Assembly (NCBI GenBank): GCA_019745075.1 | Contig: JAIETR010000008.1 | Location: 2,063 to 66,062, forward strand | DNA: 64,000 nucleotides | Direction of reading: 5' to 3' | Origin: Qipengyuania sp. | GTDB lineage: Bacteria > Pseudomonadota > Alphaproteobacteria > Sphingomonadales > Sphingomonadaceae | Part shown: piece after piece, positions 1-64,000 of the stretch | Layout of the letters: every line of letters starts with the position of its first letter | Numbering within the stretch: the first letter of the stretch is position 1 | Notes under the pieces: generated by a model | What the model was told of the DNA's origin: nothing | The model's input: only the letters and a program-made list of their open reading frames with translations | Databases searched by the model: none | Program-made: the position numbers and the translations under genes

Positions 1-195
<195 letters not shown>

Positions 196-212
196 CCGCC
201 GAGGACTTGGGT

Positions 213-1118
213 ATGGCGCCAAGCGCGCAGCGCCACGCGGGATTTTCGAAGCGGGCGCAGTACACGCTGTTCACCGGCTATATCGCCGCCGGGCTGGGGA
301 CGCTGCTCGGTGCGATCCTGCTCGGCGTGTCGCTGTGGCAGCCGCGGTTCCTCTCCGGCCTGCGCGGCGGCGCGCAGGATGTGGTCGCGCCCGCCACCGG
401 CGCCGCCGCCACCGCCCGCACCGAGAGCAAGGGGCTCATCTCCACCATTCGCGGCTATCTTCGCGCCGGCTCGCAGAATGCCGCGCTCAAGCGCGAGGTC
501 GAGATCGCGCGCATCCGGCTGAAGGAGGCCGAGGCGGTGCGGCAGGAGAATGCCCGGCTCAAGGCGCTGCTCGCCATCCGCGACGGCGAGGTCAAGCCGG
601 TCGCGGTCGCGCGGCTGGTGGGCTCGACCGCCGCGAGTACACGCCGCTTCGCCTATCTCGGCGCGGGCAGCGCGCAAGGAGTCGCGGTGGGCATGCCGGT
701 GGTCAGCCCCCGCGGAGTCGTCGGGCGCATTCTGGAGGTCGGGCGCAATTCCTCGCGCGTGCTGCTTATTCTCGACAGCGAGAGCGTGCTGCCGGTGCGC
801 CGGTCGGGCGACGAGCTCGTCGCCTTCGCCGAAGGCCGGGGAGACAGCCTGCTTCGCATCAAGCTCATCAACCTCGGCCTCAACCCGCTCAAACTGGGCG
901 ATTTGTTTCTGACCAGCGGAGCGGGCGGATATTATCGGCCCGGCACCGCGGTCGCGATCCTCACTCACAAGAGCGCCGACGGGGGCCTCGCGCGGATCGT
1001 CAGCGACCCCGCCGCGACCGATTTCGTCGCGGTGATGCCGATCTTCGAACCCGAGGCGGTCGAAGTCGCCGACACGCCCATCGAGCGGGCCGTCGGCGAA
1101 ACCGGTGAGCGGCGCTAG
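213..1118 (+). CDS. mreC: Rod shape-determining protein MreC
   Basis: ORF 207..1118. N-terminal TM segment, a coiled-coil-like stretch (LKREVEIARIRLKEAEAVRQENARLKALL) and a beta-rich C-terminus. ATG at 213 follows GAGGAC; conserved position after mreB. Confidence 0.85.
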   Translation: MAPSAQRHAGFSKRAQYTLFTGYIAAGLGTLLGAILLGVSLWQPRFLSGLRGGAQDVVAPATGAAATARTESKGLISTIRGYLRAGSQNAALKREVEIARIRLKEAEAVRQENARLKALLAIRDGEVKPVAVARLVGSTAASTRRFAYLGAGSAQGVAVGMPVVSPRGVVGRILEVGRNSSRVLLILDSESVLPVRRSGDELVAFAEGRGDSLLRIKLINLGLNPLKLGDLFLTSGAGGYYRPGTAVAILTHKSADGGLARIVSDPAATDFVAVMPIFEPEAVEVADTPIERAVGETGERR

Positions 1119-1673
1119 ATGGAACGCTACGCCCCGCGCGCGCGCAGCGATGCCTATGGCCGGCGCATCAATCGCGCGCATTCGCCGCTGGTCGCACTCG
1201 CGCTGCCATGGCTCTCGATCCTGCTCGGCTCGCTGCTGCCGATGTTTTTCATCGCGACCGCTCTGCCGCTGATTCCGCCGACCGGCTTCCTGACGCTGCT
1301 CGCCTGGCGGCTGGTGCGGCCGGGTCTGCTGCCGGTTTGGGCGGGGGCTCCGCTGGGCCTGTTCGACGATCTGTTCAGCGGCCAGCCACTGGGCAGCGGG
1401 GTATTGCTGTGGTCGCTGACGATGATCGCCATCGAACTTCTCGACCGCCGCCTGCCGTGGCGCAGCTTTGCGCAGGACTGGATCGCCGCGACGCTCTCGC
1501 TGCTCGGCTATCTGCTGGCTGCATTCCTCGTCTCCGGGGCAACCGCGACCGCTCCCGCGCTGGTCGCGCTCGGGCCGCAGGCGCTGCTGTCGGCGCTGCT
1601 GTTCCCCGCCGCCGCCCGGCTGGTCGCCACGCTCGATCGGCTGCGACTCACGCGCTACCGGGTCACGGCATGA
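1119..1673 (+). CDS. mreD: Rod shape-determining protein MreD (polytopic membrane protein)
   Basis: 184-aa hydrophobic ORF between mreC and PBP2; its stop overlaps the mrdA ATG (ATGA at 1670-1673). Confidence 0.75.
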   Translation: MERYAPRARSDAYGRRINRAHSPLVALALPWLSILLGSLLPMFFIATALPLIPPTGFLTLLAWRLVRPGLLPVWAGAPLGLFDDLFSGQPLGSGVLLWSLTMIAIELLDRRLPWRSFAQDWIAATLSLLGYLLAAFLVSGATATAPALVALGPQALLSALLFPAAARLVATLDRLRLTRYRVTA

Positions 1674-3778
1674 GGCTGGGCCGCGCCCGCCGCGCCAGGC
1701 GCCGCCCCTTCGTCAGCGCGACGACGCTCGACAGCGCGTTCTCGCGCCGCAGCTTCGCCATCGGAACGGCGATGGGCGGGATCGGCGCGCTGCTGGCCGG
1801 TCGCCTCGCCTGGTTGTCGATCGCGCAGAACGAGAAGTACCAGCTCGAATCCGAAAGCAACCGGGTCAATCTGTCGCTGATCCCGCCCCGCCGCGGCTGG
1901 ATTCTCGACCGCGACGGCGCGCCGCTCGCCTCCAACCGCGCCGATTTCCGCGTCGATGTGGTGCCCGAGCGGATGGCCGATGCGCAGGCCACGGTGGCGA
2001 AGCTCGGCGAAATCCTCGCGCTCGCGCCCGACGTTCTCGCCGATGTCCAGAAGCGGGTTGCCGGGGCGGTGGGCAATCAGCCCGTGGAAGTCGCGACCGG
2101 GCTGGATTACGAGCAGTTCGCGGCGATCAGCGTGCGCCTGCCCGACATGCACGGGGTCATCCCGCAGCGCGGCTTCTCGCGCTTCTATCCCACCGGGCCG
2201 AGCGTCGGCCATCTGATCGGCTATGTCGGCCCCGCCAATGCCGAGGAATACGCCCGCGACAAGAACCCGCTGCTGATCACGCCCGGCTACAAGATCGGCA
2301 AGGACGGACTGGAGAAGCAATTCGAGCGGCGCCTGCGGGGCGTGCCTGGCGCGCGGCGGGTCGAAGTCACCGCCGCGGGCCGGATCGTGCGCGAGCTCGA
2401 AACCCGCGAGGATGTTCAGGGCAAGCCGATCCAGCTCACCATCGACGGCCCTTTGCAGGACTATGCCGCGCGCCGCATCGGGCTCGAGAGCGGCTCTGTG
2501 GTGATGCTCGACTGCGAGACCGGCGAGATGCTGTGCATGGCCTCGATGCCCAGCTTCGATCCGAACAGCTTTTCGGCCGGGATCGGCAGCGTCGAATACG
2601 CCATGCTGCGCGACGACGAGCGCGTGCCGCTGCGCAACAAGATCCTCAAGGGGCTCTATCCGCCCGGCTCGACCGTGAAGCCGATGGTCTCGATGGCGTT
2701 CCTCAAGGAAGGTCTCGACCCGAAGCAAACGGTGTTCTGCGGCGGCGGGCTGAGGGTCGGCAATCGCGTGTTCCGGTGCTGGAAGCGCGGCGGTCACGGC
2801 ACGGTGGACATGGCCAAGGGCATCTACCAGTCCTGCGACGTCTATTTCTATCACTTCGCGCAGGCGATCGGCATGGACCCGATCGCCGCGATGGCGCGGC
2901 GCTGCGGCATGGGTCAGACCTTCGACCTGCCGGTCGCCAGCCAGTTCTTCGGCACCGTGCCCGACCCGGCGTGGAAGCTGAAGAAATACGATCGGCCCTG
3001 GGCCTCGTTCGACACCGTCAACGCCACCATCGGCCAGGGCTACATGCTCGCCAATCCGCTCCAGCTCGCGGTGATGGCGGCGCGCATCGCGACGGGCCGA
3101 CACGTCGAGCCGAAGCTGGTCAAGAGCGGCAAGCGCGCACCCTTCGCCGCCGCGGATTTCTCGCCCGAGCATGTCGCCCTGGTGCGCCAGGCGATGAGCG
3201 ATGTGGTCAATGGCCCCGGTACCGCGGGTCGAGCGAAGCTGCCTGTCCCGGAAGTTCTCATGGCGGGCAAAACCGGCACCGCGCAGGTCGTCGGTCTCAA
3301 TCTCTCGGACGGCAAATCGGGCCCGTGGAAATACCGCGACCACGGGCTGTTCATCTTCTTCGCGCCCTTCGACCGGCCGAAATACGCCGGCGCGGTCGTG
3401 ATCGAGCACGGCGGCGGCTCGGGCGCCGCCTATCCGATCGCGCGCGACGTGATGACCTTCCTGTTCGATCCGGCCAAGGCGTTGGACGCGCTGCGCGGCT
3501 TCGAGGAAGGCTGGGGCGGGACCGCGCAGCAGCGGCTGGCGACGAAATACGCCGCCTATGCCGCGGCGGCGGGCATCGAGGCGGCCCCACTGCCCCGCAG
3601 CGAGGCCGACATCTTCGCGCGCGTCGATGCCGAGGCGCGCGTCCAGGCCAACCGGACCGAGCAGCAGGGCGGGCGCACCTTCGAACCGCGACCGGAGGCC
3701 AATCCGGTCTCGACGGGCACGATTCCGGGCGCGGCGCCCACCGTGCCCGCGGCGGGCGCGGGCGGGAACGCGATGTGA
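1670..3778 (+). CDS. mrdA: Penicillin-binding protein 2 (elongasome transpeptidase)
   Basis: In-frame part of ORF 1208..3778 starting MRLGRARRARRRPF. Contains the transpeptidase motifs STVKP and KTGTA; has a proline/alanine-rich C-terminal tail. Confidence 0.9.
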   Translation: MRLGRARRARRRPFVSATTLDSAFSRRSFAIGTAMGGIGALLAGRLAWLSIAQNEKYQLESESNRVNLSLIPPRRGWILDRDGAPLASNRADFRVDVVPERMADAQATVAKLGEILALAPDVLADVQKRVAGAVGNQPVEVATGLDYEQFAAISVRLPDMHGVIPQRGFSRFYPTGPSVGHLIGYVGPANAEEYARDKNPLLITPGYKIGKDGLEKQFERRLRGVPGARRVEVTAAGRIVRELETREDVQGKPIQLTIDGPLQDYAARRIGLESGSVVMLDCETGEMLCMASMPSFDPNSFSAGIGSVEYAMLRDDERVPLRNKILKGLYPPGSTVKPMVSMAFLKEGLDPKQTVFCGGGLRVGNRVFRCWKRGGHGTVDMAKGIYQSCDVYFYHFAQAIGMDPIAAMARRCGMGQTFDLPVASQFFGTVPDPAWKLKKYDRPWASFDTVNATIGQGYMLANPLQLAVMAARIATGRHVEPKLVKSGKRAPFAAADFSPEHVALVRQAMSDVVNGPGTAGRAKLPVPEVLMAGKTGTAQVVGLNLSDGKSGPWKYRDHGLFIFFAPFDRPKYAGAVVIEHGGGSGAAYPIARDVMTFLFDPAKALDALRGFEEGWGGTAQQRLATKYAAYAAAAGIEAAPLPRSEADIFARVDAEARVQANRTEQQGGRTFEPRPEANPVSTGTIPGAAPTVPAAGAGGNAM

Positions 3779-4890
3779 GTATCGTCCCCGCCCCGGTGGC
3801 CCGCCAGCCCTGGCGCATGCTGATCCCGCTGATCGCGCTGGTGATCTTTGGCGCCCTGGTGCTCTATTCCGCTGGGGCCGGCGACTGGAATCGCTACGCC
3901 ACCTCGCATCTGATCCGCTTCGGCGTGTTCCTGGTCATGGCCGCGATCATGACGCAGCTGCGCCGCGAGTTCGTCCAGTTCATGGCCTATCCCGCCTATG
4001 TCGTCGTGCTGATCATGCTGATCGCGGTGGAGGCGATCGGGTTCGTCGGCGGCGGCGCCCAGCGCTGGCTCGATCTCGGCTTCATCCAGCTCCAGCCCTC
4101 GGAACTGATGAAGCCGGCGATCGTGCTGGTGCTCGCGCGCTTTTACGGCGCCCTGCCCCACGGCCTGATCCCGACCTGGCGCGCGCTGGTGCCGGCCGGC
4201 GCCATCGTCGCCTTCCCGATGGCGCTGGTGCTGCTCCAGCCCGACCTCGGCACCGCGCTGGCGATCGGCTTCGGTGGGGTGACCGTTATGTTCCTTGCCG
4301 GCCTGCCGCTGACCTGGTTCGTCGGCGCCGGCGCCGCGGCGGCGGTGATCGCCCCGCTCGCCTTTTTCTTCGGCCTCCACGAATATCAGCAGAAGCGCGT
4401 GTTCGTGTTCCTCGATCCCGAAAGCGATCCGCTGGGCGATGGCTATCACATCACCCAGTCCAAGATCGCGATCGGCTCGGGGGGCGGGTTCGGCAAGGGC
4501 TTCGGCGAAGGCACGCAAAGCCACCTCAGCTATCTCCCCGAACCGCACACCGACTTCGTCTTCGCCACCATGGCCGAGGAATGGGGCTTCGCGGGCGGGC
4601 TGTTCGTGCTGTTCGTGTTCGCGATGGTGCTGTCATGGGGCCTATCGGTGGCGCGGCGCTCGAAGGATCGCTTCGCCAAGCTGCTGGCGGCGGGGATGAC
4701 CGCGACGATCTTCTTCTATGTGGCGATCAACCTGATGATGGTGATGGGCCTTGCCCCGGTGGTGGGCATCCCCCTGCCCTTCCTAAGCCACGGCGGCAGC
4801 TCGATGATGACCAACATGATCTGCGTCGGCACGCTGATGATGGTGAACGTCTGGAACCGCCGGGCGCCGCGCGGCGGGCTGACGGCGTGA
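3775..4890 (+). CDS. rodA: SEDS-family peptidoglycan glycosyltransferase RodA
   Basis: C-terminal 371 aa of ORF 1468..4890. GTG at 3775 overlaps the mrdA stop. Multi-TM protein with a conserved SEDS C-terminus (PLPFLSHGGSSMMTNMI). Confidence 0.9.
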   Translation: MSIVPAPVARQPWRMLIPLIALVIFGALVLYSAGAGDWNRYATSHLIRFGVFLVMAAIMTQLRREFVQFMAYPAYVVVLIMLIAVEAIGFVGGGAQRWLDLGFIQLQPSELMKPAIVLVLARFYGALPHGLIPTWRALVPAGAIVAFPMALVLLQPDLGTALAIGFGGVTVMFLAGLPLTWFVGAGAAAAVIAPLAFFFGLHEYQQKRVFVFLDPESDPLGDGYHITQSKIAIGSGGGFGKGFGEGTQSHLSYLPEPHTDFVFATMAEEWGFAGGLFVLFVFAMVLSWGLSVARRSKDRFAKLLAAGMTATIFFYVAINLMMVMGLAPVVGIPLPFLSHGGSSMMTNMICVGTLMMVNVWNRRAPRGGLTA

Positions 4891-4989
4891 CGACGCAGCC
4901 ACCCCTTCCATTCCCGCAAGGCCCCGCTATATGCGGCGCCTTCCCCGATTCGAGCCGACGGTTCTTTTCGGATGCCGCAAGCCGGCAGT

Positions 4990-5065
<76 letters not shown>

Positions 5066-5119
5066 TTTTCTTCCCAACCATTTGCCCGCGCAAGAATCCT
5101 GCTCGGACGGGGCAATGGC

Positions 5120-5608
5120 CTACGTTCCCACGCCGGACATCGGAGGCTTCGCGGCGGGGGCGATGACGGAGACCTCGACTCGCTGCTCGCCGGCCTTTTC
5201 GAACGTTAGGACCAGCGGGAAGGTCTCTCCGGTCCGGAGGGGCCGCTTCAGATCGGCGAGCCAGACGTGCAGCCCGCTCGCGTTCAGGCTGACCGGAGCA
5301 TCCGCCGGAAGGTCGATGGCGGCCAGATAGGCCATGCCCATCGCGCCGTCGCTGGCTTCCATCGTCATGAGATCGGTTTCCTTCGCGATGGCGGCCGAGG
5401 CGCCGAGCAGCCGATCCGCTCTCGGCGAGGTTATGGTCATGAAAACCGCCGCGCTGGCCGTCCGGCCGACGCTGTCGCGCGCCCATGCGTCCGCGACCTC
5501 GACCTCGCCCCGCTGCGCGCAAGCCATCAGCGGAAGCACGAAAACGAGCGCTGCCCACAATCTCACGACAAAAACCCCCCGCCATTTCACAGCCTCGTTT
5601 CGGCTCAT
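5120..5608 (-). CDS. Periplasmic copper chaperone PCu(A)C (DUF461)-like protein
   Basis: C-terminal 162 aa of ORF 5120..5896, starting MSRNEAVKW. Signal peptide ending in PLMACA, Met/His-rich core (MTMEASDGAMGMAY ... LHVWL). Divergent from an operon containing SCO1. Confidence 0.7.
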   Translation of the reverse strand: MSRNEAVKWRGVFVVRLWAALVFVLPLMACAQRGEVEVADAWARDSVGRTASAAVFMTITSPRADRLLGASAAIAKETDLMTMEASDGAMGMAYLAAIDLPADAPVSLNASGLHVWLADLKRPLRTGETFPLVLTFEKAGEQRVEVSVIAPAAKPPMSGVGT

Positions 5609-5678
5609 CGACAGATCGGTCTTGGACTGCAATAGCGAATGCGGGGCGAGGGGCCCCGGTGGTAGCGCTAACGCGACG

Positions 5679-6761
5679 ATGGCAGACGGATCTTCCTCCG
5701 ATTCACCCGATGTCGGCCCCGATCGCAAGGTCGATCGGCGGCTGCTGCTGCGCGGTGCGCTGGCGACCGGCGCGCTCGCCGCCGCCGCGCTGCCGGTGCG
5801 CCGCCTGCTGACGGCGCGCGACGCGGTCGATCCGGTAGCTGTCGGAGGGCTGGCGGTGACCTGCAATCTCACGCTGCCGGTCGCCTGCGCGGCCAACGAG
5901 GCGGCGAACCCCTTCGGAACCCGCGACGCGGCGCGGCTGGCGTTCGGCTTCAGCCGCTACAATGGCTGGCCGGAGCTGAAGGAATCGCTGATGTCGGGCG
6001 ATGTCCAGGCGGCCTATATGCTGGCGCCGCTGGTGATGGACCTTGCCGACAAGGACGTCCCGGTGAAGATCGTCTCGATCGGACACCGCTCGGGCGCGGT
6101 GATCATGGTTCACGCCGATTCCCCCTATCGCCGGTTCCGCGATCTCGCCGGCAAGCGGATCGCGATCCCCAGCCGGTTCGCGGTCGACTTCCTGTTCCTG
6201 CGCAAGATGCTGGCGAACGAACGGATGACGGTCGACGATGTCGAGGTGGTCGAAATGGCGCCCGCGGACATGCCCGCGGCGCTCTATGTGAAGGGGATCG
6301 ACGCCTACTGCACGGGCGAGCCCTTCGGCGCGGCGGCGCAGAGCGCCGGCTATGCGCGCGTGCTGCGGATGACCCGCGACGAGTGGCCGCGCTACATGTG
6401 CTGTGTGCTGACGGTGCGCGAGGAGCTGATCGGTGCCAACCGGCCGCTGGTGCAGAACATGGTCAATTACGTGCTGGCCGCCGGGCGGTGGCTCGACGGG
6501 CAACGCCAGAACCGCGAGAAGGCGGTCGCGATCGCCGCCCAGCCGCGCTTCTTCAACCAGGACCCCGAAATCCTCCGCTTCGTGATGAACAACCCGTCCG
6601 ACCGCGTCACCTATGGCGATCTGCGCATGATCCCGCGCGAGTTCGAGGAGCTGATGGAGCTCGCGGTCGCGGCGGGGGCGCTGACCCGCCCGGTCCCCTA
6701 CACCAAATATGTCGATGAGAGCTTCGCGCGTGCCGCTCGGCCGGCGTCGATCGCGCTGTGA
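5679..6761 (+). CDS. ABC transporter substrate-binding protein, NitT/TauT (nitrate/sulfonate/bicarbonate) family, Tat-type signal
   Basis: In-frame ATG 5679 (MADGSS...). Twin-arginine motif DRRLLLRGALATGALAAAAL and an NMT1/NrtA-like body. Same operon as a permease and ATPase of that family. Confidence 0.75.
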   Translation: MADGSSSDSPDVGPDRKVDRRLLLRGALATGALAAAALPVRRLLTARDAVDPVAVGGLAVTCNLTLPVACAANEAANPFGTRDAARLAFGFSRYNGWPELKESLMSGDVQAAYMLAPLVMDLADKDVPVKIVSIGHRSGAVIMVHADSPYRRFRDLAGKRIAIPSRFAVDFLFLRKMLANERMTVDDVEVVEMAPADMPAALYVKGIDAYCTGEPFGAAAQSAGYARVLRMTRDEWPRYMCCVLTVREELIGANRPLVQNMVNYVLAAGRWLDGQRQNREKAVAIAAQPRFFNQDPEILRFVMNNPSDRVTYGDLRMIPREFEELMELAVAAGALTRPVPYTKYVDESFARAARPASIAL

Positions 6762-7369
6762 GCGGCACGCGGGTCGCGAGCCTGGCCGCGGCATTGCTGG
6801 CGATGGTGCCGATCGCCGGCGCCGCGGTGCTATACTCGGCCCGGGGGCCTGCCCGGACGGACGGACTACGCGCCGGAGAATACGATCCGCCGCGAGCCGC
6901 GCCCGAATTCTCGCTCGCCGGTTCGGACGGGAGGCCGGTGACACTGTCGCGCTATCGCGGCAAGATCGTGCTGCTGACCTTTGGCTTCACCTATTGCGCC
7001 GCGGTATGCCCGACCACGCTGGCGACGCTGGCCCAGGCGCGCAGCCGGCTCGGCAAGCGCGCGGATGCGGTGCAGGTCGTCTTCGTGACGGTCGATCCCG
7101 AGCGCGACGATGCCGCGCAGATGCGGAGCTACCTCGCCGCGTTCGACACCGGCTTCGTCGGCGCGACCGGCGATCCGAAGGCGCTCGCGGCGGCGCGCGC
7201 GGGCTATGGCGTCACCGCTGTCAGGGAAGGCACGGGCCCCGACTATGCGATGGTCCACACCTCGTCGATCTTCCTGATCGACCGGGCGGGAAGGTTGCGG
7301 GCGATGATGCCCTTCGGGCGCGACGCCGAAGACTTCGCGCACGACATCGGCGTCCTGCTGGAAGCGTAG
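6758..7369 (+). CDS. SCO1/SenC family copper-binding thioredoxin-like protein
   Basis: Motifs FGFTYCAAVCPT (CxxxC) and a downstream conserved His (MVHTS). N-terminal membrane anchor. GTG start overlaps the SBP stop. Confidence 0.85.
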   Translation: MSGTRVASLAAALLAMVPIAGAAVLYSARGPARTDGLRAGEYDPPRAAPEFSLAGSDGRPVTLSRYRGKIVLLTFGFTYCAAVCPTTLATLAQARSRLGKRADAVQVVFVTVDPERDDAAQMRSYLAAFDTGFVGATGDPKALAAARAGYGVTAVREGTGPDYAMVHTSSIFLIDRAGRLRAMMPFGRDAEDFAHDIGVLLEA

Positions 7370-7377
7370 GGCCCACG

Positions 7378-7815
7378 ATGCCCACGCCCCGGAGCAAAGC
7401 CCCGATGCAGCGCGTGGTCGCGGCGATGCTGGCCGCGCTCGTGTTGAGCGGCCTTGGCTGGGCGGCGTTCGCGCCGCTCGAGACCGGCTCCGGCGAGGTG
7501 CTGTTCGCGATCCCGGCCGGCACCTCGGCGCGGCGCCTGGCGGGCGAGGAGCTCGCGATCCTGCCGCGGACCATCCGGCTGGGCGTCCAGGACGTGCTGG
7601 TGCTGAGAAACGCGGACAATGCGCCGCACATCTTCGGCCCGACGCTGATCATGCCCGGCCAGACGTTCCGCCTCCCCTTCACGCGAGCGGCGACCTACAG
7701 CTTCCTGTGCACCGCCCATGCCGACGGACAGCTGAGCGTGATCGTGGAGCCCGCGCCCGCCGCGGGGTGGGAAAGATTGCGCTGGCGCTGGCGCATCCTG
7801 GCGAACCGGGGGTAA
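7378..7815 (+). CDS. Membrane-anchored cupredoxin-like protein (putative)
   Basis: In-frame part of ORF 6709..7815. N-terminal TM, then the pattern VLVLRNADNAPHIFGP...PGQTF...ATYSFLCTAHADGQLSVIV, which resembles the His...Cys-x2-His ligand pattern of a single cupredoxin domain. Confidence 0.5.
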   Translation: MPTPRSKAPMQRVVAAMLAALVLSGLGWAAFAPLETGSGEVLFAIPAGTSARRLAGEELAILPRTIRLGVQDVLVLRNADNAPHIFGPTLIMPGQTFRLPFTRAATYSFLCTAHADGQLSVIVEPAPAAGWERLRWRWRILANRG

Positions 7816-7822
7816 CGGCTCG

Positions 7823-8629
7823 TTGGCGGGCATGAACGGGGCGGATGCAGAGGGGATGATGGCGAGGATGGAAAGTCGACTGGGGCGGATCGTCCCCCCT
7901 GTGGTACTGATCGCACTCTTGATCGGCATATGGTGGATCGTCGTCGCTCGCGGCGACAATGCCATTTTCCCGACACCCGGGCAGGTCGCCACCGGGGCCT
8001 GGGCGCTCGCGCAGGACGGCACTTTGTGGGAGCATATCGAAGCCTCGCTCTTCCGCGTCGAGATCGGCTTCGGGCTGGCGCTGCTGGTCGCGGTTCCGCT
8101 GGGCCTGTGGATGGGCTGGGTCTCGAGCGCCTTCCACACGCTCAACCCGCTGTTCCAGATGCTGCGGCCGATCTCGCCCATCGCCTGGATTCCGGTCGCC
8201 ATCCTGTGGTTCGGTGTCGGCGATTTCTCGCCGATCTTCCTGATCTTCCTTTCCTCGGTGTTCCCCATGATGGTGCAGACCACCGTGGGCGTGCGCACCA
8301 TCGACCGCCGCTATTTGCGGGCGGCCGCGAACTTCGGGGTTTCGCGCTGGGTGCTGTTTCGCCGGGTGGTGATCCCCGCGGTGCTGCCGGAGATCATCGT
8401 CGGCATGCGCATCGGCCTGGGCGTGGCGTGGCTGGTGGTGGTCGCCGCCGAGATGATCGCGCTGAACTCCGGCCTGGGTTACCTGATCATCGATTCGCGT
8501 AACGCCGGCAACCGCTACGATCTGGTGATCGCGAGCATGATCATCATCGGCGTCATCGGCCTGCTTCTCGATGGGGCGACGCGCCTGCTCGAACAACTCG
8601 ACACGGTGAAGTGGCGCTATGTCCGATAA
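7823..8629 (+). CDS. ABC transporter permease (NitT/TauT family, BPD_transp_1)
   Basis: 268-aa polytopic ORF with an EAA-loop-like region (RYLRAAANFGVSRWVLFRRVVIPAVLP). Confidence 0.85.
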   Translation: MAGMNGADAEGMMARMESRLGRIVPPVVLIALLIGIWWIVVARGDNAIFPTPGQVATGAWALAQDGTLWEHIEASLFRVEIGFGLALLVAVPLGLWMGWVSSAFHTLNPLFQMLRPISPIAWIPVAILWFGVGDFSPIFLIFLSSVFPMMVQTTVGVRTIDRRYLRAAANFGVSRWVLFRRVVIPAVLPEIIVGMRIGLGVAWLVVVAAEMIALNSGLGYLIIDSRNAGNRYDLVIASMIIIGVIGLLLDGATRLLEQLDTVKWRYVR

Positions 8630-9350
8630 GCAGATCGCCGTCGAAGGCGTCAGCAAGAGCTTCGGCCACTTGCCGGTGGTCGAAAACGTCGGCTTCGAAG
8701 TCGCCGACGGCGAGTTCGTGGCGATCGTCGGCCCTTCGGGCTGCGGCAAGTCGACGCTGCTCAATCTCATCGCCGGATTCGAGCGGGCGGACCGCGGCAC
8801 GATCGGGATCGATGGCGTCGCGGTGAGCGGGCCGAGCCGGAACGGAATCATGATCTCGCAGCAGGGCTCGGTGTTCCCGTGGCTGACCGTGCGGGACAAT
8901 GTCATGTTCGGGCTGAGCGGCGCCAGCCACGTCGAGCGGACGGAGCGCGCCAACCGCTATATCCGGATGGTCGGTCTGAGCGGGTTCGAACAGGCCTATC
9001 CGCACGAGCTGTCGGGCGGCATGCTCAAGCGCGTCGAGCTCGCCCGGGCATTGGTGGTGAAGCCCGAAATCCTGTACATGGACGAACCGTTTTCGGCGCT
9101 CGACGCGCTGATGAGCCTGAGGATGCAGATGGAGCTCCGGCGCATCCTCGACGAAGAGCGACACACGGTGCTGCTGATCACCCACGATGTCGAGGAAGCC
9201 ATCCATCTTGCCGATCGCATCCTGGTGCTGTCCCCGCGCCCGGCAAGAATCCAGGCCGTTTTCGAGATCGAGCTGCCGCACCCGCGCAAGCTCTCGCATC
9301 CCGAGGCACAACGGTTGCGCGAAGTGCTGCTCAAGGAGCTCGGGCTCTGA
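8619..9350 (+). CDS. ABC transporter ATP-binding protein (NitT/TauT family)
   Basis: Walker A GPSGCGKST, signature LSGGMLKR, Walker B ILYMDEPF; overlaps the permease stop. Confidence 0.9.
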   Translation: MSDKQIAVEGVSKSFGHLPVVENVGFEVADGEFVAIVGPSGCGKSTLLNLIAGFERADRGTIGIDGVAVSGPSRNGIMISQQGSVFPWLTVRDNVMFGLSGASHVERTERANRYIRMVGLSGFEQAYPHELSGGMLKRVELARALVVKPEILYMDEPFSALDALMSLRMQMELRRILDEERHTVLLITHDVEEAIHLADRILVLSPRPARIQAVFEIELPHPRKLSHPEAQRLREVLLKELGL

Positions 9351-9490
9351 GGCGCGCCGCTTGGGGGCAGGACGCCGCTCCTCTGGCGAGGGGTGGCAAC
9401 CGCCCGCGACGTGAACCTCGCTCGGCTCGGGCGGGGCACTCATTAACCGGCTGCGGTTCAATCGAAAAAATGCAAAATGTGATCGCCGCT

Positions 9491-9518
9491 GGCGTATCAC
9501 ATTCGGGTGTGATACGCC
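9491..9518. promoter_or_regulatory. Perfect 11-6-11 palindrome GGCGTATCACA-ttcggg-TGTGATACGCC, 6 nt upstream of the ribBX ATG (operator or RBS-occluding hairpin candidate)
   Basis: Read directly from the sequence. A further AATGTGAT half-site lies at about 9476-9483. Confidence 0.4.
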
Positions 9519-9524
9519 CCCGAA

Positions 9525-10790
9525 ATGACCTCGGTAAAGTCCCGAATCGCCGCGATCGTACGCGGGGGCGGCATGACGCGCAGCGGGTTGGCGCGGGCGG
9601 CGGGGCTGCACGCCAACACCTTGCGCGATTGCGGCGAGGAGGGGTGGAACCCGACCACGGAAACGCTCGCCAAGCTCGAGCGGTTTCTCGAGGCGCACGA
9701 CGACAGTCCGGTGCTGGCGCCGATCGAGGCGATCATCGACGAGGCGCGCAACGGGCGGATGTTCATCCTCGTCGATGACGAGGACCGCGAGAACGAGGGC
9801 GATCTCATCGTTCCCGCGCAGATGGCGACCCCCTCGGCGATCAACTTCATGGCAACGCATGGCCGCGGGCTCATCTGCCTCGCGCTGACCCGCGGCCGCG
9901 TCGCCGCGCTCGGGCTCGAGCCGATGAGCCGCAACCATACCGAGGCGATGCAGACCGCCTTCACCGTCTCGATCGAGGCCAGGGAGGGCGTCACCACCGG
10001 CATCTCCGCCGCCGACCGCGCGCGCACCATCGCGGTGGCGACCGATTCCGCCAAGGGCCCGGCGGACATCGTCACCCCGGGCCACGTCTTCCCGCTCGCC
10101 GCACGCGAGGGCGGCGTGCTGGTCCGCGCCGGGCATACCGAGGCGGCGGTCGACATCGCGCGGCTCGCCGGCCTCAACCCCTCGGGCGTGATCTGCGAGA
10201 TCATGAACGCGGACGGCAGCATGTCCCGGCTCGAGGATCTGATCGGCTTCGCGCGCCGCCACAGCCTCAAGATCGGCACCATCCGCGACCTCATAGCCTA
10301 TCGCATGAAGCACGACCATCTGGTTGAAATGGTGAGCGAAAGCAGCCTCGCGTCCGACTATGGCGGCGACTGGCGGGCGATGACCTACCGCTCCAAGGTC
10401 TCGGGCGCGACGCATGTCGTGCTGCAGAAGGGCCACGTCGATCCGGCACGGCCCACGCTGGTACGGATGCACGCCATCTCGATCTTCGACGACGTCCTCG
10501 GCCAGACCGGGCCCAGGAAGCGCCAGCTCCAGCGCTCGATGGACGCCATCGGACGGCGCGGCGCGGGGCTCATCGTGCTCCTCATGCCCGACCGTCCCGA
10601 ACGCCTCCAGGCCGAGATCGGCCGCCACCCGCACCCCGAGAGCGAGCTGCGCGACTATGGCATCGGGGCGCAGATCCTGGTCGACCGCGGGGTCAGCGAA
10701 ATGGTGCTGCTGTCGGACAGCGAGCGCACGGTGATCGGGCTCGAAGGCTATGGCCTCAAGGTCGCCGGGCGCGAATCCATCCCCGCGTGA
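9525..10790 (+). CDS. ribB: 3,4-dihydroxy-2-butanone-4-phosphate synthase fused to a Cys-less GTP-cyclohydrolase-II-like domain (RibBX type), with an about 55-aa N-terminal HTH-like extension
   Basis: DHBP synthase motifs (DRENEGDLI, HTEAAVD). The C-terminal RibA-like domain lacks the Zn-binding cysteines (RMHAISIFDDVLGQTG). The N-terminus MTRSGLARAAGLHANTLRD resembles an XRE-type HTH. Confidence 0.85.
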   Translation: MTSVKSRIAAIVRGGGMTRSGLARAAGLHANTLRDCGEEGWNPTTETLAKLERFLEAHDDSPVLAPIEAIIDEARNGRMFILVDDEDRENEGDLIVPAQMATPSAINFMATHGRGLICLALTRGRVAALGLEPMSRNHTEAMQTAFTVSIEAREGVTTGISAADRARTIAVATDSAKGPADIVTPGHVFPLAAREGGVLVRAGHTEAAVDIARLAGLNPSGVICEIMNADGSMSRLEDLIGFARRHSLKIGTIRDLIAYRMKHDHLVEMVSESSLASDYGGDWRAMTYRSKVSGATHVVLQKGHVDPARPTLVRMHAISIFDDVLGQTGPRKRQLQRSMDAIGRRGAGLIVLLMPDRPERLQAEIGRHPHPESELRDYGIGAQILVDRGVSEMVLLSDSERTVIGLEGYGLKVAGRESIPA

Positions 10791-10802
10791 GGAGACGAAA
10801 TA

Positions 10803-11225
10803 ATGGCGCGATTCCTGATTGTTGAGGCCCGTTTCTACGACCATTTCAACGATCTTCTGGTGGCCGGCGCGCGCGCCGTGTTGGAGGCGGCGGGGAACGA
10901 AGTCGAGGTTGTGACGGTCCCCGGCGCGCTCGAGGTTCCCGGCGCCATCGCGCTCGCCGCGGAGAGCGGGCGCTACCACGGTTTCGTCGCGATCGGCGTC
11001 GTAATCCGCGGGGAAACCTGGCATTTCGAGATCGTCGCGGGCGAGAGCGCGCGCGGGATCATGGCGCTGACGATGGACGGCATCGCCATCGGCAACGGCA
11101 TCCTGACGGTCGAGAACGAGACCCAGGCGCTGGTCCGCGCCGACCCCGCGCGCAAGGACAAGGGCGGCGAGGCGGCCAAGGCGGCGCTGGCGCTGCTGGC
11201 GCTGCGGGAACGCTTTTCGCGCTAA
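10803..11225 (+). CDS. ribH: 6,7-dimethyl-8-ribityllumazine synthase
   Basis: 140-aa ORF with [20 protein letters not shown] and a typical RibH length; directly follows ribB. Confidence 0.9.
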
Positions 11226-11527
11226 GCTGACCAGTCCTTTTCAATGCCTTGCACCACCCTTGATCGATGACGTGCCCAAACGATCGGGAAACAGCGCCGA
11301 ACGATCGCGAACACACCGCCAAACGGCGCGATCTTGGCATGAAATCGATCGCCTGGGCGGCGAGGATCGTCCGCAGTTCCGCAGCTGGGAAATTGGTCCG
11401 GGACACATCTCTCCGCCACTTTGAGCCGCTGCGGCATCACATTCTCACATTGTAATGGTCACATTCGGGCCAATGGAACCGATGGCGCGCTGCTCCGTCT
11501 CTGGCGCATGAAACGGGGACACGGGCA

Positions 11528-11860
11528 GTGAACGGCCCACTCGAATGGATCGCGGCGCTCGGCACCATGCTCGCCGCCGGCTTCATCGCCGCCGACCTCG
11601 GCCGCCGCGCCACCGGCTGGGGCTTCGTGCTGTTCTGCGCGGTCTCGGCGATCTGGATCGTCTCGGGCCTCACCACCGGCGCCACGCCCATCGCGGCGAT
11701 GAACGCGGTGCTGCTGCCGATCAACGCCTGGGGCGTGTGGAGCTATCTGCTCAGTTCCAGGAACAGACGGGTGATGGAGCGGATGGCGCCGGTGCAGGAG
11801 CGAATCGAGCGGGAGGTCGAGGCGGAGGTGGAAGCCGAGCGGGACACGACCGCGCGCTGA
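11528..11860 (+). CDS. Small 3-TM membrane protein with a charged C-terminal tail (function unknown)
   Basis: 110-aa ORF with a GTG start, native-like high GC, three hydrophobic helices, then ERIEREVEAEVEAER. Confidence 0.5.
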   Translation: MNGPLEWIAALGTMLAAGFIAADLGRRATGWGFVLFCAVSAIWIVSGLTTGATPIAAMNAVLLPINAWGVWSYLLSSRNRRVMERMAPVQERIEREVEAEVEAERDTTAR

Positions 11861-11868
11861 CCGCGAGC

Positions 11869-12672
11869 TCAACCGTCGTAGCGGCGGATGGCGTCTCTAT
11901 CGAGCTCGGAGGCGGGCACCAGACGGTAGTGCCGTTCGTCGACCACCTTGACCTCGTCGTCCTGAAGGGTGAGCTCGAATAGAGCAACCGTCCCGCCGGC
12001 CATGAATTGGGCCGCAATCGCGCGACAGCGCACCCCCGGAAATTTCTGCTCGACGAATGCAATGTCCTGGCTCGTCTGCACGACTCCGATTCGATCCTTT
12101 CCGCCCTTGGCCTGAACGGGAATGACATAGTGGCAACCGTGCCTGTCGAGGCCGATGTAAAGCTCGTCGATCTCGATCTGCCCCACGTTCTTCACCTTGG
12201 TTCGCAGATGATTTTGCAGGCTGAAGGTGGTGAGGCCGAGGAAGGTATCGATGAGGCGATTGTAACGAACGATGGCGAGCAAGGCCTGCTCGTCGTCGAG
12301 CGCGTAAGCGCGGATTATTTCTGGCGTCGCGTCGGGAATCGCAATTTTCACCAGCTCGTCCCGGGGGCGGATGTGCGTCTCCTTGACCAGCCGAAAGCGG
12401 TATCTTGCGTCCCCTGCTCCGGCGATGATCCACTCCCGACCCGGCGGCTGGGTTTCGAGAATCCTCGCTGGCAGCGCTTTTCGGTAACGAAAGCTGTAGA
12501 TGACATCGCCAAGGTTCTTCGGGAGCCGGATCCCTAGCTCTTGGGCCTTTCGCTCTATTGCCACACGGTCGAACTCGAAGGATTCGACACCCTCGTCGTG
12601 CAGGTCGAAAAAAATCCCTTCGATCAGAGAGCTGTAGCTGCTCGTGCGCGATGCCCTAGCCATGCGCGGCAA
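11869..12672 (-). CDS. Putative type II restriction endonuclease (partner of the adjacent m5C methyltransferase)
   Basis: 267-aa lower-GC ORF overlapping the MTase stop by 17 nt. PD-(D/E)xK-like segment IEIDELYIGLDRHGCHYVIPVQAKGGKD. Family not recognised by eye. Confidence 0.6.
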   Translation of the reverse strand: MPRMARASRTSSYSSLIEGIFFDLHDEGVESFEFDRVAIERKAQELGIRLPKNLGDVIYSFRYRKALPARILETQPPGREWIIAGAGDARYRFRLVKETHIRPRDELVKIAIPDATPEIIRAYALDDEQALLAIVRYNRLIDTFLGLTTFSLQNHLRTKVKNVGQIEIDELYIGLDRHGCHYVIPVQAKGGKDRIGVVQTSQDIAFVEQKFPGVRCRAIAAQFMAGGTVALFELTLQDDEVKVVDERHYRLVPASELDRDAIRRYDG

Positions 12673-13993
12673 GGCCCCAGGACCGGCGCTGGGTTTCGAT
12701 TTCCTCCTGCTTGCGCTTGGTCGCGCCGCTTTTCATGGTTCTTCCCGAACGTGGCGCATCGATGCCGAAATATGCGGCTGCTTGAGTCACGGTCATGCGC
12801 AGTAAATCGGGATTGCCCAGCTTCCATTCTTCCAGGGGCGGCACGGCGTGGCTTCCCAACGCCTCAGCCACACGAGTGGCAACGGCTCTTGCTAGGGGCG
12901 GAGGTACGGAATTGCCGATCTGACGCGCTCCATGCCATTTCGTCTCGTTGAAGCGGAACCAGTCGGGATATCCATGTAACCGTGCCATCTCCCGCACGGT
13001 GATGCAGCGGTTCAGATTGGGATGGATAGGGCGCGGGCTCGTGAATGCCCCGCGCGCTCCATCGGTTCCAGCTCTGAGAGTGTTGCTCAGCCCGTTTGCC
13101 TTCAGCTTGTAAAACCTCGAGATCGGCTCGGTCCGGCCCCCTTCGGTAGCCTCAAAACGCCCCCGAGAAATGGCGGTGTGAGTCGTGCGGGCGCTAGAGG
13201 TGAGAACATTCGGGTTCCAAACTCTTCTATGTCCGCGATGCCAGGCCGAGTTTGTCAGACAGCGAAGCTCTTTCGCGTAAGTGCTGGCATCGGACCAATC
13301 GGTCCATATCGCCTCGTCGGTGCGTTCGAGTTCGGGGAAATCTTCCGCGTCGGGCAGATCGAGCAAGGCATCTCCGGCGGTAGGTCCTCTTTCAAGGCCG
13401 GGCACCCACTTGCCCTTGCCGTCCGCGGGATTTGTCCAGAGTTCGGGATATGTCGGAAGCGTTGCATTCTTCCTGGCACCGAACAGAATCAGTCGTTCGC
13501 GATGCTGCGGGACCCCGAAGTTTGCAGCATCCAGCACTTTCCAAGGCATCCGCACGGCGTATCCCAGCTCGTCGGCATATTCGACAAATTCATCGAGAAA
13601 TTTCCGATGCTTGCCTACGGTAAGCCCCTTCACATTCTCGAACACGAAATAGGTGGCGCCGAGTTCGCTCGCGATTCGAAGGAAGTCTCGGACCAACCGG
13701 TTTCTTGGATCGTCCAACACCCGCTGACCGATCATCGAGAAACCCTGGCAAGGCGCCCCGCCAAATACGACATCGACCTTTCGCGTTCCAAGCTTCGATT
13801 GCAGCCGAATCTCGCTTCCTGTGAGCCTCTCGACCGAACGAGGAATCACCGCGCAGTACGGGAAATTGAACTTGTGCGTCGCGCAGTGGACAGGATCGAT
13901 CTCGACTGCCGCGACGACATCGAAGCCGGCCTGCTCGAAGCCGAGGCTCATGCCGCCCGCTCCGGCAAACAGATCGATCCCGATAGGCCTCAT
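12656..13993 (-). CDS. DNA (cytosine-5)-methyltransferase
   Basis: Starts MRPIGIDLFAGAGGMSLGF (motif I). Also GGAPCQGFS (motif IV), FENV (motif VI) and QIGNSVPPPLA (motif X). Confidence 0.9.
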   Translation of the reverse strand: MRPIGIDLFAGAGGMSLGFEQAGFDVVAAVEIDPVHCATHKFNFPYCAVIPRSVERLTGSEIRLQSKLGTRKVDVVFGGAPCQGFSMIGQRVLDDPRNRLVRDFLRIASELGATYFVFENVKGLTVGKHRKFLDEFVEYADELGYAVRMPWKVLDAANFGVPQHRERLILFGARKNATLPTYPELWTNPADGKGKWVPGLERGPTAGDALLDLPDAEDFPELERTDEAIWTDWSDASTYAKELRCLTNSAWHRGHRRVWNPNVLTSSARTTHTAISRGRFEATEGGRTEPISRFYKLKANGLSNTLRAGTDGARGAFTSPRPIHPNLNRCITVREMARLHGYPDWFRFNETKWHGARQIGNSVPPPLARAVATRVAEALGSHAVPPLEEWKLGNPDLLRMTVTQAAAYFGIDAPRSGRTMKSGATKRKQEEIETQRRSWGLAAHG

Positions 13994-14036
13994 GGCGTTC
14001 TCCCTTGCGAATCCAGCCAGAACACTAGCAGAACAT

Positions 14037-14465
14037 TTAGCGAATGTCGATCGCCTTCGGTGCTCCAAGAAAATTCCGCAGGCGCGCTTCAAGCGATTGG
14101 AAATCCTTGAGTTCGCATTGCCAGACCTCCTCGACGGCCCAGCCTACATGCTCCAAATTGGACCTGATCTCTCGATCTCTCGAGCGGTTCCGCTCGATCT
14201 TGGCTTTCCAGAATACCTGATTCGATTTCGGGAGCTTGCCGATCCTGCAACCGTGACCATGCCAAAAGCACCCGTGAACGAAGATCGCCTTCTTGCGACC
14301 GATGAATGCGATGTCCGGACGCCCTGGCAGATCCTTTCGATGGAGCCGAAAACGATAGCCCAACCGATGAAGGAGCACGCGGACGGCCAGCTCGGGCTTG
14401 GTATGCTTCGAGCCTATCCGCGACATCAATCGGCTACGGCTCGCCGCTGTTCGGTTATCCACCAT
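14037..14465 (-). CDS. vsr: Very-short-patch repair endonuclease Vsr
   Basis: TKPELAVRVLLHRLGYRFRLHRKDLPGRPDIAF...AIFVHGCFWHGH...NRSRD is the canonical Vsr signature; adjacent to the m5C MTase. Confidence 0.9.
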   Translation of the reverse strand: MVDNRTAASRSRLMSRIGSKHTKPELAVRVLLHRLGYRFRLHRKDLPGRPDIAFIGRKKAIFVHGCFWHGHGCRIGKLPKSNQVFWKAKIERNRSRDREIRSNLEHVGWAVEEVWQCELKDFQSLEARLRNFLGAPKAIDIR

Positions 14466-14547
14466 GACGAGCTGCTCTATCGTCCATGGTCCGACAGTGC
14501 GCGCCAGCGGACGCGGGCGAGGCGCAGATCGCACCCCAACCCGCCAC

Positions 14548-17417
<2,870 letters not shown>

Positions 17418-17482
17418 CGCTGACAGGAACCCCCGTCCCTCCCCGCCGTTCGGAAGCACAGCAGATTTTTCGGAGATCCACG

Positions 17483-18016
17483 ATGGCCAAATCCACCGAC
17501 AACGCCGGCGCCAAGACCTCGGCCAAGACCCCCGCCAAGCCGCGCGCGAAGCCGGCCAAGACCGACGCCGAGAAGCGCGAGGCGCTGCGCGGCAAGATCG
17601 CCGCCGGCGAGCGCCGCAATGCCGACCGCGGCTTCGCCGACGGCGCGCTCGAATACGTCAAGGCCAATCCGCTCAAGGCGGTGGCCGGAGTGGCCATCGG
17701 CGCGCTCATCGTCGGCGCCTTCACCCGTCGCGGCCGCAAGCTCGGCAAGAAGACCGGCAAGCTCGCCGGCGTCGCGACCGAGGCGGCGCTCGCCTACGGC
17801 CTGGGCTTGCTCGAGACCGCGGGCAGCGCGGCCGGCAAGGGCCAGGACAAGCTCGCCGATCTGGGCGAAAGCGTGGGCGACAAGGCGCGCGCCTGGCAGA
17901 CCGCCGCCGCCCGGGAAGGCAGCGCGCTGTCCGATTATCTTGTCGATGCGGCCAAGCGCAGCGGCAAGCGCGCCGGCAAGACCATCGACGGTCTGCGCGG
18001 CCGCCTCCAGCACTGA
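17483..18016 (+). CDS. Lys/Ala-rich hypothetical protein with a central TM segment
   Basis: In-frame ATG in ORF 17114..18016: MAKSTDNAGAKTSAKTPAKPRAK..., TM AVAGVAIGALIVGAF. Confidence 0.45.
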   Translation: MAKSTDNAGAKTSAKTPAKPRAKPAKTDAEKREALRGKIAAGERRNADRGFADGALEYVKANPLKAVAGVAIGALIVGAFTRRGRKLGKKTGKLAGVATEAALAYGLGLLETAGSAAGKGQDKLADLGESVGDKARAWQTAAAREGSALSDYLVDAAKRSGKRAGKTIDGLRGRLQH

Positions 18017-18114
18017 CCTTCGCGATATGTCGGCAAAGCGGCGCGGCGGGCTTTCCCTGCCGCGCCGCTTTTCCTATGGGGCGCCGCGCGCAATCCCGAA
18101 GCGAACGGACCACG

Positions 18115-18345
18115 ATGACCGAGACACCGACCAGGCAGCTGCTCCACCTCGTGATGGGGGGCCGCGTGAAGAACCCGCAGACGCTCGAGTTCGAGAACCT
18201 CGCGGAGGTCGATTTCGTGGGCGTCTATCCCAACTATGCCGGCGCGCTCGAGGCCTGGCGCGGCGCGGCGCAGCGCACCGTGGACGACGCCGAGATGAAA
18301 TATGTCATCGTCCACCTTCACCGCCTGCTCGAACCCGAGGGGTAA
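18115..18345 (+). CDS. DUF4170-like small protein
   Basis: 76-aa in-frame ORF: LLHLVMGGRVKNPQTLEFENLAEVDFVGVYPNYAGALEAWRGAAQRTVDDAEMKYVIVHLHRL. Confidence 0.55.
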   Translation: MTETPTRQLLHLVMGGRVKNPQTLEFENLAEVDFVGVYPNYAGALEAWRGAAQRTVDDAEMKYVIVHLHRLLEPEG

Positions 18346-18356
18346 GGAGCGCGAGC

Positions 18357-18437
18357 GTGTCTCGACTGCGCTCGACACGAACGGAGCTCGTTTGATCCTA
18401 CCCCAATATCCGTTCGTATCGAGCGCAGTCGAGATAC
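18357..18437. repeat. Palindromic repeat copy A1 (arms GTGTCTCGACTGCGCTCGACACGAACGG / CCGTTCGTATCGAGCGCAGTCGAGATAC)
   Basis: 28-nt inverted arms around a 25-nt loop; intergenic, between convergent genes. Confidence 0.85.
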
Positions 18438-18443
18438 GTCGCA

Positions 18444-18737
18444 CTACCCTCTAAACGTCGTCAGCCCGGCGATCGCGGCGCTGACCGCGCCCAGCGCCAG
18501 CAGCGCGAGCGCGCGCTTGCGCTGCTTGCCGCGGCGCTCGTCCCAGGCGATCTCGTCGAGCCAGAGCGCCCCGTCGCCGCCCTTGACCACCCCGACATCG
18601 CGCAGCCGCGCCAGCGCGCGCGCGTGGCGCCAGCGCATCGGCGCGAAGCCCATCGTCCTGTCGGGGGCGACCGCGCCGTAGCCGCGCAGATGCGCGGCGA
18701 CGGCGCGTTCGGCGATCGGGCGGGGCGGCGACGCCAT
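18444..18737 (-). CDS. Hypothetical protein with a C-terminal TM segment
   Basis: 97-aa ORF downstream of greA on the same strand; no recognisable motifs. Confidence 0.35.
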   Translation of the reverse strand: MASPPRPIAERAVAAHLRGYGAVAPDRTMGFAPMRWRHARALARLRDVGVVKGGDGALWLDEIAWDERRGKQRKRALALLALGAVSAAIAGLTTFRG

Positions 18738-18762
18738 TGGCGTATCGCTCCCCGCGCCGCGC

Positions 18763-19239
18763 TCAGATGAACTCGATCTTGTCGACGAGGTAGAATTTGT
18801 CGCCCGATGGCACCGTGACCTCGACCTCGTCTTCGACCTGCCGGCCGATCAGCGCGCGGCCGAGCGGGGAATTGTAGCTGATCCGGCCCCGGTTGGCATC
18901 GGCCTCGGTCTGGCCGACAATCTGGTAGCGGACCGGCTTGTCGTCCTCGTCGATCAAAGTAACGGTGGCGCCGAACACCACCTTGTCGCCCGAGAGCGTG
19001 GTCGGATCGATGATCTGCGCGCGCGTGACCTTGTCCTCGATGTCGGCGATCTGCATCTCGACCTGGCCCTGGCGTTCCTTGGCGGCGTGATACTCGGCGT
19101 TCTCGGACAGATCGCCGTGGGCGCGCGCTTCCTCGATCGCCTCGACGATCCGGGGCCGTTCGGCCCGCAGCACCTTGAGATCCGCCGTCAGCTTCTCATA
19201 GCCTTCGGCCAGCATCGGCACCTTTTCCATCGTCGCCAT
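18763..19239 (-). CDS. greA: Transcription elongation factor GreA
   Basis: [25 protein letters not shown]...[16 protein letters not shown]...[13 protein letters not shown]. Confidence 0.95.
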
Positions 19240-19336
19240 AGTTCCCTTTTCCTCGCTCCCGCTCCCCGGCAATTCGCCGCCGTTCCCGGCAGAAGGGCCT
19301 GGATGGCGGGCTATGTCGGGAAGGATGAATGCGTGT

Positions 19337-22300
19337 TCAGCTATAATAGTCTTGCAAGCTGCGCACTTCAAGCCGCGCCGCCTCGACCTCGGTTATCGCG
19401 CGGGCGACCGCGAGGCTGGCGGCGGCGGTGGTGTAATAGGGCAGCTTCTTTTCGAGCGCGCTGGCGCGGATCGATTTGGAATCGAGCAGCGATTGCCAGC
19501 CCTCGGTGGTGTTGAAGATCAGCGCGATCTCGCCGTCGATGATGGCATCGACGATATGCGGGCGCCCCTCGGCGACCTTGTTGACCGGGGCGACGTCGAG
19601 CCCCTGCGCGGCGAGATAGCGCTGGGTGCCGCCGGTCGCGACCGCCTTGAAACCGTGGTCGAGCAGCGCCTTCACCGCCGGCACGATCACCGGCTTGTCG
19701 CTGTCCTTGACCGAGACGAACAGCGTGCCGCGATCCGGCAGGTTCATGCCCGCGCCGAGCTGGGACTTGAGAAAGGCGGCGGGAAAATCCCTGTCGATTC
19801 CCATGACTTCGCCGGTGCTCTTCATCTCCGGCGAGAGCACCGGATCGGCGCCGGGGAAACGGCTGAAAGGGAACACGGCTTCCTTCACCGACATATGCGC
19901 CGGCCGGATGTCGAAAGGCTCGAAATTGGCGAGCGGCTCGCCCGCCATCACCCGCGCCGCGATCTTGGCCACCGGGCGCCCGATCGCTTTGGCGACGAAG
20001 GGCACGGTCCTGCTAGCGCGCGGGTTGACCTCGATGAGGAACACCTCAGAACCCTTGACCGCGAACTGGACGTTCATCAGCCCCTGAACCTTGAGCGCCC
20101 GCGCCAGCGCCTCGGCCTGGCGCTCCATCTCGGCGATGACCTCCGCGCCGAGGCTGTAGGGCGGCAGCGTGCAGGCGCTGTCGCCCGAATGGACGCCCGC
20201 CTCCTCGATATGCTGCATCACCCCCGCGATCCGCACCTCGCCGGCGCTGTCGGCGATCACGTCGACATCGCATTCGATCGCGTCGCGCAGATACCGGTCG
20301 ACCAGCACCGGGCTGTCGCCGCTGACATTGACCGCGGTGGCGATGTAGTCGTCGAGCTGCGCCTCGCTATCGACGATCTCCATCGCGCGGCCGCCGAGCA
20401 CATAGCTGGGGCGCAGCAGCACGGGGTAGCCGATGGCGCGCGCCACCGCGGCGGCCTCGTCGCGGCTCTTGGCGATGCCGTTGCGCGGCTGGCTGAGCTT
20501 CAATTGGCGCACCAGCCTGGCGAAACGCTCGCGGTCCTCGGCAAGGTCGATCGCGTCGGGCGAAGTGCCCAGGATCGGGATGCCTTCGCGCTCGAGCGCG
20601 GCGGCGAGCTTCAATGGCGTCTGCCCGCCGAGCTGGACGATCACCCCCACCAGCTCGCCGCGGCTCATCTCGACGCGCAGGATCTCGAGCACGTCCTCTT
20701 CGGTCAGCGGCTCGAAGTAGAGCCGGTCGCTGGTGTCGTAATCGGTGCTGACGGTCTCGGGGTTGCAGTTGACCATGATGGTCTCGAACCCGGCTTCGGA
20801 CAGCGCGAAACAGGCGTGAACGCAGCAATAGTCGAACTCGATCCCCTGGCCGATGCGGTTGGGCCCGCCGCCCAGGATCACGATCTTGCGGCGGTCGCTG
20901 GGGTCCGCCTCGTCCTCCGGTTCGCCGAAGCTCGGCGCCTCGTAGGTCGAGTACATATAGGGCGTGATCGCCTCGAACTCGGCGGCGCAGCTGTCGATGC
21001 GCTTGAACACCGGCAGCACGCCGAGCCGGTGGCGCAACGCGCGCACCTCGGCTTCGCTGGTCGCGCCCGCCATGGCGCGCAGGGCATCGTGGAGCAGGCC
21101 CGAGCGCTTGGCCTGGGTCTCGCCCAGCCCGCCCGCGACCCCGACGCTGCGCACCGCCAGCGTGGCCAGGCGCCTGTCGGAAAAGCCCATCGCCTTGAGC
21201 CGGCGCAGGCCCTCGGCATCGGTGGGGATGCCGTTCGCGCCGATCTCGGTCTCCTCGGCGACGATCGCCTCGATCTGGCGCAGAAACCAGCGGTCGTAGC
21301 CGGTGAGGGTGTGGACTTCATCGACGCCGAAGCCCTCGCGGAACGCTTGCGCCACCTTGAGGATGCGGTCCGGGGTGCGTTGGCTGAGCGCGGCGGTGAC
21401 GACGTCGCGGCGCACGCCCTCCAGTTCGGGCACGCGGTTGAAGCCGTCGAGCCCGGTTTCGAGCCCGCGCAGCGCCTTCTGCATCGATTCGGCGAAGCAG
21501 CGGCCGATCGCCATGACCTCGCCGACCGATTTCATCGCGGTCGAAAGTTCGGCCTTGGCGCCCTTGAACTTTTCGAAGGCGAAACGCGGGATCTTGGTGA
21601 CCACATAGTCGATGGTCGGCTCGAACGCTGCAGGTGTCGCGCCCGTGATCTCGTTGGTCAGCTCGTCGAGCGTGTAGCCGACGGCCAGCTTCGCCGCGAC
21701 GCGCGCGATAGGGAAGCCGGTAGCCTTGGAGGCGAGCGCCGAACTGCGCGACACGCGCGGGTTCATTTCGATCACGATAAGCCGACCGGACTTCGGATCG
21801 ACTGCGAATTGGACGTTCGAACCGCCTGTCTCGACACCGATTTCGCGCAGGCAAGCGATACTCGCGTTGCGCATGATCTGGTATTCCTTGTCGGTCAGCG
21901 TCAGCGCCGGGGCGACCGTGATGCTGTCGCCGGTGTGCACTCCCATCGGATCGACGTTCTCGATCGAGCAGACGATGATCGCGTTGTCCCTGCGGTCGCG
22001 CACCACCTCCATCTCGAACTCTTTCCAGCCCAGCAGCGATTCCTCGATCAGGACTTCGGTGGTGGGGCTGGCGTCGAGGCCGGAGCGGACGATCGCCTCG
22101 AACTCGGCCTTGTTGTAGGCGATGCCGCCGCCCGTGCCCCCGAGGGTGAAGCTGGGGCGGATGATGGCGGGCAGGCCCGTGCGCTCGAGCACCGCGAAGG
22201 CTTCCTCGACATTGTGCGCCACGCCGCTGCGCGCGCTTTCGAGCCCGATCCTGTCCATCGCCTCGCGGAAGCGCTGGCGGTCCTCGGCCTTGTCGATGGC

Positions 22301-22663
22301 GTCGGCATTGGCGCCGATCATCTGCACGCCGAACTTCTCGAGCACGCCCATCCGCTCGAGATCGAGCGCGCAGTTCAAGGCGGTCTGCCCGCCCATCGTC
22401 GGCAGCAGCGCGTCGGGCCGCTCCTTGGCGATGATCTTGGCCACGATTTCCGGCGTGATCGGCTCGACATAGGTGGCGTCGGCCATCTCGGGATCGGTCA
22501 TGATCGTGGCCGGGTTGGAGTTGACGAGGACCACGCGGTAGCCCTCCTCCTTCAACGCCTTGATCGCCTGCGTGCCCGAATAGTCGAACTCGCACGCCTG
22601 CCCGATGATGATGGGTCCGGCGCCGATGACGAGGATCGAGGAAATGTCAGTGCGTTTGGGCAT
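19337..22663 (-). CDS. carB: Carbamoyl-phosphate synthase large subunit
   Basis: 1108-aa ORF: [33 protein letters not shown]...; duplicated ATP-grasp halves and an MGS-like C-terminus. Confidence 0.95.
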
Positions 22664-23440
22664 CTAGTTCTTTTTCTGGCCGAGCAGGCGGCCCCACAGT
22701 GAGGGTTTTGCGCTGGTCGGGGGCCGCGAAACTTCTGCGCCTACGACGAAAGTTTCCCAGCCATCGTAGACCACTCCAAACTCTTCGGCAGTTTCCAGCA
22801 ACAACGGCGTGAGATCGCGAAAGCTGGTCATGTCGGCTGACGATTCAATCGTGAGTACGACGCCAAAGGGATCTTCCAGCCAGTGATCGACAGCAAACCC
22901 GACACCCAAAAGGCGCTTCACCGCCTGATCAAGCCCCTGACGTTCGCCATAGAGCCAGAAATCGATCTTCCTAGGGATAGCGCCATCGTCTCCTTGCTCG
23001 GCAAGGCTCGCCATCACGCCGCGATCACCGTTAAATTGGGTGTCGAGTTTGGTCGGTGAGACGAAGTCTTGATAAACGTCAAAGTCCAGGTCACTAAACT
23101 CTGACAGAAGTGCAACGTCGCTCGGAATGGTGCTTAGGATCGCGGCAAGATCCAAATCTGTGTCTGCCGCCACATACAGCACTCGCCTCCCATCGCCCGT
23201 CGCAGAGGCCGTATGGAACGCGGGAACACCTGAATTCGCGATCGTCGCGATGATCGTATCCTCAAGAGCGTGGAGGTCATCTAAGCAACTCGGGAAACCG
23301 TCGTCACGAACATGCTGCGGAAGCACATCACAGATTACAGCAACGACCCCGTGGGCCGCGGCGAAGCTCGTAACTGTTGGGTTGATCCGGGACCGAACAA
23401 TAAGAGACAAGTTCTCAGCTGAGACGCGCTCCAAAAGCAT
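22664..23440 (-). CDS. DUF695 / RraB (RNase E inhibitor B)-like two-domain protein (start uncertain)
   Basis: Lower-GC ORF. The C-terminal part (PRKIDFWLYGERQGLDQAVKRLLGVGFAV...) resembles the RraB fold. Its stop abuts the carB start codon. Confidence 0.55.
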   Translation of the reverse strand: MLLERVSAENLSLIVRSRINPTVTSFAAAHGVVAVICDVLPQHVRDDGFPSCLDDLHALEDTIIATIANSGVPAFHTASATGDGRRVLYVAADTDLDLAAILSTIPSDVALLSEFSDLDFDVYQDFVSPTKLDTQFNGDRGVMASLAEQGDDGAIPRKIDFWLYGERQGLDQAVKRLLGVGFAVDHWLEDPFGVVLTIESSADMTSFRDLTPLLLETAEEFGVVYDGWETFVVGAEVSRPPTSAKPSLWGRLLGQKKN

Positions 23441-23481
23441 CCAGCGATCGTCGTCGCCAGCGACTGACAGATCCAAATCAC

Positions 23482-24738
23482 TCACCCCAACATCCCCACG
23501 AACTTCTCGAACAGATAAAAACTGTCCTGTGGGCCGGGGCTCGCCTCCGGATGGTATTGGACGCCGAACGCCCGTTTCCCCGTGATCGAAATCCCGCAAT
23601 TGGTGCCGTCGAAGAGCGAGACGTGGGTTTCCTCGACGCCGGGCGGCAGGGTCGCGTTATCGACCGCGAAGCCGTGGTTCATGCTGGTGATCTCGACCGC
23701 GCCGTCCGCCAGGCGCTTCACCGGATGATTGGCGCCGCGGTGGCCCTGGTGCATCTTGGCGGTCCTGGCCCCGGCGGCGAGGCCGAGCATCTGGTGGCCG
23801 AGGCAGATGCCGAACAGCGGCAAATCCGCCTCCAGCAGGCCCTTGATCACCGGCACCGCGTATGTCCCCGTCGCCGCCGGATCCCCGGGGCCGTTGGAGA
23901 GAAAAACGCCATCGGGATTCAGCGCCATGATCTCCGCCAGCGAGGTGCGCGCGGGCACCACCGTCACCTTCGCGCCGGCCCGAGCGAGGTCGCGGAAGAT
24001 GTTGTCCTTCGAGCCATAGTCGATGGCGACGACGTGGGGCTTCTTCTCCCCCTCCCCTTCAGGGGAGGGGGTCGGGGGGAGGGGGCTGTCGTCGGAGCCG
24101 CGACTTGCAACAGGCCCCACCCCAACCCCTCCCCTGAAGGGGAGGGGCTTTTCGGCATACCCCTTGCCGAGCGTCCAGGCGCCGCCGCCCCACGCCTCCT
24201 GTTCCTGGCGCGTCACCTTAGGCACGAGGTCGAGCCCCTCCAGCCCGCTCCATTCCCGCGCCTGCCGCCGCAACGCCTTGAGGTCGAACTCGCCCCTGGG
24301 GTCGTGCGCGATCGCCACATTGGGCGCGCCCTCGAGTCGGACCTTGCGGGTCAAGGCGCGGGTGTCGACCCCCGCCAGTCCGATCTTGCCCTGGCCCTTG
24401 AGCCAGTCGCCGAACTCTTGCCTTGCGCGGAAGCTCGAATGGGGCGTGATCGTCTCGCGCACCACGCAGCCGACCGCGCCCAGCCCCTTGCTTTCGACGT
24501 CCTCGGGGTTCGCCCCGACATTGCCGATATGCGGGAAGGTGAAGCAGACCACCTGCGCATCGTAGGAGGGATCGGTCATCACCTCCTGGTAGCCGGTCAT
24601 GGCGGTGTTGAAGCACAGCTCGCCCACCGCCTGCCCCTCGTGCCCGAAGCCCTGGCCCCAGATCACCGTGCCGTCCGCGAACACGAGCACGCCCGTGGCT
24701 CCGGGAGGTTGCGCGTGCGGAGAGGCGGATCGGGCCAT
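23482..24738 (-). CDS. carA: Carbamoyl-phosphate synthase small (glutaminase) subunit, carrying a 33-codon repeat-derived insertion in the interdomain linker
   Basis: GVLVFADGTVIWGQGFG..., GATase motif PLFGICLGHQML, HRGANHP. At 418 aa it is longer than typical CarA. Confidence 0.95.
   Translation of the reverse strand: MARSASPHAQPPGATGVLVFADGTVIWGQGFGHEGQAVGELCFNTAMTGYQEVMTDPSYDAQVVCFTFPHIGNVGANPEDVESKGLGAVGCVVRETITPHSSFRARQEFGDWLKGQGKIGLAGVDTRALTRKVRLEGAPNVAIAHDPRGEFDLKALRRQAREWSGLEGLDLVPKVTRQEQEAWGGGAWTLGKGYAEKPLPFRGGVGVGPVASRGSDDSPLPPTPSPEGEGEKKPHVVAIDYGSKDNIFRDLARAGAKVTVVPARTSLAEIMALNPDGVFLSNGPGDPAATGTYAVPVIKGLLEADLPLFGICLGHQMLGLAAGARTAKMHQGHRGANHPVKRLADGAVEITSMNHGFAVDNATLPPGVEETHVSLFDGTNCGISITGKRAFGVQYHPEASPGPQDSFYLFEKFVGMLG
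24049..24147. repeat. 99-bp palindromic element inside carA: two 22-nt hairpins (CCCCTCCCC-TTCA-GGGGAGGGG and its exact reverse complement) flanking a GC-rich spacer
   Basis: Read directly; encodes PLPFRGGVGVGPVASRGSDDSPLPPTPSPEGEGE in the carA frame. Confidence 0.8.
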
Positions 24739-24880
24739 GGGCGCTCCGTGTCGGGTTTGCGGCGATGTGTGCTAAGTGGCGGGCGCTATAGGCCCCCTCC
24801 CCCCGCGTCAACTGGCGGGGTTGGTTTTGCGGCGGGCGGGCCTATGGGAACGGCAACCCATCCACAGAATAGACCGCACC

Positions 24881-25333
24881 ATGATCCGCGACACCATCAA
24901 GACCGCCACCGTCACCGCCATGAAAGCGGGCGACAAGCAGCGCACCGCCGCGCTCCGCCTGATCGGCGCCAAGATCAAGGACCGCGACATCGAGCTGCGC
25001 ACCGCTTCGCAGAAGCCCGAGGACGACGCTCTGGTGGTCGAGGTGCTGATGAAGATGGCCAAGCAGCGCCGCGAATCGATCGGGATGTTCGAAAGCGGCG
25101 GCCGCACCGAGCTCGCCGACCAGGAGAAGGGCGAACTCGCGGTGATCGAGGAGTTCCTGCCCCAGCAGATGAGCGAAGCCGAGACCCGCGCCGCCATCGC
25201 CGCGATCAAGGCCGAGCTGGGCGCGACCAGCGTCAAGGACATGGGCCGCGTCATGGCGGAGCTGAAGGCGCGCCACGCCACCAGCCTCGACATGAGCAAG
25301 GCGAGCGGGCTGGTGAAGGAGGCGCTGTCCTGA
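24881..25333 (+). CDS. GatB/YqeY domain protein
   Basis: MIRDTIKTATVTAMKAGDKQRTAALRLI...KDMGRVMAELK is a typical YqeY. Confidence 0.85.
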   Translation: MIRDTIKTATVTAMKAGDKQRTAALRLIGAKIKDRDIELRTASQKPEDDALVVEVLMKMAKQRRESIGMFESGGRTELADQEKGELAVIEEFLPQQMSEAETRAAIAAIKAELGATSVKDMGRVMAELKARHATSLDMSKASGLVKEALS

Positions 25334-26022
25334 TGCGGCTTTCGGTGCTTCCCGCGCTGGCGCTGTTCGCCGGGTGCTCGGCCGAGCCCGCGCCGGAGGC
25401 CGCCCCCTCGCCGACACCCACGCTCGCCGCGCCGCGTACGCTGGTCGCCGCCGATTTCGACCCAGCGATGCTCGGCGCGCATGTCGCCGGCATGGAACCG
25501 ACCAATGTCGAGGTGGGCGACGGAGTGGCGCGGGTAACCGCCTTCGTGGCCTGTCCCAAGGGAACGATCGCCTGCGATCCCGCTTCGCTGCCCGAGGGGG
25601 CCGTGTTGACCTATGTGCTGACCATCACGCCCCGGGCGCATGAGCAGCCCCGGCCCGTTCCGTCGCCGGTTGCCTCCCCAGGCGCGGGCGAATCCCCGCT
25701 CGCGCCGGTCGAGGCGCCCGCCGAACTGGTCGGGATGACCCGCGCCGCGCCCGGCTTCGAAGGCGCGGTCGGCTTCTCCCGCGCCGAAGCGGCGGCGGCG
25801 CTGGGGGCGGAGGACGCGCTGACGGTCATGCTCGACGAGAATCGGCTGATCTGGCGGGTGACCCAGGGCAGCGGCTGGCGGGCGGGCCAACCGATCACGC
25901 TGTGGTGGCAATCGACGCGCGCGCCGGGGAAACCGGTGGCGGCGTACCGCATCGAATACGCGGGCAAACACGCCGAGGTCACGGCGCCCTTCCCGGCGGA
26001 ACAGGTGGAAAACTCGCCCTGA
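25333..26022 (+). CDS. Putative lipoprotein
   Basis: MRLSVLPALALFAGCS lipobox; in-frame end of ORF 23551..26022; ATG overlaps the preceding stop. Confidence 0.55.
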   Translation: MRLSVLPALALFAGCSAEPAPEAAPSPTPTLAAPRTLVAADFDPAMLGAHVAGMEPTNVEVGDGVARVTAFVACPKGTIACDPASLPEGAVLTYVLTITPRAHEQPRPVPSPVASPGAGESPLAPVEAPAELVGMTRAAPGFEGAVGFSRAEAAAALGAEDALTVMLDENRLIWRVTQGSGWRAGQPITLWWQSTRAPGKPVAAYRIEYAGKHAEVTAPFPAEQVENSP

Positions 26023-26024
26023 CG

Positions 26025-26102
26025 GCCTCTCGACTTCGCTCGAGGCGAACGGCAGAGTAGGTTCCTTCCAACTTCCGTTCGTGTCGAGCGAAGTCGAGAC
26101 AC
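26025..26102. repeat. Palindromic repeat copy A2 (hairpin immediately upstream of GIY-YIG gene 1)
   Basis: Arms GCCTCTCGACTTCGCTCGAGGCGAACGG / CCGTTCGTGTCGAGCGAAGTCGAGACAC. Confidence 0.85.
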
Positions 26103-26119
26103 CTGACCCGGACTGTCCT

Positions 26120-26527
26120 ATGCCCATCTGGTGCTACATCCTGAAATGCGCCGACGGGAAATATTACACCGGGCACACCGATGACCTCGAGCGGCGGTAT
26201 GCCGAACATGTTCACGGCGGATACTGCGGGTTCACGACCAGGCGAAGGCCCGTAACCTTGATCTGGGCGCAGGAGTTCGCGACCCGTTACGAAGCGCTGT
26301 CGAGCGAGCTGGTGGTGAAGAAATGGTCGCGGGCGAAAAAGGAAGCGCTGGCGGCACAGGACTGGGCAAGTTTATCGCACTTCGCCAAGCCGCCGCGCGA
26401 GCGTGTCTCGACTTCGCTCGACACGAACGGGGAGGTTAGTGCTGGATCTCAGACCTCTTCGTGTCCAGAACAACCTCCGTTCGTGTCGAGCGAAGTCGAG
26501 ACACAAAGAGCAGAACCGCCATGCTGA
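26120..26527 (+). CDS. Small GIY-YIG (URI/YhbQ-like) nuclease; the ORF continues through downstream repeat A3 and ends overlapping the dnaG start
   Basis: MPIWCYILKCADGKYYTGHTDDLERRYAEHVHG...KKWSRAKKEAL; the GIY/YYTG...R...E pattern matches the UPF0213/YhbQ family. Confidence 0.8.
   Translation: MPIWCYILKCADGKYYTGHTDDLERRYAEHVHGGYCGFTTRRRPVTLIWAQEFATRYEALSSELVVKKWSRAKKEALAAQDWASLSHFAKPPRERVSTSLDTNGEVSAGSQTSSCPEQPPFVSSEVETQRAEPPC
26403..26504. repeat. Palindromic repeat copy A3 (hairpin at the 3' end of GIY-YIG gene 1)
   Basis: Arms GTGTCTCGACTTCGCTCGACACGAACGG / CCGTTCGTGTCGAGCGAAGTCGAGACAC are exact reverse complements; the stem is extended by GGAGGTT/AACCTCC. Confidence 0.9.
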
Positions 26528-28407
26528 CCCCGCAATGGCTCGATGCGCTGCGGGCGCGAATCACGCTGTCGGCCGTGATTGGGCGAAGCGTGCGGCTGAC
26601 CAAGGCCGGCCGCGAGTTCAAGGCGTGCTGCCCGTTCCACGACGAGAAATCGCCCTCGTTCTACGTCAACGACGCCAAGGGCTTCTACCATTGCTTCGGC
26701 TGCCAGGCGCATGGGGACGCAATCCGCTGGCTGACCGATCACCAGGGCCTGGCTTTCATGGACGCGGTCAAGGAGCTGGCGGCGGAGGCCGGGCTCGAAG
26801 TGCCCGCACCCGATCCGCGCGCCGCGAAGCAGGCGGAAAGGCGCGCCGGCCTGACCGATGTCACCGAGGCGGCGCAGGCCTGGTTCGTGGAGAAGCTGCG
26901 GTCCAGCGATGGCGCGGAGGCGCGAAGCTATCTCGCGCGGCGCGGGATTTCGGATGCGACCGCGCGCGAATTCGGCTTCGGCTATGCTCCCGACGAGCGG
27001 CAGGCGCTGAAAGCCGCGCTCAGCTTCGACGAGGCCTTGCTGGTCGAGGCGGGGATGCGGATCGCGCCCGAGGAGGGAGGCAAGGAACATTACGATCGTT
27101 TCCGCGGCCGTCTGATGCTGCCGATCCACGACGCCCGCGGACAGGTCATCGCCTTCGGCGGGCGCACGCTCGCCACGGACGCCGCCAAGAACGGGGGCGG
27201 CGCGAAATATCTCAACAGCCCCGACACCCCGCTCTTCGACAAGGGGCGCACGCTCTACAACCTCCACCGCGCCGCGCCCGCCGCGCGAAGGAGCGGGCGG
27301 ATGGTGGTGGTCGAAGGCTACATGGACGCGATCGCGCTGGCGCAGGCGGGAATCGCCGAGGCGGTGGCGCCGATGGGCACCGCGCTGACCGAGCACCAGA
27401 TCGAGCTGCTGTGGCGCCAGGTCGAGCGCCCGATCCTGTGCCTCGACGGCGACGCGGCGGGCCAGCGCGCGGCGATGAAGGCCATCGCCCGCGCGCTGCC
27501 GCTGCTGCGCCCCGGCCATAGCCTTGGCATCGTGCGCCTGCCCGCCGGGCTCGATCCCGACGATCTGATTCGCCAGCAGGGCGCGGGCGCGATCGAGGCG
27601 TTGCTCGCCGCGCCCCAGCCGCTCGCCGATGCGCTGTGGCAGTTCGAACGCTCGGCCAGCCCGCTCGCCTCGCCCGAGGACAAGGCCGGGCTCAAGGCGC
27701 GCTTGCTCGAACTCGTCGACACTATCCAGCACCCCGACATTCGCGCGCTCTATCGCCGCGACCTGCTCGAGAAATTCTCCGCCTTCGCCTTCCCGCCGCG
27801 TCCCGCACGCGAGTGGAAGCCCGGCCAGCGCCATGCCGAAGCGCCGCGGCGATCCTCGCCCGCGATCACCGCGCGGCTCCAGCAGCTGGCGCGCGGCGGC
27901 GCGAGAGACAGTTTCGCCGCCGCGGTCCTGGCGGGTCTGGCGCGCCATCCGCGCGAAATCGCGCGCCACGAGGAGGCGCTGCTGAGCCTCGCCCGGCGTG
28001 ACAGAAATGTCGCCCCCGCGATCGATGCGTTGCTCGAGCTGTCGGAATCGCTTGATTCGCGGGACACATCGCCCATATCGGGGGCAATCGGCCTGCCTGC
28101 CCTACCGGACAGAAATCGCTATGCCTTCCTCCATGAAGGCACTTCTCCGGACGAAGCGCGCGAGGATTTGGCCGAGGCCGTGTCGCTGCTGGTCGAGAGG
28201 CCCGCGCTGGAAGCCGCGCTCGCGGCCGCCACCGCGCGTTTCGAGCACGACCCGGAAGGCTCGATCGCCGAACAGGGCGGCCTGCGCGAGCGGCTGCTGG
28301 CCCTGGAAGCGCGGTTGAAGCGTTTCGGGCGCAAGCGCGCCGCCACGGCCCGCCAACCTCTTTGTGCTCCCCCCGCCCCGGCGGCGGAAGCGCCCGCTAC
28401 GGATTGA
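26521..28407 (+). CDS. dnaG: DNA primase
   Basis: [20 protein letters not shown]..., zinc ribbon [14 protein letters not shown]...[25 protein letters not shown]. Confidence 0.95.
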
Positions 28408-28414
28408 ACCACGC

Positions 28415-30463
28415 ATGGCCACCACCAGCAAGCCCACCGACGATGGCGACGCGCCGCTGATCGAGCTCAACGACGCCGATATCAAGAAGCTGATCGCGAA
28501 GGCCAAGAAGAAGGGCTACGTCACCTATGACGAGCTCAATTCGGCGCTGCCGCAGGGCGAGATGAGCTCCGATCAGATCGAGGACATCCAGTCCGCGCTC
28601 AGCGACATGGGCGTCCAGATCGTCGAGAGCGACGAGGAAGGCGAGGCCGAGGGCGACCGCGACGACGAGGTCGAGGAGGTCTCCGCCGGCGACGATGGCG
28701 AGGACGAGGATGCCGGGGGCTCCGAACGCAAGCCGACCACCAATGTCACCCGCAAGCTCGCCGCGGGCGAGCGCACCGACGATCCGGTGCGCATGTACCT
28801 GCGCGAGATGGGCGCGGTCGAACTGCTGAGCCGCGAGGGCGAGATCGCGATCGCCAAGCGCATCGAGGCCGGGCGCGACATGATGATCATGGGGCTGTGC
28901 GAAAGCCCGATCACCTTCCACGCCATCATCCAGTGGTCCGACGCGCTCAACGCCGGCGAGATGCAGTTGCGCGAAATCCTCGACCTCGATGCGATGCTTT
29001 CCAAGGAGCCGCCCGCCGACAAGATGGCGGACGACGCCGAGGAAGAGGACGACGACGGCGAGATCTCCGAAGCCACCGCCGGCCCGACCATCCGCGAAGA
29101 GGAAGAGGTCGAGGACGAGCCCGCGCAGCGCGACGAGGACGACGAGGATGGCGAGGCTCCGCCGCCGCGGCGCGAGGAGGACGAGGAAGAAGACAACACC
29201 ATGTCGCTCGCCCAGATGGAGGCGGCATTGAAGCCCGAGGCGCTCGAGCGCTTCGCGCGCATCGCCGACTATTTCGGCAAGTTCGAAAAGCAGCAGGCCG
29301 AGCGGGTCGAGGTGCTCGGCCGCGGCGAGATTTACCCTCCCGCCAAGGAGAGGAAGTACGAAACGCTGCGCGAACAGCTCACCGCCGAGGTCGAGAGCGT
29401 GCAGTTCCACGCGACCAAGATCGAGTTCCTGGTCGACAACCTCTATGCCTTCAACCGCCGGCTGACCGCGCTGGGCGGGCAGATGCTGCGCCTGGCCGAG
29501 CGCCACAAGGTCAAGCGCGGCGAATTCCTCGACGCCTATATCGGCAACGAGCTCGACGAGGGCTGGCTGACCGATCGCGCCGGCAAGGACAAGAAATGGG
29601 CCGCCTTCGCCGACAAGGAGGGCGATGCGATCGAGCGCATCCGCCTCGAGATCAGCGACATCGCCAGCCAGACCGGCATGTCGCTCCCCGAGTTCCGCCG
29701 CATCGTCAACATGGTCCAGAAGGGCGAGCGCGAGGCGCGCATCGCCAAGAAGGAAATGGTCGAGGCGAACCTGCGCCTGGTGATTTCGATCGCCAAGAAA
29801 TACACCAACCGGGGCCTGCAATTCCTCGACCTGATCCAGGAGGGCAACATCGGGCTGATGAAGGCGGTCGACAAGTTCGAATACCGCCGCGGCTACAAGT
29901 TCAGCACCTATGCCACCTGGTGGATTCGCCAGGCGATCACCCGCTCGATCGCCGATCAGGCGCGCACCATCCGCATCCCGGTCCACATGATCGAGACGAT
30001 CAACAAGCTGGTCCGCACCAGCCGCCAGTTCCTCCACGAGGAAGGCCGCGAGCCCACCCCCGAGGAGATGGCGCAGCGCCTGTCGATGCCGCTCGAGAAA
30101 GTCCGCAAGGTGATGAAGATCGCCAAGGAGCCGATCAGCCTCGAAACCCCGATCGGCGACGAGGAGGACAGCCACCTCGGCGATTTCATCGAGGACAAGA
30201 ACGCGGTCATCCCCGTCGACGCCGCGATCCAGGCGAACCTCAAGGAAACCGTGACCCGCGTCCTCGCCAGCCTGACCCCGCGCGAGGAGCGCGTGCTGCG
30301 CATGCGCTTCGGCATCGGCATGAACACCGACCACACTTTGGAAGAGGTCGGCCAGCAGTTCAGCGTGACGCGCGAGCGGATCAGGCAAATCGAGGCAAAA
30401 GCGCTGCGCAAGCTGAAGCATCCGTCGCGGTCGCGGAAGATGCGCAGTTTCCTGGATCAGTAG
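28415..30463 (+). CDS. rpoD: RNA polymerase primary sigma factor (sigma-70)
   Basis: Acidic non-conserved region, then regions 2-4 ([32 protein letters not shown]...; [23 protein letters not shown]). Confidence 0.95.
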
Positions 30464-30495
30464 GGGCGCTGGAAATTATCCTCGCGCTGCGCTAG

Positions 30496-30723
30496 ATGCA
30501 AACCGTGGCAACGGCGCATAACCCCAAGGCTGTCCCTGAGGCCTTGATCCGCAAGATCGGCGCTCTGCCGCGCGCCCGCGTGGCCGAGGTCGAGGATTTC
30601 GTGGACTTCATCGGCCAGCGCGAAAGTGAAATCGCGCTCCGCACCGCCGCCCGCGACGCCAGCGCGCCCGCCTTCGCCAGAATCTGGGCAAACCCGGAAG
30701 ACGACGTCTACGATGCCCTCTGA
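30496..30723 (+). CDS. Putative antitoxin (DUF2281-like N-terminus)
   Basis: 75-aa ORF (LPRARVAEVEDFVDFIGQRE) overlapping the MazF-like toxin start by 11 nt. Confidence 0.55.
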   Translation: MQTVATAHNPKAVPEALIRKIGALPRARVAEVEDFVDFIGQRESEIALRTAARDASAPAFARIWANPEDDVYDAL

Positions 30724-31069
30724 CACCGGCGCGCTCGCGTTCGGCGATATCGTGCTCGTGCCCTTCCCCTTCACCGATCAAACCTCTGCCAAACGGCGCC
30801 CCGCGGTCGTCATCAGCGCAGAGGCGTATAACGCGCGCCATCCGGACGTGATCTTGATGCCGGTGACGAGCCAGCTTCGTGGCGATGCGCGCCCGGATGA
30901 TGTTGTGATCGATGGCTGGCAGGAAGCTGGTTTGCTCAAATCCTCCGCGATCAAGCCAGTCATCGCAACGCTCGAAGGATCGCTTGTCATTCGCCGCCTC
31001 GGAATGCTGGCCGAGCGAGATTGCAATACGCTGAGCGAGACATTGAACGCCATCGTGGGAACCGCCTGA
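30713..31069 (+). CDS. PemK/MazF-family toxin (endoribonuclease)
   Basis: [26 protein letters not shown]...VILMPVTSQ...SAIKPV.ATL is the PemK signature. Confidence 0.8.
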
Positions 31070-31281
31070 CCCCGCGCGAGGGACGCGTGCTGCGCAAGCG
31101 CCCTTCGGCGCTGCTCGGGACAGGCTTCGGCATCGGCATGAACACCGACCACACGCTCGAGAAAGTGGGCCAGCAGTTCAGCGTGACGCGCGAGCGGATC
31201 AGGCAAATCGAGGCAAAAGCGCTGCGCAAGCTGAAGCACCCGAGCCGGTCGCGGAAGATGCGCAGTTTCCTGGATCAGTAG
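31065..31281 (+). pseudogene. Detached, diverged copy of the rpoD 3' end (last about 64 codons plus an 8-codon in-frame insertion)
   Basis: Aligns to 30271-30463. Most substitutions are synonymous (e.g. TCG to AGC Ser, ACT to ACG, TTG to CTC). Same stop context CTGGATCAGTAG. Confidence 0.85.
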
Positions 31282-31368
31282 GACTCCTGCGAGTCGATTA
31301 CCATAGACATTGCCGGCGCGCTTTCCGACGTACTTGACCTGGAGAACAATGGGGGTACAACCCTAGGC

Positions 31369-32160
31369 ATGAGTTCCCGCGCGCTCGACCAATTCTATAC
31401 GCAAAGAGACATTGCCGCCGGATGTGTTGCCGATGTTCGGCGTTTCCTGGCATGTCGCCCGGATAGCTGGTTGTGGATCGAGCCTTCTGCCGGAGACGGA
31501 GCGTTCCTCGAGGCCATGCCCTTTCCTCGCATTGCCATAGATGTCGCCCCCAAGAGCCGCGACGTCTCCTGCATGGATTTCCTTCTGTGGAATCCTGGCC
31601 GCGCGACGCGAAAAATGGTTTTCATAGGGAACCCGCCATTCGGAAAGAATTCTTCGCTAGCGAGGCGGTTCTTCGATCACGCGGCGCGGTTTGGCGATAT
31701 CGTGGCGTTCATTCTGCCGCGTACGTTCCAGAAGCAAGCGTTCATCGACAGGCTTCACCCCAATATGCACCTGATGTTCGAACGAGTCCTGGCGGAAGAT
31801 TCGTTCCTCTTCGAGGACGAGGTGTATCGGGTTCCGACGGTTTTCCAGATTTGGGAAAAACGGTCGCTGGCGCGGCCAAAGATCGCTCGCCGATTCAGTC
31901 ACGACCACTTCTCGTTTGTCTCGGCCTCGATCGCGGATTTCGCGTTCCAGCGAGTGGGGGCGAGGGCCGGCCTCGTGTCGCGCGAAGGGCTCGCGAAATC
32001 TCCGCAATCTCACTACTTTCTGAAGAGTCACATTGCCCCGTCAAATCTCTTCGAACGGCTCGCGGCACTGGATTGGAACGCGGTGAAGTGGCGAACCGCC
32101 GGCAATCCCAGCATCGGGAAGGGCGAACTCGTGGCGGCTTATGCACAAAGCCACGGTTGA
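31369..32160 (+). CDS. N6-adenine DNA methyltransferase (motif I before NPPF, gamma-like order)
   Basis: IEPSAGDGAFL (SAM-binding motif I) and FIGNPPFGK (motif IV); lower GC. Confidence 0.75.
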   Translation: MSSRALDQFYTQRDIAAGCVADVRRFLACRPDSWLWIEPSAGDGAFLEAMPFPRIAIDVAPKSRDVSCMDFLLWNPGRATRKMVFIGNPPFGKNSSLARRFFDHAARFGDIVAFILPRTFQKQAFIDRLHPNMHLMFERVLAEDSFLFEDEVYRVPTVFQIWEKRSLARPKIARRFSHDHFSFVSASIADFAFQRVGARAGLVSREGLAKSPQSHYFLKSHIAPSNLFERLAALDWNAVKWRTAGNPSIGKGELVAAYAQSHG

Positions 32161-32795
32161 TGGCTGACCAGTCCCACGGAAAGCGGTTCGAGGATTTCGT
32201 CAAGGCCAGTGGTCTGTTTCCCGGATCGGCGGACCAGGGCCGCTCGCCCACATCGGGATTCGACATCGAGGCGCGGTTCGATCGGGAGAGGGGTCTGCCG
32301 ACCAGCGTCAAGACAACCGGCAACAAGGTCGTGGCGCTATCCGACGCGCGGCGATTTTTCGACAAAGGCGGGCCCTACCGCATGATCGTGGGCAGATACC
32401 TGCAAGTAGCGGACCGCAAGGAATTTGCCGAGGTTCACGAGTTCATCCTCACACCTCAGGCTCTCGCGTATTTGCAAGGATCATTGACCTCGCAAGTGGT
32501 CAACGATTTCCACAACGGCTTGCTTCTGAGCCGATTTCCCCTCGGAGCGCATGTCGAAGCGAGGCGCTGGGCGCGGGAACAGCGTTCACTTCTCGCGGCC
32601 CGTGCAACGCAAATCGTCCTCAACCCGAAAGTCGATTCGCAAAGTCAGCGCAGGCTCCAATGTTCGGTCAGCCTGGCATCGCTCTCGGAGGCCGCGAGGA
32701 GCTTTGGCGAGTATCGGCTGCACGCCGAGTCCTTTGGGAACTGGGTTTTGCCCATTGTCCAGAACAGCCCTCGCAGGCGCTTCAAGCCGCGATAG
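32160..32795 (+). CDS. Putative restriction endonuclease partner of the N6A methyltransferase
   Basis: 211-aa in-frame ORF; ATG overlaps the MTase stop (TGATG). Possible PD-(D/E)xK segment (GFDIEARFD...TSVKTTG). Family not recognised. Confidence 0.5.
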   Translation: MADQSHGKRFEDFVKASGLFPGSADQGRSPTSGFDIEARFDRERGLPTSVKTTGNKVVALSDARRFFDKGGPYRMIVGRYLQVADRKEFAEVHEFILTPQALAYLQGSLTSQVVNDFHNGLLLSRFPLGAHVEARRWAREQRSLLAARATQIVLNPKVDSQSQRRLQCSVSLASLSEAARSFGEYRLHAESFGNWVLPIVQNSPRRRFKPR

Positions 32796-32834
32796 GTCCT
32801 GCGCGATGTCGGCAGCCCGTTTCGGGTAGCGAGG

Positions 32835-32922
32835 GACCATGCCGCCATCGAGCTCAAGGCGGACGTGCGCGAATGGCTGCTCGAGCCGGTCGCGGAAGAT
32901 GCGGAGCTTTCCGGACCAATAG
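32835..32922 (+). pseudogene. Chimeric scar: rpiB 5' fragment (codons about 8-25) joined directly to a third copy of the last 12 codons of rpoD
   Basis: 32835-32886 matches 34409-34460 at 49/52 nt. 32887-32922 matches 30428-30463 at 31/36 nt, with 5 of 6 changed codons synonymous in the rpoD frame. Confidence 0.75.
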
Positions 32923-32943
32923 GCCGGGAGGTCGCGCGCCCGG

Positions 32944-34182
32944 TCAATCGAAGGCCTGTGCCGGAGCCGGCCGGCCGAAGAAGTAGCCCTGCCCGTAATC
33001 GACGCCGAGGTCGGCCAGCACGGCTTTCTCCTCGGCGCATTCGATTCCTTCCGCGATGACTTTGGATCCCATATCGGCCGCGAAGCGCACCAGGGCCCCG
33101 GCCAGCGCGCGGCGCGCTGCGTCGAGATGCACATCGCGGGTCAGGCTCATGTCCAGCTTGAGCAGATCGGGGCCGAGATCGACGAGGTGACGCAATCCCG
33201 CATAGCCCGCGCCGACATCGTCGATAGCGATCCGGGCGTGAGCTGAAAGGCGGGAAAGCGCCTGACGCAGCGCGTCGAAATTGCTCACTTTCTGGTGCTC
33301 TGTGACCTCGAGTACCAGCCGCATCCGGTCGGAGCCTTCGAGCAATTCCTCCAGCTGCCCCGACAAAATCGCTTCCGGCGAAGCGTTGAGGGAGAGATAT
33401 TGGCCCGGCGGTAAAGTTGCGCCCGTGGCCAGCGCCAGCCGCATGGCCAGCAGCTCGAGTTCCGGCCCCCGCCCGATCTCCGCCGCCTCGTTGAACCAGG
33501 CGTCGGGGCCGCGCAGCGCCGAATCGGCAAAGCGCGCGAGGCATTCCACGCCGCGTGCTTCTTCGGACACCAGCTCGACGATGGGCTGATGGAAGATGGT
33601 GATCGCCTCGCTCGCGAGCACCCCGCCGATTGCCGTTTCGAGCGTAAGCCGGCGAGCGTCCCCTTCCACGGACGTCTCGATTTGCTCCACCGCCAGTGCT
33701 GCGAAGGCGCGCAAAACGCCCAGGTCGCGCTCGGTCAGGCTGCGATCCGCCTTGCGGCTGAGACAGCAGAAGCTGCCATACAAGGTGCCGTCGGAAAGCC
33801 GCAGCGGCGTGTTGAGATGGCATCCCACGGGCAGAAATTCGGTGATCGCCATCGTCTTGGTGAACGGGAAATCGGCCGCGTCCTGGATCAGCTCGGGAAG
33901 CCGGCCTTCGGCGATGTGCCAGCAATAGCTGTCTTCGCGCCGGTCGACGAAACCCGGCCCCATCGGGAGTTCGAGATCGGACACCACGTTGGTGAGTTCC
34001 TTCATCCCACCATCGACGTAGCGCGAAACAAAAGCGATCTCGGCTCCCAGATGCTCCCGCACCGCAGCCAGGATACGATCGATCGAGTCATTCTCGACTG
34101 GCGCCAGCCGGGTGCCGGCGACGTTGAGAATTCGAGGCGATGGATGAGCGCTCATTCGTCCTGCCGATCTTATAGCGTGCAA
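32944..34182 (-). CDS. GAF-domain / EAL-domain c-di-GMP phosphodiesterase (alternative start 34155)
   Basis: EAL domain signatures (ECLARF, LSLNASP, EVTE, DDVGAGYAGL, KLD, EGIE, QGYFF) preceded by a GAF-like sensor. Confidence 0.85.
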   Translation of the reverse strand: MHAIRSAGRMSAHPSPRILNVAGTRLAPVENDSIDRILAAVREHLGAEIAFVSRYVDGGMKELTNVVSDLELPMGPGFVDRREDSYCWHIAEGRLPELIQDAADFPFTKTMAITEFLPVGCHLNTPLRLSDGTLYGSFCCLSRKADRSLTERDLGVLRAFAALAVEQIETSVEGDARRLTLETAIGGVLASEAITIFHQPIVELVSEEARGVECLARFADSALRGPDAWFNEAAEIGRGPELELLAMRLALATGATLPPGQYLSLNASPEAILSGQLEELLEGSDRMRLVLEVTEHQKVSNFDALRQALSRLSAHARIAIDDVGAGYAGLRHLVDLGPDLLKLDMSLTRDVHLDAARRALAGALVRFAADMGSKVIAEGIECAEEKAVLADLGVDYGQGYFFGRPAPAQAFD

Positions 34183-34386
34183 CCTGCCCCAGAAAGGCTA
34201 ACGAGCCACTAACCTCTGTCGAAGAGAACGATTGCCTTCGCTGGCCCCGACCAGCCGGCAACCCGGAGCGACTCGGCGGCGCCTGGGTCATGCTCGGCTC
34301 GCGCGACGACCGTGCATACATGTTGGAAGGCAGAGAATTGCGCCATCAGGGTGGCGGGACGCGTCACCCTGCACTATGGCCACCCC

Positions 34387-34851
34387 ATGCGCATCGCCAT
34401 CGCCTCCGACCATGCCGCCATCGACCTCAAGGCGGACCTGCGCGAGTGGCTGCTCGAGCAGGGGCACGAGGTCGCCGACCTCGGGCCAGGGACCGCCGAA
34501 AGCGTCGATTATCCCGACTTCGGCTACGATCTCGCCGCGGTGGTGGCCGAAGGCACCGCCCGGTTCGGCGTGGCGCTGTGCGGCAGCGGCATTGGTATCT
34601 CGATCGCGGTCAACCGCAATCCGCTGGTGCGCTGCGCGCGGGTCAGCGAACCGCTCTCGGCCGCGCTCGCCCGCGAGCATAACGACGCCAATGTCATCGC
34701 CCTGGGCGCGCGGCTGACCGGGCCCGACATGGCCAAGGCCTGCCTCACCGCCTTCTTGGGCACCGAATTCTCCGGCGGGCGCCACCAGCGCCGCGTCGAC
34801 AAGCTCGGCACCCCGCCCCACCCCATCGACAGGATCGAACCGCACCAATGA
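34387..34851 (+). CDS. rpiB: Ribose-5-phosphate isomerase B
   Basis: [18 protein letters not shown]...[17 protein letters not shown]...[12 protein letters not shown]-like core; stop overlaps the glyA ATG. Confidence 0.9.
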
Positions 34852-36299
34852 GCGCAGCCGACATATCGACGCCTTCCAAGTCCTTCGAGACGGCTCGGAC
34901 TTCGTCCTCGCCTCCTCAGGACGAACGGAGAGGGGGACAGATGTCTTCCAATTCCGTTCGTGCTGAGGAGGGGCCGAAGCCGAAGGCAGAGGACCTGTCT
35001 CGAAGCACATTGCGCGACGCTCCCGACCGCTTCTGGACCGACACGCTCGAGGCTGCCGACCCCGAGGTCTTCGCCGCCGTGCGCGGCGAGCTGAAGCGCC
35101 AGCAGGACAAGATCGAGCTGATCGCGAGCGAGAACATCGCCAGCCGCGCGGTGCTCGAGGCGACCGGGAGCGTGTTCACCAACAAATATGCCGAGGGCTA
35201 TCCGGGCAAGCGCTATTATGGCGGCTGCGACTATGCCGATGTGGTCGAGACGCTGGCGATCGAGCGCGCGAAACAGCTGTTCGGCTGCCGCTTCGCCAAT
35301 GTCCAGCCCAACAGCGGCAGCCAGATGAACCAGGCGGTGTTCCTGGCGCTGCTCCAGCCCGGCGACACCTTCATGGGGCTCGACCTCAACTCGGGCGGCC
35401 ACCTCACCCACGGCAGCCCCGTCAACATGAGCGGCAAGTGGTTCAATCCGGTCAGCTACGGCGTGCGCAAGGACAACGAGCTGATCGACATGGACGAGGT
35501 GATGGCGGTCGCGAAGGCGAACAGGCCCAGGCTGATCATCGCCGGCGGCACAGCCTATTCGCGGATCTGGAACTGGGCGGCGTTCCGCCACGTCGCGGAC
35601 GAGGTCGGCGCCACGCTGATGGTGGATATGAGCCATATCGCCGGGCTGGTGGCGGGCGGCGTGCATTCCTCGCCCTTCCCGCACGCGCATATCGTCACCA
35701 CCACCACGCACAAGAGCCTGCGGGGCCCGCGCTCGGGCGTGATCCTGTGGGACGAGGAGGAGCTGACCAAGCCGCTCAACATGGCGGTGTTCCCCGGGCT
35801 CCAGGGCGGGCCGCTGATGCATGTGATCGCCGCCAAGGCGGTCGCCTTCCGCGAGGCGCTGCGGCCCGAGTTCAAGCTCTACGCCCGCCGCGTGGTCGAG
35901 AACGCGCGCGCGCTCGCCGCCAGTCTCGAGGAGAATGGGCTGCGGGTGGTCTCGGGCGGGACCGACAACCATCTGATGCTGGTCGATCTTTCCGCGAAGA
36001 ATGTCACCGGCAAGGATGCCGAGAAGGGCCTCGACCGGGCCTGGCTCACCGCCAACAAGAACGGCATCCCCTACGACACCAGGAGTCCCTTCGTGACCAG
36101 CGGCATCCGCCTCGGCACGCCGGCGGGCACCACCCGCGGCTTCGGCGCGGGCGAGTTTCGCGCGATCGGCAAGCTAATCTCCGAGGTCGTCGAGGGCCTT
36201 GCCAAGAACGGCCCAGAGGGCGATGGTCAGATCGAGGAAAGCGTGCGCACCCGGGTGGCCGAGCTGTGCGCGCGCTTCCCGGTCTATCCGGGCCTGTAA
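34848..36299 (+). CDS. glyA: Serine hydroxymethyltransferase with a repeat-derived N-terminal insertion of about 46 codons
   Basis: [37 protein letters not shown]...[15 protein letters not shown] 34848 overlaps the rpiB stop (ATGA). Alternative internal ATG at 34941. Confidence 0.95.
34880..35008. repeat. Palindromic repeat copy B1 (long-arm variant) embedded in the 5' end of glyA
   Basis: Arms GTCCTTCGAGACGG...CCTCAGGACGAACGG / CCGTTCGTGCTGAGGAGG...CTGTCTCGAAGCAC. Confidence 0.85.
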
Positions 36300-36322
36300 C
36301 CCCGAAACCTGAGGACGGAGCT

Positions 36323-36553
36323 ATGGACGAGAACAATCCGCGTGGGCCAGAGCGGGGCAACGATTGGGTCGAGGACGCCAAGAACGAGATTTCGGGTATG
36401 GCCAGGCAGGGACTCGACCATCCCTCGACCAAGCCGGTGCTGGCGGGCGCCGCGATCGGCGCGGTGGCGGGCGCCCTGCTGCCGGTGATCAGCCTGCCGA
36501 TCGGCGCGCTGGTCGGCGCCGGCTTCGCGTTCTACAACAGGATCAAGAAATAA
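36323..36553 (+). CDS. Small membrane protein (Gly/Ala-rich TM)
   Basis: 76-aa in-frame ORF between glyA and nrdR: AGAAIGAVAGALLPVISLPIGALVGAGFAFY. Confidence 0.4.
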   Translation: MDENNPRGPERGNDWVEDAKNEISGMARQGLDHPSTKPVLAGAAIGAVAGALLPVISLPIGALVGAGFAFYNRIKK

Positions 36554-36566
36554 TAGGGTGCTTTGA

Positions 36567-37025
36567 ATGCGCTGTCCGTTCTGCGCCCATGACGACACCC
36601 AGGTAAAGGACAGCCGCCCCGCCGAGGACAATGCGGCGATCCGTCGCCGCCGCCAGTGCGGCCAATGCGGCGCGCGCTTCACCAGCTTCGAGCGCGTCCA
36701 GTTGCGCGAGGTCACGGTCGCGAAATCGGACGGCAAGCGCGAGCCCTTCGACCGCGGCAAGCTCGAGCGCTCGCTCACGCTCGCCTGCCGCAAGCGCGGC
36801 GTCGCGCCCGAGCGGATCGACCAGCTCGTCAGCGGCATCCAGCGCCAGGTCGAGACCGCGGGCGACAGCGAGGTTTCCTCCGAGCGGATCGGCGAACTGG
36901 TGATGGAGGGCCTGCGCCAGATCGATCCCGTCGCCTACATCCGCTTCGCCAGCGTCTACCGCGATTTCTCCGAGCCGCGCGATTTCGAGGCATTCGCGAG
37001 CTCGGTGCAGGACGCGAAGGAATAG
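36567..37025 (+). CDS. nrdR: Transcriptional repressor NrdR
   Basis: [17 protein letters not shown]...[17 protein letters not shown] zinc ribbon plus ATP-cone. Confidence 0.95.
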
Positions 37026-37030
37026 TTGAA

Positions 37031-37107
37031 GCGGTCTCGATACGCTCGGGACGAACGGTTGGGTAAGATGCAACCTCATCCCGTTCGTCCCGAGCTTGTC
37101 GAGGGAC
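37031..37107. repeat. Palindromic repeat copy A4 (hairpin upstream of GIY-YIG gene 2)
   Basis: Arms GCGGTCTCGATACGCTCGGGACGAACGG / CCGTTCGTCCCGAGCTTGTCGAGGGAC. Confidence 0.8.
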
Positions 37108-37142
37108 TATGCCGAGCGAAGCCGAGGCCCTAAGCTCGGCCA

Positions 37143-38285
37143 ATGTCTTTTTTGACCTACATCCTGCGCTGCGCCGACGGCACCTATTACGTCGGTCACA
37201 CCGACAACATCGACAAGCGCTGGGCACAACATCAATTGGGCGAGCTTGGCGGCTACATCTCCGAGCGCCGGCCGCTCGAGTTCATGTGGGCGGAGGAAAT
37301 GCCTACGCGCGAGGAAGCCCTCGCCGCCGGACTGCGTATCAAGAAATGGTCGCGGGCGAAGAAGGAAGCGCTGATCGTGCAGGACTGGGATCGGCTTTCA
37401 CACTTCTCCATCCCGCCGAAAGAGCGCGGATCGGTCTCGGCTCCGCTCGACCGGGCCCCTCGACTTGGCTCGGGACGAACGGAGGAGGGGGATGAATTTC
37501 CTCCCGTTCGTTCTCAGCTTGTCGAAGGACAGGTTCCAGCAAAGCCGAGAACCCAAAAACCCGTCATCGTCCTTGTCCGTCCGCAACTCGGCGAGAACAT
37601 CGGCAAGGCGGCTCGCGCCATGCTGAATTTCGGGCTGACCGAGTTACGCCTGGTCGAGCCGCGCGACGGCTGGCCCAATCCCGCCGCCGGCCCCGCCGCC
37701 TCGGGCGCGGATGTGGTGCTGGAGCGGGCACGGGTGTTCGCCACCACCGCCGATGCGGTGGCCGACTGCGCACACATCTATGCCACCACGGTCCGCAAGC
37801 GCGGGGTGACCAAGCCGGTGCAGAGGCCGGAAGATGCTGCACGGAACATCCACCGGCAACCCGGACGAAGCGCGATACTGTTCGGGCCGGAGCGTTCGGG
37901 GCTGGAAACCGCCGACGTCGCCCTCGCCAGGACTATCATCACCGTGCCGATCAATCCCGCATTCGGCTCGCTCAATCTTGCGCAGGCGGTGATCCTGGTG
38001 GCCTACGAATGGTCCAAACTCGCGGAGCTCGCGCAGCCTACAGAGGAGGAATTGTTGCCTCCTGCGCCGCAGGGCGAGCTCGAGGGATTGATCGCTCACT
38101 TCACCCGGCTGCTTACCCCTAAAGGCTATTTCCTACCGCTCAGCCGTGCGGAAGCGACCCAGACAAACCTGCGCACGATCCTGACGAAACCGGGCTGGAA
38201 CCATCTTGAGGTACGCACCCTGCGCGGCGTCCTCAGCGCGCTCGAGCGAACGCCCTTGCCGCCGGTGAGCCAGGAGCGATCTTGA
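37143..38285 (+). CDS. Single 380-aa ORF: N-terminal GIY-YIG (YhbQ-like) nuclease, a repeat-encoded linker, and a C-terminal TrmJ/SpoU-family RNA 2'-O-methyltransferase
   Basis: N-terminus: MSFLTYILRCADGTYYVGHTDNIDKRWAQH...KKWSRAKKEAL. C-terminus: PVIVLVRPQLGENIGKAARAMLNFGL...ILFGPERSGL...SLNLAQAVILVAYE. No in-frame ATG/GTG/TTG between 37380 and the methyltransferase core. Confidence 0.75.
   Translation: MSFLTYILRCADGTYYVGHTDNIDKRWAQHQLGELGGYISERRPLEFMWAEEMPTREEALAAGLRIKKWSRAKKEALIVQDWDRLSHFSIPPKERGSVSAPLDRAPRLGSGRTEEGDEFPPVRSQLVEGQVPAKPRTQKPVIVLVRPQLGENIGKAARAMLNFGLTELRLVEPRDGWPNPAAGPAASGADVVLERARVFATTADAVADCAHIYATTVRKRGVTKPVQRPEDAARNIHRQPGRSAILFGPERSGLETADVALARTIITVPINPAFGSLNLAQAVILVAYEWSKLAELAQPTEEELLPPAPQGELEGLIAHFTRLLTPKGYFLPLSRAEATQTNLRTILTKPGWNHLEVRTLRGVLSALERTPLPPVSQERS
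37431..37530. repeat. Palindromic repeat copy A5 (3' of the GIY-YIG domain, inside the fusion ORF; has an extra partial arm)
   Basis: ...CCCCTCGACTTGGCTCGGGACGAACGG / CCCGTTCGTTCTCAGCTTGTCGAAGGAC. Confidence 0.8.
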
Positions 38286-38344
38286 ATCGCCGCCTTACAA
38301 ATGGTATGAAAATCGCAGCTATCCACCACATGAGGGTCTCGACG

Positions 38345-38638
38345 ATGAAAATCTCGGCCAGCTTCTGTTTCGCCTTCGCGTCAATTGCACTGATCGGCAC
38401 GCCCGCCGCCGCGGCGACGCAGGACGCGCCCGCGCGTCTCGCCCCGGCCAACGATCCGGCGGTGAAGAATCCGGACACGGTGGTTTGCAAGCGGATAGAT
38501 CCTCCGGTGGGTTCGCGCCTCGGCGGTGGCAAGCGTGTGTGTCAAACGAATCTCGCCTGGCAAAAACAGCAGGAGGCCGCGAAGGACGCCGCGAGCGAAA
38601 GCCAGCGCACCGGAATGTTCCGCCGCCAGCCAGGCTAA
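38345..38638 (+). CDS. Small secreted protein (signal peptide; start uncertain)
   Basis: MKISASFCFAFASIALIGTPAAAA signal-like N-terminus; two Cys. Confidence 0.4.
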   Translation: MKISASFCFAFASIALIGTPAAAATQDAPARLAPANDPAVKNPDTVVCKRIDPPVGSRLGGGKRVCQTNLAWQKQQEAAKDAASESQRTGMFRRQPG

Positions 38639-38645
38639 TCCTCTG

Positions 38646-38960
38646 TCACTTGGTTCGGTTGCGGCTGTCCCACTCGGCCAGCTCATAGGCGATCGAGACT
38701 TCCACCAGCCGATCCCAGATCGCCGCGAGCTCCTCGGCAGGTAACCCGCGGGCCCGGGCATCGCCACGGGCATTGGCGATTACCTGCGCCTTGCGCGCTT
38801 CATCCCGCACCGTGCCGCGGTCGGGCTTGATCCGGGCCGCGGTACGCATGTAACCGAAGCGGCGGTCGATGAGCGCCATCAGTTCGCGGTCGGTCGCATC
38901 GACACCGGTCCGGACTTCGGTCATGGTCTTGCAAGCGTCAGGTAGCAGGTAGTGGGTCAT
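38646..38960 (-). CDS. Chorismate mutase (AroQ-type, monofunctional)
   Basis: 104-aa helical ORF: VRTGVDATDRELMALIDRRFGYMRTAARIK...ARKAQVI...IWDRLVEVSIAYE. Confidence 0.7.
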   Translation of the reverse strand: MTHYLLPDACKTMTEVRTGVDATDRELMALIDRRFGYMRTAARIKPDRGTVRDEARKAQVIANARGDARARGLPAEELAAIWDRLVEVSIAYELAEWDSRNRTK

Positions 38961-39153
38961 GCCGCGCGCCCTGCCCGCAGCGGCCCGTACTGTCGAGGCT
39001 TGCCTTTCGCGCGCATCCTGCTAAGCGCGCGCCTCGCATTTGATCCCGCACCCCGGTGAAGCGGCGATCGCGGTCGGCACGTAGCCGATCGGGCGAGACC
39101 GGGTTCAAGGCGGACCACAGGGGTTCGCACAGCAAATCGAAGGATACGACATC

Positions 39154-39768
39154 ATGTCGAAGCGCCAGAGCGCCAAGTACAAGCTCGACCGCCGGATGGG
39201 CGAGAACATCTGGGGCCGCCCCAACTCCCCGGTCAACAAGCGCTCCTACGGTCCCGGCCAGCACGGCCAGCGCCGCAAGGGCAAGACGAGCGACTTCGGC
39301 CTGCAGCTGCGCGCCAAGCAGAAGCTCAAGGGCTACTATGGCGATGTGACCGAGAAGCAGTTCAAGAGCACCTACCAGGAAGCGAGCCGCATGAAGGGCG
39401 ACACCTCGCAGAACCTGATTGGCCTGCTCGAGCGCCGCCTCGACATGGTGGTCTACCGCGCCAAGTTCGCGCCGACCATCTTCGCCGCGCGCCAGCTCGT
39501 CAGCCACGGCCACATCCGCGTCAACGGCGTGAAGTGCAACATCGCCAGCCGCCGCGTGAACGTGAGCGACGTGATCAGCCTGGGCGGCAAGGCCAAGGAC
39601 ATGGCGCTGGTGATCGAGGCCCAGGGCCTGGCGGAGCGCGACATCCCCGACTACGTCAGCCCCGACGGCACCGACAAGATCACCTTCACCCGCGTTCCCC
39701 AGCTCGACGAGGTGCCCTACCCCGTCACCATGGAGCCGAACCTGGTGGTCGAGTTCTACTCGCGCTGA
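39154..39768 (+). CDS. rpsD: 30S ribosomal protein S4
   Basis: [23 protein letters not shown]...[34 protein letters not shown]. Confidence 0.95.
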
Positions 39769-39792
39769 TCGGGACCTTCACCGGTATTCAGG

Positions 39793-39826
39793 AAGGGCGG
39801 TCCTTCGCGCGAAGGACCGCCCTTTG
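39793..39826. terminator. Bidirectional intrinsic terminator between convergent rpsD and the peptidase gene
   Basis: Perfect stem GGGCGGTCCTTCG/CGAAGGACCGCCC flanked by AA... and ...TTT. Confidence 0.6.
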
Positions 39827-39841
39827 CCGTTGGTGCGGTGG

Positions 39842-41821
39842 CTATTCCGCCAGGCCGAGGTTCTTGCGCAGGAAGGCGTCGCTTTCCGATAGTATGCGGG
39901 TCCGCGCCGCGGCGTCGGCGATCTGGTGGTCGAGTCCCGGGAATTCGACGTAGATCGGGGCCTTGCCGGCGTCGGTCAGGCGATCGTGCATCAGGCGCGG
40001 ATGGCTGACATCGACGTTGAGATCGCGATCGCCGCTGAACATCAGCACCGGCGCCTTGATCTTTTCGACGTTCTGCGCCGGCGAGCCCTCGGCCACATGC
40101 GGACCGCTCCCCACGAAGCGGGCGACGATGGGTCCGTTGGTGTAGGTCATCGCATCGGCCTTCAGCTTGGCCAGATCGACCACCGGCGCGATCGCGACTA
40201 TGGCCTTGTAGAGCGCCGGATCGAGCACCGCCGACTGGAGCGCCGCATAACCGCCATAGGACCAGCCGACGATCGCCAGCTTGCCAGGCGCCGCGATGCC
40301 TTGCGCGACGAGCCAGCGACCGGCATCGTTGACGTCGCCGATCGCCGTGCGCCACCCCTGGAAGCCGTTCTTCTGGAAGAACGCCGACCCGTAGCCCGCC
40401 GAGCCGCGATAATTCGGCTGGAGCACGGCGAAGCCGCGGCTGGCGTAGTATTGCGACAGCCAATCGAAGCCCCACTCGTCGCGCGCGCTGGGCCCTCCAT
40501 GCGGCATGACGATTGCGGGGAGGTTCTTGCCGGTGCTCCCCTGCGGTAGGGTCAGATAGCCCGGGATCATCGTCCCGTCCGCCGCCTTGAACGAGATCGG
40601 CTGCATGGTCGCGAGCTTCGCGCCTTCCAGCTCGGGCCGGACCGGCAGCACTTCCTCGAGCGCGCGCTTGGTCTTGTCGTAGAGATAGAACTGTCCCGGC
40701 AAGGTGTCGCTCGAGGCGATCACCAGCAGCTTGCTCTCGTCCTGGCTCGCATCGACGATGTCCACCGACGGCTGACCGGGCAGCGCGCGCCTGAGCTGCT
40801 CGCTCAGCTTGCGCAGGTCGGGATCGAAATATTCGGTCTCGCGCCGCTCCGTCGCGTAGCTCGCGCCCACGACCCGGCGGTTGCGCCCGATGGTGATCAG
40901 GCTGTCGACATCGAAGCCAGGCTTGCCCAGCACCTTGGTCTTGGCGCCGGAGCCGTCGAGCGCCGTGGTGTAGAGCGAACGATAATCGCCGTCGTCATCG
41001 AACCCGTAGGCGACGTTCTTCGCGCCATCGACCAGAACCGGAACGAAGCCGCTGCCGTTTTCCCGGCGCACCGAGAGACGCTGCCAGTTGCGCTCGCCGG
41101 GCTTGCGGAAGAAAAATTCTTCGTCACCCTTCAGATAGCCGCTGCTGTTGTCGCTCGCGGTCCCCATGACGCGCACCGTGCCGTGTCCATCGGTGATGTA
41201 GGCGAAGGCGTCGTCATTGGCCTTTTCGACCGAAACGCGCTTTCGCGTCAGCGTATCGACCAGATCGACGCCGAGGCCGCGGCGCGCGGAGCCAAGCCGG
41301 GTGCCGATGGTATCGTCGGGCAGGACCTGCCGTGTCATCAGCACCGAACCCTGCTTGCCTTCGACATCGAAGTCGATGATGCGGCCCCCGTCCTGGTAGC
41401 TTCCGCGTGCGTTGGAGCTGAGCGGCGCGGTGACCTCCACCAGGTTCTTTCCGTCCGCATCGACGGCGTGCATGCGAGTTGCGGAGATGAGCCCCTGAGG
41501 CGTCGGGATCACGTAATAGGCGCGGCAGACGAGGCGCGTGGCGGCGGACCAGGAACAGCTCGTGATCCGCCCGGAGCTGCGCGCCAGCGACATGACCCGC
41601 GTCAGCTTGCCCCCGGCATCGAGATCGGCGACATAGACGACCGTCCCGATGGTCGCCTCGCTGGTGAAGGCGACCTTGCCCCCGTCGGGCGAGAGGCTGG
41701 CCTGGGCGACCGTTTCCAGCGCGCCGAACTTCTTCGCCAGTGCCCCGGCGTCCGCCTGCGCCAGCGCGCCGCTCCCCGCGCAGGCCAGCAGCATGCCACA
41801 AACCTTGGTCAATATCCGCAT
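39842..41821 (-). CDS. S9 family serine peptidase (prolyl oligopeptidase / dipeptidyl aminopeptidase-like), secreted
   Basis: Signal peptide MRILTKVCGMLLACAGSGALA, beta-propeller N-domain, catalytic GWSYGG Ser motif and a C-terminal D/H region. Confidence 0.85.
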   Translation of the reverse strand: MRILTKVCGMLLACAGSGALAQADAGALAKKFGALETVAQASLSPDGGKVAFTSEATIGTVVYVADLDAGGKLTRVMSLARSSGRITSCSWSAATRLVCRAYYVIPTPQGLISATRMHAVDADGKNLVEVTAPLSSNARGSYQDGGRIIDFDVEGKQGSVLMTRQVLPDDTIGTRLGSARRGLGVDLVDTLTRKRVSVEKANDDAFAYITDGHGTVRVMGTASDNSSGYLKGDEEFFFRKPGERNWQRLSVRRENGSGFVPVLVDGAKNVAYGFDDDGDYRSLYTTALDGSGAKTKVLGKPGFDVDSLITIGRNRRVVGASYATERRETEYFDPDLRKLSEQLRRALPGQPSVDIVDASQDESKLLVIASSDTLPGQFYLYDKTKRALEEVLPVRPELEGAKLATMQPISFKAADGTMIPGYLTLPQGSTGKNLPAIVMPHGGPSARDEWGFDWLSQYYASRGFAVLQPNYRGSAGYGSAFFQKNGFQGWRTAIGDVNDAGRWLVAQGIAAPGKLAIVGWSYGGYAALQSAVLDPALYKAIVAIAPVVDLAKLKADAMTYTNGPIVARFVGSGPHVAEGSPAQNVEKIKAPVLMFSGDRDLNVDVSHPRLMHDRLTDAGKAPIYVEFPGLDHQIADAAARTRILSESDAFLRKNLGLAE

Positions 41822-41870
41822 GGCAACCCCCTGTTTCCCCGGCACGATTTTGCCCACCGCGACAGGGAAA

Positions 41871-43019
41871 TCAAGTCCCGAAATGCGAGCCGCCGTCGAG
41901 ATAGGCGTGGCGGAAATTCCCGGCGAAGGCCGCGAAGCGTCCCGCGCCGATCGCGTCGCGCATGGCCTGCATCAGTTGCTGATAGAACGCGACATTGTGT
42001 TCGCTCAGCAGCATCGCGCCGAGGATTTCGCCGGCCTTGATCAGGTGGTGGAGATAGGCGCGGCTGTAGGTGGCGCAGACGCTGCACGCGCAACGGTCGT
42101 CGAGCGGCTCGCTGTCCTCGGCATGGCGCGCATTGCGCAGGTTGAGCGGGCCGGCCCAGGTGAAGGCCTGGCCATTGCGGCCCGAACGGGTGGGAAGCAC
42201 ACAGTCGAACATGTCGATCCCGCGCTCGACCGCGCCGACCAGATCGTCGGGCTTGCCCACGCCCATCAGATAGCGCGGAGCATCGGCGGGCAGCATCGCG
42301 GGGGCGAAGTCGAGCGTGGCGAACATCGCCTCCTGCCCCTCGCCGACCGCCAGCCCGCCGATCGCGTAGCCGTCGAAGCCGATCGCGGTAAGCGCCTCGG
42401 CCGAGCGGCGGCGCAGGCCCTGGTCGAGCGCGCCCTGCTGGATGCCGAACAGCGCCGCGCGACCGGCGTGCTCGCCGCCGGCGTCGAAGGCGTCGCGGCT
42501 ACGCTTCGCCCAGCGCATCGACAGTTCCATGCTCTTCTCGATCTCGGCGAGCGGGCGGTCGGCGCGCGGGCATTCGTCGAAGGCCATGACAATGTCGCTG
42601 CCGAGCAGGCGCTGGATTTCCATCGAGCGCTCGGGGGTGAGCATATGCCGGCTTCCGTCGATATGGCTGGCGAACTCGACCCCTTCTTCGGTCAGCTTGC
42701 GCAGGTCGGACAGGCTCATCACCTGATAGCCGCCGCTGTCGGTCAGGATCGGGCCGTGCCAGTTCATGAACTTGTGGAGCCCACCGAGCCGCGCAACCCG
42801 CTCGGCGCCGGGGCGCAGCATCAGGTGATAGGTGTTGCCGAGAATGATGTCGGCGCCGGTGGCGCGCACGGTCTCGGGCTTCATCGCCTTGACGGTGGCG
42901 GCGGTGCCCACGGGCATGAAGGCGGGCGTGCGGATCGTCCCGCGCCGCATCTCGATCGCGCCGGTACGGGCCCGGCCGTCGGTCGCCGCGACGGTGAAGC
43001 GGAACCGCGGTGCTGGCAT
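41871..43019 (-). CDS. tgt: Queuine tRNA-ribosyltransferase
   Basis: [18 protein letters not shown]...ILGNTYHL...DSGGYQV...; Zn site CxCxxC...H ([17 protein letters not shown]). Confidence 0.95.
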
Positions 43020-43963
43020 TAAAAGCCGTACACCAGCGTGACGCGGGAGATGGTGTCGGTGCTCACCTTGCCCGCGGGAGGCTGGCTCGCGTAATCGACC
43101 TGGTAGGCGAAACGCGAACTGAGCTTGCCGGTGATGCGCGCCTCCAGCCCGGTCACCAGCGCCAGCGTGGTGTTGCGGGAATCGAAGATGACCGTCGCCG
43201 CCCCGCCCGTCTCGGCGACCATATTGGTGTTTTGCGTCAGCTTGACCCCCTCCGCGAAGGTCCAGTCGAAATCGAAGCCGAGCAGACCGGCGAGGCGGGT
43301 GTCGGTCTCGCCGGTGGTGAATTCGGTGCGCCGCAGCGCCGGCCCGGCCTTGAGGGCGAGGTTGAGGTCGGGCCGGCGGACGGCCTGCCAGCCCAGCCCG
43401 GCCGAGACCGCGTAGCGAGCATCGTACCCCTGGATCGTGTCACGCTCGAACTGGCCGAGCCCATAGGCGAACAGGTCGCTACCGATCTGGAAGCGCGGCT
43501 CATAGGCGGCGAAGTACTTCTCGCGGGTCACGATCCCGCCGGTGCGCTGGTAATCGGCGCGGGCGCGCAGGCTGTGGGTCCAGTCGATCCCCTCCCGCTT
43601 GATGTCGAGCCCGGCGGCGAGGCCGAATGAGGGGCTGTTGCCGGTGGCGCGCGAGCCGCCGAGTTCGCCGCGTCCCTTCCAGCGCTCGAGCAGGCCCGCC
43701 TCGCGGATCGCGGCGATCCGGCGGGCCTCCGCCTGCTTCTGCTGCTCGCGCCGGTCGGCCAGGAAGGCGGCGTCGATCGCCTCGATCTCGGAAACGTCGG
43801 CGGGATTCGTCGCCTTGGCCAGCTCGACCACCGTGCGCACCTTGCCCTCGTCGCCGGTCGCGATCGCCGCGTCGATCATCGCGCGCACGGGCTGCGGCAG
43901 TTCGGCGGCGGCAGGAGCGGCGACAGCTGCGAGCACAAGCATGGGGTATGCGGAACGGGCCAT
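43019..43963 (-). CDS. DUF481 (YdiY-like) outer-membrane beta-barrel protein
   Basis: Signal peptide, alternating beta-strand pattern, C-terminal RVTLVYGF; stop overlaps the tgt start by 1 nt. Confidence 0.6.
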
Positions 43964-44011
43964 CGCCCGGTTGCTAGCGGCTGCGGCGGCGCGGATAAAC
44001 CCCCACGAAGC

Positions 44012-44790
44012 TCACGTCCTGAGCCGCCAGCCGGTGCGGAAGATGAAGGCGATGACCACCACGCAGAGCGCCAGGAAGCCGACCGTGATGCCCAGCGAGA
44101 GGCCGAAGCTCACGTCGGAAGTGCCGAAGAAGGCCCAACGCAGCCCGCTGACCAGATAGACGATCGGGTTGAACAGCGCGATCGTGTCCCACGGCTTGGG
44201 CAGCATGTCGATCGAGTAGAAGGTGCCGCCGAGGAACGTCAGCGGGGTCAGGAACAGCATCGGGATGATGCCGAGCTTCTCGAACCCGTCGGCCCAGATG
44301 CCGAGGATGAAGCCGAACAGCGCGAAGGCGGCGGCCACGAGCACGATGTAGACCAGCGCCAGCAGCGGATGGGCGATCGAGTAATCGACGAACAGCCGCG
44401 CGGTCGCGAGGATGATCGCCGCCAGGATCAGGCTCTTGACCGCCGCCGCGCCGACGAAGCCGAGCAGCGTTTCCGCCGTGCCGACCGGGGCGGAAAGCAA
44501 CTCGTAGATCGTGCCGGTGAAACGCGGCATATAAATGCCGAAGCTGGCGTTGCTGGTCGTCTCGCCGAGCAGCGTGAGCATCAGCAGGCCCGGGATGATG
44601 AAAGCGCCGTAGTCCACGCCGCCGAGATCGGGCATCTGGCTGCCGATCGCCGCGCCGAAGACGATGAAATAGAGCGAGGTGGTGAGCACCGGCGCCAGCA
44701 CCGACTGGAAGGCGGTGCGCAGGAAACGCAGCAGCTCGAAAGTGAAAATCGACCACGCGCCGCGCCCATTGAAACCGGCGTTGAACCCGC

Positions 44791-44794
<4 letters not shown>
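44012..44794 (-). CDS. ABC-2 type transporter permease
   Basis: 260-aa six-TM ORF; overlaps the ATPase stop by 4 nt. Confidence 0.85.
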
Positions 44795-45735
<941 letters not shown>

Positions 45736-45759
45736 GCGACGCGATTTAGGTGCGCGGCC

Positions 45760-46788
45760 TCACGGAAGCAACAGCGAGGAATCGCCATAGGAATAGAAGC
45801 GGTATTCCCGGGCGATCGCGTGGGCATAGGCGGCCTGCATCCGCTCGCGCCCCATCAGTGCGGAAACCAGCATGAACAGCGTCGATCTGGGCAGGTGGAA
45901 ATTGGTCATCAGGCCATCGACCGCTTTGAAGCGGTATCCCGGGGTTATGAAGATCGCGGTGTCCCCTGCGAAGGGGCGGATCGTGCCATCTTCGTCGGCG
46001 GCGCTTTCGAGCAGGCGCAGGCTGGTGGTGCCGACCGCGACGATCCGCGCTCCTTGCGCGCGCGCGGCATTGAGGCGCGCGGCGACATCGGGCTCGATCC
46101 GCCCCCATTCGCTGTGCATCGCGTGGTCGGCGGTGTCCTCGGCCTTGACCGGCAGGAAGGTCCCCGCCCCGACATGCAGCGTCAGCGTTTCGCGCGCGAC
46201 CCCGGCGGCATCGAGCGCGGCGATCAGCTCGGGCGTGAAATGCAGCGCCGCGGTGGGCGCGGCGACCGCGCCGTCCCGGGCGGCAAACATGGTCTGGTAA
46301 TCGGCGCGGTCGGCCTCGTCGGTCCCGCGCTTGCCCGCGATATAGGGCGGCAGCGGCATCGTGCCCGCGCGCTCGAGCAGCACCTCGACCGGTTCGTCGC
46401 CGACGAAGGCGATCGTCCAGCTTCCGTCGGGATGCCGCGTTTCCGCGCCGGCGGAGACACCGGCGGCGAAGTCGATCCGGTCGCCCTCGCGCAGCCGTTT
46501 GGCGTTGCGCACGAAGGCCAGCCAGCGCCTGAGGTCCACTCGCTTGTGCAGCGTCACGCCGACCTTCGCGTCTCCGCGCCGGCCTTCGAGCTGCGCGGGG
46601 ATGACGCGGGTGTCGTTGAACACCAGCACATCGCCGCGCCGCAACAGGCGCGGCAGGTCGCGCACGCCCGCATCCTCGAACGGCCCTTGCGGCCCCACCA
46701 CCAGCATCCGCGCCGCATCGCGCGGCCGCGCGGGCCGTAGCGCGATCCGCTCGGGCGGCAGGTCGAAATCGAACAGATCGACGCGCAT
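45760..46788 (-). CDS. queA: S-adenosylmethionine:tRNA ribosyltransferase-isomerase
   Basis: [24 protein letters not shown]...PPYI...[10 protein letters not shown]...HLPRSTL. Confidence 0.9.
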
Positions 46789-46877
46789 TTCACCGAGTCC
46801 CCGCGGAGGCGGGGATCTCCATCGGCCAAGCGCCACCCCGACCGAGGTCCCCGCCTTCGCGGGGACTCAATAGGTCG

Positions 46878-47570
46878 TCAATTGCCGATCGGCTTGTTGA
46901 GATCGTCGGCGGTGATCGCCGGAGCCGGCGGCACGACCGCAGGAACCGACTTGTTCTCGCTCGCCAGCGAGGCCTGGACGATCCGCGTCGGGTTCTCGGG
47001 CGGCTCGCCGCGCTGGATCGCGTCCACCGCGGCCATGTTGTCGATCACGCGCCCGAACACGGTGTATTTCTTGTCCAGGCTGAAGCGCGGATAGAAGACG
47101 ATGAAGAACTGGCTGTTGGCGCTGTCGTCGGTCGCGGCGCGGGCCATCGAGACGGTGCCGCGCAGATGCGGCTGCGGGTTGAACTCGGCCTTGAGGTCGG
47201 GCAGCTCCGACCCGCCCTGTCCGGTGCCCGTCGGATCGCCCGTCTGCGCCATGAACCCGTCGATCACGCGGTGGAACACGACATTGTTGTAGAAGCCCTG
47301 GCTCGCCAGCGCCTTGACCCGCGCGACATGCTCGGGCGCCCATTGCGGCATCAGCCTGATCTGGACGCGCTGCCCGTTCGACAGGTCGAGCACCAGGATG
47401 TTCTCGCGGTCCTGGGTGAGGTCGTAATTGACGGGGGCATAGGCGCCCAGAGTGGCCGGATCGGCCGGCGCGGCGGCTTCGGCGGCGGCGTCCCTGCGCT
47501 TGGCCAGCGCATGGGCGGGCGCGGCGGCCAGCGCCGCCAGGGTCAGGAACGCGAGGGAAGCCTTCAGCAT
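46878..47570 (-). CDS. Periplasmic peptidyl-prolyl cis-trans isomerase (cyclophilin type)
   Basis: Signal peptide MLKASLAFLTLAALAAAPAHA; FHRVIDGFMAQTGDPTGTGQGGS...NSQFFIV. Confidence 0.9.
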   Translation of the reverse strand: MLKASLAFLTLAALAAAPAHALAKRRDAAAEAAAPADPATLGAYAPVNYDLTQDRENILVLDLSNGQRVQIRLMPQWAPEHVARVKALASQGFYNNVVFHRVIDGFMAQTGDPTGTGQGGSELPDLKAEFNPQPHLRGTVSMARAATDDSANSQFFIVFYPRFSLDKKYTVFGRVIDNMAAVDAIQRGEPPENPTRIVQASLASENKSVPAVVPPAPAITADDLNKPIGN

Positions 47571-47671
47571 CGAAAATCCGTGAATTGGGAGCGAACGGGA
47601 ATGACCGCGCGCTCTAGCATGGCCCGCTGTCGGCGCAATGAATAGCTTGGCGCGATGGCTGTGATCCCACC

Positions 47672-47757
47672 CCGTTCGTGTCGAGCGAAGTCGAGACACG
47701 CGCACATTCCGCACCGTATCTCGACTACGCGCTACGCGCTCCGCTCGATATGAACGG
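47672..47757. repeat. Repeat copy A6: the same arms in tail-to-tail order (CCGTTCG...GAGACAC, 16-nt spacer, GTATCTCGAC...GAACGG)
   Basis: The first arm is identical to 26075-26102; the second arm has an internal expansion (CTACGCG duplicated). Confidence 0.8.
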
Positions 47758-47787
47758 GCATGTTCGGCCAACAACGGCAGCGTTAGG

Positions 47788-48312
47788 TCAGCAATCGCCC
47801 TTGCGGCCGATGCGCCCGACGCGCGCGACCACATCGTCGCACACGGCCTTGCTCACGAACGGGGCGATGTCGCCGCCGTAGATGGCGATCTCCTTGACCA
47901 GCTTGCTGGCGATCGGCTGGAGCGAAACGTCGGCCATCAGGAACACGGTCTCGATCTCGGCGTCGATCTGCTGGTTCATGCCCGCCATCTGGTATTCGTA
48001 TTCGAAGTCGGCGACGGCGCGCAGGCCGCGCACGATCATGCTCGCTCCCTGCGCCCGGGCGAACCTCATCAGCAGGGCATCGAACCCCACCACCTCGACA
48101 TTGCCGAGGCCGAGCGCCGCGACCTCGCGCCGGACCATCGCGAGCCGCTCCGCGGCGGTGAACATCGGATCCTTGCCGGGATTGGTGGTCACACCGACGA
48201 TCAGGCGGTCGACCAGGTGGCTGCCGCGCCGGATAATGTCGGCATGTCCCAGCGTGATGGGATCGAAAGTGCCGGGATAGACCCCGATGCGATCGCCGGT
48301 TCCCGGGCTCAA
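47788..48312 (-). CDS. coaD: Phosphopantetheine adenylyltransferase
   Basis: RIGVYPGTFDPITLGHADII...; TTG start overlaps the ispA stop (TTGA). Confidence 0.9.
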   Translation of the reverse strand: MSPGTGDRIGVYPGTFDPITLGHADIIRRGSHLVDRLIVGVTTNPGKDPMFTAAERLAMVRREVAALGLGNVEVVGFDALLMRFARAQGASMIVRGLRAVADFEYEYQMAGMNQQIDAEIETVFLMADVSLQPIASKLVKEIAIYGGDIAPFVSKAVCDDVVARVGRIGRKGDC

Positions 48313-49223
48313 CGGTCGCGCTCCACGATATAGCGCGCGATCGCCTGGAGCAGGCGCGCCTCCGCGCCGTAACCCGCCAGATGCCCCGCCGCCTGCTCGA
48401 CCAGCATCCGCGCCTGCGCGCGCGCCTTGTCCGCGCCCATCAGCGTGACGAAGGTCGCCTTGCCCTGCCCTTCGTCCTTGCGCAGCGCCTTGCCCGCCAG
48501 CGCGGCGTCGCCCTCGACGTCGAGCAGGTCGTCGGCGATCTGGAAGGCGAGTCCGATATCGCGGGCATAGGCGCGCAGCGGCCCGCGGCCCTCGGGCGGC
48601 AAGCGGCCGAGGATCGCGCCCATTTCGACGCTCGCCGCCAGCAGCGCTCCGGTCTTGAGCTGCTGCAGCCGGGTCACCTGCGCAAGATCGTAGCCCTCGT
48701 CCGGGGCCGCCATGTCCATCATCTGGCCGCCCGCCATGCCCTCGTGCCCGCTCGCCCTGGCCAGCGCGGCCACTAGTTCCCCGCGGACGAAAGGATCGGT
48801 GCTGGTGTCGGGCTGGGTCAGGATGTCGAAGGCCAGCGCGTGGAGCGCGTCCCCCGCCAGCACCGCGGTCGCCTCGTCGAAGGCCCTGTGGACCGTCGGC
48901 TTGCCGTGGCGCAGGGCATCGTCGTCCATGCACGGCAGATCGTCATGGACCAGCGAATAGCAGTGGATCGCCTCGACCGCGCAGGCGGCGTTGACCGCCG
49001 GCGTGCGCGCCACGCCGAACAGCTCGGCGGTGGCGGTGAGCAGCAGCGGCCGGACGCGCTTGCCGCCCCCGATCGCGGCGTGGCGCATCGCTTCGACGAG
49101 GCGCGCCCGGCTGTCCGGCGGCACCGGGAGAAAGGCGTCGAAAGCGCTGTCGATCTCCCGCTGGATCCGGAGAAAGGCGGGCGCCAGCAGGTCCGGCGCC
49201 GTTATCTCCACCACCTCGTTCAT
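48309..49223 (-). CDS. ispA: Polyprenyl (farnesyl/geranylgeranyl) diphosphate synthase
   Basis: First and second Asp-rich motifs LVHDDLPCMDDD and FQIADDLLD; ATG overlaps the xseB stop. Confidence 0.85.
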   Translation of the reverse strand: MNEVVEITAPDLLAPAFLRIQREIDSAFDAFLPVPPDSRARLVEAMRHAAIGGGKRVRPLLLTATAELFGVARTPAVNAACAVEAIHCYSLVHDDLPCMDDDALRHGKPTVHRAFDEATAVLAGDALHALAFDILTQPDTSTDPFVRGELVAALARASGHEGMAGGQMMDMAAPDEGYDLAQVTRLQQLKTGALLAASVEMGAILGRLPPEGRGPLRAYARDIGLAFQIADDLLDVEGDAALAGKALRKDEGQGKATFVTLMGADKARAQARMLVEQAAGHLAGYGAEARLLQAIARYIVERDR

Positions 49224-49489
49224 GAGTCCGCGTCGAAAGGAACGGTGCCGGCCGGCCGGCCTTCGGCACTCAGGACGATCTTCTCGATCCGCGCCTGCGC
49301 CGCGTCGAGCCGCGCCTGGCAATGGGCGCGCAGCTTCTCGCCCTGTTCGTAGAGCTCGATGCTCTCGTCGAGCTTCGCGTCGCCGCTTTCGAGCCGGCGC
49401 ACAACCTGTTCGAGCGCACGCAACGCATCCTCGAAACTCAGCGCGGCGATGGCCTCGCCGTCCAGCCTGTTCCCCTGCCCGTCAGTCAT
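49220..49489 (-). CDS. xseB: Exodeoxyribonuclease VII small subunit
   Basis: LSFEDALRALEQVVRRLESGDAKLDESIELYEQGEKLRAHCQARLDAAQARIE. Confidence 0.85.
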   Translation of the reverse strand: MTDGQGNRLDGEAIAALSFEDALRALEQVVRRLESGDAKLDESIELYEQGEKLRAHCQARLDAAQARIEKIVLSAEGRPAGTVPFDADS

Positions 49490-49584
49490 GACAGGGACTT
49501 GGACCAAGCGCGGGAAGCCGGTCAAGCCATGAGCGCGATATTCGGATTGTTCGCCCCCCTTGGGATTGATTCTTCCCGCGACTG

Positions 49585-50712
49585 TCAGACCCGCATCGGC
49601 ATCAGCACATAGAGCGCGGGACTGTTCTCGTCCTTGCGGATCAGCGTCGGGGCGCCGGCATCGGCGAGGTGCATTTCGACCGTGTCGCTGTCGATCTGGC
49701 CGAGGATGTCCTTGAGGTAGCCGGCGTTGAAGCCGATCTCGAACGGATCGGCGCTATATTCGCTGGCGACCTCCTCGGTCGCGGTGCCGTTGTCGGGGCT
49801 GGTGACCGTGAGCGTCACTTTGTCCTTGTCGAGGCCCATCTTGACGGCTCGGGTCTTCTCGGTGGCGATGGTCGCGACGCGGTCGACCCCTTGGTAGAAG
49901 CTGCGCGGATCGAGCTTCAAAAGTTTGTCGTTACCCGTCGGGATCACGCGTGAATAATCGGGGAAAGTGCCGTCGATCAGCTTGCTGGTCAGCACCACAC
50001 CGCCCTCGCCCCCGAGCGTGAAGCGGATCTTGCTCGCCGACAGGTCGATCTCGACATTGCCGTCGAGCGCTTCCTCGAGCAACTTGCGCAGCTCGGCCAC
50101 GGCTTTCCGCGGCACGATCACATCGGGCATGCCCGCCGCGCCCTCGGGCCGGGGTAGGGTGAAGCGCGCTAGGCGGTGGCCGTCGGTCGCGGCGGCCTTG
50201 AGCACCGGCTGGTCCTCGTCCGAGACGTGGAGGAAGATGCCGTTGAGGTAGTAGCGCGTTTCTTCGGTCGAGATCGCGAAGCGCGTGCGGTCGATCAGCT
50301 CGGCGAGCGTGCGCGCGGGCAGCTCGAAGCTGGTCGGCAGATCGCCCTCGACGATCACCGGAAAATCGTCGCGCGGCAGAGTGGGGAGCTGGAAGCGGCT
50401 ACGCCCGGCTTTGACGGTCATGCGGTTGTCGCTTGTCTCGAGACTGACCTGGCTGCCCTCGGGCAGCTTGCGCGCGATATCGAACAGCAGGTGGGCGGAA
50501 ACGGTGACCGCGCCCGCCGCCTCGACCGATGCCGCCGCCATGTGCTCGACCACCTGGAGATCGAGATCGGTCGCCATCACCTTGAGGTCGCCGTCTGCGC
50601 TCGCGTCGATCAGCACGTTCGACAGGATCGGGATGGTGTTGCGGCGCTCCACCACCGACTGCACGTGAGACAGGCAGCGCAGCAGCGTCGCGCGTTCGAT
50701 TGTGGCCTTCAT
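49585..50712 (-). CDS. dnaN: DNA polymerase III beta sliding clamp
   Basis: MKATIERATLLRCLSHVQSVVERRNTIPILSNVLIDA...YVLMPMRV. Confidence 0.95.
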   Translation of the reverse strand: MKATIERATLLRCLSHVQSVVERRNTIPILSNVLIDASADGDLKVMATDLDLQVVEHMAAASVEAAGAVTVSAHLLFDIARKLPEGSQVSLETSDNRMTVKAGRSRFQLPTLPRDDFPVIVEGDLPTSFELPARTLAELIDRTRFAISTEETRYYLNGIFLHVSDEDQPVLKAAATDGHRLARFTLPRPEGAAGMPDVIVPRKAVAELRKLLEEALDGNVEIDLSASKIRFTLGGEGGVVLTSKLIDGTFPDYSRVIPTGNDKLLKLDPRSFYQGVDRVATIATEKTRAVKMGLDKDKVTLTVTSPDNGTATEEVASEYSADPFEIGFNAGYLKDILGQIDSDTVEMHLADAGAPTLIRKDENSPALYVLMPMRV

Positions 50713-50858
50713 GGCGTGGTCCAAGCCCTCGATAAAGGCGCGCAAAGGGCCGGAATCGCCCCGCAAGCGCCGGAATACGGATAATCACCCTAGCGGGGCT
50801 GCGGGAACGGGCAAGCGCGGGCGCCGAGAGCGCCCGATTCCTTGGGGAAAACCGCGCC

Positions 50859-51611
50859 TCAGCTCAGCATCGCCATGCCGCCGTTCACATGCAGGGTCTG
50901 GCCGGTGACGTAGGCCGCTTCCTTGCTGGCGAGGAAGGCGACGGCCGCGCCGATCTCCTCGCCCTCGCCCATGCGGCCCGCCGGGATGCGCGCGTTGAGC
51001 GCGTCCTTCTGGGCGTCGGGAAGGACGTCGGTCATGGCGGTGCGGATGAAGCCGGGGGCGACGCAATTGGCGGTGACGCCGCGGCTCGCCAGCTCCTGCG
51101 CCAGGCTCTTGGTCATGCCGGTGAGGCCCGCCTTGGCGGCGGCGTAGTTCATCTGGCCGGGATTGCCGGTCGCGCCGACCACGCTGGTGATGGCGACGAT
51201 GCGCCCGAAACGCGCCTTCATCATCGGCCGGGCGGCGGCGCGCATCAGCCGGAAGGCGGCTTCGAGGTTGATGCGGATCACCTCGTCCCATTCCTCGTCC
51301 TTCATCCGCATGGCGAGGTTATCGCGGGTGATGCCGGCGTTGTTGACCAGGATGTCGATCTTGCCGAGCGTATCGACGGTGGCCGGGATCAGCTCCTCGA
51401 CCTGGGTGGTGTTCGAGAGGTCGCAGGTGATCTCGACATGATCGCCGCCGATCTCGTCGTTGAGCTGCTTGCGAAAGGCGCGCAGCTTGGCCCCGTTGGA
51501 GCCCGACAGCGCCAGCCGCGCCCCCTGCCCGGCCAGAGCCCGCGCGATCGCCGAGCCGATGCCCCCGCTCGAGCCGGTCACGAGCGCGGTCATTCCCGTC
51601 AGGTCGAACAT
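50859..51611 (-). CDS. fabG: 3-oxoacyl-ACP reductase
   Basis: TGSSGGIGSAIA..., NNAGITRD, YAAAKAG, TLHVNGGMAM. Confidence 0.9.
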   Translation of the reverse strand: MFDLTGMTALVTGSSGGIGSAIARALAGQGARLALSGSNGAKLRAFRKQLNDEIGGDHVEITCDLSNTTQVEELIPATVDTLGKIDILVNNAGITRDNLAMRMKDEEWDEVIRINLEAAFRLMRAAARPMMKARFGRIVAITSVVGATGNPGQMNYAAAKAGLTGMTKSLAQELASRGVTANCVAPGFIRTAMTDVLPDAQKDALNARIPAGRMGEGEEIGAAVAFLASKEAAYVTGQTLHVNGGMAMLS

Positions 51612-51631
51612 TCAGCGGTCTCCTTTTGTGC

Positions 51632-51657
51632 GCTCGCAAAGGCGCAAAGGCGCAAGG
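51632..51657. repeat. Inverted repeat (left) flanking the GxxExxY gene: GCTCGCAAAGGCGCAAAGGCGCAAGG
   Basis: 25/26 nt reverse-complement match to 52050-52075. Confidence 0.85.
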
Positions 51658-51659
51658 GG

Positions 51660-52049
51660 TCAAGGGGTGTGGTTGTTCACGACCCGGCGAATCCCTTCTT
51701 TCATCGTCTCGCCCGAAAAGTTGAGCAGCAAACCCAGGGATCGGTCGGTCAGGCGCAGATAGGTCAACAATTGTTTGGCATGGAGATTGGTCAAGCGTTC
51801 GACCGACTTGACCTCGATGACCAGCGCCTCGCTCACGAGCAAATCGACGCGAAAGGCGCGCGGGAAACGCATACCATCATACTCGATGTCGACCGGCACT
51901 TGCCGGTCAACCTTAAAGCCATGTCGAACCAAGGCTCCGGCGAGAACAGTTTCATAGACCGACTCCAGCAAACCGGGACCGAGTTCGCGATGTATGCGAA
52001 CACATTCATTGACTGTTATCCGGGCCAGGGATTCGATGGCGATTGTCAT
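51660..52049 (-). CDS. GxxExxY protein (PD-(D/E)xK-like small nuclease-fold family)
   Basis: ELGPGLLESVYETVL contains G-x-x-E-x-x-Y; later D...E.K pattern (VDLLVSEALVIEVKS); lower GC than its neighbours. Confidence 0.8.
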   Translation of the reverse strand: MTIAIESLARITVNECVRIHRELGPGLLESVYETVLAGALVRHGFKVDRQVPVDIEYDGMRFPRAFRVDLLVSEALVIEVKSVERLTNLHAKQLLTYLRLTDRSLGLLLNFSGETMKEGIRRVVNNHTP

Positions 52050-52075
52050 CCTTGCGCCTTAGCGCCTTTGCGAGC
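52050..52075. repeat. Inverted repeat (right) flanking the GxxExxY gene: CCTTGCGCCTTAGCGCCTTTGCGAGC
   Basis: Begins on the nucleotide after the start codon (CAT 52047-52049). Confidence 0.85.
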
Positions 52076-52108
52076 CCATCAAACTGCTCTGCGTCTCTGC
52101 GCGCAAAA

Positions 52109-53044
52109 TCAAATCTCCTTCGCGAAGGTTTCGAGGTCGGACATGGTGACGAGGCTCGTCGTGCGGGCGTCTGGCGCTGTGCGGGTGACCATCGGAGCGA
52201 GAACCTTGCCGCCGAGCTCGACGAAGTGTTCGACCCCCGCCTCGGCCATCGCCAGCACGCTTTCACGCCAGCGGACGCGGCCGGTGACTTGCCGGACCAG
52301 CAGATCGCGCTCCTCGCCAGGATCGGTGACGCGCCCGGCGGTGACATTGGCGTAGAGCGGCACCGCGAGCGCGCCCGGCGGCGTGGCGTTCAGCGCCTCG
52401 GCCATGCGCTCGGCGGCGGGCTGCATCAGCGAGCAGTGAAAGGGCGCCGACACGGGCAGCTTGATGCCGCGCTTGATGCCGTGATCCTTGACCAGTTCGA
52501 TGGCCCGCTCAATCGCTTCGAGGTGGCCAGAAATCACGACCTGCGAAGGATCGTTGTCGTTGGCTACTTCGCAGACCTGGCCTTGGGCGGCGGCTGCGGC
52601 GAGCGCGGTCGCCTTCTCAATGTCGGCGCCAAGCAGCGCAGCCATCGCTCCGACGCCCACCGGCACTGCCGCCTGCATCGCCGACCCACGCAGCTTGAGC
52701 AGTCGCGCAGTGTCGGCGAGCGAGAAAGCGCCCACGGCGCAGAGCGCGGTGTATTCGCCGAGCGAATGTCCCGCCACGCAGCCGGCGCGATCGGCCAGCT
52801 TCACGCCGAATTCGCGTTCCAGCACCCGCAGCGTGGCGATGGCGTTGGCCATGATCGCGGGCTGGGCGTTCTCGGTCAGCGTGAGCTGGTCCTCGGGGCC
52901 CTCGCGCATGATCGCCGAGAGCTTGAGCGACAATGCGTCGTCGACCTCGCCGAACACCTCGCGGGCCTGGCTGCTGGCCGCGGCGAGGTCGGCGCCCATG
53001 CCGATTTTCTGGCTCCCCTGGCCTGGGAAGATGAAGGCTTTCAT
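52109..53044 (-). CDS. fabD: Malonyl-CoA:ACP transacylase
   Basis: MKAFIFPGQGSQKIGMG...GHSLGEYTAL. Confidence 0.9.
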   Translation of the reverse strand: MKAFIFPGQGSQKIGMGADLAAASSQAREVFGEVDDALSLKLSAIMREGPEDQLTLTENAQPAIMANAIATLRVLEREFGVKLADRAGCVAGHSLGEYTALCAVGAFSLADTARLLKLRGSAMQAAVPVGVGAMAALLGADIEKATALAAAAAQGQVCEVANDNDPSQVVISGHLEAIERAIELVKDHGIKRGIKLPVSAPFHCSLMQPAAERMAEALNATPPGALAVPLYANVTAGRVTDPGEERDLLVRQVTGRVRWRESVLAMAEAGVEHFVELGGKVLAPMVTRTAPDARTTSLVTMSDLETFAKEI

Positions 53045-53071
53045 CGCTCTCTCCTCGAGTGGAGCGAGCGC

Positions 53072-53902
53072 TTATGCCCCGTCCGGGTCGCGGGCAAGCC
53101 CGAAGGGGACGATCCTGTTGGCGGCGCTGTGGCCGATCTGCGCCCGCCCGAGAAAGGGGATGCCCGCCCGCGCGCACCAGTCGCGCGCGATCCCTTCCGC
53201 GTCGGCGCCGAATCGACGGTCGTTCTCGGGGACGTCGGTCACCTCGCCAAGCCGCAGGCCCGCCAGTTCGGGCAGCTGCGCGGTGACGTGGAAGAACAGG
53301 CGGTCGATTTCGTAAAGATGCTCCGCCACTTCCTCCACCATGAGCACATGACCGGTCAGATCGGGCATGAAGCGCGTGCCCGCCAGCATCGCCAGCGTGG
53401 TGAGGTTGAAGGCGGCGGTGGGCCGTTCGTCGCGATGCGGCTCGAGACCGGAGCCGTCACCGCTCAGCCAGCGGAGCGTCCGCCGCACCGCCTCCGCCCC
53501 GCCCTCTCGCCGGATATCGGTGGGCATCGGGGCATGGACCTGGCGGCCGATGCCCGCGCCATAGAGCGCGCCCAGCAGAAACCCGCCGTCCGAGTAGCCG
53601 AGGTAGGTCTTGTCGCGCGCGCAAGGCCCCAGTCCGTCAAGCGCCCGCGGCAGCAGCCGGTTCGAGCCATAGCCGCCCTTGGCGAACCACACCGCCGCGC
53701 TGCCGGGATCGTTGGCGCAGTCGAGAAAGGCCGCGAGGCGCACCGGGTCGGCCCCGGCGAAGTGACCGTCCTGGAGGAAGCATTGTTGGTGAAAGGCCAG
53801 TTCGAGATCGGGAAACTCGGCCGCGGCCAGAGCCGTCACGGCATCCGCGTGCTCGCGCAGGATCGGCGTCGCGGGGGCGCAGATGGCGATGCGTTTCGTC
53901 AC
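53072..53902 (-). CDS. ldcA: LD-carboxypeptidase (S66 family, muropeptide recycling)
   Basis: The first 276 aa-equivalents of the lower end of ORF 53072..55465, from GTG (VTKRIAICAP...). FAKGGYGSNRLL, GYSDGG (Ser nucleophile), E...H region. Confidence 0.8.
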   Translation of the reverse strand: MTKRIAICAPATPILREHADAVTALAAAEFPDLELAFHQQCFLQDGHFAGADPVRLAAFLDCANDPGSAAVWFAKGGYGSNRLLPRALDGLGPCARDKTYLGYSDGGFLLGALYGAGIGRQVHAPMPTDIRREGGAEAVRRTLRWLSGDGSGLEPHRDERPTAAFNLTTLAMLAGTRFMPDLTGHVLMVEEVAEHLYEIDRLFFHVTAQLPELAGLRLGEVTDVPENDRRFGADAEGIARDWCARAGIPFLGRAQIGHSAANRIVPFGLARDPDGA

Positions 53903-53959
53903 GCCGTGGGCCCTAGCCAACTTGCCAGCCACGCCGCAACGCAATAGCGCCGCGGCCCG

Positions 53960-55387
53960 ATGAGCGACTTTCCCAGCCCCGACGAACTGCTGTCCCGCCC
54001 GTTCTTCTTCGTCGGCATCGGCGGCTCGGGGATGCTGCCGCTGGCGCAGATTCTCAAGGGCCGCGGGGCGCGGGTCGCCGGCTCGGACCGCAGCCGCGAC
54101 CAGGGGCGCACGCCCGAGAAATTCGCCGCGCTCGAGCGCGATGGCTTTGCCCTGTTCCCGCAGGACGGCAGCGGGATCGCCTCGCCCGAGCAGGTCGTGG
54201 TCGCCAGCGCCGCGGTCGAGGACAGCGTGCCCGAGATCGCGCACGCCAAGGAACTCGGCTGCTTGCGCGTCACCCGCGCCCAGCTCAATTCGATCCTGTT
54301 CAACACCAGCGGCGCCGGGATCGCGGTCGCGGGCACCAGCGGCAAATCGACCGTGACCGGCATGCTCGGCTGGATTCTCCACGCCGCGGGCCGCGCGCCG
54401 ACGATCATGAACGGCGCGGTGATGAAGAACTTCGTGACGGCCGAGCGTCCCGTCGCCAGCGCGGTGGTCGGGAGCGAAGGCCTCTATGTCAGCGAGGTCG
54501 ACGAAAGCGACGGCTCGATCGCGCTCTACCGTCCCGCAGTCGGTGTGCTGCTCAACGTCAGTCTCGACCACATGGGCATGGACGAGCTGCGCGCGCTGTT
54601 CGCGGATTACCTCGGCCGCAGCCGGATCGCGGTCATCAATGCCGACGACGCCGAGGCGCTCGCCCTGTTGCGTCATGCGAAGGAGGCGATCGCCTTCGGC
54701 ATCGACCAGCCGCGCGCGCAGATCGGCATCGCGCCCGGCGGTGTCGCCGAAGGGCCGATGCAGCAGGCCGCGCTGGTCATCGATCGCCACGATGGCAGCG
54801 AGCACGCGCTGCGCCTGCCGCTGCCGGGGCGGCACAATCTGTCCAATGCGCTCGCCGCCATCGCCGGGGCGGCCGCCGCGGGCATACCGGTCGCGAACTC
54901 CGTCCGATATCTCGCCGACTTCAAGGGATTGGCCCGCCGCTTCGAGATCGTCGGCACGAGCCCGTCCAACATCGCCGTCATCGACGATTTCGGCCACAAC
55001 CCGGAGAAATGCGCCGCCACGCTGCGCACGCTCAAGGCCCATCCGGGCCGCGTGCTCGCCTTCTTCCAGCCGCATGGCTATGGCCCGCTGCGCCAGATGG
55101 GCGCCGAGCTCGCCGAGACCCTGGCCCGCGAGCTGGGTCCGGACGATCGCGTCATCCTGTGCGACCCGGTCTATTTCGGCGGCACCACCGACCGCAGCGT
55201 GGGCAGCGAGCGCGTCGTCGAGCTGATCGAGGCATCGGGCGGCCGCGCCGAACATGTGGCCGCGCGCCCGGACGCCGGCGACCGGCTGGTCGAGATCGCC
55301 CGGCCCGGCGACCGGATCGTGGTGATGGGCGCGCGCGACGACACGCTCAGCGCCTTCGCTGCCGATATCCTCGCTCGGCTGGCCTGA
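53960..55387 (+). CDS. Mur ligase family protein (MurC/Mpl-like; recycling role suggested by divergent ldcA)
   Basis: FFFVGIGGSGMLPLAQIL, ATP-binding GTSGKSTVTGML, Mur ligase central and C-terminal domains. Confidence 0.8.
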   Translation: MSDFPSPDELLSRPFFFVGIGGSGMLPLAQILKGRGARVAGSDRSRDQGRTPEKFAALERDGFALFPQDGSGIASPEQVVVASAAVEDSVPEIAHAKELGCLRVTRAQLNSILFNTSGAGIAVAGTSGKSTVTGMLGWILHAAGRAPTIMNGAVMKNFVTAERPVASAVVGSEGLYVSEVDESDGSIALYRPAVGVLLNVSLDHMGMDELRALFADYLGRSRIAVINADDAEALALLRHAKEAIAFGIDQPRAQIGIAPGGVAEGPMQQAALVIDRHDGSEHALRLPLPGRHNLSNALAAIAGAAAAGIPVANSVRYLADFKGLARRFEIVGTSPSNIAVIDDFGHNPEKCAATLRTLKAHPGRVLAFFQPHGYGPLRQMGAELAETLARELGPDDRVILCDPVYFGGTTDRSVGSERVVELIEASGGRAEHVAARPDAGDRLVEIARPGDRIVVMGARDDTLSAFAADILARLA

Positions 55388-55416
55388 GGGCCTTCCAAAT
55401 GCGAACCTATTCCTCT

Positions 55417-55528
55417 CCGTTCGTGCCGAGGAGCCGAAGACGTAGTCCGAGGCGTCTCGAAGCACCGCGCGAGTCCTTCGAGACGGCGCTTCAGCCGTTC
55501 GGCTTCAGCGCCTCCTCAGGACGAACGG
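55417..55528. repeat. Repeat copy B2 (long-arm variant, tail-to-tail order with a 7-nt spacer)
   Basis: CCGTTCGTGCCGAGGAGCCGAAG...GTCTCGAAGCAC / GTCCTTCGAGACGG...CCTCAGGACGAACGG; between convergent genes. Confidence 0.8.
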
Positions 55529-55580
55529 GCGCTGGTTGGAAGTCGATGCCTCACTCCGATACGCAGCCCAAGAAGATGGC

Positions 55581-57266
55581 TCAACTGGCCGCGAATTCGC
55601 AGCGGTTGCGGCCGCCGTCCTTGGCCCGGTAGAGGGCGTCGTCCGCGTCCGAGAAGGCGACGTGCATCAGCTGCCCTTCGCCCATCACCCCGCCCACGCT
55701 GATGGTGATCTCTGGCATGTCGTAGGCCGATGCGGCGTCGGCGCTTTCCTCGATCGCCCGGCGGATCGCTTCCGCGAGCGCCTCCATCGAATCCGAGCCT
55801 CCGGCGCTGAACAGCACCGCGAACTCCTCGCCTCCTAGCCGGAACACCTGGCCCCCGCCGTGCTCGGCAACCACCTTCTCGATGACCCGCGCGGCATGGC
55901 ACAGCACCGCGTCGCCGCGCTGATGGCCGAAGCTGTCGTTGATGGTCTTGAACCGGTCGATGTCGGCCACCAGCAGCGCCTTGCCGGTGGTGAGGCGCCG
56001 GTTCTGATCGAAGGCGCGGCGGTTGAGAAGTCCCGTCAACCCGTCGCTGTTGGCCATCGCGCCGAGCTTCCTGGCAGTGATGCGCGCGCGGTCGCGCTCG
56101 CCCTTGATGATCAGGAAGCGGTCGCCCACCCTCGCCGAACTGCCTACCACCAGGATCACCAGCGCGACATAGACCGCCTCGTCGACGGTCTCCGACAGCT
56201 CGAACAGGCCCAGGCTGGCGAAAACCTGCGCCGCCCCCGCCACGATCAGACCGGCATAGGCCGCCGCCAGGAAGGTGGCGGCGCGGCTCTTCTGCAGCAG
56301 TGCCGCGGCCAACACCGCGACCAGCGCCGCGATAACCGGCAGAACGCTGAGCAGATACAGCGGCAGCAGGCGCATACGCAGCACCTCGAGGTCGAGGAAC
56401 AGCAGGCCGGCCAGCACCAGGTTCACCGCGGCGGACCACAGCAGCGCTCGCCGCAGGGGCCGCGAGATCAGCCCTTCCTCGAGCACCTGGAGCGAGAACT
56501 GGGCCATGCACAGGACCGTGACCGACATCGCGAAGAATAGCGCGGCGAAGCGCAGCCGGCTGGGAATATCGGGCCAGATCACCATGATGAGCCCGGAATT
56601 GAACAGCACGTAGAGCAGCGTCCCGACCGTCATCCCGAGGTGCCAGATCATGAAGCGAGCGCGCAGCACGCGATAGAACAGCAGGTCGTAGACGATCGGG
56701 ACCAGCAGCGTGCCGCAGATCAGCATGTAGAGCAGAATGCGGCTGTAGTTGCGACCCGCCGCCTCGCCATGGCTCGACAGTTGCATCCGCAGGAACACCG
56801 CCGCCGACTGGGGCCGTTCGACCACCACGTCGATGGCGGTCAGCGCGCTCGCTTCCTGCTGGATCGGCACCCAGAAATTGCCGTTGGCGTCCCAGTTGCG
56901 GACCGCCATCTGCGAATCGACATCGACCAGCCGCTGGCTGCCATCGGCATAGTCGAGGCGGATCAGCATCGAATCGAACGCGGTGGGATCGGTCTGCCAG
57001 ACCAATTGGCCGGGGTGCAAATGCCCGATCTTCGAAAGGTCGATGCGTCCGCGCACGAACCGGTCGCGGCGATTGAAGCGGCCGGCGCCGCAATCGAGCC
57101 GCGCATCCGCGATCCCGAATGCCGCCTCGGCGCTATCCGCTCCGCCGGCGCAGGTGGCGCCGGCCAGGGCGATCGGACGCGCGGCGGCGGATCCCGCCAC
57201 GGCGAAACCGGCGAGTGCGGCGGCCAGCGCGAACGCGGCCCACAGAAACAGGCGTTTGACCCCCAA
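55581..57266 (-). CDS. Diguanylate cyclase with 7TMR-DISM extracellular and 7-TM sensor modules
   Basis: Signal peptide, periplasmic domain, seven hydrophobic helices, then GGDEF domain (RLGGEEFAVLF, RxxD-like I-site region). Confidence 0.85.
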   Translation of the reverse strand: MGVKRLFLWAAFALAAALAGFAVAGSAAARPIALAGATCAGGADSAEAAFGIADARLDCGAGRFNRRDRFVRGRIDLSKIGHLHPGQLVWQTDPTAFDSMLIRLDYADGSQRLVDVDSQMAVRNWDANGNFWVPIQQEASALTAIDVVVERPQSAAVFLRMQLSSHGEAAGRNYSRILLYMLICGTLLVPIVYDLLFYRVLRARFMIWHLGMTVGTLLYVLFNSGLIMVIWPDIPSRLRFAALFFAMSVTVLCMAQFSLQVLEEGLISRPLRRALLWSAAVNLVLAGLLFLDLEVLRMRLLPLYLLSVLPVIAALVAVLAAALLQKSRAATFLAAAYAGLIVAGAAQVFASLGLFELSETVDEAVYVALVILVVGSSARVGDRFLIIKGERDRARITARKLGAMANSDGLTGLLNRRAFDQNRRLTTGKALLVADIDRFKTINDSFGHQRGDAVLCHAARVIEKVVAEHGGGQVFRLGGEEFAVLFSAGGSDSMEALAEAIRRAIEESADAASAYDMPEITISVGGVMGEGQLMHVAFSDADDALYRAKDGGRNRCEFAAS

Positions 57267-57555
57267 CTACACGTCCCTCGTTCGCCACTCCTCCGCCGCA
57301 CCCGGATGACAAGTGGTAAACTGGCGCGAACCCTCTCAATTTACCGTGAACGCGGCAAGCGAAAAGATCGCGACGGGCGCTATAGTGCTCCGCCCATCGG
57401 CAAATCCGCCGGGCATTCGCTATCCTCGTGTTGGAGCGCCGCCGCCTCCCGGTCAGGCGTGGCCTTTTTCGCAAGCCCCACCATTTCTTTGGCGATTATA
57501 TACCTTACAAACACAGATGGATTGAGGCATGAGCTCCTTACAGGAAGTTAGGTCG

Positions 57556-57669
57556 ATGTCCGCCCTTTCCCGCCCCGAGTTTCACAGCGAAACCGCCGCC
57601 TTCGCCCACTTGGAAAAGATCATCTGGGCGGGCGCTCCGGTATGCCCGCACTGCGATAGAACGCGCTAG
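57556..57669 (+). pseudogene. N-terminal zinc-ribbon fragment of an IS1595-family transposase (truncated after 37 codons)
   Basis: MSALSRPEFHSETAAFAHLEKIIWAGAPVCPHCDRTR* resembles the F.tEeaa..yLE..RW..g..CP.Cg N-terminus of IS1595 transposases. Confidence 0.45.
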
Positions 57670-57990
57670 CCACGACATCCGCCAGTTGCAGCCCAGCTCG
57701 CGCATGGTGAGGGTGATCTTCCATATAATCCGTGGTTAGCGTGTCGGTATCCGGGATCCGCTTCTCCAAGAAGATCGAGCCAGCTTGCTGTCGATGACGA
57801 AGATACAGCGAATAGGCACGGGTTTGGCTGTAGCGATGCCCGCCGCGTCGCGAGACACGCTCACTGACATGTGTCGCAACGCCGCTACAAACGGTGCCGA
57901 CCACTCGTCCTGTTCGCCACGCCAATCCGTGTCCATCGCCAGCCCTTCGAAAAGCTGGCTCCCTATGAATCACCGGAATCCTCCCTTGGG
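57620..57990 (-). pseudogene. Degraded DUF3800-like gene remnant (frameshifted, N-terminally truncated)
   Basis: The C-terminal peptide ...GLQLADVVASAFYRS resembles the DUF3800 LQ.AD motif. The upstream part is only readable in another frame. Lower GC. Confidence 0.3.
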
Positions 57991-58036
57991 AATCCCAAAA
58001 ATCACAAATCTGCCAATGTAGTGCTAGCGACCTCTT

Positions 58037-58143
58037 CCCGTTCGTATCGAGCGGAGAACGAAGTTCTTGGTCGAGATACGCAAGCGCCGTGCCAGCGTGT
58101 CTCGACGGGCGCGAGCCTGCGGCTCGTTGCTCGACACGAACGG
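58037..58143. repeat. Repeat copy A7 (tail-to-tail order, 17-nt spacer, both arms internally expanded)
   Basis: CCCGTTCGTATCGAGCGG...GGTCGAGATAC / GTGTCTCGACGGGCG...GCTCGACACGAACGGG. Confidence 0.75.
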
Positions 58144-58155
58144 GATTGAACGACT

Positions 58156-59109
58156 TTAGGCGTTGCCCACGACGAAGCAGGCGACCGCCACCAGCGCGCC
58201 CGCCACCCGGTTCGAACGGAAACGCGCCAGCGGGTTGTCCGCGTCCGCCGGATCGAGCGTCGCGACCTGCCACAGCAGGTGCAGCGCGGCGGGCAGCAGC
58301 GTCAGCAGCGCGATCCAGTCCGGGCGCAGCAGCCAGAAGGCGAGCGCCCACAGCGCCACGGCGGCCCCATAGAACAGCCCCACTCCGCCGCGCACCCGCT
58401 CGCCAAGCCTGAGCGCGCTCGAGCGGATGCCGACCAGCGCGTCGTCCTCGCGGTCCTGCAAGGCGTAGATCGTGTCGTAGCCGATCACCCAGCACACCGC
58501 CCCGGCATACATCGCCGCCAGCACCTCCCAATGGTCCCAGCGCAGCTGCGTCCAGCCCACCAGCAGCCCCCAGCTGAACACCAGCCCGAGCCACGCCTGC
58601 GGCCACCAGGTGATCCGCTTCATGAAGGGATAGGCGGCGACCGGCGCCAGGCTCGCCAGCGCCACGATCCGCGCCTCGAAGCGCAGTTGCAGCAGCACCG
58701 CCAGCCCGACGAGGCACAGCGCCAGCAACCAGCCCCAGGCCAGCTTGCGCGAAACCCGCCCGCTCGCCACCGGGCGGGTGGCGGTGCGCGCCACCTGCCG
58801 GTCGAGATCGGCATCGACGAGATCGTTGTAGACGCAGCCCGCCCCGCGCATCGCGATCGCGCCGAGCAGCAGCCAGGCGACCACAGCGAGCTGCGCCCCC
58901 GCGCCGGTCAGCCAAACCCCCCAGGCGCAGGGCCAGAACAGCAGCCACCACCCGATCGGGCGGTCGAACCGCGCCAGCATCGCGAGATCGCGCGGGACTC
59001 GCGGCAGGCGGGCGATCAGCCCCCGGTGTTCGCTGTCGGGGACGATGGTTTCGGGGCTCGCGGTCACGGGCTTGCTCCGTAAAGTGCCGCGTGCCACCTG
59101 CCTAGCCAT
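58156..59109 (-). CDS. ubiA: 4-hydroxybenzoate polyprenyltransferase
   Basis: UbiA motifs GCVYNDLVDADLDRQVARTATRP and YDTIYALQDREDD; polytopic. Confidence 0.85.
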   Translation of the reverse strand: MARQVARGTLRSKPVTASPETIVPDSEHRGLIARLPRVPRDLAMLARFDRPIGWWLLFWPCAWGVWLTGAGAQLAVVAWLLLGAIAMRGAGCVYNDLVDADLDRQVARTATRPVASGRVSRKLAWGWLLALCLVGLAVLLQLRFEARIVALASLAPVAAYPFMKRITWWPQAWLGLVFSWGLLVGWTQLRWDHWEVLAAMYAGAVCWVIGYDTIYALQDREDDALVGIRSSALRLGERVRGGVGLFYGAAVALWALAFWLLRPDWIALLTLLPAALHLLWQVATLDPADADNPLARFRSNRVAGALVAVACFVVGNA

Positions 59110-59869
59110 GCCCGCCACCCCCGCCTGGCCACCGAAATCCGCCCCGCGCCTGTTCGTGGAAGAGGCGCTCGCAGCAGGGCATCGCGTGACGCTCGAGGGC
59201 AACCAGGCCCACTACCTCGCCAAAGTGATGCGCATCGAGCCGGGCGGTACGGTCCTATTGTGCGACGATTTGACCGGGGAATGGGCCGCCATGGTGATCG
59301 AAGCGGGCAAGCGGCACGTCACGGTCGAGCCTGTAGATCGGCTGCGGGATCGCGAGGCGGTGCCCGATTTCTGGCTCTGCCCGGCGCTGCTCAAGAAAGA
59401 CCGCTTCGACCTCCTGCTGGAGAAGGCGACGGAATTGGGCGTGGCCGAAATCCGCCCTGTCGTGACCCGCCGCTGCGTGGCCGACAAGCTCAACGCCGGG
59501 CGGGCGCGAAGCATCGTGACCGAAGCCGCCGAACAATGCGCTCGCACCGCGCTGCCCGTCGTGGCCGAACCGCAGCCGCTCGCGAAGCTGCTCGCAAGCT
59601 GGCCCGAAGATCGCACGCTGTTCTTCGCCGACGAGCTCGGCGGCGAGCCGGCGGCGGAAGCCTTCGCCGGAAACGCAAGAGCAGCCCTCCTCACCGGCCC
59701 CGAAGGCGGCTTCGACGAAGCCGAGCGCGCCGCCATTCGCGCACTGCTCCAAGTCCGCCCGATCACCCTCGGCCCGCGCATCCTGCGGGGCGAGACGGCA
59801 GTGATTGCCGGCGCCGCGCTGTGGATGGGCGTAGCGGGCGACTGGCACAATTCGCTGGCGCGCGGGTGA
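59108..59869 (+). CDS. rsmE: 16S rRNA (uracil1498-N3)-methyltransferase
   Basis: RLFVEEALAAGHRVTLEGNQAHYLAKVMR...LLTGPEGGFDEAE...ITLGPRILRGETA. Confidence 0.85.
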   Translation: MPATPAWPPKSAPRLFVEEALAAGHRVTLEGNQAHYLAKVMRIEPGGTVLLCDDLTGEWAAMVIEAGKRHVTVEPVDRLRDREAVPDFWLCPALLKKDRFDLLLEKATELGVAEIRPVVTRRCVADKLNAGRARSIVTEAAEQCARTALPVVAEPQPLAKLLASWPEDRTLFFADELGGEPAAEAFAGNARAALLTGPEGGFDEAERAAIRALLQVRPITLGPRILRGETAVIAGAALWMGVAGDWHNSLARG

Positions 59870-59891
59870 TCGGTTTTCTACCGCAACCGGT

Positions 59892-61262
59892 ATGAGCACC
59901 CGCGAAGCCTCGAGCGCCGAAGATCCGATCATCGAGAGCCGGGAGCAGCTGGTCGCGCCGATGATCGCTGGCGAGAAGCCGAAAGATGACTGGCGCATCG
60001 GCACCGAGCACGAGAAGCTGGTCTTTCGCGGCCCCGACCATCACGCCCCCGCCTATTGCGAGGACGGCGGCATCCGCGACATCCTCTTGGCGCTGACCGA
60101 GTTCGGGTGGGAGCCGGTGGTGGAAGGCGGCCAGGTCATCGCCATGCGCGGGGCGGACGGCACCGTCAGCCTCGAGCCCGCGGGCCAGCTCGAACTCTCG
60201 GGCGCGCCGCTCGAGAATCTCCACCAGACCTGCGCGGAGACCGGTCGCCACCTGGAGCAGGTCAAGGCGATCGGGGAACGTTTCGGCGTCGGCTTCCTCG
60301 GGCTCGGAATGTGGCCGGACAAGCGCCGCGACGAGCTGCCGATCATGCCCAAGGGCCGCTATGAGATCATGCTCCGCCACATGCCGCGCGTCGGCAGCAT
60401 GGGCCTCGACATGATGCTGCGGACTTGCACCATCCAGGTAAACCTCGACTATTCGAGCGAGGCGGACATGGCGCACAAGTTCCGCACCAGCCTCGCGCTT
60501 CAGCCGCTCGCCACCGCGCTGTTCGCCAATTCGCCCTTCGCCGAAGGCAAGCCCAACGGCTTCCTCAGCTACCGCAGCCATATCTGGTCGGACACCGATC
60601 CCCACCGCACCGGCATGCTGCCCTTCGTGTTCGAAGACGGCTTCGGCTACGGCCGCTACGCCGACTACATGCTCGACGTGCCGATGTATTTCGTGTTCCG
60701 CGAGGGCAAGTATATCGACGCCGCGGGTCAGAGCTTTCGCGACTTCCTCAAGGGAGAGCTGCCCGCGCTGCCCGGCGAACGCCCACGCGCCAGCGACTGG
60801 ATCGACCACCTCTCGACCGCCTTTCCAGAGGTGCGGCTCAAGAGCTTCCTCGAGATGCGCGGCGCCGACGGGGGGCCGTGGAGCCGGATTTGCGCGCTGC
60901 CCGCCTTCTGGGTCGGGCTGCTCTACGACCAGGGCGCGCTCGACGCCGTCTGGGCGCTGGTCCGGGACTGGACGATGGAGGAGCGCGAGGCTCTGCGGAA
61001 CGCGGTGCCCAGGCTGGCCCTCGACGCCCCCATTCCCGGGGGCCGCAAGCTGATCGACCTCGCCCGCGAGGTGCTGCCGATCGCGCGCGCCGGGCTGACC
61101 GCGCGCGCGCGCCTCAACGCCAGCGGCGACAACGAGACCGGCTTCCTCGACACGCTCGAGGAAATCGTCGCCAGCGGCAAGGCGCCCGCGCAGCGCCTGC
61201 TCGATCGCTATCGTGGCGAATGGCAGGGCGACGTCAGCCGCGTCTACGAAGACAGCTTCTGA
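59892..61262 (+). CDS. gshA: Glutamate-cysteine ligase (plant/alphaproteobacterial GCS2 type)
   Basis: RIGTEHEKLVF..., SLEPAGQLELSGAP, CTIQVNLDY, ANSPF... typical GSH1/GCS2. Confidence 0.9.
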   Translation: MSTREASSAEDPIIESREQLVAPMIAGEKPKDDWRIGTEHEKLVFRGPDHHAPAYCEDGGIRDILLALTEFGWEPVVEGGQVIAMRGADGTVSLEPAGQLELSGAPLENLHQTCAETGRHLEQVKAIGERFGVGFLGLGMWPDKRRDELPIMPKGRYEIMLRHMPRVGSMGLDMMLRTCTIQVNLDYSSEADMAHKFRTSLALQPLATALFANSPFAEGKPNGFLSYRSHIWSDTDPHRTGMLPFVFEDGFGYGRYADYMLDVPMYFVFREGKYIDAAGQSFRDFLKGELPALPGERPRASDWIDHLSTAFPEVRLKSFLEMRGADGGPWSRICALPAFWVGLLYDQGALDAVWALVRDWTMEEREALRNAVPRLALDAPIPGGRKLIDLAREVLPIARAGLTARARLNASGDNETGFLDTLEEIVASGKAPAQRLLDRYRGEWQGDVSRVYEDSF

Positions 61263-61341
61263 CCGGGGACGCGTTGGGCCGACAACAGAGGTCCGCGGAA
61301 CGTAGGGTGCATTGAGGCAAAGCCGAAATGCACCGCAAACC

Positions 61342-62691
61342 TCAGCGGAAGGCGCTGATTCGGCCGCTGTCGTCGAGGATGTAGAGCGTCTGGTTGGCGA
61401 CGATCGGCGCCAGGCTGATCGGCTGCTTGAACTCGGTGAACATGGTCGCCTCGCCCTCCGCCGGGCTAACTCGCCACAGCTCACCTTCCGAGTTGACCAC
61501 CCACAGCGAATCGCCCGCCAGCACCGGGCCCTGCCAGAAGATCGGATCGCTCTTCTTCTTCTCGTTGCGATAGCGCGCGAGCTGCGAAATCCAGCGCACC
61601 TTGCCGCTGGCGCGGGCAATGGCGAGAAGGCGCGCGTCGTCGGTCAGGGTAAAAATCCAGTCGCCCGCCAGCGCCGGCGTGGAAATGCCCGCGAGGTTGA
61701 GCTCCCAGATGCGCTGGCCCGTGACGAGCTCGTAGGCCGCCATGCGGCCGCCCTGGCCGAGCGCGTAGACGCGGCCCGAATCGATGATCGGATCGGCGTC
61801 GATGTCGTTCAGCGAGCCGACCTGGGTCGAGATGTTGGTGCGCGCCAGCGCATCGGCCCACAGGCTGCGGCCGTTTTCGTAGCGGTAGGCGACGAGCTCG
61901 CCCGAGCTGAAACCCGCGATCACGGTGCCCTGGCCCGCCGCCGGCGCGGCCACGCCGAAAACGCCCGAATCGGTGGTCGAAGCCGATTCCTGCCACTGGA
62001 GCTTGCCGGTGGCGGCCTCGAGCGCGATGATCTGGTTGTTCTGCGTCATCACATAGGCGGAGCCGAAATCGACCGTCGGGGCGCCGCGCAGCGGCCCGGC
62101 GGGCTTGACCTTCCACACATGCGCGCCGGTCGCCGCGTCGAGCGCCATGACCTCGCCCGCTCCATTGGTGGCATAGACCCTGCCCCCGGCGAAGCTCACG
62201 CCGCCCCCGAACACCACGCCCCTGAGCTCGCTGGCGAATTCGGGGGCATGGACCCACACCGGCGCGCCGGTGGCGGCGTCGAAGGCGCTGATCGCGCCGT
62301 CGCTCCCGACCGCATAGAGCCGCCCGTCGCCCACGACCGGCGACGAGGCGAGCCGCACGCGCTGGGTCGAGCCCGCGATCTGCGCGGTCCAGACTTGCTG
62401 CGGGCTGGCGCCAAGGGCATAATGCCCGGCGGCCTTGCTCGCGGATCCGCCGGTCTGCGCCCACTCGGGATTGACCTGGGCGGCGGGCAGCGCGACCGCG
62501 ACGCCGGCAAGCGCCGGATCGACCTTGGCACCGCTTTCGATGCGCGACAGGATCGGGACCCGGTTGCCGAGCGTGGGCGTGCTCTTCTTGCCGCCGCCGC
62601 CGAAGAGCCCGCCGGCGCAGGCGCTCAGGCTGAACGCCAACACGACGCTCGCGGCGATACGAAACGACGAAGGGGTGCGGGTGGCCGGCAT
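61342..62691 (-). CDS. bamB: Outer-membrane assembly lipoprotein BamB (PQQ-like beta-propeller)
   Basis: Lipobox LSACAGG; repeated G.vYa...dG.l.Ald..tG...W propeller blades; follows a yfgM-like gene as in E. coli. Confidence 0.8.
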   Translation of the reverse strand: MPATRTPSSFRIAASVVLAFSLSACAGGLFGGGGKKSTPTLGNRVPILSRIESGAKVDPALAGVAVALPAAQVNPEWAQTGGSASKAAGHYALGASPQQVWTAQIAGSTQRVRLASSPVVGDGRLYAVGSDGAISAFDAATGAPVWVHAPEFASELRGVVFGGGVSFAGGRVYATNGAGEVMALDAATGAHVWKVKPAGPLRGAPTVDFGSAYVMTQNNQIIALEAATGKLQWQESASTTDSGVFGVAAPAAGQGTVIAGFSSGELVAYRYENGRSLWADALARTNISTQVGSLNDIDADPIIDSGRVYALGQGGRMAAYELVTGQRIWELNLAGISTPALAGDWIFTLTDDARLLAIARASGKVRWISQLARYRNEKKKSDPIFWQGPVLAGDSLWVVNSEGELWRVSPAEGEATMFTEFKQPISLAPIVANQTLYILDDSGRISAFR

Positions 62692-62714
62692 CGGCGAAAA
62701 TCCTCGGTTGTAGG

Positions 62715-63530
62715 TCAGGCCGCCGGTTGCGGCGCAGTGGCTGCGCCGCGGGCGGCCGCATCGCTCGCCTGCTGGCGCTGGCGTTGCTGTTTCAGGAACT
62801 CATCGACGTCGGGAATGGCGTCGACGCCGAGCACGCCCGCCATCTGGCGCGCCCGCGAACGGATCGGATCGGGCACGGTTTCGCTGCGCGCGATCTCGGC
62901 GAACAGGCGGCCGGCTTCGGTGCGCTTGCCCTGCTCGACATAGGCCATCGCCAGCAGCTCGCCCGCGCTGCCGAACCAGGGATTGCCTGGCTGGACGAGC
63001 GGGCCGAGTTGCGCGGCGACCTGGGACTTGTCCATCGTGTCGAACTGCATCGCCACCAGCCGCAGCCGGGCAAGGTCGCGCATCGGCGCGGGCGCCGAGG
63101 CGTCGATGGACAGAGCCGACAGCAGCCTGATGGCCTCGTCGCGCCTGTTCCGCGTCATCGCCGCGCCGGCGGCGAGCAGCCGCGCGCTCGCATTCGGCCC
63201 CGGTGCGCCATCCGCCAGCAGCGGCTGCGCGCCGCTCGCGGCGGCCGGAAGATTGCCGGCCTGCGCCTGGTCGAGCGCGGCGATCAGCGTTTCCGACTGC
63301 GTCTCGCGCGCCGCGTCGCGGCGGCTTTCCCAGAACAGATAGCCGCCGAAGCCCACCACGACCACGCCAGCGGCGACGATCAGAAAGCGGCCATAGCGCT
63401 TGCCGAAGTCGAGCATGTCGTCCTGGCGCACGGCATCGTCCACCTCGCGCAGCAGCGCATCCTCCTGCGCGGCGCGCCGGCGGGCGAGCGTTTCTTCGCG
63501 GGAGGCAGGTGAGTCGGTCGGCAGGGCCAC
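62715..63530 (-). CDS. YfgM-like membrane-anchored TPR-like protein
   Basis: N-terminal cytoplasmic tail, single TM (FLIVAAGVVVVGFGGYLFW), helical repeat periplasmic domain; conserved position upstream of bamB. Confidence 0.6.
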   Translation of the reverse strand: MALPTDSPASREETLARRRAAQEDALLREVDDAVRQDDMLDFGKRYGRFLIVAAGVVVVGFGGYLFWESRRDAARETQSETLIAALDQAQAGNLPAAASGAQPLLADGAPGPNASARLLAAGAAMTRNRRDEAIRLLSALSIDASAPAPMRDLARLRLVAMQFDTMDKSQVAAQLGPLVQPGNPWFGSAGELLAMAYVEQGKRTEAGRLFAEIARSETVPDPIRSRARQMAGVLGVDAIPDVDEFLKQQRQRQQASDAAARGAATAPQPAA

Positions 63531-63667
63531 GGGGGTCGGTCTATCCGTCTGTTGGTTGGGCTTTCGCGCGGGTCTTTAAGTGCGCGGGCCGGACAGTTCA
63601 ATGGGGCGCTCGCCGCCGTCCCCGAAGTGGCGCGACGGGGGTGAACGGCGGCTGAAAGCGCGTGCGG

Positions 63668-64000
63668 TCAAATCGTCTCCCGTTTCATCGCGCTGGCATA
63701 GAGGCGGCGATAGGCCGAGATCATCTCCGCCTCGCCGCGCTCGGCCGCGGCCTTGTCGCGGTTGGCCTCGCCGATCGTCCGGCGGAGATATTCGTCGCCC
63801 GCGAGGCGCTCGAGATCGTCGTTGCCGGGTGCCGCATTGTCGGCCGAGAGGACCGCGGCCGCCTCGGAGGGATCGAGACCCGTCACCGGCTTGCCCGCCG
63901 CCATCGCCTCCAGGACACCGAGCGGAACCGGCTCGGCGCCTCCAGGGGCGGCCACGATGTCGAACAACGCCAGCGCGACCGCACGATCGGGCGCGGCGCC
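63668..64000 (-). CDS. C-terminal part of a probable GT1-family glycosyltransferase (open to the window edge)
   Basis: ...EPVPLGVLEAMAAGKPV... resembles the E-x7-E region of GT-B glycosyltransferases; the reading frame stays open upstream of 63967. Confidence 0.4.
   Translation of the reverse strand, partial: GAAPDRAVALALFDIVAAPGGAEPVPLGVLEAMAAGKPVTGLDPSEAAAVLSADNAAPGNDDLERLAGDEYLRRTIGEANRDKAAAERGEAEMISAYRRLYASAMKRETI

Follow-up and report, generated by a model that had tools for sequence, protein, structure and literature searches.

The window, i.e. the whole stretch of 64 kb analyzed here, harbors a gene for a small GIY-YIG nuclease directly upstream of the primase gene dnaG, and all coordinates that the original prediction had given for positions 26025-26527 were verified. 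The synteny is carA/yqeY/(lipoprotein)/GIY-YIG/dnaG/rpoD. Its own 28-nt repeat, CCGTTCGTGTCGAGCGAAGTCGAGACAC, is present on either side of the nuclease gene as an inverted pair with the tags pointing outward (Table 1). The left arm lies 17 nt 5' of the ATG at 26120; the commonest geometry among related loci has the arm end 12-21 nt 5' of the start codon. This ATG, and not the GTG at 26081, was taken as the true start because homologs start with MPFWCY or MAFWCY. Within the ORF, codons 1-94 encode the core domain, the right arm supplies codons 95-104 (RVSTSLDTNG), and a tail of 31 codons derives from the spacer and the outer arm.

Both bracket arms are part of doublets. On the upstream side, the outer and the left arm form a tags-inward doublet directly after the stop codon of the lipoprotein-like ORF at 26022, and the GCCTC/GAGGC variant of the outer arm is kept at the same position in the related loci L005, L117, and L001. 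On the downstream side, the right arm together with the extra piece gives a 102-nt hairpin, in which 26477-26504 (+) represents a third exact copy of the 28-mer. As single strands, the doublets folded with -45.6 (the 102-nt hairpin starting at 26403) and -30.4 kcal/mol (z = -11.2 and -8.3, respectively). The view that both gene ends are hairpins was correct for the arm coordinates, but the idea that the downstream hairpin marks an end of the cassette is not supported: the extra piece is variable, missing from L117, L001, and L005 and found in homologs P0002-P0007. A promoter and terminator scan of positions 25800-26700 gave no prediction on the + strand, and an Rfam scan of the window at the gathering threshold returned no match at the arms, its sole match being a tRNA.

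Table 1. Features of the 64-kb window.
Feature	Position	Strand	Remarks
tRNA	4990-5062		Rfam scan at gathering threshold
Dispersed doublet, same arm family	18357-18437		1 and 3 mismatches; intergenic, right after a + strand stop; GIY-YIG gene not nearby
Upstream outer arm	26025-26052	-	stem variant GCCTC/GAGGC, not GTGTC/GACAC; 89-92% copy of the 28-mer
Left bracket arm, CCGTTCGTGTCGAGCGAAGTCGAGACAC	26075-26102	+	tag CCGTTC, stem GTGTC, loop GAGCGAAGTCGA, stem GACAC
GIY-YIG nuclease ORF, 135 aa	26120-26527	+	PF01541, residues 3-74, E = 1.5e-16
Right bracket arm	26403-26430	-	exact reverse complement of 26075-26102; inside the CDS
Variable extra piece	26431-26504	+	46-nt spacer plus outer (+) arm 26477-26504; translated as ORF tail
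dnaG (primase)	26521-28407	+	complete, with zinc ribbon, DNAG_N, and Toprim domains (Pfam); rpoD next
Upstream arm doublet of second paralog	37031-37108		stem GTCCC/GGGAC, loop GAGCTTGTCGA; differing arm variant
Second GIY-YIG paralog	37143-38285	+	56% identical to the first; in frame and stop-free through the arms into a SpoU/TrmH-type methyltransferase
Downstream arm doublet of second paralog	37455-37531		translated as linker of the fusion ORF
Dispersed tags-outward doublet	47672-47757		exact (+) arm 47672-47699; degenerate (-) partner at approximately 47716-47757; GIY-YIG gene not nearby

PF01541 was the sole domain identified in the product of 26120-26527; the conserved part of 104 aa and the full ORF product of 135 aa fit the size of small single-domain proteins (approximately 94-150 aa). 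Residues of catalytic type are conserved (Y6, Y16, R26, H30, and E63). About 1,200 protein clusters matched at E < 1e-10, and neither this protein nor its paralog matched any NCBIfam family. A C-terminus of the STSLDTNG type was present in 114 of the 120 close homologs; more distant relatives translate the arm in different frames, giving, e.g., PSTSSGRT or LRQAQxER. The nearest solved structures were those of UPF0213 proteins, 1zg2 (6e-13 with the single sequence, 5.9e-22 with a profile) and 1ywl (2.2e-12 and 4.3e-19, respectively), with matches spanning the whole minimal domain, and an SLX1 structure was matched at 5e-4. Like these UPF0213/YhbQ proteins (Dunin-Horkawicz 2006), the window protein is a minimal stand-alone domain. 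A role in repair has been predicted for UPF0213/Slx1-like proteins (PMC1564403). Literature searches found no papers for GIY-YIG combined with YhbQ and no report that links a UPF0213 protein to a repeat.

Small GIY-YIG nucleases have recently been described under the name Ssn (Chenal et al. 2025, Nat Commun 16:2388; PMC11893778); hairpin repeats adjoin their genes and, in single-stranded form, are the DNA that they cleave. Two classic examples of the Ssn type, with CGTC-type hairpins on their flanks, were met by chance among the loci studied (L055 and L107). The window protein shares 33% identity (42 bits) with the L055 protein, and the L107 protein matched 1zg2 only at 0.004. Such similarity proxies point to a position of the window protein outside the Ssn clade cd10448. 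With an identity of only about 33% to its Ssn-type neighbors and a closer relation to UPF0213, the activity of this clade could differ from that of Ssn enzymes.

The repeat unit starts with the 5' tag CCGTTC; next to it, a stem of 5 bp that is variable yet complementary encloses a conserved loop of 11-12 nt, with the 12-nt sequence GAGCGAAGTCGA. The stem is argued from covariation because DNA folding of single arms (-2.7 to -2.9 kcal/mol) was not above that of shuffled sequences. Seventeen fully complementary stem types were found around the constant loop and tag, and where just one stem position was mismatched, this was a G.T (read on the tag strand) in 32 copies versus an A.C in six, these copies being non-independent. 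In the 64-kb window, the 28-mer had six matches with ≤3 mismatches versus 0.00 expected from 100 shuffles, and other CCGTTCG-tagged doublets are also present elsewhere in the window. A scan of a sequence collection gave at least 120 arm-bearing stretches; among the matches listed, all records named to genus or order belong to Sphingomonadales, and a close GIY-YIG homolog adjoins only two of the 120 sampled arm loci, leaving 118 without one. The doublets among the matches listed comprised 101 tags-outward and nine tags-inward types, next to 32 singletons. Arms are oriented both ways relative to neighboring genes. Nine secondary replicons of Sphingobium each carry them at one to six places, and one genome carries an in-frame doublet in the carA linker that is absent from three relatives. 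No papers were found on the arm sequences or on their peptide translations. Since the majority of arms have no GIY-YIG gene in their vicinity, an arm-gene association alone is no proof that the protein moves or cuts the arms.

The arm repeat and the nuclease gene form a real and specific pair. Related loci were retrieved by a metagenome scan with an alignment of 12 closer sequences. In 64 of the 72 related metagenome loci obtained, which possibly include mutual close relatives, the inverted-repeat bracket scored above the maximum control score (medians of 24 versus 8). The arms of a given gene paired better with each other than with the arms of other genes in 67 of the 72 loci (24 versus 11; Wilcoxon p about 1e-12, 9e-13). 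Furthermore, the 3' arm within the CDS is constrained at the DNA level: in eight orthologs, identity at third codon positions was 1.00 in the arm versus 0.465 in the core, and identical residues were encoded by the same codon in 0.94 versus 0.47 of cases. A gene-arm partnership resembling RAYT/REP had been proposed for this locus and is borne out by the brackets, the own-arm matching, the conservation of synonymous sites, and the paralog-specific arms described below.

The window contains two GIY-YIG paralogs, each with its own arm variant; neither the second paralog nor the dispersed arms at 18357-18437 and 47672-47757 had been noticed in the original prediction. The second one is located between nrdR and a SpoU methyltransferase gene, to which it is fused (Table 1). 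The in-frame GIY-YIG/SpoU fusion was present in all 21 of 21 related loci.

At the first locus, the nuclease ORF passes the end of its domain, crosses the downstream hairpin, and stops at TGA 26525-26527 within ATGCTGA, thereby overlapping the dnaG start codon at 26521, exactly as had been described. The stop-start overlap was found in 17 of 24 distinct loci, with tails ranging from 21 to 63 codons, which supports the suggestion of a possible translational coupling to dnaG. The repeats, which form strong predicted hairpins, separate the nuclease domain from the housekeeping gene that follows, and selection appears to hold the frame open across them. Ribosomes would then end on the dnaG start codon or, at the second locus, continue into the methyltransferase, and translation of the downstream gene would thereby be coupled to the nuclease ORF. 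Keeping the frame open up to the dnaG start or into the methyltransferase suggests a way to tolerate strong hairpin repeats in essential operons.

Qipengyuania, Altererythrobacter, Erythrobacter, and numerous metagenome contigs have the gene at the orthologous site upstream of dnaG, and the identity of the GIY-YIG proteins correlates with that of the adjacent DnaG proteins (Spearman 0.78, p = 6e-6). The gene is vertically inherited at this position and not recently mobile. Its shared location across several genera and the co-divergence with DnaG speak against a selfish cassette that was recently parked in front of dnaG. Neither presence/absence polymorphism nor several gene-bearing copies, as expected for a mobile cassette, were observed: among the 120 arm loci listed, there were no cassette copies other than those at the two conserved positions, and among the relatives compared no empty site with plain loss of the cassette was found. 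Presence at the orthologous site in relatives had been named beforehand as grounds for refuting the cassette, and this largely applies, with one exception. In one Sphingomonadales MAG, the same slot is taken by a small nuclease gene of the DUF559 type that likewise overlaps the dnaG start; this was the sole variation found. A recent insertion of arms beside a conserved gene was considered as well and dropped because nearly all homologs have the arm within their coding sequence.

The combination of a GIY-YIG gene with a REP-like repeat had been thought to be undescribed in alphaproteobacteria, which is refuted by the work on Ssn: Chenal et al. name Rhizorhabdus wittichii, Wolbachia, and Sphingomonas, discuss the analogy to IS-like and RAYT-like elements, and report strand-specific cleavage just upstream of the flanking hairpin repeat (PMC11893778). 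The two systems share a small stand-alone GIY-YIG gene between inverted copies of an oriented repeat of tag and hairpin, differing homologs with differing cognate repeats, alphaproteobacterial hosts, and, to judge from the two further sites in the window and the arm-bearing stretches listed, probably the dispersal of the repeat in the genome. They differ in several respects. The window protein is about 33% identical to its Ssn-type neighbors and nearest to UPF0213/Slx1-like structures. The repeat has a 5-bp stem and a conserved loop of 11-12 nt, whereas the published one has an 8-bp stem and a loop of 4-5 nt. The CDS includes the 3' repeat, and its frame is kept open across the repeats so that it reaches or enters the gene that follows. 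Finally, the genes occupy conserved positions beside dnaG and between nrdR and the SpoU methyltransferase gene. The published SRM pattern (HGTCWYN(0-2)YYVSBRHN(0-5)WNVSBRGN(0-2)RNCYNB) matched no arm variant and gave one match in the window versus 0.63 expected; it is a search aid that is uninformative for membership because it also missed the CGTC hairpins of L055 and L107, although these are clear ones. Literature searches retrieved only the original paper for SsnA, no papers for GIY-YIG with repetitive extragenic palindromic sequences, and nothing relevant for GIY-YIG with REPIN.

RAYT/REP (REPIN) systems (Nunvar 2010; Bertels and Rainey 2011) are similar in that a single-copy, vertically inherited gene of nuclease type is flanked by its own palindromic repeat, which co-varies with the gene and, when dispersed, mostly occurs as inverted doublets. 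They differ from the system described here in the enzyme (HUH/Y1 transposase of the IS200/IS605 type versus GIY-YIG) and in the tag (GTAG versus CCGTTC). The CGTC-tagged REPs, for which a dedicated transposase was reported to be lacking (Di Nocera et al. 2013; PMC3733652), are likewise oriented short repeats, occur mainly as head-to-head dimers, are common in Sphingomonadales, and are sometimes located in frame within genes. Their families are characterized by stems of 8-9 bp, loops of 4-5 nt, a CCA tail, and peptides of the IPAFAGMT type (PMC3733652). The arm belongs to a separate sequence family with a 5-bp stem, and CGTC appears in some variants only, at the junction of tag and stem. An identity of the arms with the CGTC-1 REPs was rejected because the supplement of the Di Nocera study shows another sequence family. 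As that study excluded ORFs under 120 aa, it was blind to small GIY-YIG genes (PMC3733652).

We consider it likely that the locus represents a nuclease-plus-repeat system built like the Ssn/SRM hairpin-repeat system. On the Ssn precedent, the protein would recognize the tag and hairpin on the tag-bearing strand of single-stranded DNA and nick adjacent to it; nuclease activity on the arms, single-strand specificity, and a spread of the doublets are envisaged by this analogy. The arms around the gene may be the kept ends of an ancestral IS-like unit. The dispersed tags-outward doublets look like the gene cassette with its interior removed and could be present or past non-autonomous derivatives. 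To our knowledge, there is no transposition chemistry known for GIY-YIG enzymes. A broader proposal, to which we give slightly less than an even chance, is that a second stand-alone GIY-YIG branch (UPF0213/Slx1-like and apart from Ssn) owns the large orphan class of CCGTTCG-tagged repeats and that in Sphingomonadales it has been built into housekeeping operons, with a repeat-encoded bridge to the primase and a GIY-YIG/SpoU linker.

Four other explanations were weighed. The arms might act mainly as RNA, such that the doublet hairpins and a 28-bp duplex between the two bracket arms would tune the stability, processing, or translation of the GIY-YIG/dnaG/rpoD transcript, the protein being incidental. 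An exact 28-nt inverted repeat around the whole ORF, the high stability of the doublet hairpins, and the intergenic location of the checked doublets at 18357-18437 and 47672-47757 would fit, and with a frame open across the hairpins to the dnaG start ribosomes could melt them. This reading accounts neither for the pairing of repeat and protein family across many genomes nor for the co-variation of the arms at each locus; the arms occur in both orientations to neighboring genes, and the characterized homologous system works on single-stranded DNA rather than RNA. As the main function we regard it as unlikely; it is compatible with the nuclease-repeat reading, and RNA effects are probably behind the coupling feature. 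An active selfish cassette of the homing-endonuclease or IS type, inserted in front of dnaG, appears quite unlikely. The IS-like layout with terminal inverted repeats and the doublets with filled and empty sites would be in line with it, as would the DUF559 gene, whose presence in the slot implies turnover at the pre-dnaG site. The conserved site in several genera, the co-divergence with DnaG, the restriction of cassette copies to two conserved positions, and the lack of an empty site by simple loss among the relatives compared argue against it.

It is very unlikely that the arms are ordinary REP-like elements that were moved by another enzyme (RAYT or an IS transposase) or otherwise formed and gather in the gaps around a GIY-YIG gene with an unrelated repair function. 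That most sampled arm loci, among the matches listed, have no close GIY-YIG homolog nearby, that the window contains further CCGTTCG-tagged doublets, and that UPF0213/Slx1-like proteins are predicted to act in repair (PMC1564403) would agree with such an origin. It is opposed by the brackets in 64 of 72 loci with their locus-specific match between both arms, by the clade-wide embedding of the arm in the CDS, by the separate arm variant of each paralog, and by the related CGTC repeats having no known transposase (PMC3733652). Most improbable is a role of the peptide RVSTSLDTNG in protein function, with the genomic repeats having been copied from the 3' end of the gene. Although 114 of 120 close homologs hold the peptide in the same frame, synonymous sites are invariant in the arm and variable in the core, the non-coding upstream arm is identical, and wider relatives use other frames (PSTSSGRT, LRQAQxER).

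The system, which we interpret as a nuclease with its cognate repeat, differs from the published Ssn work in the protein branch, the repeat, and the probable tie to dnaG translation. A second GIY-YIG branch with another repeat family may thus follow the principle of a nuclease plus hairpin repeat, and a candidate protein partner is offered for a widespread orphan repeat class. By analogy to the Ssn family, whose practical appeal lies in this feature, the proteins may be new sequence-specific single-strand nucleases with readable cognate sites. Translations of CCGTTCG-tagged elements (PFVLSLSK, FDKLRxNG, VRPELVEG, LRQAQxER, and STSLDTNG) also clutter the ORF calls of many genomes and metagenomes.

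The ORF directly upstream of dnaG (26120-26527) encodes a GIY-YIG domain (E = 1.5e-16), and its TGA lies within ATGCTGA, with full-length primase beginning at ATG 26521. The arms, the ORF and the dnaG overlap were confirmed as originally described. The window is from a Qipengyuania MAG (Erythrobacteraceae, Sphingomonadales), under whose name an identical protein is recorded. Searches with the 28-nt arm CCGTTCGTGTCGAGCGAAGTCGAGACAC allowing up to three mismatches gave six matches in the window versus none in 100 shuffles. Single-strand folding of the two doublets (inverted arm pairs) at the dnaG locus gave -45.6 and -30.4 kcal/mol (z = -11.2 and -8.3). The spacer and outer arm at 26431-26504 are variable, being absent from three other arm-bearing stretches (L117, L001 and L005).

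Locations of arms, genes and related features (window positions unless an arm-bearing stretch of the genome-collection scan, L-number, is named)
Feature	Location	Strand	Remark
Left arm, 28-mer CCGTTCGTGTCGAGCGAAGTCGAGACAC	26075-26102	(+)	17 nt upstream of ATG 26120
Right arm, exact reverse complement of CCGTTCGTGTCGAGCGAAGTCGAGACAC	26403-26430	(-)	
Third exact copy of CCGTTCGTGTCGAGCGAAGTCGAGACAC	26477-26504		
Outer upstream arm	26025-26052		89-92% copy of CCGTTCGTGTCGAGCGAAGTCGAGACAC
Further doublets of the same arm	18357-18437, 47672-47757		no nuclease gene nearby
Two-module arms	37109-37135, 37425-37454		
Two-module arms	L076 about 230-760		
dnaG locus	L117		Erythrobacter QSSC1-22B
nrdR/SpoU locus	L076		an Allosphingosinicella
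380-aa ORF, second paralog and methyltransferase	37143-38285		
Distant small GIY-YIG genes	L055 about 1430-1940, L107 about 4700-5070		Sphingomonas and Sphingobium MAGs
DUF559 gene	L066 2555-3082		one Sphingomonadales MAG
carA arm-family doublet	L002 2555-2631		Altererythrobacter RZ02
carA	23482-24738	(-)	
carA insertion	24049-24147		
CCGTTCG doublets with other bodies	34897-34985, 55417-55528, 58038-58143		no nuclease gene adjoining
tRNA gene	4990-5062		sole Rfam match in the window (gathering threshold)

Anchoring on tag and loop yielded 481 arm candidates in all sequence collected, 335 of which had a fully complementary 5-bp stem. From the 17 stem types (among them GTGTC/GACAC, GTCCC/GGGAC, GCATC/GATGC and GCCTC/GAGGC), the arm was resolved into the tag CCGTTC, a covarying stem and a conserved loop GAGCGAAGTCGA. 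Because single arms were predicted to fold no better than shuffles, the evidence for a hairpin is this covariation. Where a stem had one mismatch, 32 copies showed G.T on the tag strand and 6 showed A.C (binomial p 2e-5, copies non-independent), a hint that the tag strand may be the functional one.

Translated in frame, the (-) arm reads PPRERVSTSLDTNG, and ...PPRERVSTSLDTNG was found at the end of, or inside, 114 of the best 120 homologs (from Novosphingobium, Sphingobium, Sphingomonas, Erythrobacter, Tsuneonella, Altererythrobacter and Qipengyuania). Among eight orthologs, third-codon-position identity was 100% in the arm versus 46.5% in the GIY-YIG core, and identical residues used identical codons in 94% versus 47% of cases; thus, the constraint on the arm acts on the nucleic acid and not on the peptide alone. 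A metagenome scan provided 80 loci encoding relatives of 52-82% identity, 72 of them with sufficient flank for comparing the top-scoring inverted repeat that links the 160 nt upstream with the 3' end. The partnership of nuclease and repeats proposed in the original prediction was borne out: the bracket score exceeded all controls in 64 of the 72 loci (medians 24 versus 8), and the two arms of a gene matched each other at 24 versus 11 against arms of other loci, the own match being higher in 67/72 (p = 9e-13). Most commonly, the (+) arm ended 12-21 nt upstream of the start codon and the (-) arm started about 25-40 nt past core residue 85; the ORF read through the whole (-) arm in 48/62 loci.

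The accompanying statement that no described GIY-YIG/REP-like partnership was known from alphaproteobacteria is out of date. Hairpin repeats (NTS/SRM) flank small GIY-YIG genes that belong to CDD family cd10448 (Ssn nucleases); a repeat lies near 71% of homologs and on both sides of 42%, and the gene occurs in 81% of genomes holding >200 repeats (Chenal et al. 2025, PMC11893778). Four purified homologs cleaved ssDNA strand-specifically immediately upstream of the repeat and were inactive on duplex DNA and on RNA; that study already pointed out the resemblance to IS elements and to RAYT/REP pairs, and listed Sphingomonas, Rhizorhabdus, Wolbachia and Rickettsia (PMC11893778). The kind of system is therefore already known. 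The textbook published layout is seen at two distant small GIY-YIG genes (L055 and L107), bracketed by inverted, tags-outward CGTC-type hairpins. In contrast, the arm in the window does not fit the SRM pattern and differs in sequence class from the CGTC-tagged REPs, which were catalogued in a study that left out ORFs under 120 aa and described these REPs as lacking an associated transposase (Di Nocera et al. 2013, PMC3733652). The nearest structures to the window protein are UPF0213 (profile E = 5.9e-22 and 4.3e-19; SLX1, 5e-4), whereas an Ssn-type neighbour protein matches UPF0213 at 0.004 only; 1zg2 and 1ywl have been placed among bacterial Slx1-like proteins (Dunin-Horkawicz et al. 2006). 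Judged by sequence, the window protein is likely to fall outside cd10448, and its nuclease activity is predicted. Exhaustive searching gave a clade of 8,272 clusters at E <1e-3 and 1,206 at E <1e-10, with arm-derived peptides in called ORFs, in several frames, in 57 of the best 149 representatives. No paper with the arm sequences or the peptides they encode was found in a literature search. The locus is best regarded as a variant form of the Ssn-type nuclease/repeat design.

The gene had been inferred to be a selfish cassette parked in front of dnaG. Recent mobility is contradicted by a gene order (carA, yqeY, an optional lipoprotein gene, GIY-YIG, dnaG, rpoD) common to several genera and 19 metagenome loci, and by co-divergence: across 24 loci, identity of the nuclease core and identity of the neighbouring DnaG are correlated (Spearman 0.78, p = 6e-6). 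The suggested coupling to dnaG appears correct: the 24 distinct dnaG-type loci have tails of 21 to 63 codons beyond the core, yet in 17 of them the nuclease stop and the dnaG start overlap (ATGA, GTGA or TTGA in 14; ATGCTGA or ATGCTAA in 3). We infer that translation through the repeat hairpins has probably been selected for. One MAG (L066) carries a DUF559 gene (Vsr-like endonuclease fold) instead of GIY-YIG between yqeY and dnaG, its stop again overlapping the dnaG start (ATGA); the space immediately before dnaG seems to be a favoured site for small nuclease genes.

The window has another GIY-YIG gene, a paralog with 56% identity to the first, which starts at 37143 with nrdR on one side and a SpoU-type methyltransferase gene on the other. 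Doublets of a different arm variant (stem GTCCC/GGGAC, loop GAGCTTGTCGA) bracket it on both sides. In the window, the paralog, the downstream doublet and the SpoU/TrmH-type methyltransferase form one ORF in frame and without a stop. The same stop-free frame was found in 21/21 SpoU-type metagenome loci (gaps of 112-256 nt), against a chance expectation of ~1/3 per locus, and a genuine GIY-YIG/SpoU fusion protein, joined by a linker that the repeat encodes, seems likely. Arms of nrdR/SpoU-type paralogs, including several metagenome loci, are often ~50 nt long and consist of two similar modules, e.g. TCTCGGCTTCGCTCGAC then CCTCGACTTCGCTCGGG.

When one genome per species was scanned for the exact pattern, at least 120 arm-bearing stretches were identified; among the matches listed, all records named to genus or order belonged to Sphingomonadales, and a close gene homolog adjoined just two (L117 and L076). 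In the matches listed, tags-outward doublets numbered 101 (spacers 0-48 nt), tags-inward doublets 9 and single arms 32; reversed sequence, the control for these counts, gave none. The usual dispersed unit therefore agrees in polarity with the bracket around the gene and resembles a cassette that lacks its interior. Arm doublets were also found on nine Sphingobium secondary replicons. Altererythrobacter RZ02 carries an in-frame arm-family doublet in the inter-domain linker of carA, and three relatives lack it, giving a filled site and empty sites. The carA of the window has an in-frame insertion in the same linker, a different G+C-rich palindromic doublet of the CCCCTCCCCTTCAGGGGAGGGG type; two other relatives have neither kind. 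Repeats have landed in this linker more than once. Three doublets in the window combine a CCGTTCG tag with other bodies (e.g. CCGTTCGTCCTGAGGAGGCG) and may belong to the same repeat class as additional sub-families.

What the first reader, a model, noticed from the sequence alone, without database searches (positions are those of the whole stretch)
30271..32922. Three copies of the rpoD 3' end delimit successive defence/addiction cassettes, and their divergence is mostly synonymous
The real rpoD end (30271-30463) is repeated at 31065-31281 and, for the last 12 codons, at 32887-32922. The MazF-type TA pair lies between copies 1 and 2. The N6A methyltransferase and putative endonuclease lie between copies 2 and 3. 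Differences between copies are predominantly synonymous in the rpoD frame. Copy 2 has ACT to ACG, TTG to CTC, GAA to GAG, GTC to GTG, CAT to CAC and TCG to AGC, against 3 replacements and one 24-nt in-frame insertion. In copy 3, 5 of 6 changed codons are synonymous. That pattern is expected if the extra copies were once functional rpoD ends in other lineages and arrived with the cassettes, rather than being local duplications that decayed. No integrase or recombinase gene is present. Inference: the conserved 3' end of rpoD acts as a homologous-recombination anchor where foreign cassettes accumulate in tandem.
Basis: partly seen in the sequence, partly recalled or inferred. Interest (0 to 1): 0.7.

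Follow-up and report, generated by a model that had tools for sequence, protein, structure and literature searches.

The report
Recombination-stacked gene cassettes behind rpoD
Three alternative versions of the DNA that follows the essential sigma-factor gene rpoD are stacked one behind another, each marked by a leftover copy of the gene's tail; the pattern recurs in other bacteria and suggests that ordinary homologous recombination, without a dedicated integrase, collects toxin-antitoxin and restriction genes at this spot.

Summary
The rpoD 3' end (30270-30464) recurs at 31064-31282, with a 24-nt in-frame insertion, and its last 37 nt recur at 32887-32922. Differences between copies are strongly synonymous (P=6e-5 and 0.004 by simulation).

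The locus is three "alleles" of the rpoD-rpiB spacer stacked head to tail. Each allele also occurs alone in a relative: rpoD-TA-orphan (L091-L093), rpoD-RM-rpiB (L085) and rpoD-EAL-rpiB (L094). The TA module recurs with the same toxin|rpoD joint in at least three other lineages. One of them (L173) carries four rpoD ends with RHS-toxin, TA and phage-like cargo.

The window's rpoD is itself mosaic, with a breakpoint about 450 nt before the stop (p=0.0005). Joint positions in rpoD vary (-37, -63, -193, -240). None of 48 candidate genes across the window encodes an integrase or transposase.

Best reading (confidence 0.6): illegitimate joints first create the orphans. Homologous recombination in the conserved rpoD tail then spreads and stacks the cassettes. 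This is a new variant of "insertion with long target duplication" and of displacement arrays. The mechanism is inferred, not shown.

The parts
28415..30463 (+). rpoD (682 aa), mosaic: about nt 1-1599 of the gene resemble L094, the last ~450 nt resemble L085/L006
   Evidence: ORF and tblastn. Informative-site max-chi2 breakpoint after gene position 1599, permutation p=0.0005.
30270..30464 (+). Copy 1: the functional rpoD 3' end (last 64 codons plus stop)
30464..30495 (+). 32-nt leader of the TA module; the motifs CTGGAAAT...GCGCTAGAT are conserved in L173, L091 and L093
   Evidence: Sequences read. The consensus sigma-70 scan did not call a promoter here.
30496..30723 (+). Putative antitoxin (75 aa, no Pfam hit), overlaps the toxin gene by 11 nt
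   Evidence: conserved partner of the toxin in L173 and L088-L093
30713..31069 (+). PemK/MazF-family toxin (118 aa); its stop codon TGA is supplied by rpoD sequence (GCC TGA CC, rpoD position about -193)
   Evidence: Pfam PF02452 1.3e-15. Homologues are 114-118 aa, so the toxin is not truncated. The same joint occurs in L173, L091/L092 and L093.
31064..31282 (+). Copy 2: orphan rpoD end (-193 to stop) with a 24-nt in-frame insertion at about 31100-31123. The 5' part is decayed (E>G, M>K, insertion, E>K). The 3' 137 nt are nearly identical to copy 1.
   Evidence: a homologous insertion (39 nt) lies at the same site in L173
31283..31368 (+). Leader of the RM cassette with TTGACC-N17-TACAAC; homologous to the rpoD-MTase spacer of L085
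   Evidence: alignment
31369..32160 (+). Type II DNA methyltransferase (263 aa), low GC (57-59%)
   Evidence: PADLOC MTase_II 1.2e-41; GC profile; 80% identical to P0002 in L085
32160..32795 (+). Putative type II restriction endonuclease (211 aa), start overlaps the MTase stop (ATGA)
   Evidence: PADLOC REase_II 3.9e-8; same-length partner gene in L085
32835..32889 (+). rpiB' : orphan fragment of the rpiB 5' region (about codons 8-26), joined to copy 3 at the microhomology CGAGC
   Evidence: family D11, 93% over 55 nt; alignments; blastn 94% over 52 nt
32887..32922 (+). Copy 3: orphan of the last 11 codons plus stop of rpoD (homology extends to 32882 against copy 2); 5 synonymous changes, 1 replacement
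32944..34182 (-). GAF-EAL (cyclic-di-GMP phosphodiesterase type) gene, convergent with rpoD. It occupies the same position in L094, where it follows an intact rpoD.
   Evidence: Pfam EAL 9e-43, GAF 3e-7; L094 layout
34387..34851 (+). rpiB, the conserved right flank of the variable spacer in Erythrobacteraceae-type genomes
   Evidence: Pfam LacAB_rpiB 8e-52; synteny dnaG-rpoD-[spacer]-rpiB-glyA-nrdR in L005, L006, L007, L011, L021 (rpoD-rpiB-glyA in the partial locus L040); rpoD-[cargo]-rpiB also in L085, L094 and L173

Best explanation
The rpoD-rpiB spacer of this sphingomonad (Erythrobacteraceae-like) genome is a recombinase-free accretion site. The window holds three alternative 'alleles' of the spacer joined head to tail:
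- A: rpoD tail + PemK/MazF TA pair.
- B: rpoD tail + type II RM + a piece of the rpiB 5' region.
- C: last 37 nt of rpoD + GAF-EAL gene + rpiB.

Step 1 (inferred). Incoming DNA from a related lineage pairs homologously inside rpoD. Its other end is joined illegitimately, at a microhomology, inside the last 40-240 nt of the recipient's rpoD. This is homology-facilitated illegitimate recombination or an equivalent event. The incoming piece carries a complete rpoD tail, so the essential gene stays intact. The old tail is pushed downstream as an orphan.

Step 2 (inferred from mosaic patterns). Once an orphan exists, it serves as a portable right-hand homology arm. The unit [rpoD 3' part - cargo - 5' part of orphan] can enter any genome with a similar rpoD tail, whatever lies downstream. 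Entry needs two homologous crossovers, or a circle plus one crossover. Each entry displaces the recipient's own tail, and new modules land upstream of older ones, which builds tandem arrays.

Shown: the repeats, their synonymous divergence, the single alleles in relatives, the recurrence of the TA module with an identical joint, the variable joint positions, the mosaic rpoD and the absence of recombinase genes. Inferred: the recombination pathway, the order of events and the means of DNA delivery.
For: Each allele exists alone in a relative:
- L085 has rpoD - 88 nt - MTase (80% identity) - REase - rpiB, with a leader homologous to window 31283-31368.
- L094 has rpoD - 26 nt - EAL(-) - rpiB.
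- L091/L092 and L093 have rpoD - TA - orphan.

The TA module is colinear between the window and L087/L173: 77% over 1.1 kb, including both rpoD ends. All copies share the toxin-stop|rpoD(-193) joint. TA pairs without rpoD ends also exist (L088-L090), so the rpoD ends are not part of the TA genes themselves.

L173 carries four rpoD ends that delimit a 48-nt empty slot, an RHS toxin cassette, the TA pair and phage-like genes, all lying before rpiB.

The two rpoD ends within one genome are as far apart as different genera (pS about 0.4) yet almost purely synonymous: 18:2 in L087, 18:0 in L091, dN/dS 0.06-0.07, the same as true orthologues.

Replacements and indels cluster in the 5' ~70 nt of the orphans, next to the joint. 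The window and L173 orphans share a homologous insertion there, but their 3' parts differ by 18 synonymous and 4 replacement codons. The 3' parts were therefore captured independently from functional genes, and the crossover points differ between genomes. That is the signature of homologous, not site-specific, exchange.

The window's rpoD switches nearest relative about 450 nt before the stop. It is L094-like at 191/297 informative sites before that point and L085-like at 39/59 after it (p=0.0005).

The rpiB'|copy 3 joint has the 5-nt microhomology CGAGC. Joint positions vary: -37, -63, -193, -240, and about -100 and -90 in L024 and L048.

The RM cassette has foreign GC content. No recombinase or transposase is found among 48 ORFs, and no tRNA gene lies nearby.
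Against: No transfer event has been observed; everything is comparative. Most comparison loci are metagenome contigs or MAGs, and the closest relatives are only 80-90% identical in RpoD. The breakpoint test therefore rests on distant references.

A 37-nt arm (copy 3) is very short for RecA-dependent exchange. The RM-to-rpiB' junction needs an extra, unexplained joint: rpiB' starts only at about codon 8, after 39 nt of unknown origin.

Vertical inheritance of one old TA insertion, combined with repeated gene conversion from the functional rpoD, could imitate part of the mosaic pattern.

In three independent modules the cargo's stop codon sits exactly at the joint. The model does not predict this.

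A recombinase acting in trans from elsewhere in the genome cannot be excluded.
Confidence: 0.6

Rival explanations
1. One-off scars only. Each orphan marks a single ancient illegitimate insertion (HFIR, NHEJ or template switching) that has since been inherited vertically. The arrays do not spread, the orphans have no role as homology arms, and gene conversion from the live rpoD keeps their 3' parts fresh.
For: The microhomology joint and the rpiB 'filler' fragment are typical of illegitimate repair. Copy 2's 3' 137 nt are nearly identical to copy 1, as gene conversion would give. L093's orphan is decayed, with a deletion and an in-frame stop. L024 and L048 orphans are 93-95% identical to their own rpoD.
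Against: In L087/L173 and L091 the orphan's 3' part is not like the resident copy (pS about 0.4), so conversion by the resident copy is not what keeps it intact. The same TA joint sits in genomes whose orphan 3' parts have independent functional-type ancestry. None of the six Erythrobacteraceae-type species representatives with the rpoD-rpiB layout (L005, L006, L007, L011, L021, L040) carries the TA module, so vertical descent would need many losses.
Confidence: 0.2
2. Site-specific accretion. The rpoD tail is an att site. The cassettes are integrase-less, cis-mobilizable remnants of integrative elements (CIME-like), inserted by an integrase supplied in trans. The surrogate rpoD tails are element-borne, as in phages that integrate into gene 3' ends.
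For: Direct repeats of a gene's 3' end with synonymous divergence are what element-borne surrogate ends look like. Tandem arrays are known for att-site accretion (established knowledge of the ICESt1/CIME system at the fda 3' end). L173 has terminase and TrbC genes among its cargo.
Against: Joints fall at different rpoD positions (-37, -63, -193, -240), and crossover points differ between genomes that carry the same module. No integrase is present in 64 kb. In the alphaproteobacterial proviruses found next to rpoD (L179, L180), the integrase abuts a tRNA gene downstream of rpoD, not rpoD itself. The RM and EAL alleles occur in relatives without any repeat.
Confidence: 0.12
3. Local tandem duplication of the rpoD tail (or of the whole rpoD-to-rpiB segment), followed by decay and by replacement of the duplicated interior.
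For: An rpiB-5'|rpoD-3' joint is the junction expected from a tandem duplication of the segment between those two points.
Against: The synonymous bias contradicts neutral decay of a local copy (P=6e-5 and 0.004). The three interiors are unrelated and have different GC content. Each interior occurs alone in a relative. Copy 2 shares variants with L085 rather than with copy 1.
Confidence: 0.04
4. The orphans are kept because they are expressed as small sigma-70 region 4 proteins that act on transcription as a decoy or modulator.
For: Gene callers predict 47-67-aa Sigma70_r4 ORFs on the orphans. Both insertions are in frame (24 and 39 nt). A genuine phage (L203) encodes a 172-aa protein with a sigma region 4 domain.
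Against: Copy 3 is only 12 codons long. L093's orphan has a deletion and a stop codon. L091's orphan has a frameshift near its start. No start codon or ribosome-binding context is conserved, and replacements accumulate in the 5' part.
Confidence: 0.03

Closest known systems
Insertion with long target duplication of restriction-modification units (Nobusato et al. 2000, cited in Furuta et al. 2010; Furuta et al. 2010, PMC2853133)
   Same: An RM pair (and here also a TA pair) is flanked by direct repeats of 37-217 nt. The empty site in relatives holds one copy. There are no mobility genes, and the repeat length varies. Those authors also proposed that the repeats allow amplification, release and re-invasion.
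   Different: Here the duplicated target is the coding 3' end of an essential housekeeping gene. The repeat copies come from different lineages (synonymous divergence), whereas the published cases are near-identical. Several unrelated cargos are stacked. One module recurs in several genomes with the same joint.
Displacement arrays at rhs, CDI and T6SS effector loci: orphan 3' ends and immunity genes (Kirchberger et al. 2017, PMC5361080, which cites Jackson 2009, Poole 2011 and Koskiniemi 2014)
   Same: A conserved 5' part anchors incoming DNA. The old 3' end is pushed downstream and retained. Successive events build arrays. Homology-facilitated illegitimate recombination was proposed as the mechanism.
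   Different: In those loci the displaced 3' end is the variable toxin domain and the arrays store immunity genes. Here the displaced end is the invariant part (sigma region 4.2), and the cargo genes are free-standing defence or addiction genes, not fusions.
Homology-facilitated illegitimate recombination in natural transformation (de Vries & Wackernagel 2002; Prudhomme et al. 2002; Meier & Wackernagel 2003; cited in PMC5361080 and PMC3240628)
   Same: There is one homologous anchor (the mosaic breakpoint in rpoD) and one microhomology joint (CGAGC).
   Different: HFIR is an experimentally defined pathway. Here it is only inferred from end products, and the route of DNA uptake in this organism is unknown.
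Tandem accretion of integrative elements and cis-mobilizable elements at the 3' end of a housekeeping gene
   Same: Arrays of cargo blocks are delimited by repeats of a housekeeping gene's 3' end. Some blocks lack an integrase.
   Different: Those repeats are short, with a fixed att core cut by a tyrosine integrase. Here the repeats are long, the joints vary and no integrase is present.
Core-gene-flanked hotspots of horizontal transfer and defence islands
   Same: The content between two conserved core genes (rpoD and rpiB) varies and is enriched in TA, RM and toxin systems.
   Different: Ordinary hotspots exchange by double crossover in both flanks and leave no orphan copies. Here orphans record stacking rather than replacement.

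Membership tests
Insertion with long target duplication (Furuta 2010 criteria) | Inserted genes flanked by direct repeats longer than 30 bp | tested here: met
   TA lies between copies 1 and 2 (194 and 218 nt). RM lies between copy 2 and copy 3 (37-42 nt).
Insertion with long target duplication (Furuta 2010 criteria) | The related genome without the insert has a single copy of the repeated sequence at the same place | tested here: met
   L006 and L007 have rpoD followed by 230-280 nt and then rpiB, with one rpoD end. L085 and L094 also have one rpoD end.
Insertion with long target duplication (Furuta 2010 criteria) | No integrase, transposase or other mobile element in or next to the insert; insert shorter than 20 kb | tested here: met
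   Pfam scan of all 48 candidate ORFs of the window. The inserts are 0.6 and 1.5 kb.
Homology-facilitated illegitimate recombination | Homologous exchange on one side of the acquired DNA | tested here: met
   Change of nearest relative inside rpoD about 450 nt before the stop, permutation p=0.0005. The references are distant, so this is an inference.
Homology-facilitated illegitimate recombination | Short (3-10 nt) microhomology at the other joint | tested here: inconclusive
   CGAGC is shared at rpiB'|copy 3. For the toxin|copy 2 and REase-side|rpiB' joints the parental sequences are unknown.
Homology-facilitated illegitimate recombination | Dependence on RecA and on DNA uptake (transformation, conjugation or transduction) | not testable with these tools
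   Needs genetics.
Site-specific integrative element (att-flanked island, ICE or CIME) | Integrase or recombinase gene in the element or array | tested here: not met
   None in the 64-kb window, nor on L001, L085, L091 or L173 according to precomputed Pfam.
Site-specific integrative element (att-flanked island, ICE or CIME) | Fixed crossover core shared by all repeats | tested here: not met
   Orphans start at rpoD -37, -63, -193 and -240. The exchange point inside the TA-module orphan differs between genomes.
Integron cassette array | IntI integrase, attI site and attC imperfect inverted repeats at cassette ends | tested here: not met
   No integrase. The repeats are direct copies of coding sequence. 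The insertion hairpin is no better than shuffled sequence (z=0.35 and -1.33).
Type II toxin-antitoxin, PemK/MazF family | Toxin with PemK/MazF fold domain | tested here: met
   PF02452, E=1.3e-15, covering 3-108 of 109 profile positions.
Type II toxin-antitoxin, PemK/MazF family | Small upstream antitoxin gene that overlaps or abuts the toxin gene | tested here: inconclusive
   A 75-aa ORF overlaps the toxin gene by 11 nt and is conserved with the toxin in 6 loci. It has no Pfam or PADLOC family hit.
Type II restriction-modification system | DNA methyltransferase paired with an adjacent endonuclease | tested here: met
   PADLOC MTase_II 1.2e-41 and REase_II 3.9e-8; the genes overlap (ATGA); the pair is conserved in L085. 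Enzymatic activity and specificity were not tested.
rhs/CDI-type C-terminal displacement array | Displaced 3' ends encode variable toxin domains followed by cognate immunity genes | tested here: not met
   The displaced ends encode the invariant sigma-70 region 4 (Pfam Sigma70_r4, 1.7e-13). The cargo genes are separate.

The most novel reading that the evidence does not exclude
The TA-plus-orphan unit, and by extension the other blocks, would be a class of recombinase-free selfish cassette that 'homes by homology'. It carries a copy of one of the most conserved coding stretches in bacteria (sigma-70 region 4.2 and the rpoD stop) as a built-in, portable recombination arm. It can therefore insert behind rpoD in any related genome regardless of synteny, keep the essential gene intact, and be hard to lose because of its addiction or defence cargo. 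Orphan rpoD tails in unrelated Alphaproteobacteria (L024, L048) would be independent inventions of the same strategy.
Probability: 0.3. Interest if true: 0.75.

Novelty: new variant of a known kind. Interest (0 to 1): 0.6.

Why it matters
Most genomic islands are explained by integrases, transposases or simple replacement between two core-gene flanks. This locus shows how ordinary homologous recombination, seeded by rare illegitimate joints, can stack defence and addiction genes without replacing earlier ones. The orphan gene tails keep a readable record of the order of arrivals.

If the orphan tail works as a portable homology arm, it would help explain how small TA and RM units with no mobility genes move between species. 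That question has been open since 'insertion with long target duplication' was described. The model is also directly testable, with a marked cassette, recA mutants and long reads.

There is a practical consequence too. rpoD is widely used as a phylogenetic marker, and its 3' ~450 nt here has a different ancestry from the rest of the gene.

Tried and rejected
1. A hairpin or attC-like structure in the 24/39-nt insertion. Folding is no better than for shuffled sequences (z=0.35 and -1.33). The insertion sequence occurs only once in the window.

2. Consensus promoter and terminator scan of 30300-34500. Nothing was called at the conserved leaders, and only two weak hits appeared elsewhere. Promoter roles of the leaders therefore rest on conservation alone.

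3. Plasmid vehicles. blastn (distant mode) against PLSDB found only bona fide rpoD genes on chromids for the TA module and nothing for the RM cassette.

4. Phage or integrase targeting of rpoD. 529 IMG/VR contigs contain an RpoD C-terminus, but these are host flanks. In L179 and L180 the integrase abuts a tRNA gene downstream of rpoD. L203 is a real phage with its own sigma region 4 protein and is unrelated.

5. Population polymorphism inferred from contigs that break at copy 2 (L002-L004). The unaligned contig ends are Nextera adapter sequence, so they carry no information.

6. L070 looked like a third genome with an extended rpoD match. The extra match is a small ORF resembling sigma region 1.1, not a 3' orphan.

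7. L086, holding the MTase homologue P0004 (64% identity), has no rpoD nearby, so more distant relatives of the RM pair sit in other contexts.

8. The origin of the 39 nt between the REase stop and rpiB' (32796-32834) could not be traced.

Full report
**1. What is in the sequence**

rpoD occupies 28415-30463 on the + strand. Its last 194 nt (30270-30464, copy 1) recur at 31064-31282 (copy 2). The match is 92% over the first 38 nt and 93% over the last 159 nt, and the two blocks are separated by a 24-nt in-frame insertion at about 31100-31123. The last 37-42 nt recur again at 32882-32922 (copy 3). No further copy exists in the 64-kb window.

- Between copies 1 and 2 lie a 75-aa ORF and an overlapping PemK/MazF toxin gene (Pfam 1.3e-15).
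- Between copies 2 and 3 lie a type II methyltransferase (PADLOC 1.2e-41) and an overlapping putative restriction enzyme (3.9e-8). This pair has 57-59% GC against 65-72% around it.
- After copy 3 comes a convergent GAF-EAL gene, followed by rpiB, glyA and nrdR.

Directly 5' of copy 3 lies a 55-nt copy of rpiB codons 8-26 (32835-32889, 93% to 34408-34462). It is joined to copy 3 where both parents read CGAGC.

An independent metagenome contig (L001), 99.4% identical over 16.3 kb, has the same layout. The array is therefore not a misassembly.

**2. Is the synonymous bias real?**

Yes.

| Comparison | Synonymous codons | Replacement codons | P (random substitutions) |
|---|---|---|---|
| Copy 2 vs copy 1 | 6 | 3 | 6e-5 |
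| Copy 3 vs copy 1 | 5 | 1 | 0.004 |

Several changes, such as TCG>AGC and TTG>CTC, need more than one step through non-synonymous intermediates. That is typical of long evolution under purifying selection in separate lineages.

**3. What relatives show**

A scan of species-representative genomes with RpoD returned 80 loci. Erythrobacteraceae-type genomes keep the order dnaG-rpoD-[spacer]-rpiB-glyA-nrdR. The spacer ranges from 230-280 nt (L007, L006: empty) to 0.74-2.8 kb with unrelated genes:
- L005 and L011: a periplasmic protein.
- L011: also a ParA-like gene.
- L021: a GMC oxidoreductase.
- L040: a low-GC protease.

Each of the three blocks in the window also exists alone in a relative:
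- The closest MTase homologue (80% identity) lies in L085 in the order rpoD - 88 nt - MTase - REase - rpiB. Its leader is homologous to window 31283-31368.
- The closest EAL homologue lies in L094 in the order rpoD - 26 nt - EAL(-) - rpiB.
- The TA pair follows rpoD and is itself followed by an orphan rpoD end in L091/L092 and L093.

The window is therefore A + B + C stacked, and each rpoD end belongs to the block on its right.

**4. The TA module is a recurrent unit**

Window 30229-31284 is colinear with L087/L173 at 77% identity, including both rpoD ends. In the window, L173, L091/L092 and L093 the toxin gene ends in a TGA supplied by the rpoD sequence GCCTGACC (rpoD -193). Toxin homologues elsewhere are 114-118 aa and end just before this point. 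Related TA pairs without rpoD ends exist in other contexts (L088-L090). The joint therefore arose once and has since spread or persisted.

L173 (17.4 kb) has four rpoD ends. The order is: the gene end, a 48-nt empty slot, an orphan from -63, a ~9-kb block of Big_9/RHS toxin genes plus a TrbC gene, an orphan from -240, the TA pair, an orphan from -193, four phage-like genes including a terminase, and then rpiB.

Orphan rpoD ends also follow rpoD in two unrelated Alphaproteobacteria. The cargo is a DUF4160/DUF2442 pair in L024 and a Zn-peptidase gene in L048.

**5. Evidence on mechanism**

(a) Joint positions in rpoD vary: -37, -63, -193, -240, and about -100 and -90 in L024 and L048. This argues against a fixed att core.

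(b) Within one genome, the two rpoD ends flanking the TA module differ by 18:2 (L087) and 18:0 (L091) synonymous:replacement codons. With pS about 0.4 and dN/dS 0.06-0.07, they are indistinguishable from comparisons between orthologues of different genera. One copy in each genome was therefore a working rpoD end of another lineage until recently.

(c) Replacements and indels cluster in the 5' ~70 nt of the right-hand orphans. The window and L173 share a homologous insertion there (24 and 39 nt at the same site). Yet the 3' parts of these two orphans differ by 18 synonymous and 4 replacement codons. The 5' part thus travels with the module, while the 3' part has been captured independently from functional genes. 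The exchange point lies at different places in different genomes. This is what homologous exchange within the repeat predicts, and not what a site-specific crossover predicts.

(d) The window's rpoD changes nearest relative about 450 nt before its stop. It is L094-like at 191/297 informative sites before that point and L085-like at 39/59 after it (max-chi-square permutation p=0.0005). This fits a left-hand crossover inside rpoD when the foreign blocks arrived in an L094-like (allele C) background.

(e) The rpiB'|copy 3 joint has a 5-nt microhomology, which marks an illegitimate first-time joint.

(f) None of 48 candidate ORFs in the window encodes an integrase, resolvase or transposase. The nearest tRNA gene is 25 kb away.

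**6. Most likely mechanism (confidence 0.6)**

First-time events are homology-facilitated illegitimate recombination or an equivalent. Incoming DNA is anchored homologously in rpoD and joined at a microhomology inside the recipient's rpoD tail. The donor piece carries a complete tail, so rpoD stays intact and the old tail becomes an orphan.

After that, the orphan acts as a portable right-hand arm. Two homologous crossovers, or a circle plus one crossover, move [rpoD 3' part - cargo - orphan 5' part] into any genome with a similar rpoD tail. Each entry displaces that genome's own tail. Successive arrivals land upstream of earlier ones and build arrays.

The repeats, their ancestry and the recurrence are shown. 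The pathway, the order of events and the route of DNA delivery are inferred.

**7. Rivals**

- Ancient scars inherited vertically, with gene conversion (0.2). Against it: the orphan 3' parts in L173 and L091 are unlike the resident copies.
- Site-specific accretion by an integrase in trans (0.12). Against it: variable joints, no integrase, and repeat-free alleles B and C in relatives. I tested whether phages target rpoD. 529 IMG/VR contigs contain an RpoD C-terminus, but in the alphaproteobacterial cases examined the integrase abuts a tRNA gene that follows rpoD.
- Local tandem duplication with decay (0.04). The synonymous bias and the single alleles in relatives contradict it.
- Expressed region-4 peptides (0.03). 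Truncated, frameshifted and decayed orphans argue against it.

**8. Comparison with what is known**

The closest described phenomenon is 'insertion with long target duplication' of RM units. It was defined by direct repeats longer than 30 bp, one copy at the empty site, and no mobility genes (Furuta et al. 2010, PMC2853133). All three criteria are met here.

The closest described dynamic is the displacement array at rhs, CDI and T6SS loci, for which HFIR was proposed (Kirchberger et al. 2017, PMC5361080). Here, however, the displaced end is the invariant part of a housekeeping gene and the cargo is free-standing.

The differences that make this a new variant are:
- The anchor is the essential sigma-factor gene.
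- The repeat copies have different lineage origins.
- Several unrelated cargos are stacked (TA, RM, EAL; RHS and phage-like genes in L173).
- One module recurs across lineages with the same joint.

**9. Unexplained**

- In three independent modules (window TA, L024, L048) the last cargo gene's stop codon sits at the joint.
- rpiB' begins only at about codon 8, after 39 nt of untraceable sequence.
- The 24/39-nt insertion is flanked by CTTCGG repeats and has no significant structure.

**10. Verdict**

Novelty: a new variant of a known kind. Interest: 0.6.

Noticed in passing
window 30713-31069 / 31064; L024 12509-12520; L048 12882-12890: In three independent rpoD-tail modules the stop codon of the last cargo gene lies exactly at the joint with the orphan rpoD fragment. 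In the window and L024 the TGA appears to be supplied by rpoD sequence. Random illegitimate joints would not be expected to be this tight.
   Followed up: partly
window 31100-31123; L173 10128-10166: The in-frame insertions in the TA-module orphans (24 nt here, 39 nt in L173) sit at the same site and are bounded by CTTCGG(C/G) direct repeats, like a small footprint or slippage product. Predicted hairpins are not better than for shuffled sequence.
   Followed up: partly
window 26026-26101, 26404-26503, 47671-47698; GIY-YIG genes at 26081-26527 and 37143-38285: A palindromic repeat that reads STSLDTNG on one strand and SSEVET on the other flanks a small GIY-YIG nuclease gene just upstream of dnaG. 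It recurs 21 kb away. A second GIY-YIG domain is fused to a SpoU methylase downstream of nrdR.
   Followed up: no
window 34911-34971: A 19-nt inverted repeat (95% complementary, 23-nt loop) lies in the extended 5' region of the glyA ORF, just after rpiB. Relatives' glyA matches begin about 20-30 codons further in, so this may be an inserted palindromic element rather than coding sequence.
   Followed up: no
L173 260-372: Between the rpoD stop and an orphan of the last 63 nt of rpoD lie only 48 nt. This looks like an 'empty' cassette slot, possibly the scar of a lost cargo.
   Followed up: no
L070 12049-12228: A 59-aa ORF directly after rpoD resembles the N-terminal sigma-70 region 1.1 (…GKVTVADLNEAIPEDTTSSEQIEAVM…). 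It would be a stand-alone copy of the opposite end of the protein.
   Followed up: no
L203 5406-5924: An AT-rich phage contig with baseplate genes encodes a 172-aa protein whose C-terminal ~65 residues are a close copy of sigma-70 region 4.2, fused to an unrelated N-terminus.
   Followed up: no
L179 4230-5712; L180 395-2476: In other Alphaproteobacteria a tRNA gene (CAU anticodon type by eye) follows rpoD and is occupied by integrative elements: a tyrosine integrase in L179 and a large serine recombinase in L180. This explains why hundreds of IMG/VR 'viral' contigs end in rpoD.
   Followed up: partly
L003 3937-3957; L004 1-21: Two public metagenome contigs end in Nextera transposase adapter sequence (CTGTCTCTTATACACATCT), that is, untrimmed adapter in deposited assemblies.
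   Followed up: yes
L024 11975-12239: The DUF4160-type gene of the L024 cargo appears frameshifted. An N-terminal piece (MPTISSFYGIAIRTYY…) and the Pfam-matching C-terminal piece lie in different frames, so that cassette may be decaying.
   Followed up: no

Follow-up and report, generated by a model that had tools for sequence, protein, structure and literature searches.

Introduction

Canonical TrmJ, the tRNA Cm32/Um32 2'-O-methyltransferase (PDB 5gra, 4cnd, 4xbo), is a protein of 230-270 aa that is translated from its own start codon. GIY-YIG domains occur in bacteria as stand-alone proteins of the UPF0213 or Slx1-like group, such as BH0048 (PDB 1zg2), EF2693 (PDB 1ywl) and Escherichia coli YhbQ. 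We know of no function that has been assigned to the bacterial UPF0213/Slx1-like GIY-YIG proteins, and a literature search for a function of UPF0213/YhbQ found nothing. The seg and mob genes of phage T4 are examples of free-standing homing endonuclease genes.

The fusion of a GIY-YIG domain to a COG0565 methyltransferase has been published for Erythrobacter litoralis ELI_05635, as an isolated case whose relevance was not known (Dunin-Horkawicz et al., 2006, PMC1564403; Tkaczuk et al., 2007, PMC1829167). A possible role of the prokaryotic Slx1-like proteins in RNA metabolism was also suggested in 2006 (PMC1564403). In REP/REPIN-RAYT systems, short palindromic repeats are dispersed as inverted doublets, and a single nuclease-type gene lies between two inverted repeats whose subtype is matched to the gene (Nunvar, 2010; Bertels and Rainey, 2011, PMC3116915). 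A search of the literature for links between GIY-YIG and REP, REPIN, RAYT or MITE returned nothing relevant.

Here we describe a GIY-YIG-methyltransferase fusion in a 64 kb stretch of DNA, the whole of which is referred to as the window. Like ELI_05635, it joins an N-terminal Slx1-like GIY-YIG domain and a C-terminal COG0565 (TrmJ/LasT) domain in one ORF and comes from the same bacterial order; its Erythrobacter homologues are 68% identical. To that description we add a distribution that is widespread but patchy, a fixed position at the nrdR|trmJ junction, an in-frame linker encoded by repeat DNA, and the loss of a conserved Glu in the window copy. The C-terminal 244 aa correspond to TrmJ, but the window protein differs from the canonical enzyme in its 136 extra N-terminal residues and in having no TrmJ start of its own. 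The GIY-YIG domain resembles the UPF0213 stand-alones over its full length and differs from them in being fused, in carrying Gly at the Glu position and in belonging to a subfamily that is bracketed by inverted REP-like arms. The features listed above for REP/REPIN-RAYT systems are all found here, except that the flanked gene encodes a GIY-YIG nuclease instead of an HUH/Y1 (IS200/IS605-like) transposase, and that mobilisation would here be putative. Free-standing homing endonuclease genes share with this locus a small nuclease gene between conserved genes, presence or absence at one exact site, and degenerate copies. They differ from it in that the present genes have a chromosomal bacterial context, inverted-repeat brackets and fusion or translational coupling to the downstream gene, and cleavage of the empty site would here be a prediction only. 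The fusion family has been known since 2006, while its origin from a repeat-bracketed cassette appears to be undescribed; what is potentially new is the association of GIY-YIG genes with REP-like arms.

Results

The sequence-only reading of this DNA had proposed that a GIY-YIG domain continues in frame through a repeat, A5, into a methyltransferase core. This is borne out: positions 37143..38285 (+ strand, stop included) form one uninterrupted ORF of 380 aa with an ATG start, comprising a GIY-YIG domain, a linker encoded by the repeat and a TrmJ-type methyltransferase (window sequence, ORF list, Pfam, structure matches and AlphaFold model). The upstream gene of the junction is nrdR (36567..37025, + strand), which was identified from the ORF list and from Pfam Zn_ribbon_NrdR and ATP-cone matches on the identical gene in locus L002. 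The same reading had seen no in-frame ATG, GTG or TTG between about 37380 and the core, and we confirm that after the GTG at 37377 (codon 79) the next such codon is the ATG at 37620 (codon 160), whose Met lies downstream of the invariant block LVRPQLGENIGKAARA. This gap supports its conclusion that the methyltransferase can be made only as a fusion. Its alternative, initiation at a GTG inside the nuclease domain, finds no support: the AAGGAAG ahead of GTG 37377 is merely the codons of KKEAL, the Val is not conserved and the product would still be a fusion. In-frame ATC codons occur at 37410 and 37566. A frameshift or sequencing error in 37380-37560 had been a further worry, which is answered by the identical 380-aa protein found on nine independently assembled contigs (separate ENA and Logan assemblies); an error of sequencing or assembly is thereby ruled out as the source of the open frame.

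The methyltransferase part spans 37551..38282 (+ strand; PF00588, TIGR00050 and TrmJ models, 5gra_A), and unfused orthologues start 2-20 residues ahead of position 37551. Pfam SpoU_methylase (PF00588) matches aa 141-288 over profile positions 3-142 of 142 (E 3.3e-22; 79.5 bits against a cut-off of 29.7). The best NCBIfam model, TIGR00050, reaches 155.4 bits, below its cut-off of 167.15, over positions 6-230 of 233. Query residues 139-369 match residues 5-235 of the solved TrmJ 5gra_A (E 1e-107), an alignment that takes in the C-terminal 244 aa from end to end. AlphaFold confidently models both the SPOUT core and the helical extension at the C-terminus, with helices at 310-369. The methyltransferase part is a complete TrmJ-type SPOUT domain, and it would be expected to have TrmJ activity, namely 2'-O-methylation of tRNA at position 32. 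Other TrmJ homologues are fused to assorted neighbours (DUF559, CM_2 and the NrdR ATP-cone), which shows that the TrmJ gene tolerates accidental fusions.

The N-terminal UPF0213/Slx1-like GIY-YIG domain comprises aa 1-95 (37143..37427, + strand; Pfam, PDB 1zg2/1ywl and AlphaFold, pLDDT of about 97). Pfam GIY-YIG (PF01541) matches aa 4-74 (E 5.5e-15; 55.9 bits against a cut-off of 22.6). As a single sequence, the N-terminal part matches 1zg2 (E 1.8e-10) and 1ywl (E 2.8e-08), and a profile of window-type GIY domains matches both over the whole domain (E 7.5e-20 and 5.9e-17, respectively), with conserved Tyr, Tyr, Arg, His and Glu in common. The window protein has four of the hallmarks, each also found in at least 118 of 121 homologues: Y6 (the Tyr of GIY), Y16 (the Tyr of YIG), R26 about 10 residues further on, and the conserved His, H30. 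The fifth is not: codon 63 (37329..37331, + strand) is GGA, so that the window copy has Gly63 in place of the conserved, presumed catalytic, metal-binding Glu of the GIY-YIG superfamily. BH0048, EF2693 and the paralogue at 26120 all carry Glu in this column, as do 118 of 121 fused homologues, and a catalytic function of the residue is established from I-TevI, UvrC and Slx1. Because of the change from Glu to Gly, the window nuclease is probably inactive, and the domain would then be a passenger retained as the bearer of the TrmJ start codon. All nuclease hallmark residues are intact in 118 of the 121 fused homologues, and in most lineages the domain would therefore be kept for its own activity and not merely as a start-codon donor. 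The two confident domains are joined by a linker of about 40 aa, whose coding DNA is repeat A5 throughout; it is predicted to be disordered, with pLDDT below 50 for aa 98-134 in the AlphaFold model.

Nine hairpin loci, consisting of dispersed palindromic repeats in inverted doublets, were found in the window, where 20 copies of the core 8-mer CCGTTCGT compare with an expectation of 2.55. The bracketing of the GIY-YIG domain by repeats A4 and A5, as proposed earlier, stands, with the refinement that each "hairpin" is composed of two arms. The cassette proper extends from the inner R-arm of A4 (37081..37107, CCGTTCGTCCCGAGCTTGTCGAGGGAC, from motif matches), which is its left inverted arm, to the L-arm of A5 (37433..37482, ending in GGGACGAACGG and translated in frame as VSAPLDRAPRLGSGRTE), which is its right inverted arm. 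Two further repeat units lie outside it: an outer L-arm in A4 and an outer R-arm in A5. The former (37033-37058, ending in ACGAACGG) and its loop (37059-37080) occupy 37033..37080, as delimited by sequence, motif matches and hairpin fold. The latter (37504-37530) is preceded by the A5 loop (37483-37503) and followed by a tail module (37531-37553); together they cover 37483..37553, are translated as EGDEFPPVRSQLVEGQVPAKPRT and stand where the lost native trmJ start would be. The in-frame translation of A5, ...SAPLDRAPRLGSGRTEEGDEFPPVRSQLVEGQVPAKPRT..., is as it had been given, and the cassette contains no stop codon ahead of the L-arm. Between the left arm and the GIY ATG lies a leader (37108..37142, + strand, tgccgagcgaagccgagg...), which by eye is common to the cassette at the junction of locus L029 and similar to the tail after A5; a small hairpin (37121-37140) directly precedes the ATG.

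A4 (37033-37107) folds into a hairpin of -47.3 kcal/mol (z -7.3), and the fold of A5 (37433-37530, with its tail to about 37553) has -64.7 kcal/mol (z -3.6). A4 was considered as an intrinsic terminator of nrdR and rejected, as no T-run follows it. A terminator scan returned only the small hairpins at 37121-37140 and 37481-37504, at a rate about as in shuffled sequences. No Rfam family reached its gathering score in the region, which gave three chance-level matches only.

A paralogous stand-alone cassette is located at 26075..26527 (+ strand), with an R-arm (26075-26102), a GIY-YIG ORF (26120-26527) and an L-arm (26403-26430). Its GIY-YIG copy (26120-26404) is 56% identical to the fused copy, and the motif KKWSRAKKEAL is present in both, as had been noticed from the letters. 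The paralogue ORF reads through its L-arm, and its stop overlaps the dnaG ATG at 26521; 19 of 57 stand-alone GIY loci are located upstream of dnaG. Across 80 unrelated loci, flanking of the GIY gene by matched inverted arms was more than 25-fold above background. An R-type arm was found 45-125 nt ahead of the GIY start in 46 of 78 unrelated loci, and an L motif within 150 nt past the end of the GIY domain in 42 of 75 (about 0.02 expected in each case). Arms are 86% identical within a pair compared with 50% between loci, a difference reached by none of 5000 permutations. By this comparison of loci, the GIY-YIG cassette is a general unit. Its matched arms resemble the terminal inverted repeats of IS and MITE elements. 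It differs from these in that no recognised transposase domain was found in the cassette with Pfam and no target-site duplication was seen by eye beside the cassette or beside three solo R-spacer-L units.

Among 80 species representatives of the Sphingomonadales, the nrdR|trmJ junction is empty in 68 and holds a GIY-YIG gene in 12, of which 11 are fused in frame. The filled junctions are scattered across at least six clades, and in about 450 kb of flanking sequence this junction is the only place at which the 12 species have a GIY-YIG gene. The comparison with trmJ orthologues that had been proposed shows an ATG 1-14 codons ahead of the core at empty sites, abutting or overlapping the nrdR stop or separated from it by a few bases. 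In L001, for example, a 250-aa methyltransferase of 80% identity starts at an ATG that overlaps the nrdR stop. Fused homologues in the Sphingomonadales number more than 120. The best 120 database matches, from Erythrobacter, Croceibacterium, Novosphingobium and Sphingobium, are all fusions with both Pfam domains (58-89% identity, 96-99% query coverage); together with the 11 fused junctions, they contradict the idea of an event private to, or recent in, this genome.

We compared 31 GIY-methyltransferase loci, of which 30 are in frame without a stop, even though their linkers (105-216 nt) have 23 distinct lengths; selection therefore acts on the fused frame. At the sole out-of-frame locus, L029, a TTG start overlaps the GIY stop. 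The linker changes fast: its nucleotide identity is 62% between two species that have about 90% identity in the GIY gene and flanks. In about half of the 31 loci, the 20 codons ahead of the core contain no start codon. Three fused loci (L067, L074 and L054) keep the native ATG directly after the L-arm, and start loss therefore appears to be a later step in the window lineage. The earlier alternative that the cassette destroyed and replaced the native trmJ start thus holds for its position, which is that of the native start, and fails for the mechanism, as the start was not lost as a direct result of insertion.

The direction of change at the junction would be gain. Losses of the cassette are suggested as well, by a possible degenerate L-arm remnant at the empty L081 junction and by a weaker remnant in L060. 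In a neighbour-joining (NJ) tree of GIY domains, trmJ-linked copies are interleaved with dnaG-linked and other copies, which speaks against a single origin of the fusion and is suggestive of polyphyly; the NJ trees were built on short sequences, here of only 89 aa. A comparison of Aurantiacibacter species, which is an unresolved trichotomy, gave no sign that the cassette had recently moved between them by horizontal transfer: GIY gene and flanks are alike in being 90% identical. Arm density in the flanks (0.19/kb at loci of fused species, 0.11/kb at empty ones) was uninformative.

Discussion

We consider it probable (about 0.7) that this fusion arose by insertion of a GIY cassette at the nrdR|trmJ junction, followed by read-through into trmJ. 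A GIY-YIG cassette with one of a pair of matched inverted arms on either side (CCGTTCGT...GTCGAGGGAC and its complement) would have entered the junction, and because it has no stop of its own ahead of the L-arm, translation would have passed through the arm into trmJ. In the window lineage, a further repeat unit would then have taken the place of the native trmJ start, so that TrmJ synthesis became tied to the GIY ATG at 37143. Selection for TrmJ expression would hold the quickly changing, repeat-derived linker in frame, and the N-terminal domain, with its Glu to Gly change, would be an inactive passenger kept for its start codon.

We think it unlikely that the protein is a true bifunctional enzyme, with a GIY-YIG domain that cuts or binds the same RNA (or DNA) as TrmJ acts on and a fusion that was selected for this cooperation. 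Such a role, a possibility raised in the literature (PMC1564403), would fit the nuclease hallmarks conserved in 118 of 121 fused proteins and the retention of the frame where the native ATG is still present. It would also fit the fusion of at least two distinct GIY-YIG types to the same methyltransferase and the existence of double-GIY versions of 460-500 aa. However, TrmJ is unfused in 68 of the 80 sampled species, whose locus lacks a GIY gene; most members of this GIY family stand alone, as do the copies upstream of dnaG; and GIY and TrmJ are separate in L029, with overlapping stop and start. The linker is repeat-derived, unconserved and predicted to be disordered, the window copy has lost its key Glu, and TrmJ is also fused to unrelated neighbours.

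The chance that two proteins are made from the one frame, with free TrmJ arising from a non-canonical start in or after the linker or by linker proteolysis, is slight in our judgement. A disordered linker would be accessible to proteases, the native ATG after the L-arm survives in some relatives, and the two in-frame ATC codons could potentially serve as starts; yet ATG, GTG and TTG are all absent between codons 79 and 160, independent initiation gives no reason for 30 of 31 loci being in frame, and cleavage would still need synthesis as a fusion. It is scarcely credible that the open frame is artefactual and that a frameshift or stop separating two genes was missed: although a repeat-rich, high-GC linker is an error-prone type of sequence, no support for an error was found, and the nine contigs, the more than 120 homologous fusions and the in-frame state of nearly all independent loci (30/31) stand against it.

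Beyond this locus, we raise a tentative wider idea, which we hold as somewhat less probable than its opposite. The UPF0213-type GIY-YIG genes of this clade and the CCGTTCGT...GTCGAG... palindromic arms may form one RAYT/REPIN-like system, in which the nuclease recognises or cuts the arms and drives their spread or upkeep, with gene-less doublets of the same subtype dispersed. In such a system, cassettes would lodge directly upstream of conserved genes (trmJ, dnaG), and their retention would be secured by becoming the translational entry point, either through fusion or through stop/start overlap. The tight, orientation-specific and subtype-matched bracketing of UPF0213/Slx1-like GIY-YIG genes by palindromes provides a testable hypothesis for the target of these proteins.

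For annotation, our findings mean that the gene is a real fusion that should be neither split nor "corrected", and that what it encodes is an ordinary TrmJ apart from 136 added N-terminal residues, which derive from the cassette. The linker is a case of REP-like repeat DNA that is translated as a disordered segment and turns over quickly, with the frame nonetheless held. The locus would be a clean natural example of how a selfish-looking cassette becomes hard to lose once a housekeeping gene depends on it for a start codon.

The fusion ORF

The open reading frame (ORF) at 37143-38285 on the forward strand runs uninterrupted from an ATG for 380 aa and joins, through a linker, a GIY-YIG domain (PF01541, aa 4-74, E 5.5e-15) to a SpoU_methylase domain (PF00588, aa 141-288, E 3.3e-22; both Pfam), which bears out the one-frame fusion to a TrmJ-like methyltransferase proposed by the sequence-only reading. 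The best NCBIfam model, TrmJ/YjtD (TIGR00050), scored 155.4 bits, slightly below its cut-off of 167.15. The solved TrmJ structure 5gra_A aligns to the C-terminal 231 residues (E 1e-107), and the UPF0213 structures 1zg2 and 1ywl match the N-terminal domain. Judged by these sequence matches, the protein combines a UPF0213/Slx1-like domain at its N-terminus with an ordinary TrmJ at its C-terminus. The paralogous GIY-YIG copy recognized by the same reading (26120-26404) is 56% identical to the fused domain, and both carry KKWSRAKKEAL.

Also as that reading had it, no start codon lies between about 37380 and the methyltransferase core: after GTG 37377 (codon 79), the next in-frame ATG, GTG or TTG is ATG 37620 (codon 160), which falls behind the invariant LVRPQLGENIGKAARA block. 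From the end of the GIY-YIG domain (PPKER) to the core (KPVIVLV), the ORF consists entirely of repeat DNA, read in frame. In an AlphaFold model built with 56 homologues, aa 1-95 have a pLDDT of about 97 and the methyltransferase also scores high, whereas aa 98-134 stay below 50; the low values suggest that the repeat encodes a disordered linker.

An assembly or sequencing artefact is refuted, since the identical 380-aa protein was called on nine contigs from separate ENA and Logan assemblies; its neighbours on them are unchanged (rpiB, glyA, nrdR, fusion, CM_2, rpsD). Both Pfam domains occur in all of the best 120 database matches (96-99% query coverage, 58-89% identity), among whose named sources are Erythrobacter, Croceibacterium, Novosphingobium and Sphingobium. 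The window protein belongs to the published fusion family typified by ELI_05635 of Erythrobacter litoralis, which was assigned to COG0565 (TrmJ/LasT; Tkaczuk et al., 2007, PMC1829167). The architecture was already on record (Dunin-Horkawicz et al., 2006, PMC1564403), and both papers regarded it as a one-off whose relevance was not known.

Conservation of the reading frame

We compared 31 loci in which a GIY-YIG domain lies ahead of the methyltransferase, taken from the window itself, from 12 species genomes and from 18 of 23 metagenome contigs with this arrangement. Between the KKEAL motif and the core, 23 distinct spacings occur (105-216 nt), and 30 of the 31 loci keep a spacing that is divisible by three and free of stops. 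Chance alone would not be expected to yield this many independent changes in length with the frame kept throughout. In about half of the loci, the window among them, the last 20 codons ahead of the core contain no ATG, GTG or TTG. Given a frame kept through many length changes, the fused frame is evidently under selection, with the methyltransferase apparently translated from the upstream ORF. Separate proteins arising through non-canonical initiation or cleavage find little support. At the sole out-of-frame locus, L029, a TTG three codons before the core overlaps the GIY-YIG stop (TTGA), an arrangement that is, from its sequence, translational coupling instead of fusion. Other loci (L067, L074 and L054) still have an ATG, 9-14 codons ahead of the core; in L067 it directly abuts a repeat arm (L-arm).

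Repeat arms and the GIY-YIG cassette

The palindromic repeats A4 and A5, which flank the fused GIY-YIG domain, are strong hairpins by folding energy (-47.3 kcal/mol, z -7.3, and -64.7 kcal/mol, z -3.6), as the sequence-only reading had supposed, and the window contains 20 copies of their core 8-mer CCGTTCGT, where 2.55 would be expected. Each hairpin comprises two arms: an R-arm, CCGTTCGT(s)(y)CGAGC..GTCGAG(r)(s)AC, and an L-arm, its reverse complement, ending in ...ACGAACGG. Upstream of the ORF, an outer L-arm (37033-37058) and loop precede an R-arm (37081-37107) and a 35-nt leader; directly 3' of the GIY-YIG part, an L-arm (37433-37482) and loop precede an outer R-arm (37504-37530), a tail module to about 37553 and the methyltransferase core. 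This order places the GIY-YIG gene between an R-arm and an L-arm with the CCGTTCG ends outward, and the outer arms are extra repeat units.

Gene-less units in the window are of the L-loop-R (18341-18437; 34880-35005) or R-spacer-L type (47666-47758; 55412-55530; 58037-58145), the latter of which look like cassettes minus the gene; some arms of these doublets have expanded internal stem-loops. The second GIY-YIG copy forms a stand-alone cassette (26017-26527) with matched arms, whose ORF (26120-26527) reads through the L-arm and whose stop overlaps the dnaG ATG at 26521. Its arm subtype, GTGTCGAGCGAAGTCGAGACAC, recurs in solo units at 18355, 47672 and 58038, and the subtype of the trmJ-linked copy, TCCCGAGC..GTCGAGGGAC, is found in the window only at its own flanks.

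Scanning metagenomes with a GIY-domain alignment yielded 80 loci, 23 of them trmJ fusions. The exact R-arm motif lay within 150 nt upstream of the GIY-YIG start in 46 of 78 loci, and the exact L-arm motif within 150 nt past the domain end in 42 of 75, against respective background rates in these contigs of 0.023 and 0.019 per 150 nt. Over the 22 nt beyond the search motif, the two arms of one gene match at a mean of 86% (median 91%), compared with 50% for arms from different loci; the observed match within genes was reached in 0 of 5000 permutations. The GIY-YIG ORFs typically read through the L-arm and stop soon after (tails such as VSTSLDTNG, PSTSLGTNG and PSTSSGRTG). Of the 57 stand-alone copies, 19 lie immediately upstream of dnaG, which makes this position a second conserved site for the family; in about 10 of the 19 the predicted dnaG start overlaps the GIY-YIG stop.

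Other repeats were also seen in the window. The unit at 34880-35005, with its tail, lies in frame at the 5' end of a glyA ORF that opens at ATG 34848, overlapping the rpiB stop (ATGA); it would encode an N-terminal extension of about 54 aa on SHMT, and gene callers place the start at ATG 34941, within the hairpin loop. Here too, repeat DNA would be translated at the 5' end of a gene. A palindrome unrelated to the CCGTTCGT arms, CCCCTCCCCTTCAGGGGAGGGG... (24049-24147), consists of two 31-nt arms that are 90% complementary and separated by 37 nt. An inverted repeat of 34 nt, rich in GCAAAGGCGCAA (51624-51657 and 52050-52083; 88% complementary, 392 nt between), may bound a small element. A 159-nt direct repeat (30306-30464 and 31124-31282; 93% identical, 818 nt apart) and a repeat of 55 nt (32835-32889 and 34408-34462; 93%) were also present; the 34408 copy, in the N-terminal coding part of rpiB, suggests paralogous genes nearby.

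Empty and filled nrdR-trmJ junctions

Relatives of the methyltransferase part (50% clustering) are nearly all 230-280 aa long and start 2-20 residues before the point aligning with query residue 136-139. The unfused 250-aa protein P0122 (MPARADAPVIVLVRPQ...), for example, is 80% identical to this part; its ATG overlaps the nrdR end, and neither a GIY-YIG gene nor repeats were found at that junction.

A survey of one genome per species, queried with the methyltransferase domain alone and hence unbiased with respect to fusion, gave 80 Sphingomonadales loci. Sixty-eight were empty; in 67 of them the methyltransferase comes directly after nrdR and opens at a start codon of its own, which lies 1-14 codons ahead of the core and in many cases overlaps the nrdR stop, and in one (L059) nrdR was not found upstream. 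In the other 12, a GIY-YIG gene sits exactly in the nrdR-trmJ junction, 11 times in frame. No further GIY-YIG homologue was found in about 450 kb of flanks. The sequence-only reading, that a cassette had replaced the native start of a housekeeping gene or created a fusion, was thus right in part: 67 of 80 species have a methyltransferase start of their own at the point that the cassette occupies here, and TrmJ can apparently be made here only as a fusion, but the fusion is widespread and already published, not unique to this genome.

On a neighbour-joining methyltransferase tree, the filled loci fall into at least six clades, often beside empty sisters. Possible degenerate L-arm remnants at two empty junctions (L081, just before the ATG, and more weakly L060) suggest that losses probably happen too. 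Among three Aurantiacibacter species that are mutually about 90% identical, A. xanthus and A. flavus are filled and A. suaedae is empty with the usual ATG/TGA overlap. The GIY-YIG genes of the first two are 90% identical (linker only 62%), matching the overall identity and therefore consistent with vertical inheritance since arrival.

Origin and function of the fusion

We propose that a GIY-YIG cassette with an arm at each end was inserted at the nrdR-trmJ junction, where the genes are tightly packed. Lacking a stop before its L-arm, it would have allowed TrmJ expression only by in-frame read-through or stop/start overlap, and both arrangements are observed among the loci. In this lineage, a further repeat unit would then have replaced the native trmJ start, leaving TrmJ dependent on ATG 37143, and the nuclease would later have lost its key Glu.

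In GIY-YIG enzymes, a conserved Glu binds the catalytic metal. Across 121 fused proteins the hallmark residues are nearly invariant (Y6 118, Y16 120, R26 120, H30 120, E63 118), and the E63 equivalent is also present in BH0048 and EF2693. This conservation shows an apparent retention of the fused domain for its own activity in most lineages. The window protein has Gly at position 63 (GGA, 37329-37331), as does its closest relative, P0001 (P0056 has Ala), so its GIY-YIG domain is probably inactive.

Retained catalytic residues and the repeated fusion of two GIY-YIG types would also suit a true bifunctional GIY-YIG/TrmJ enzyme. We consider this unlikely, as 68 of 80 species are unfused, most of the GIY-YIG family stands alone, the linker is disordered and unconserved, and TrmJ homologues are also fused to a C-terminal DUF559 or chorismate mutase or an N-terminal NrdR ATP-cone (P0165, P0178, P0139, P0201). 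Some of these other fusions may be read-through or frameshift products; DUF559 is a PD-(D/E)XK nuclease domain, and a TrmJ-DUF559 fusion was noted in 2007 for Bradyrhizobium.

In L039, L040, L050, P0010, P0012, P0016, P0035 and P0049, the methyltransferase is joined to the second GIY-YIG type, a divergent one (LALAQHRDGTRDEYTAKR...), and arm motifs were not found in these junctions. Versions of 460-500 aa carry two tandem domains ahead of TrmJ, in the order type 1, repeat-derived linker, type 2. The presence of both types at one site implies at least two separate captures there.

The arrangement of GIY-YIG gene and arms resembles a REP/RAYT locus in its putative working but differs in having no HUH transposase, the defining feature. 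In being patchily distributed and site-specific, the cassette also resembles free-standing homing endonuclease genes; inspection by eye showed no target-site duplication next to it, and no transposase was found. The fusion architecture itself is already known. In the searchable literature we did not find its origin as an nrdR-trmJ junction cassette, a repeat-encoded linker held in frame, or dispersed REP-like arms that bracket this GIY-YIG family in a fixed orientation and with matching subtypes. It is this association between GIY-YIG genes and repeat arms that is the lead worth following.
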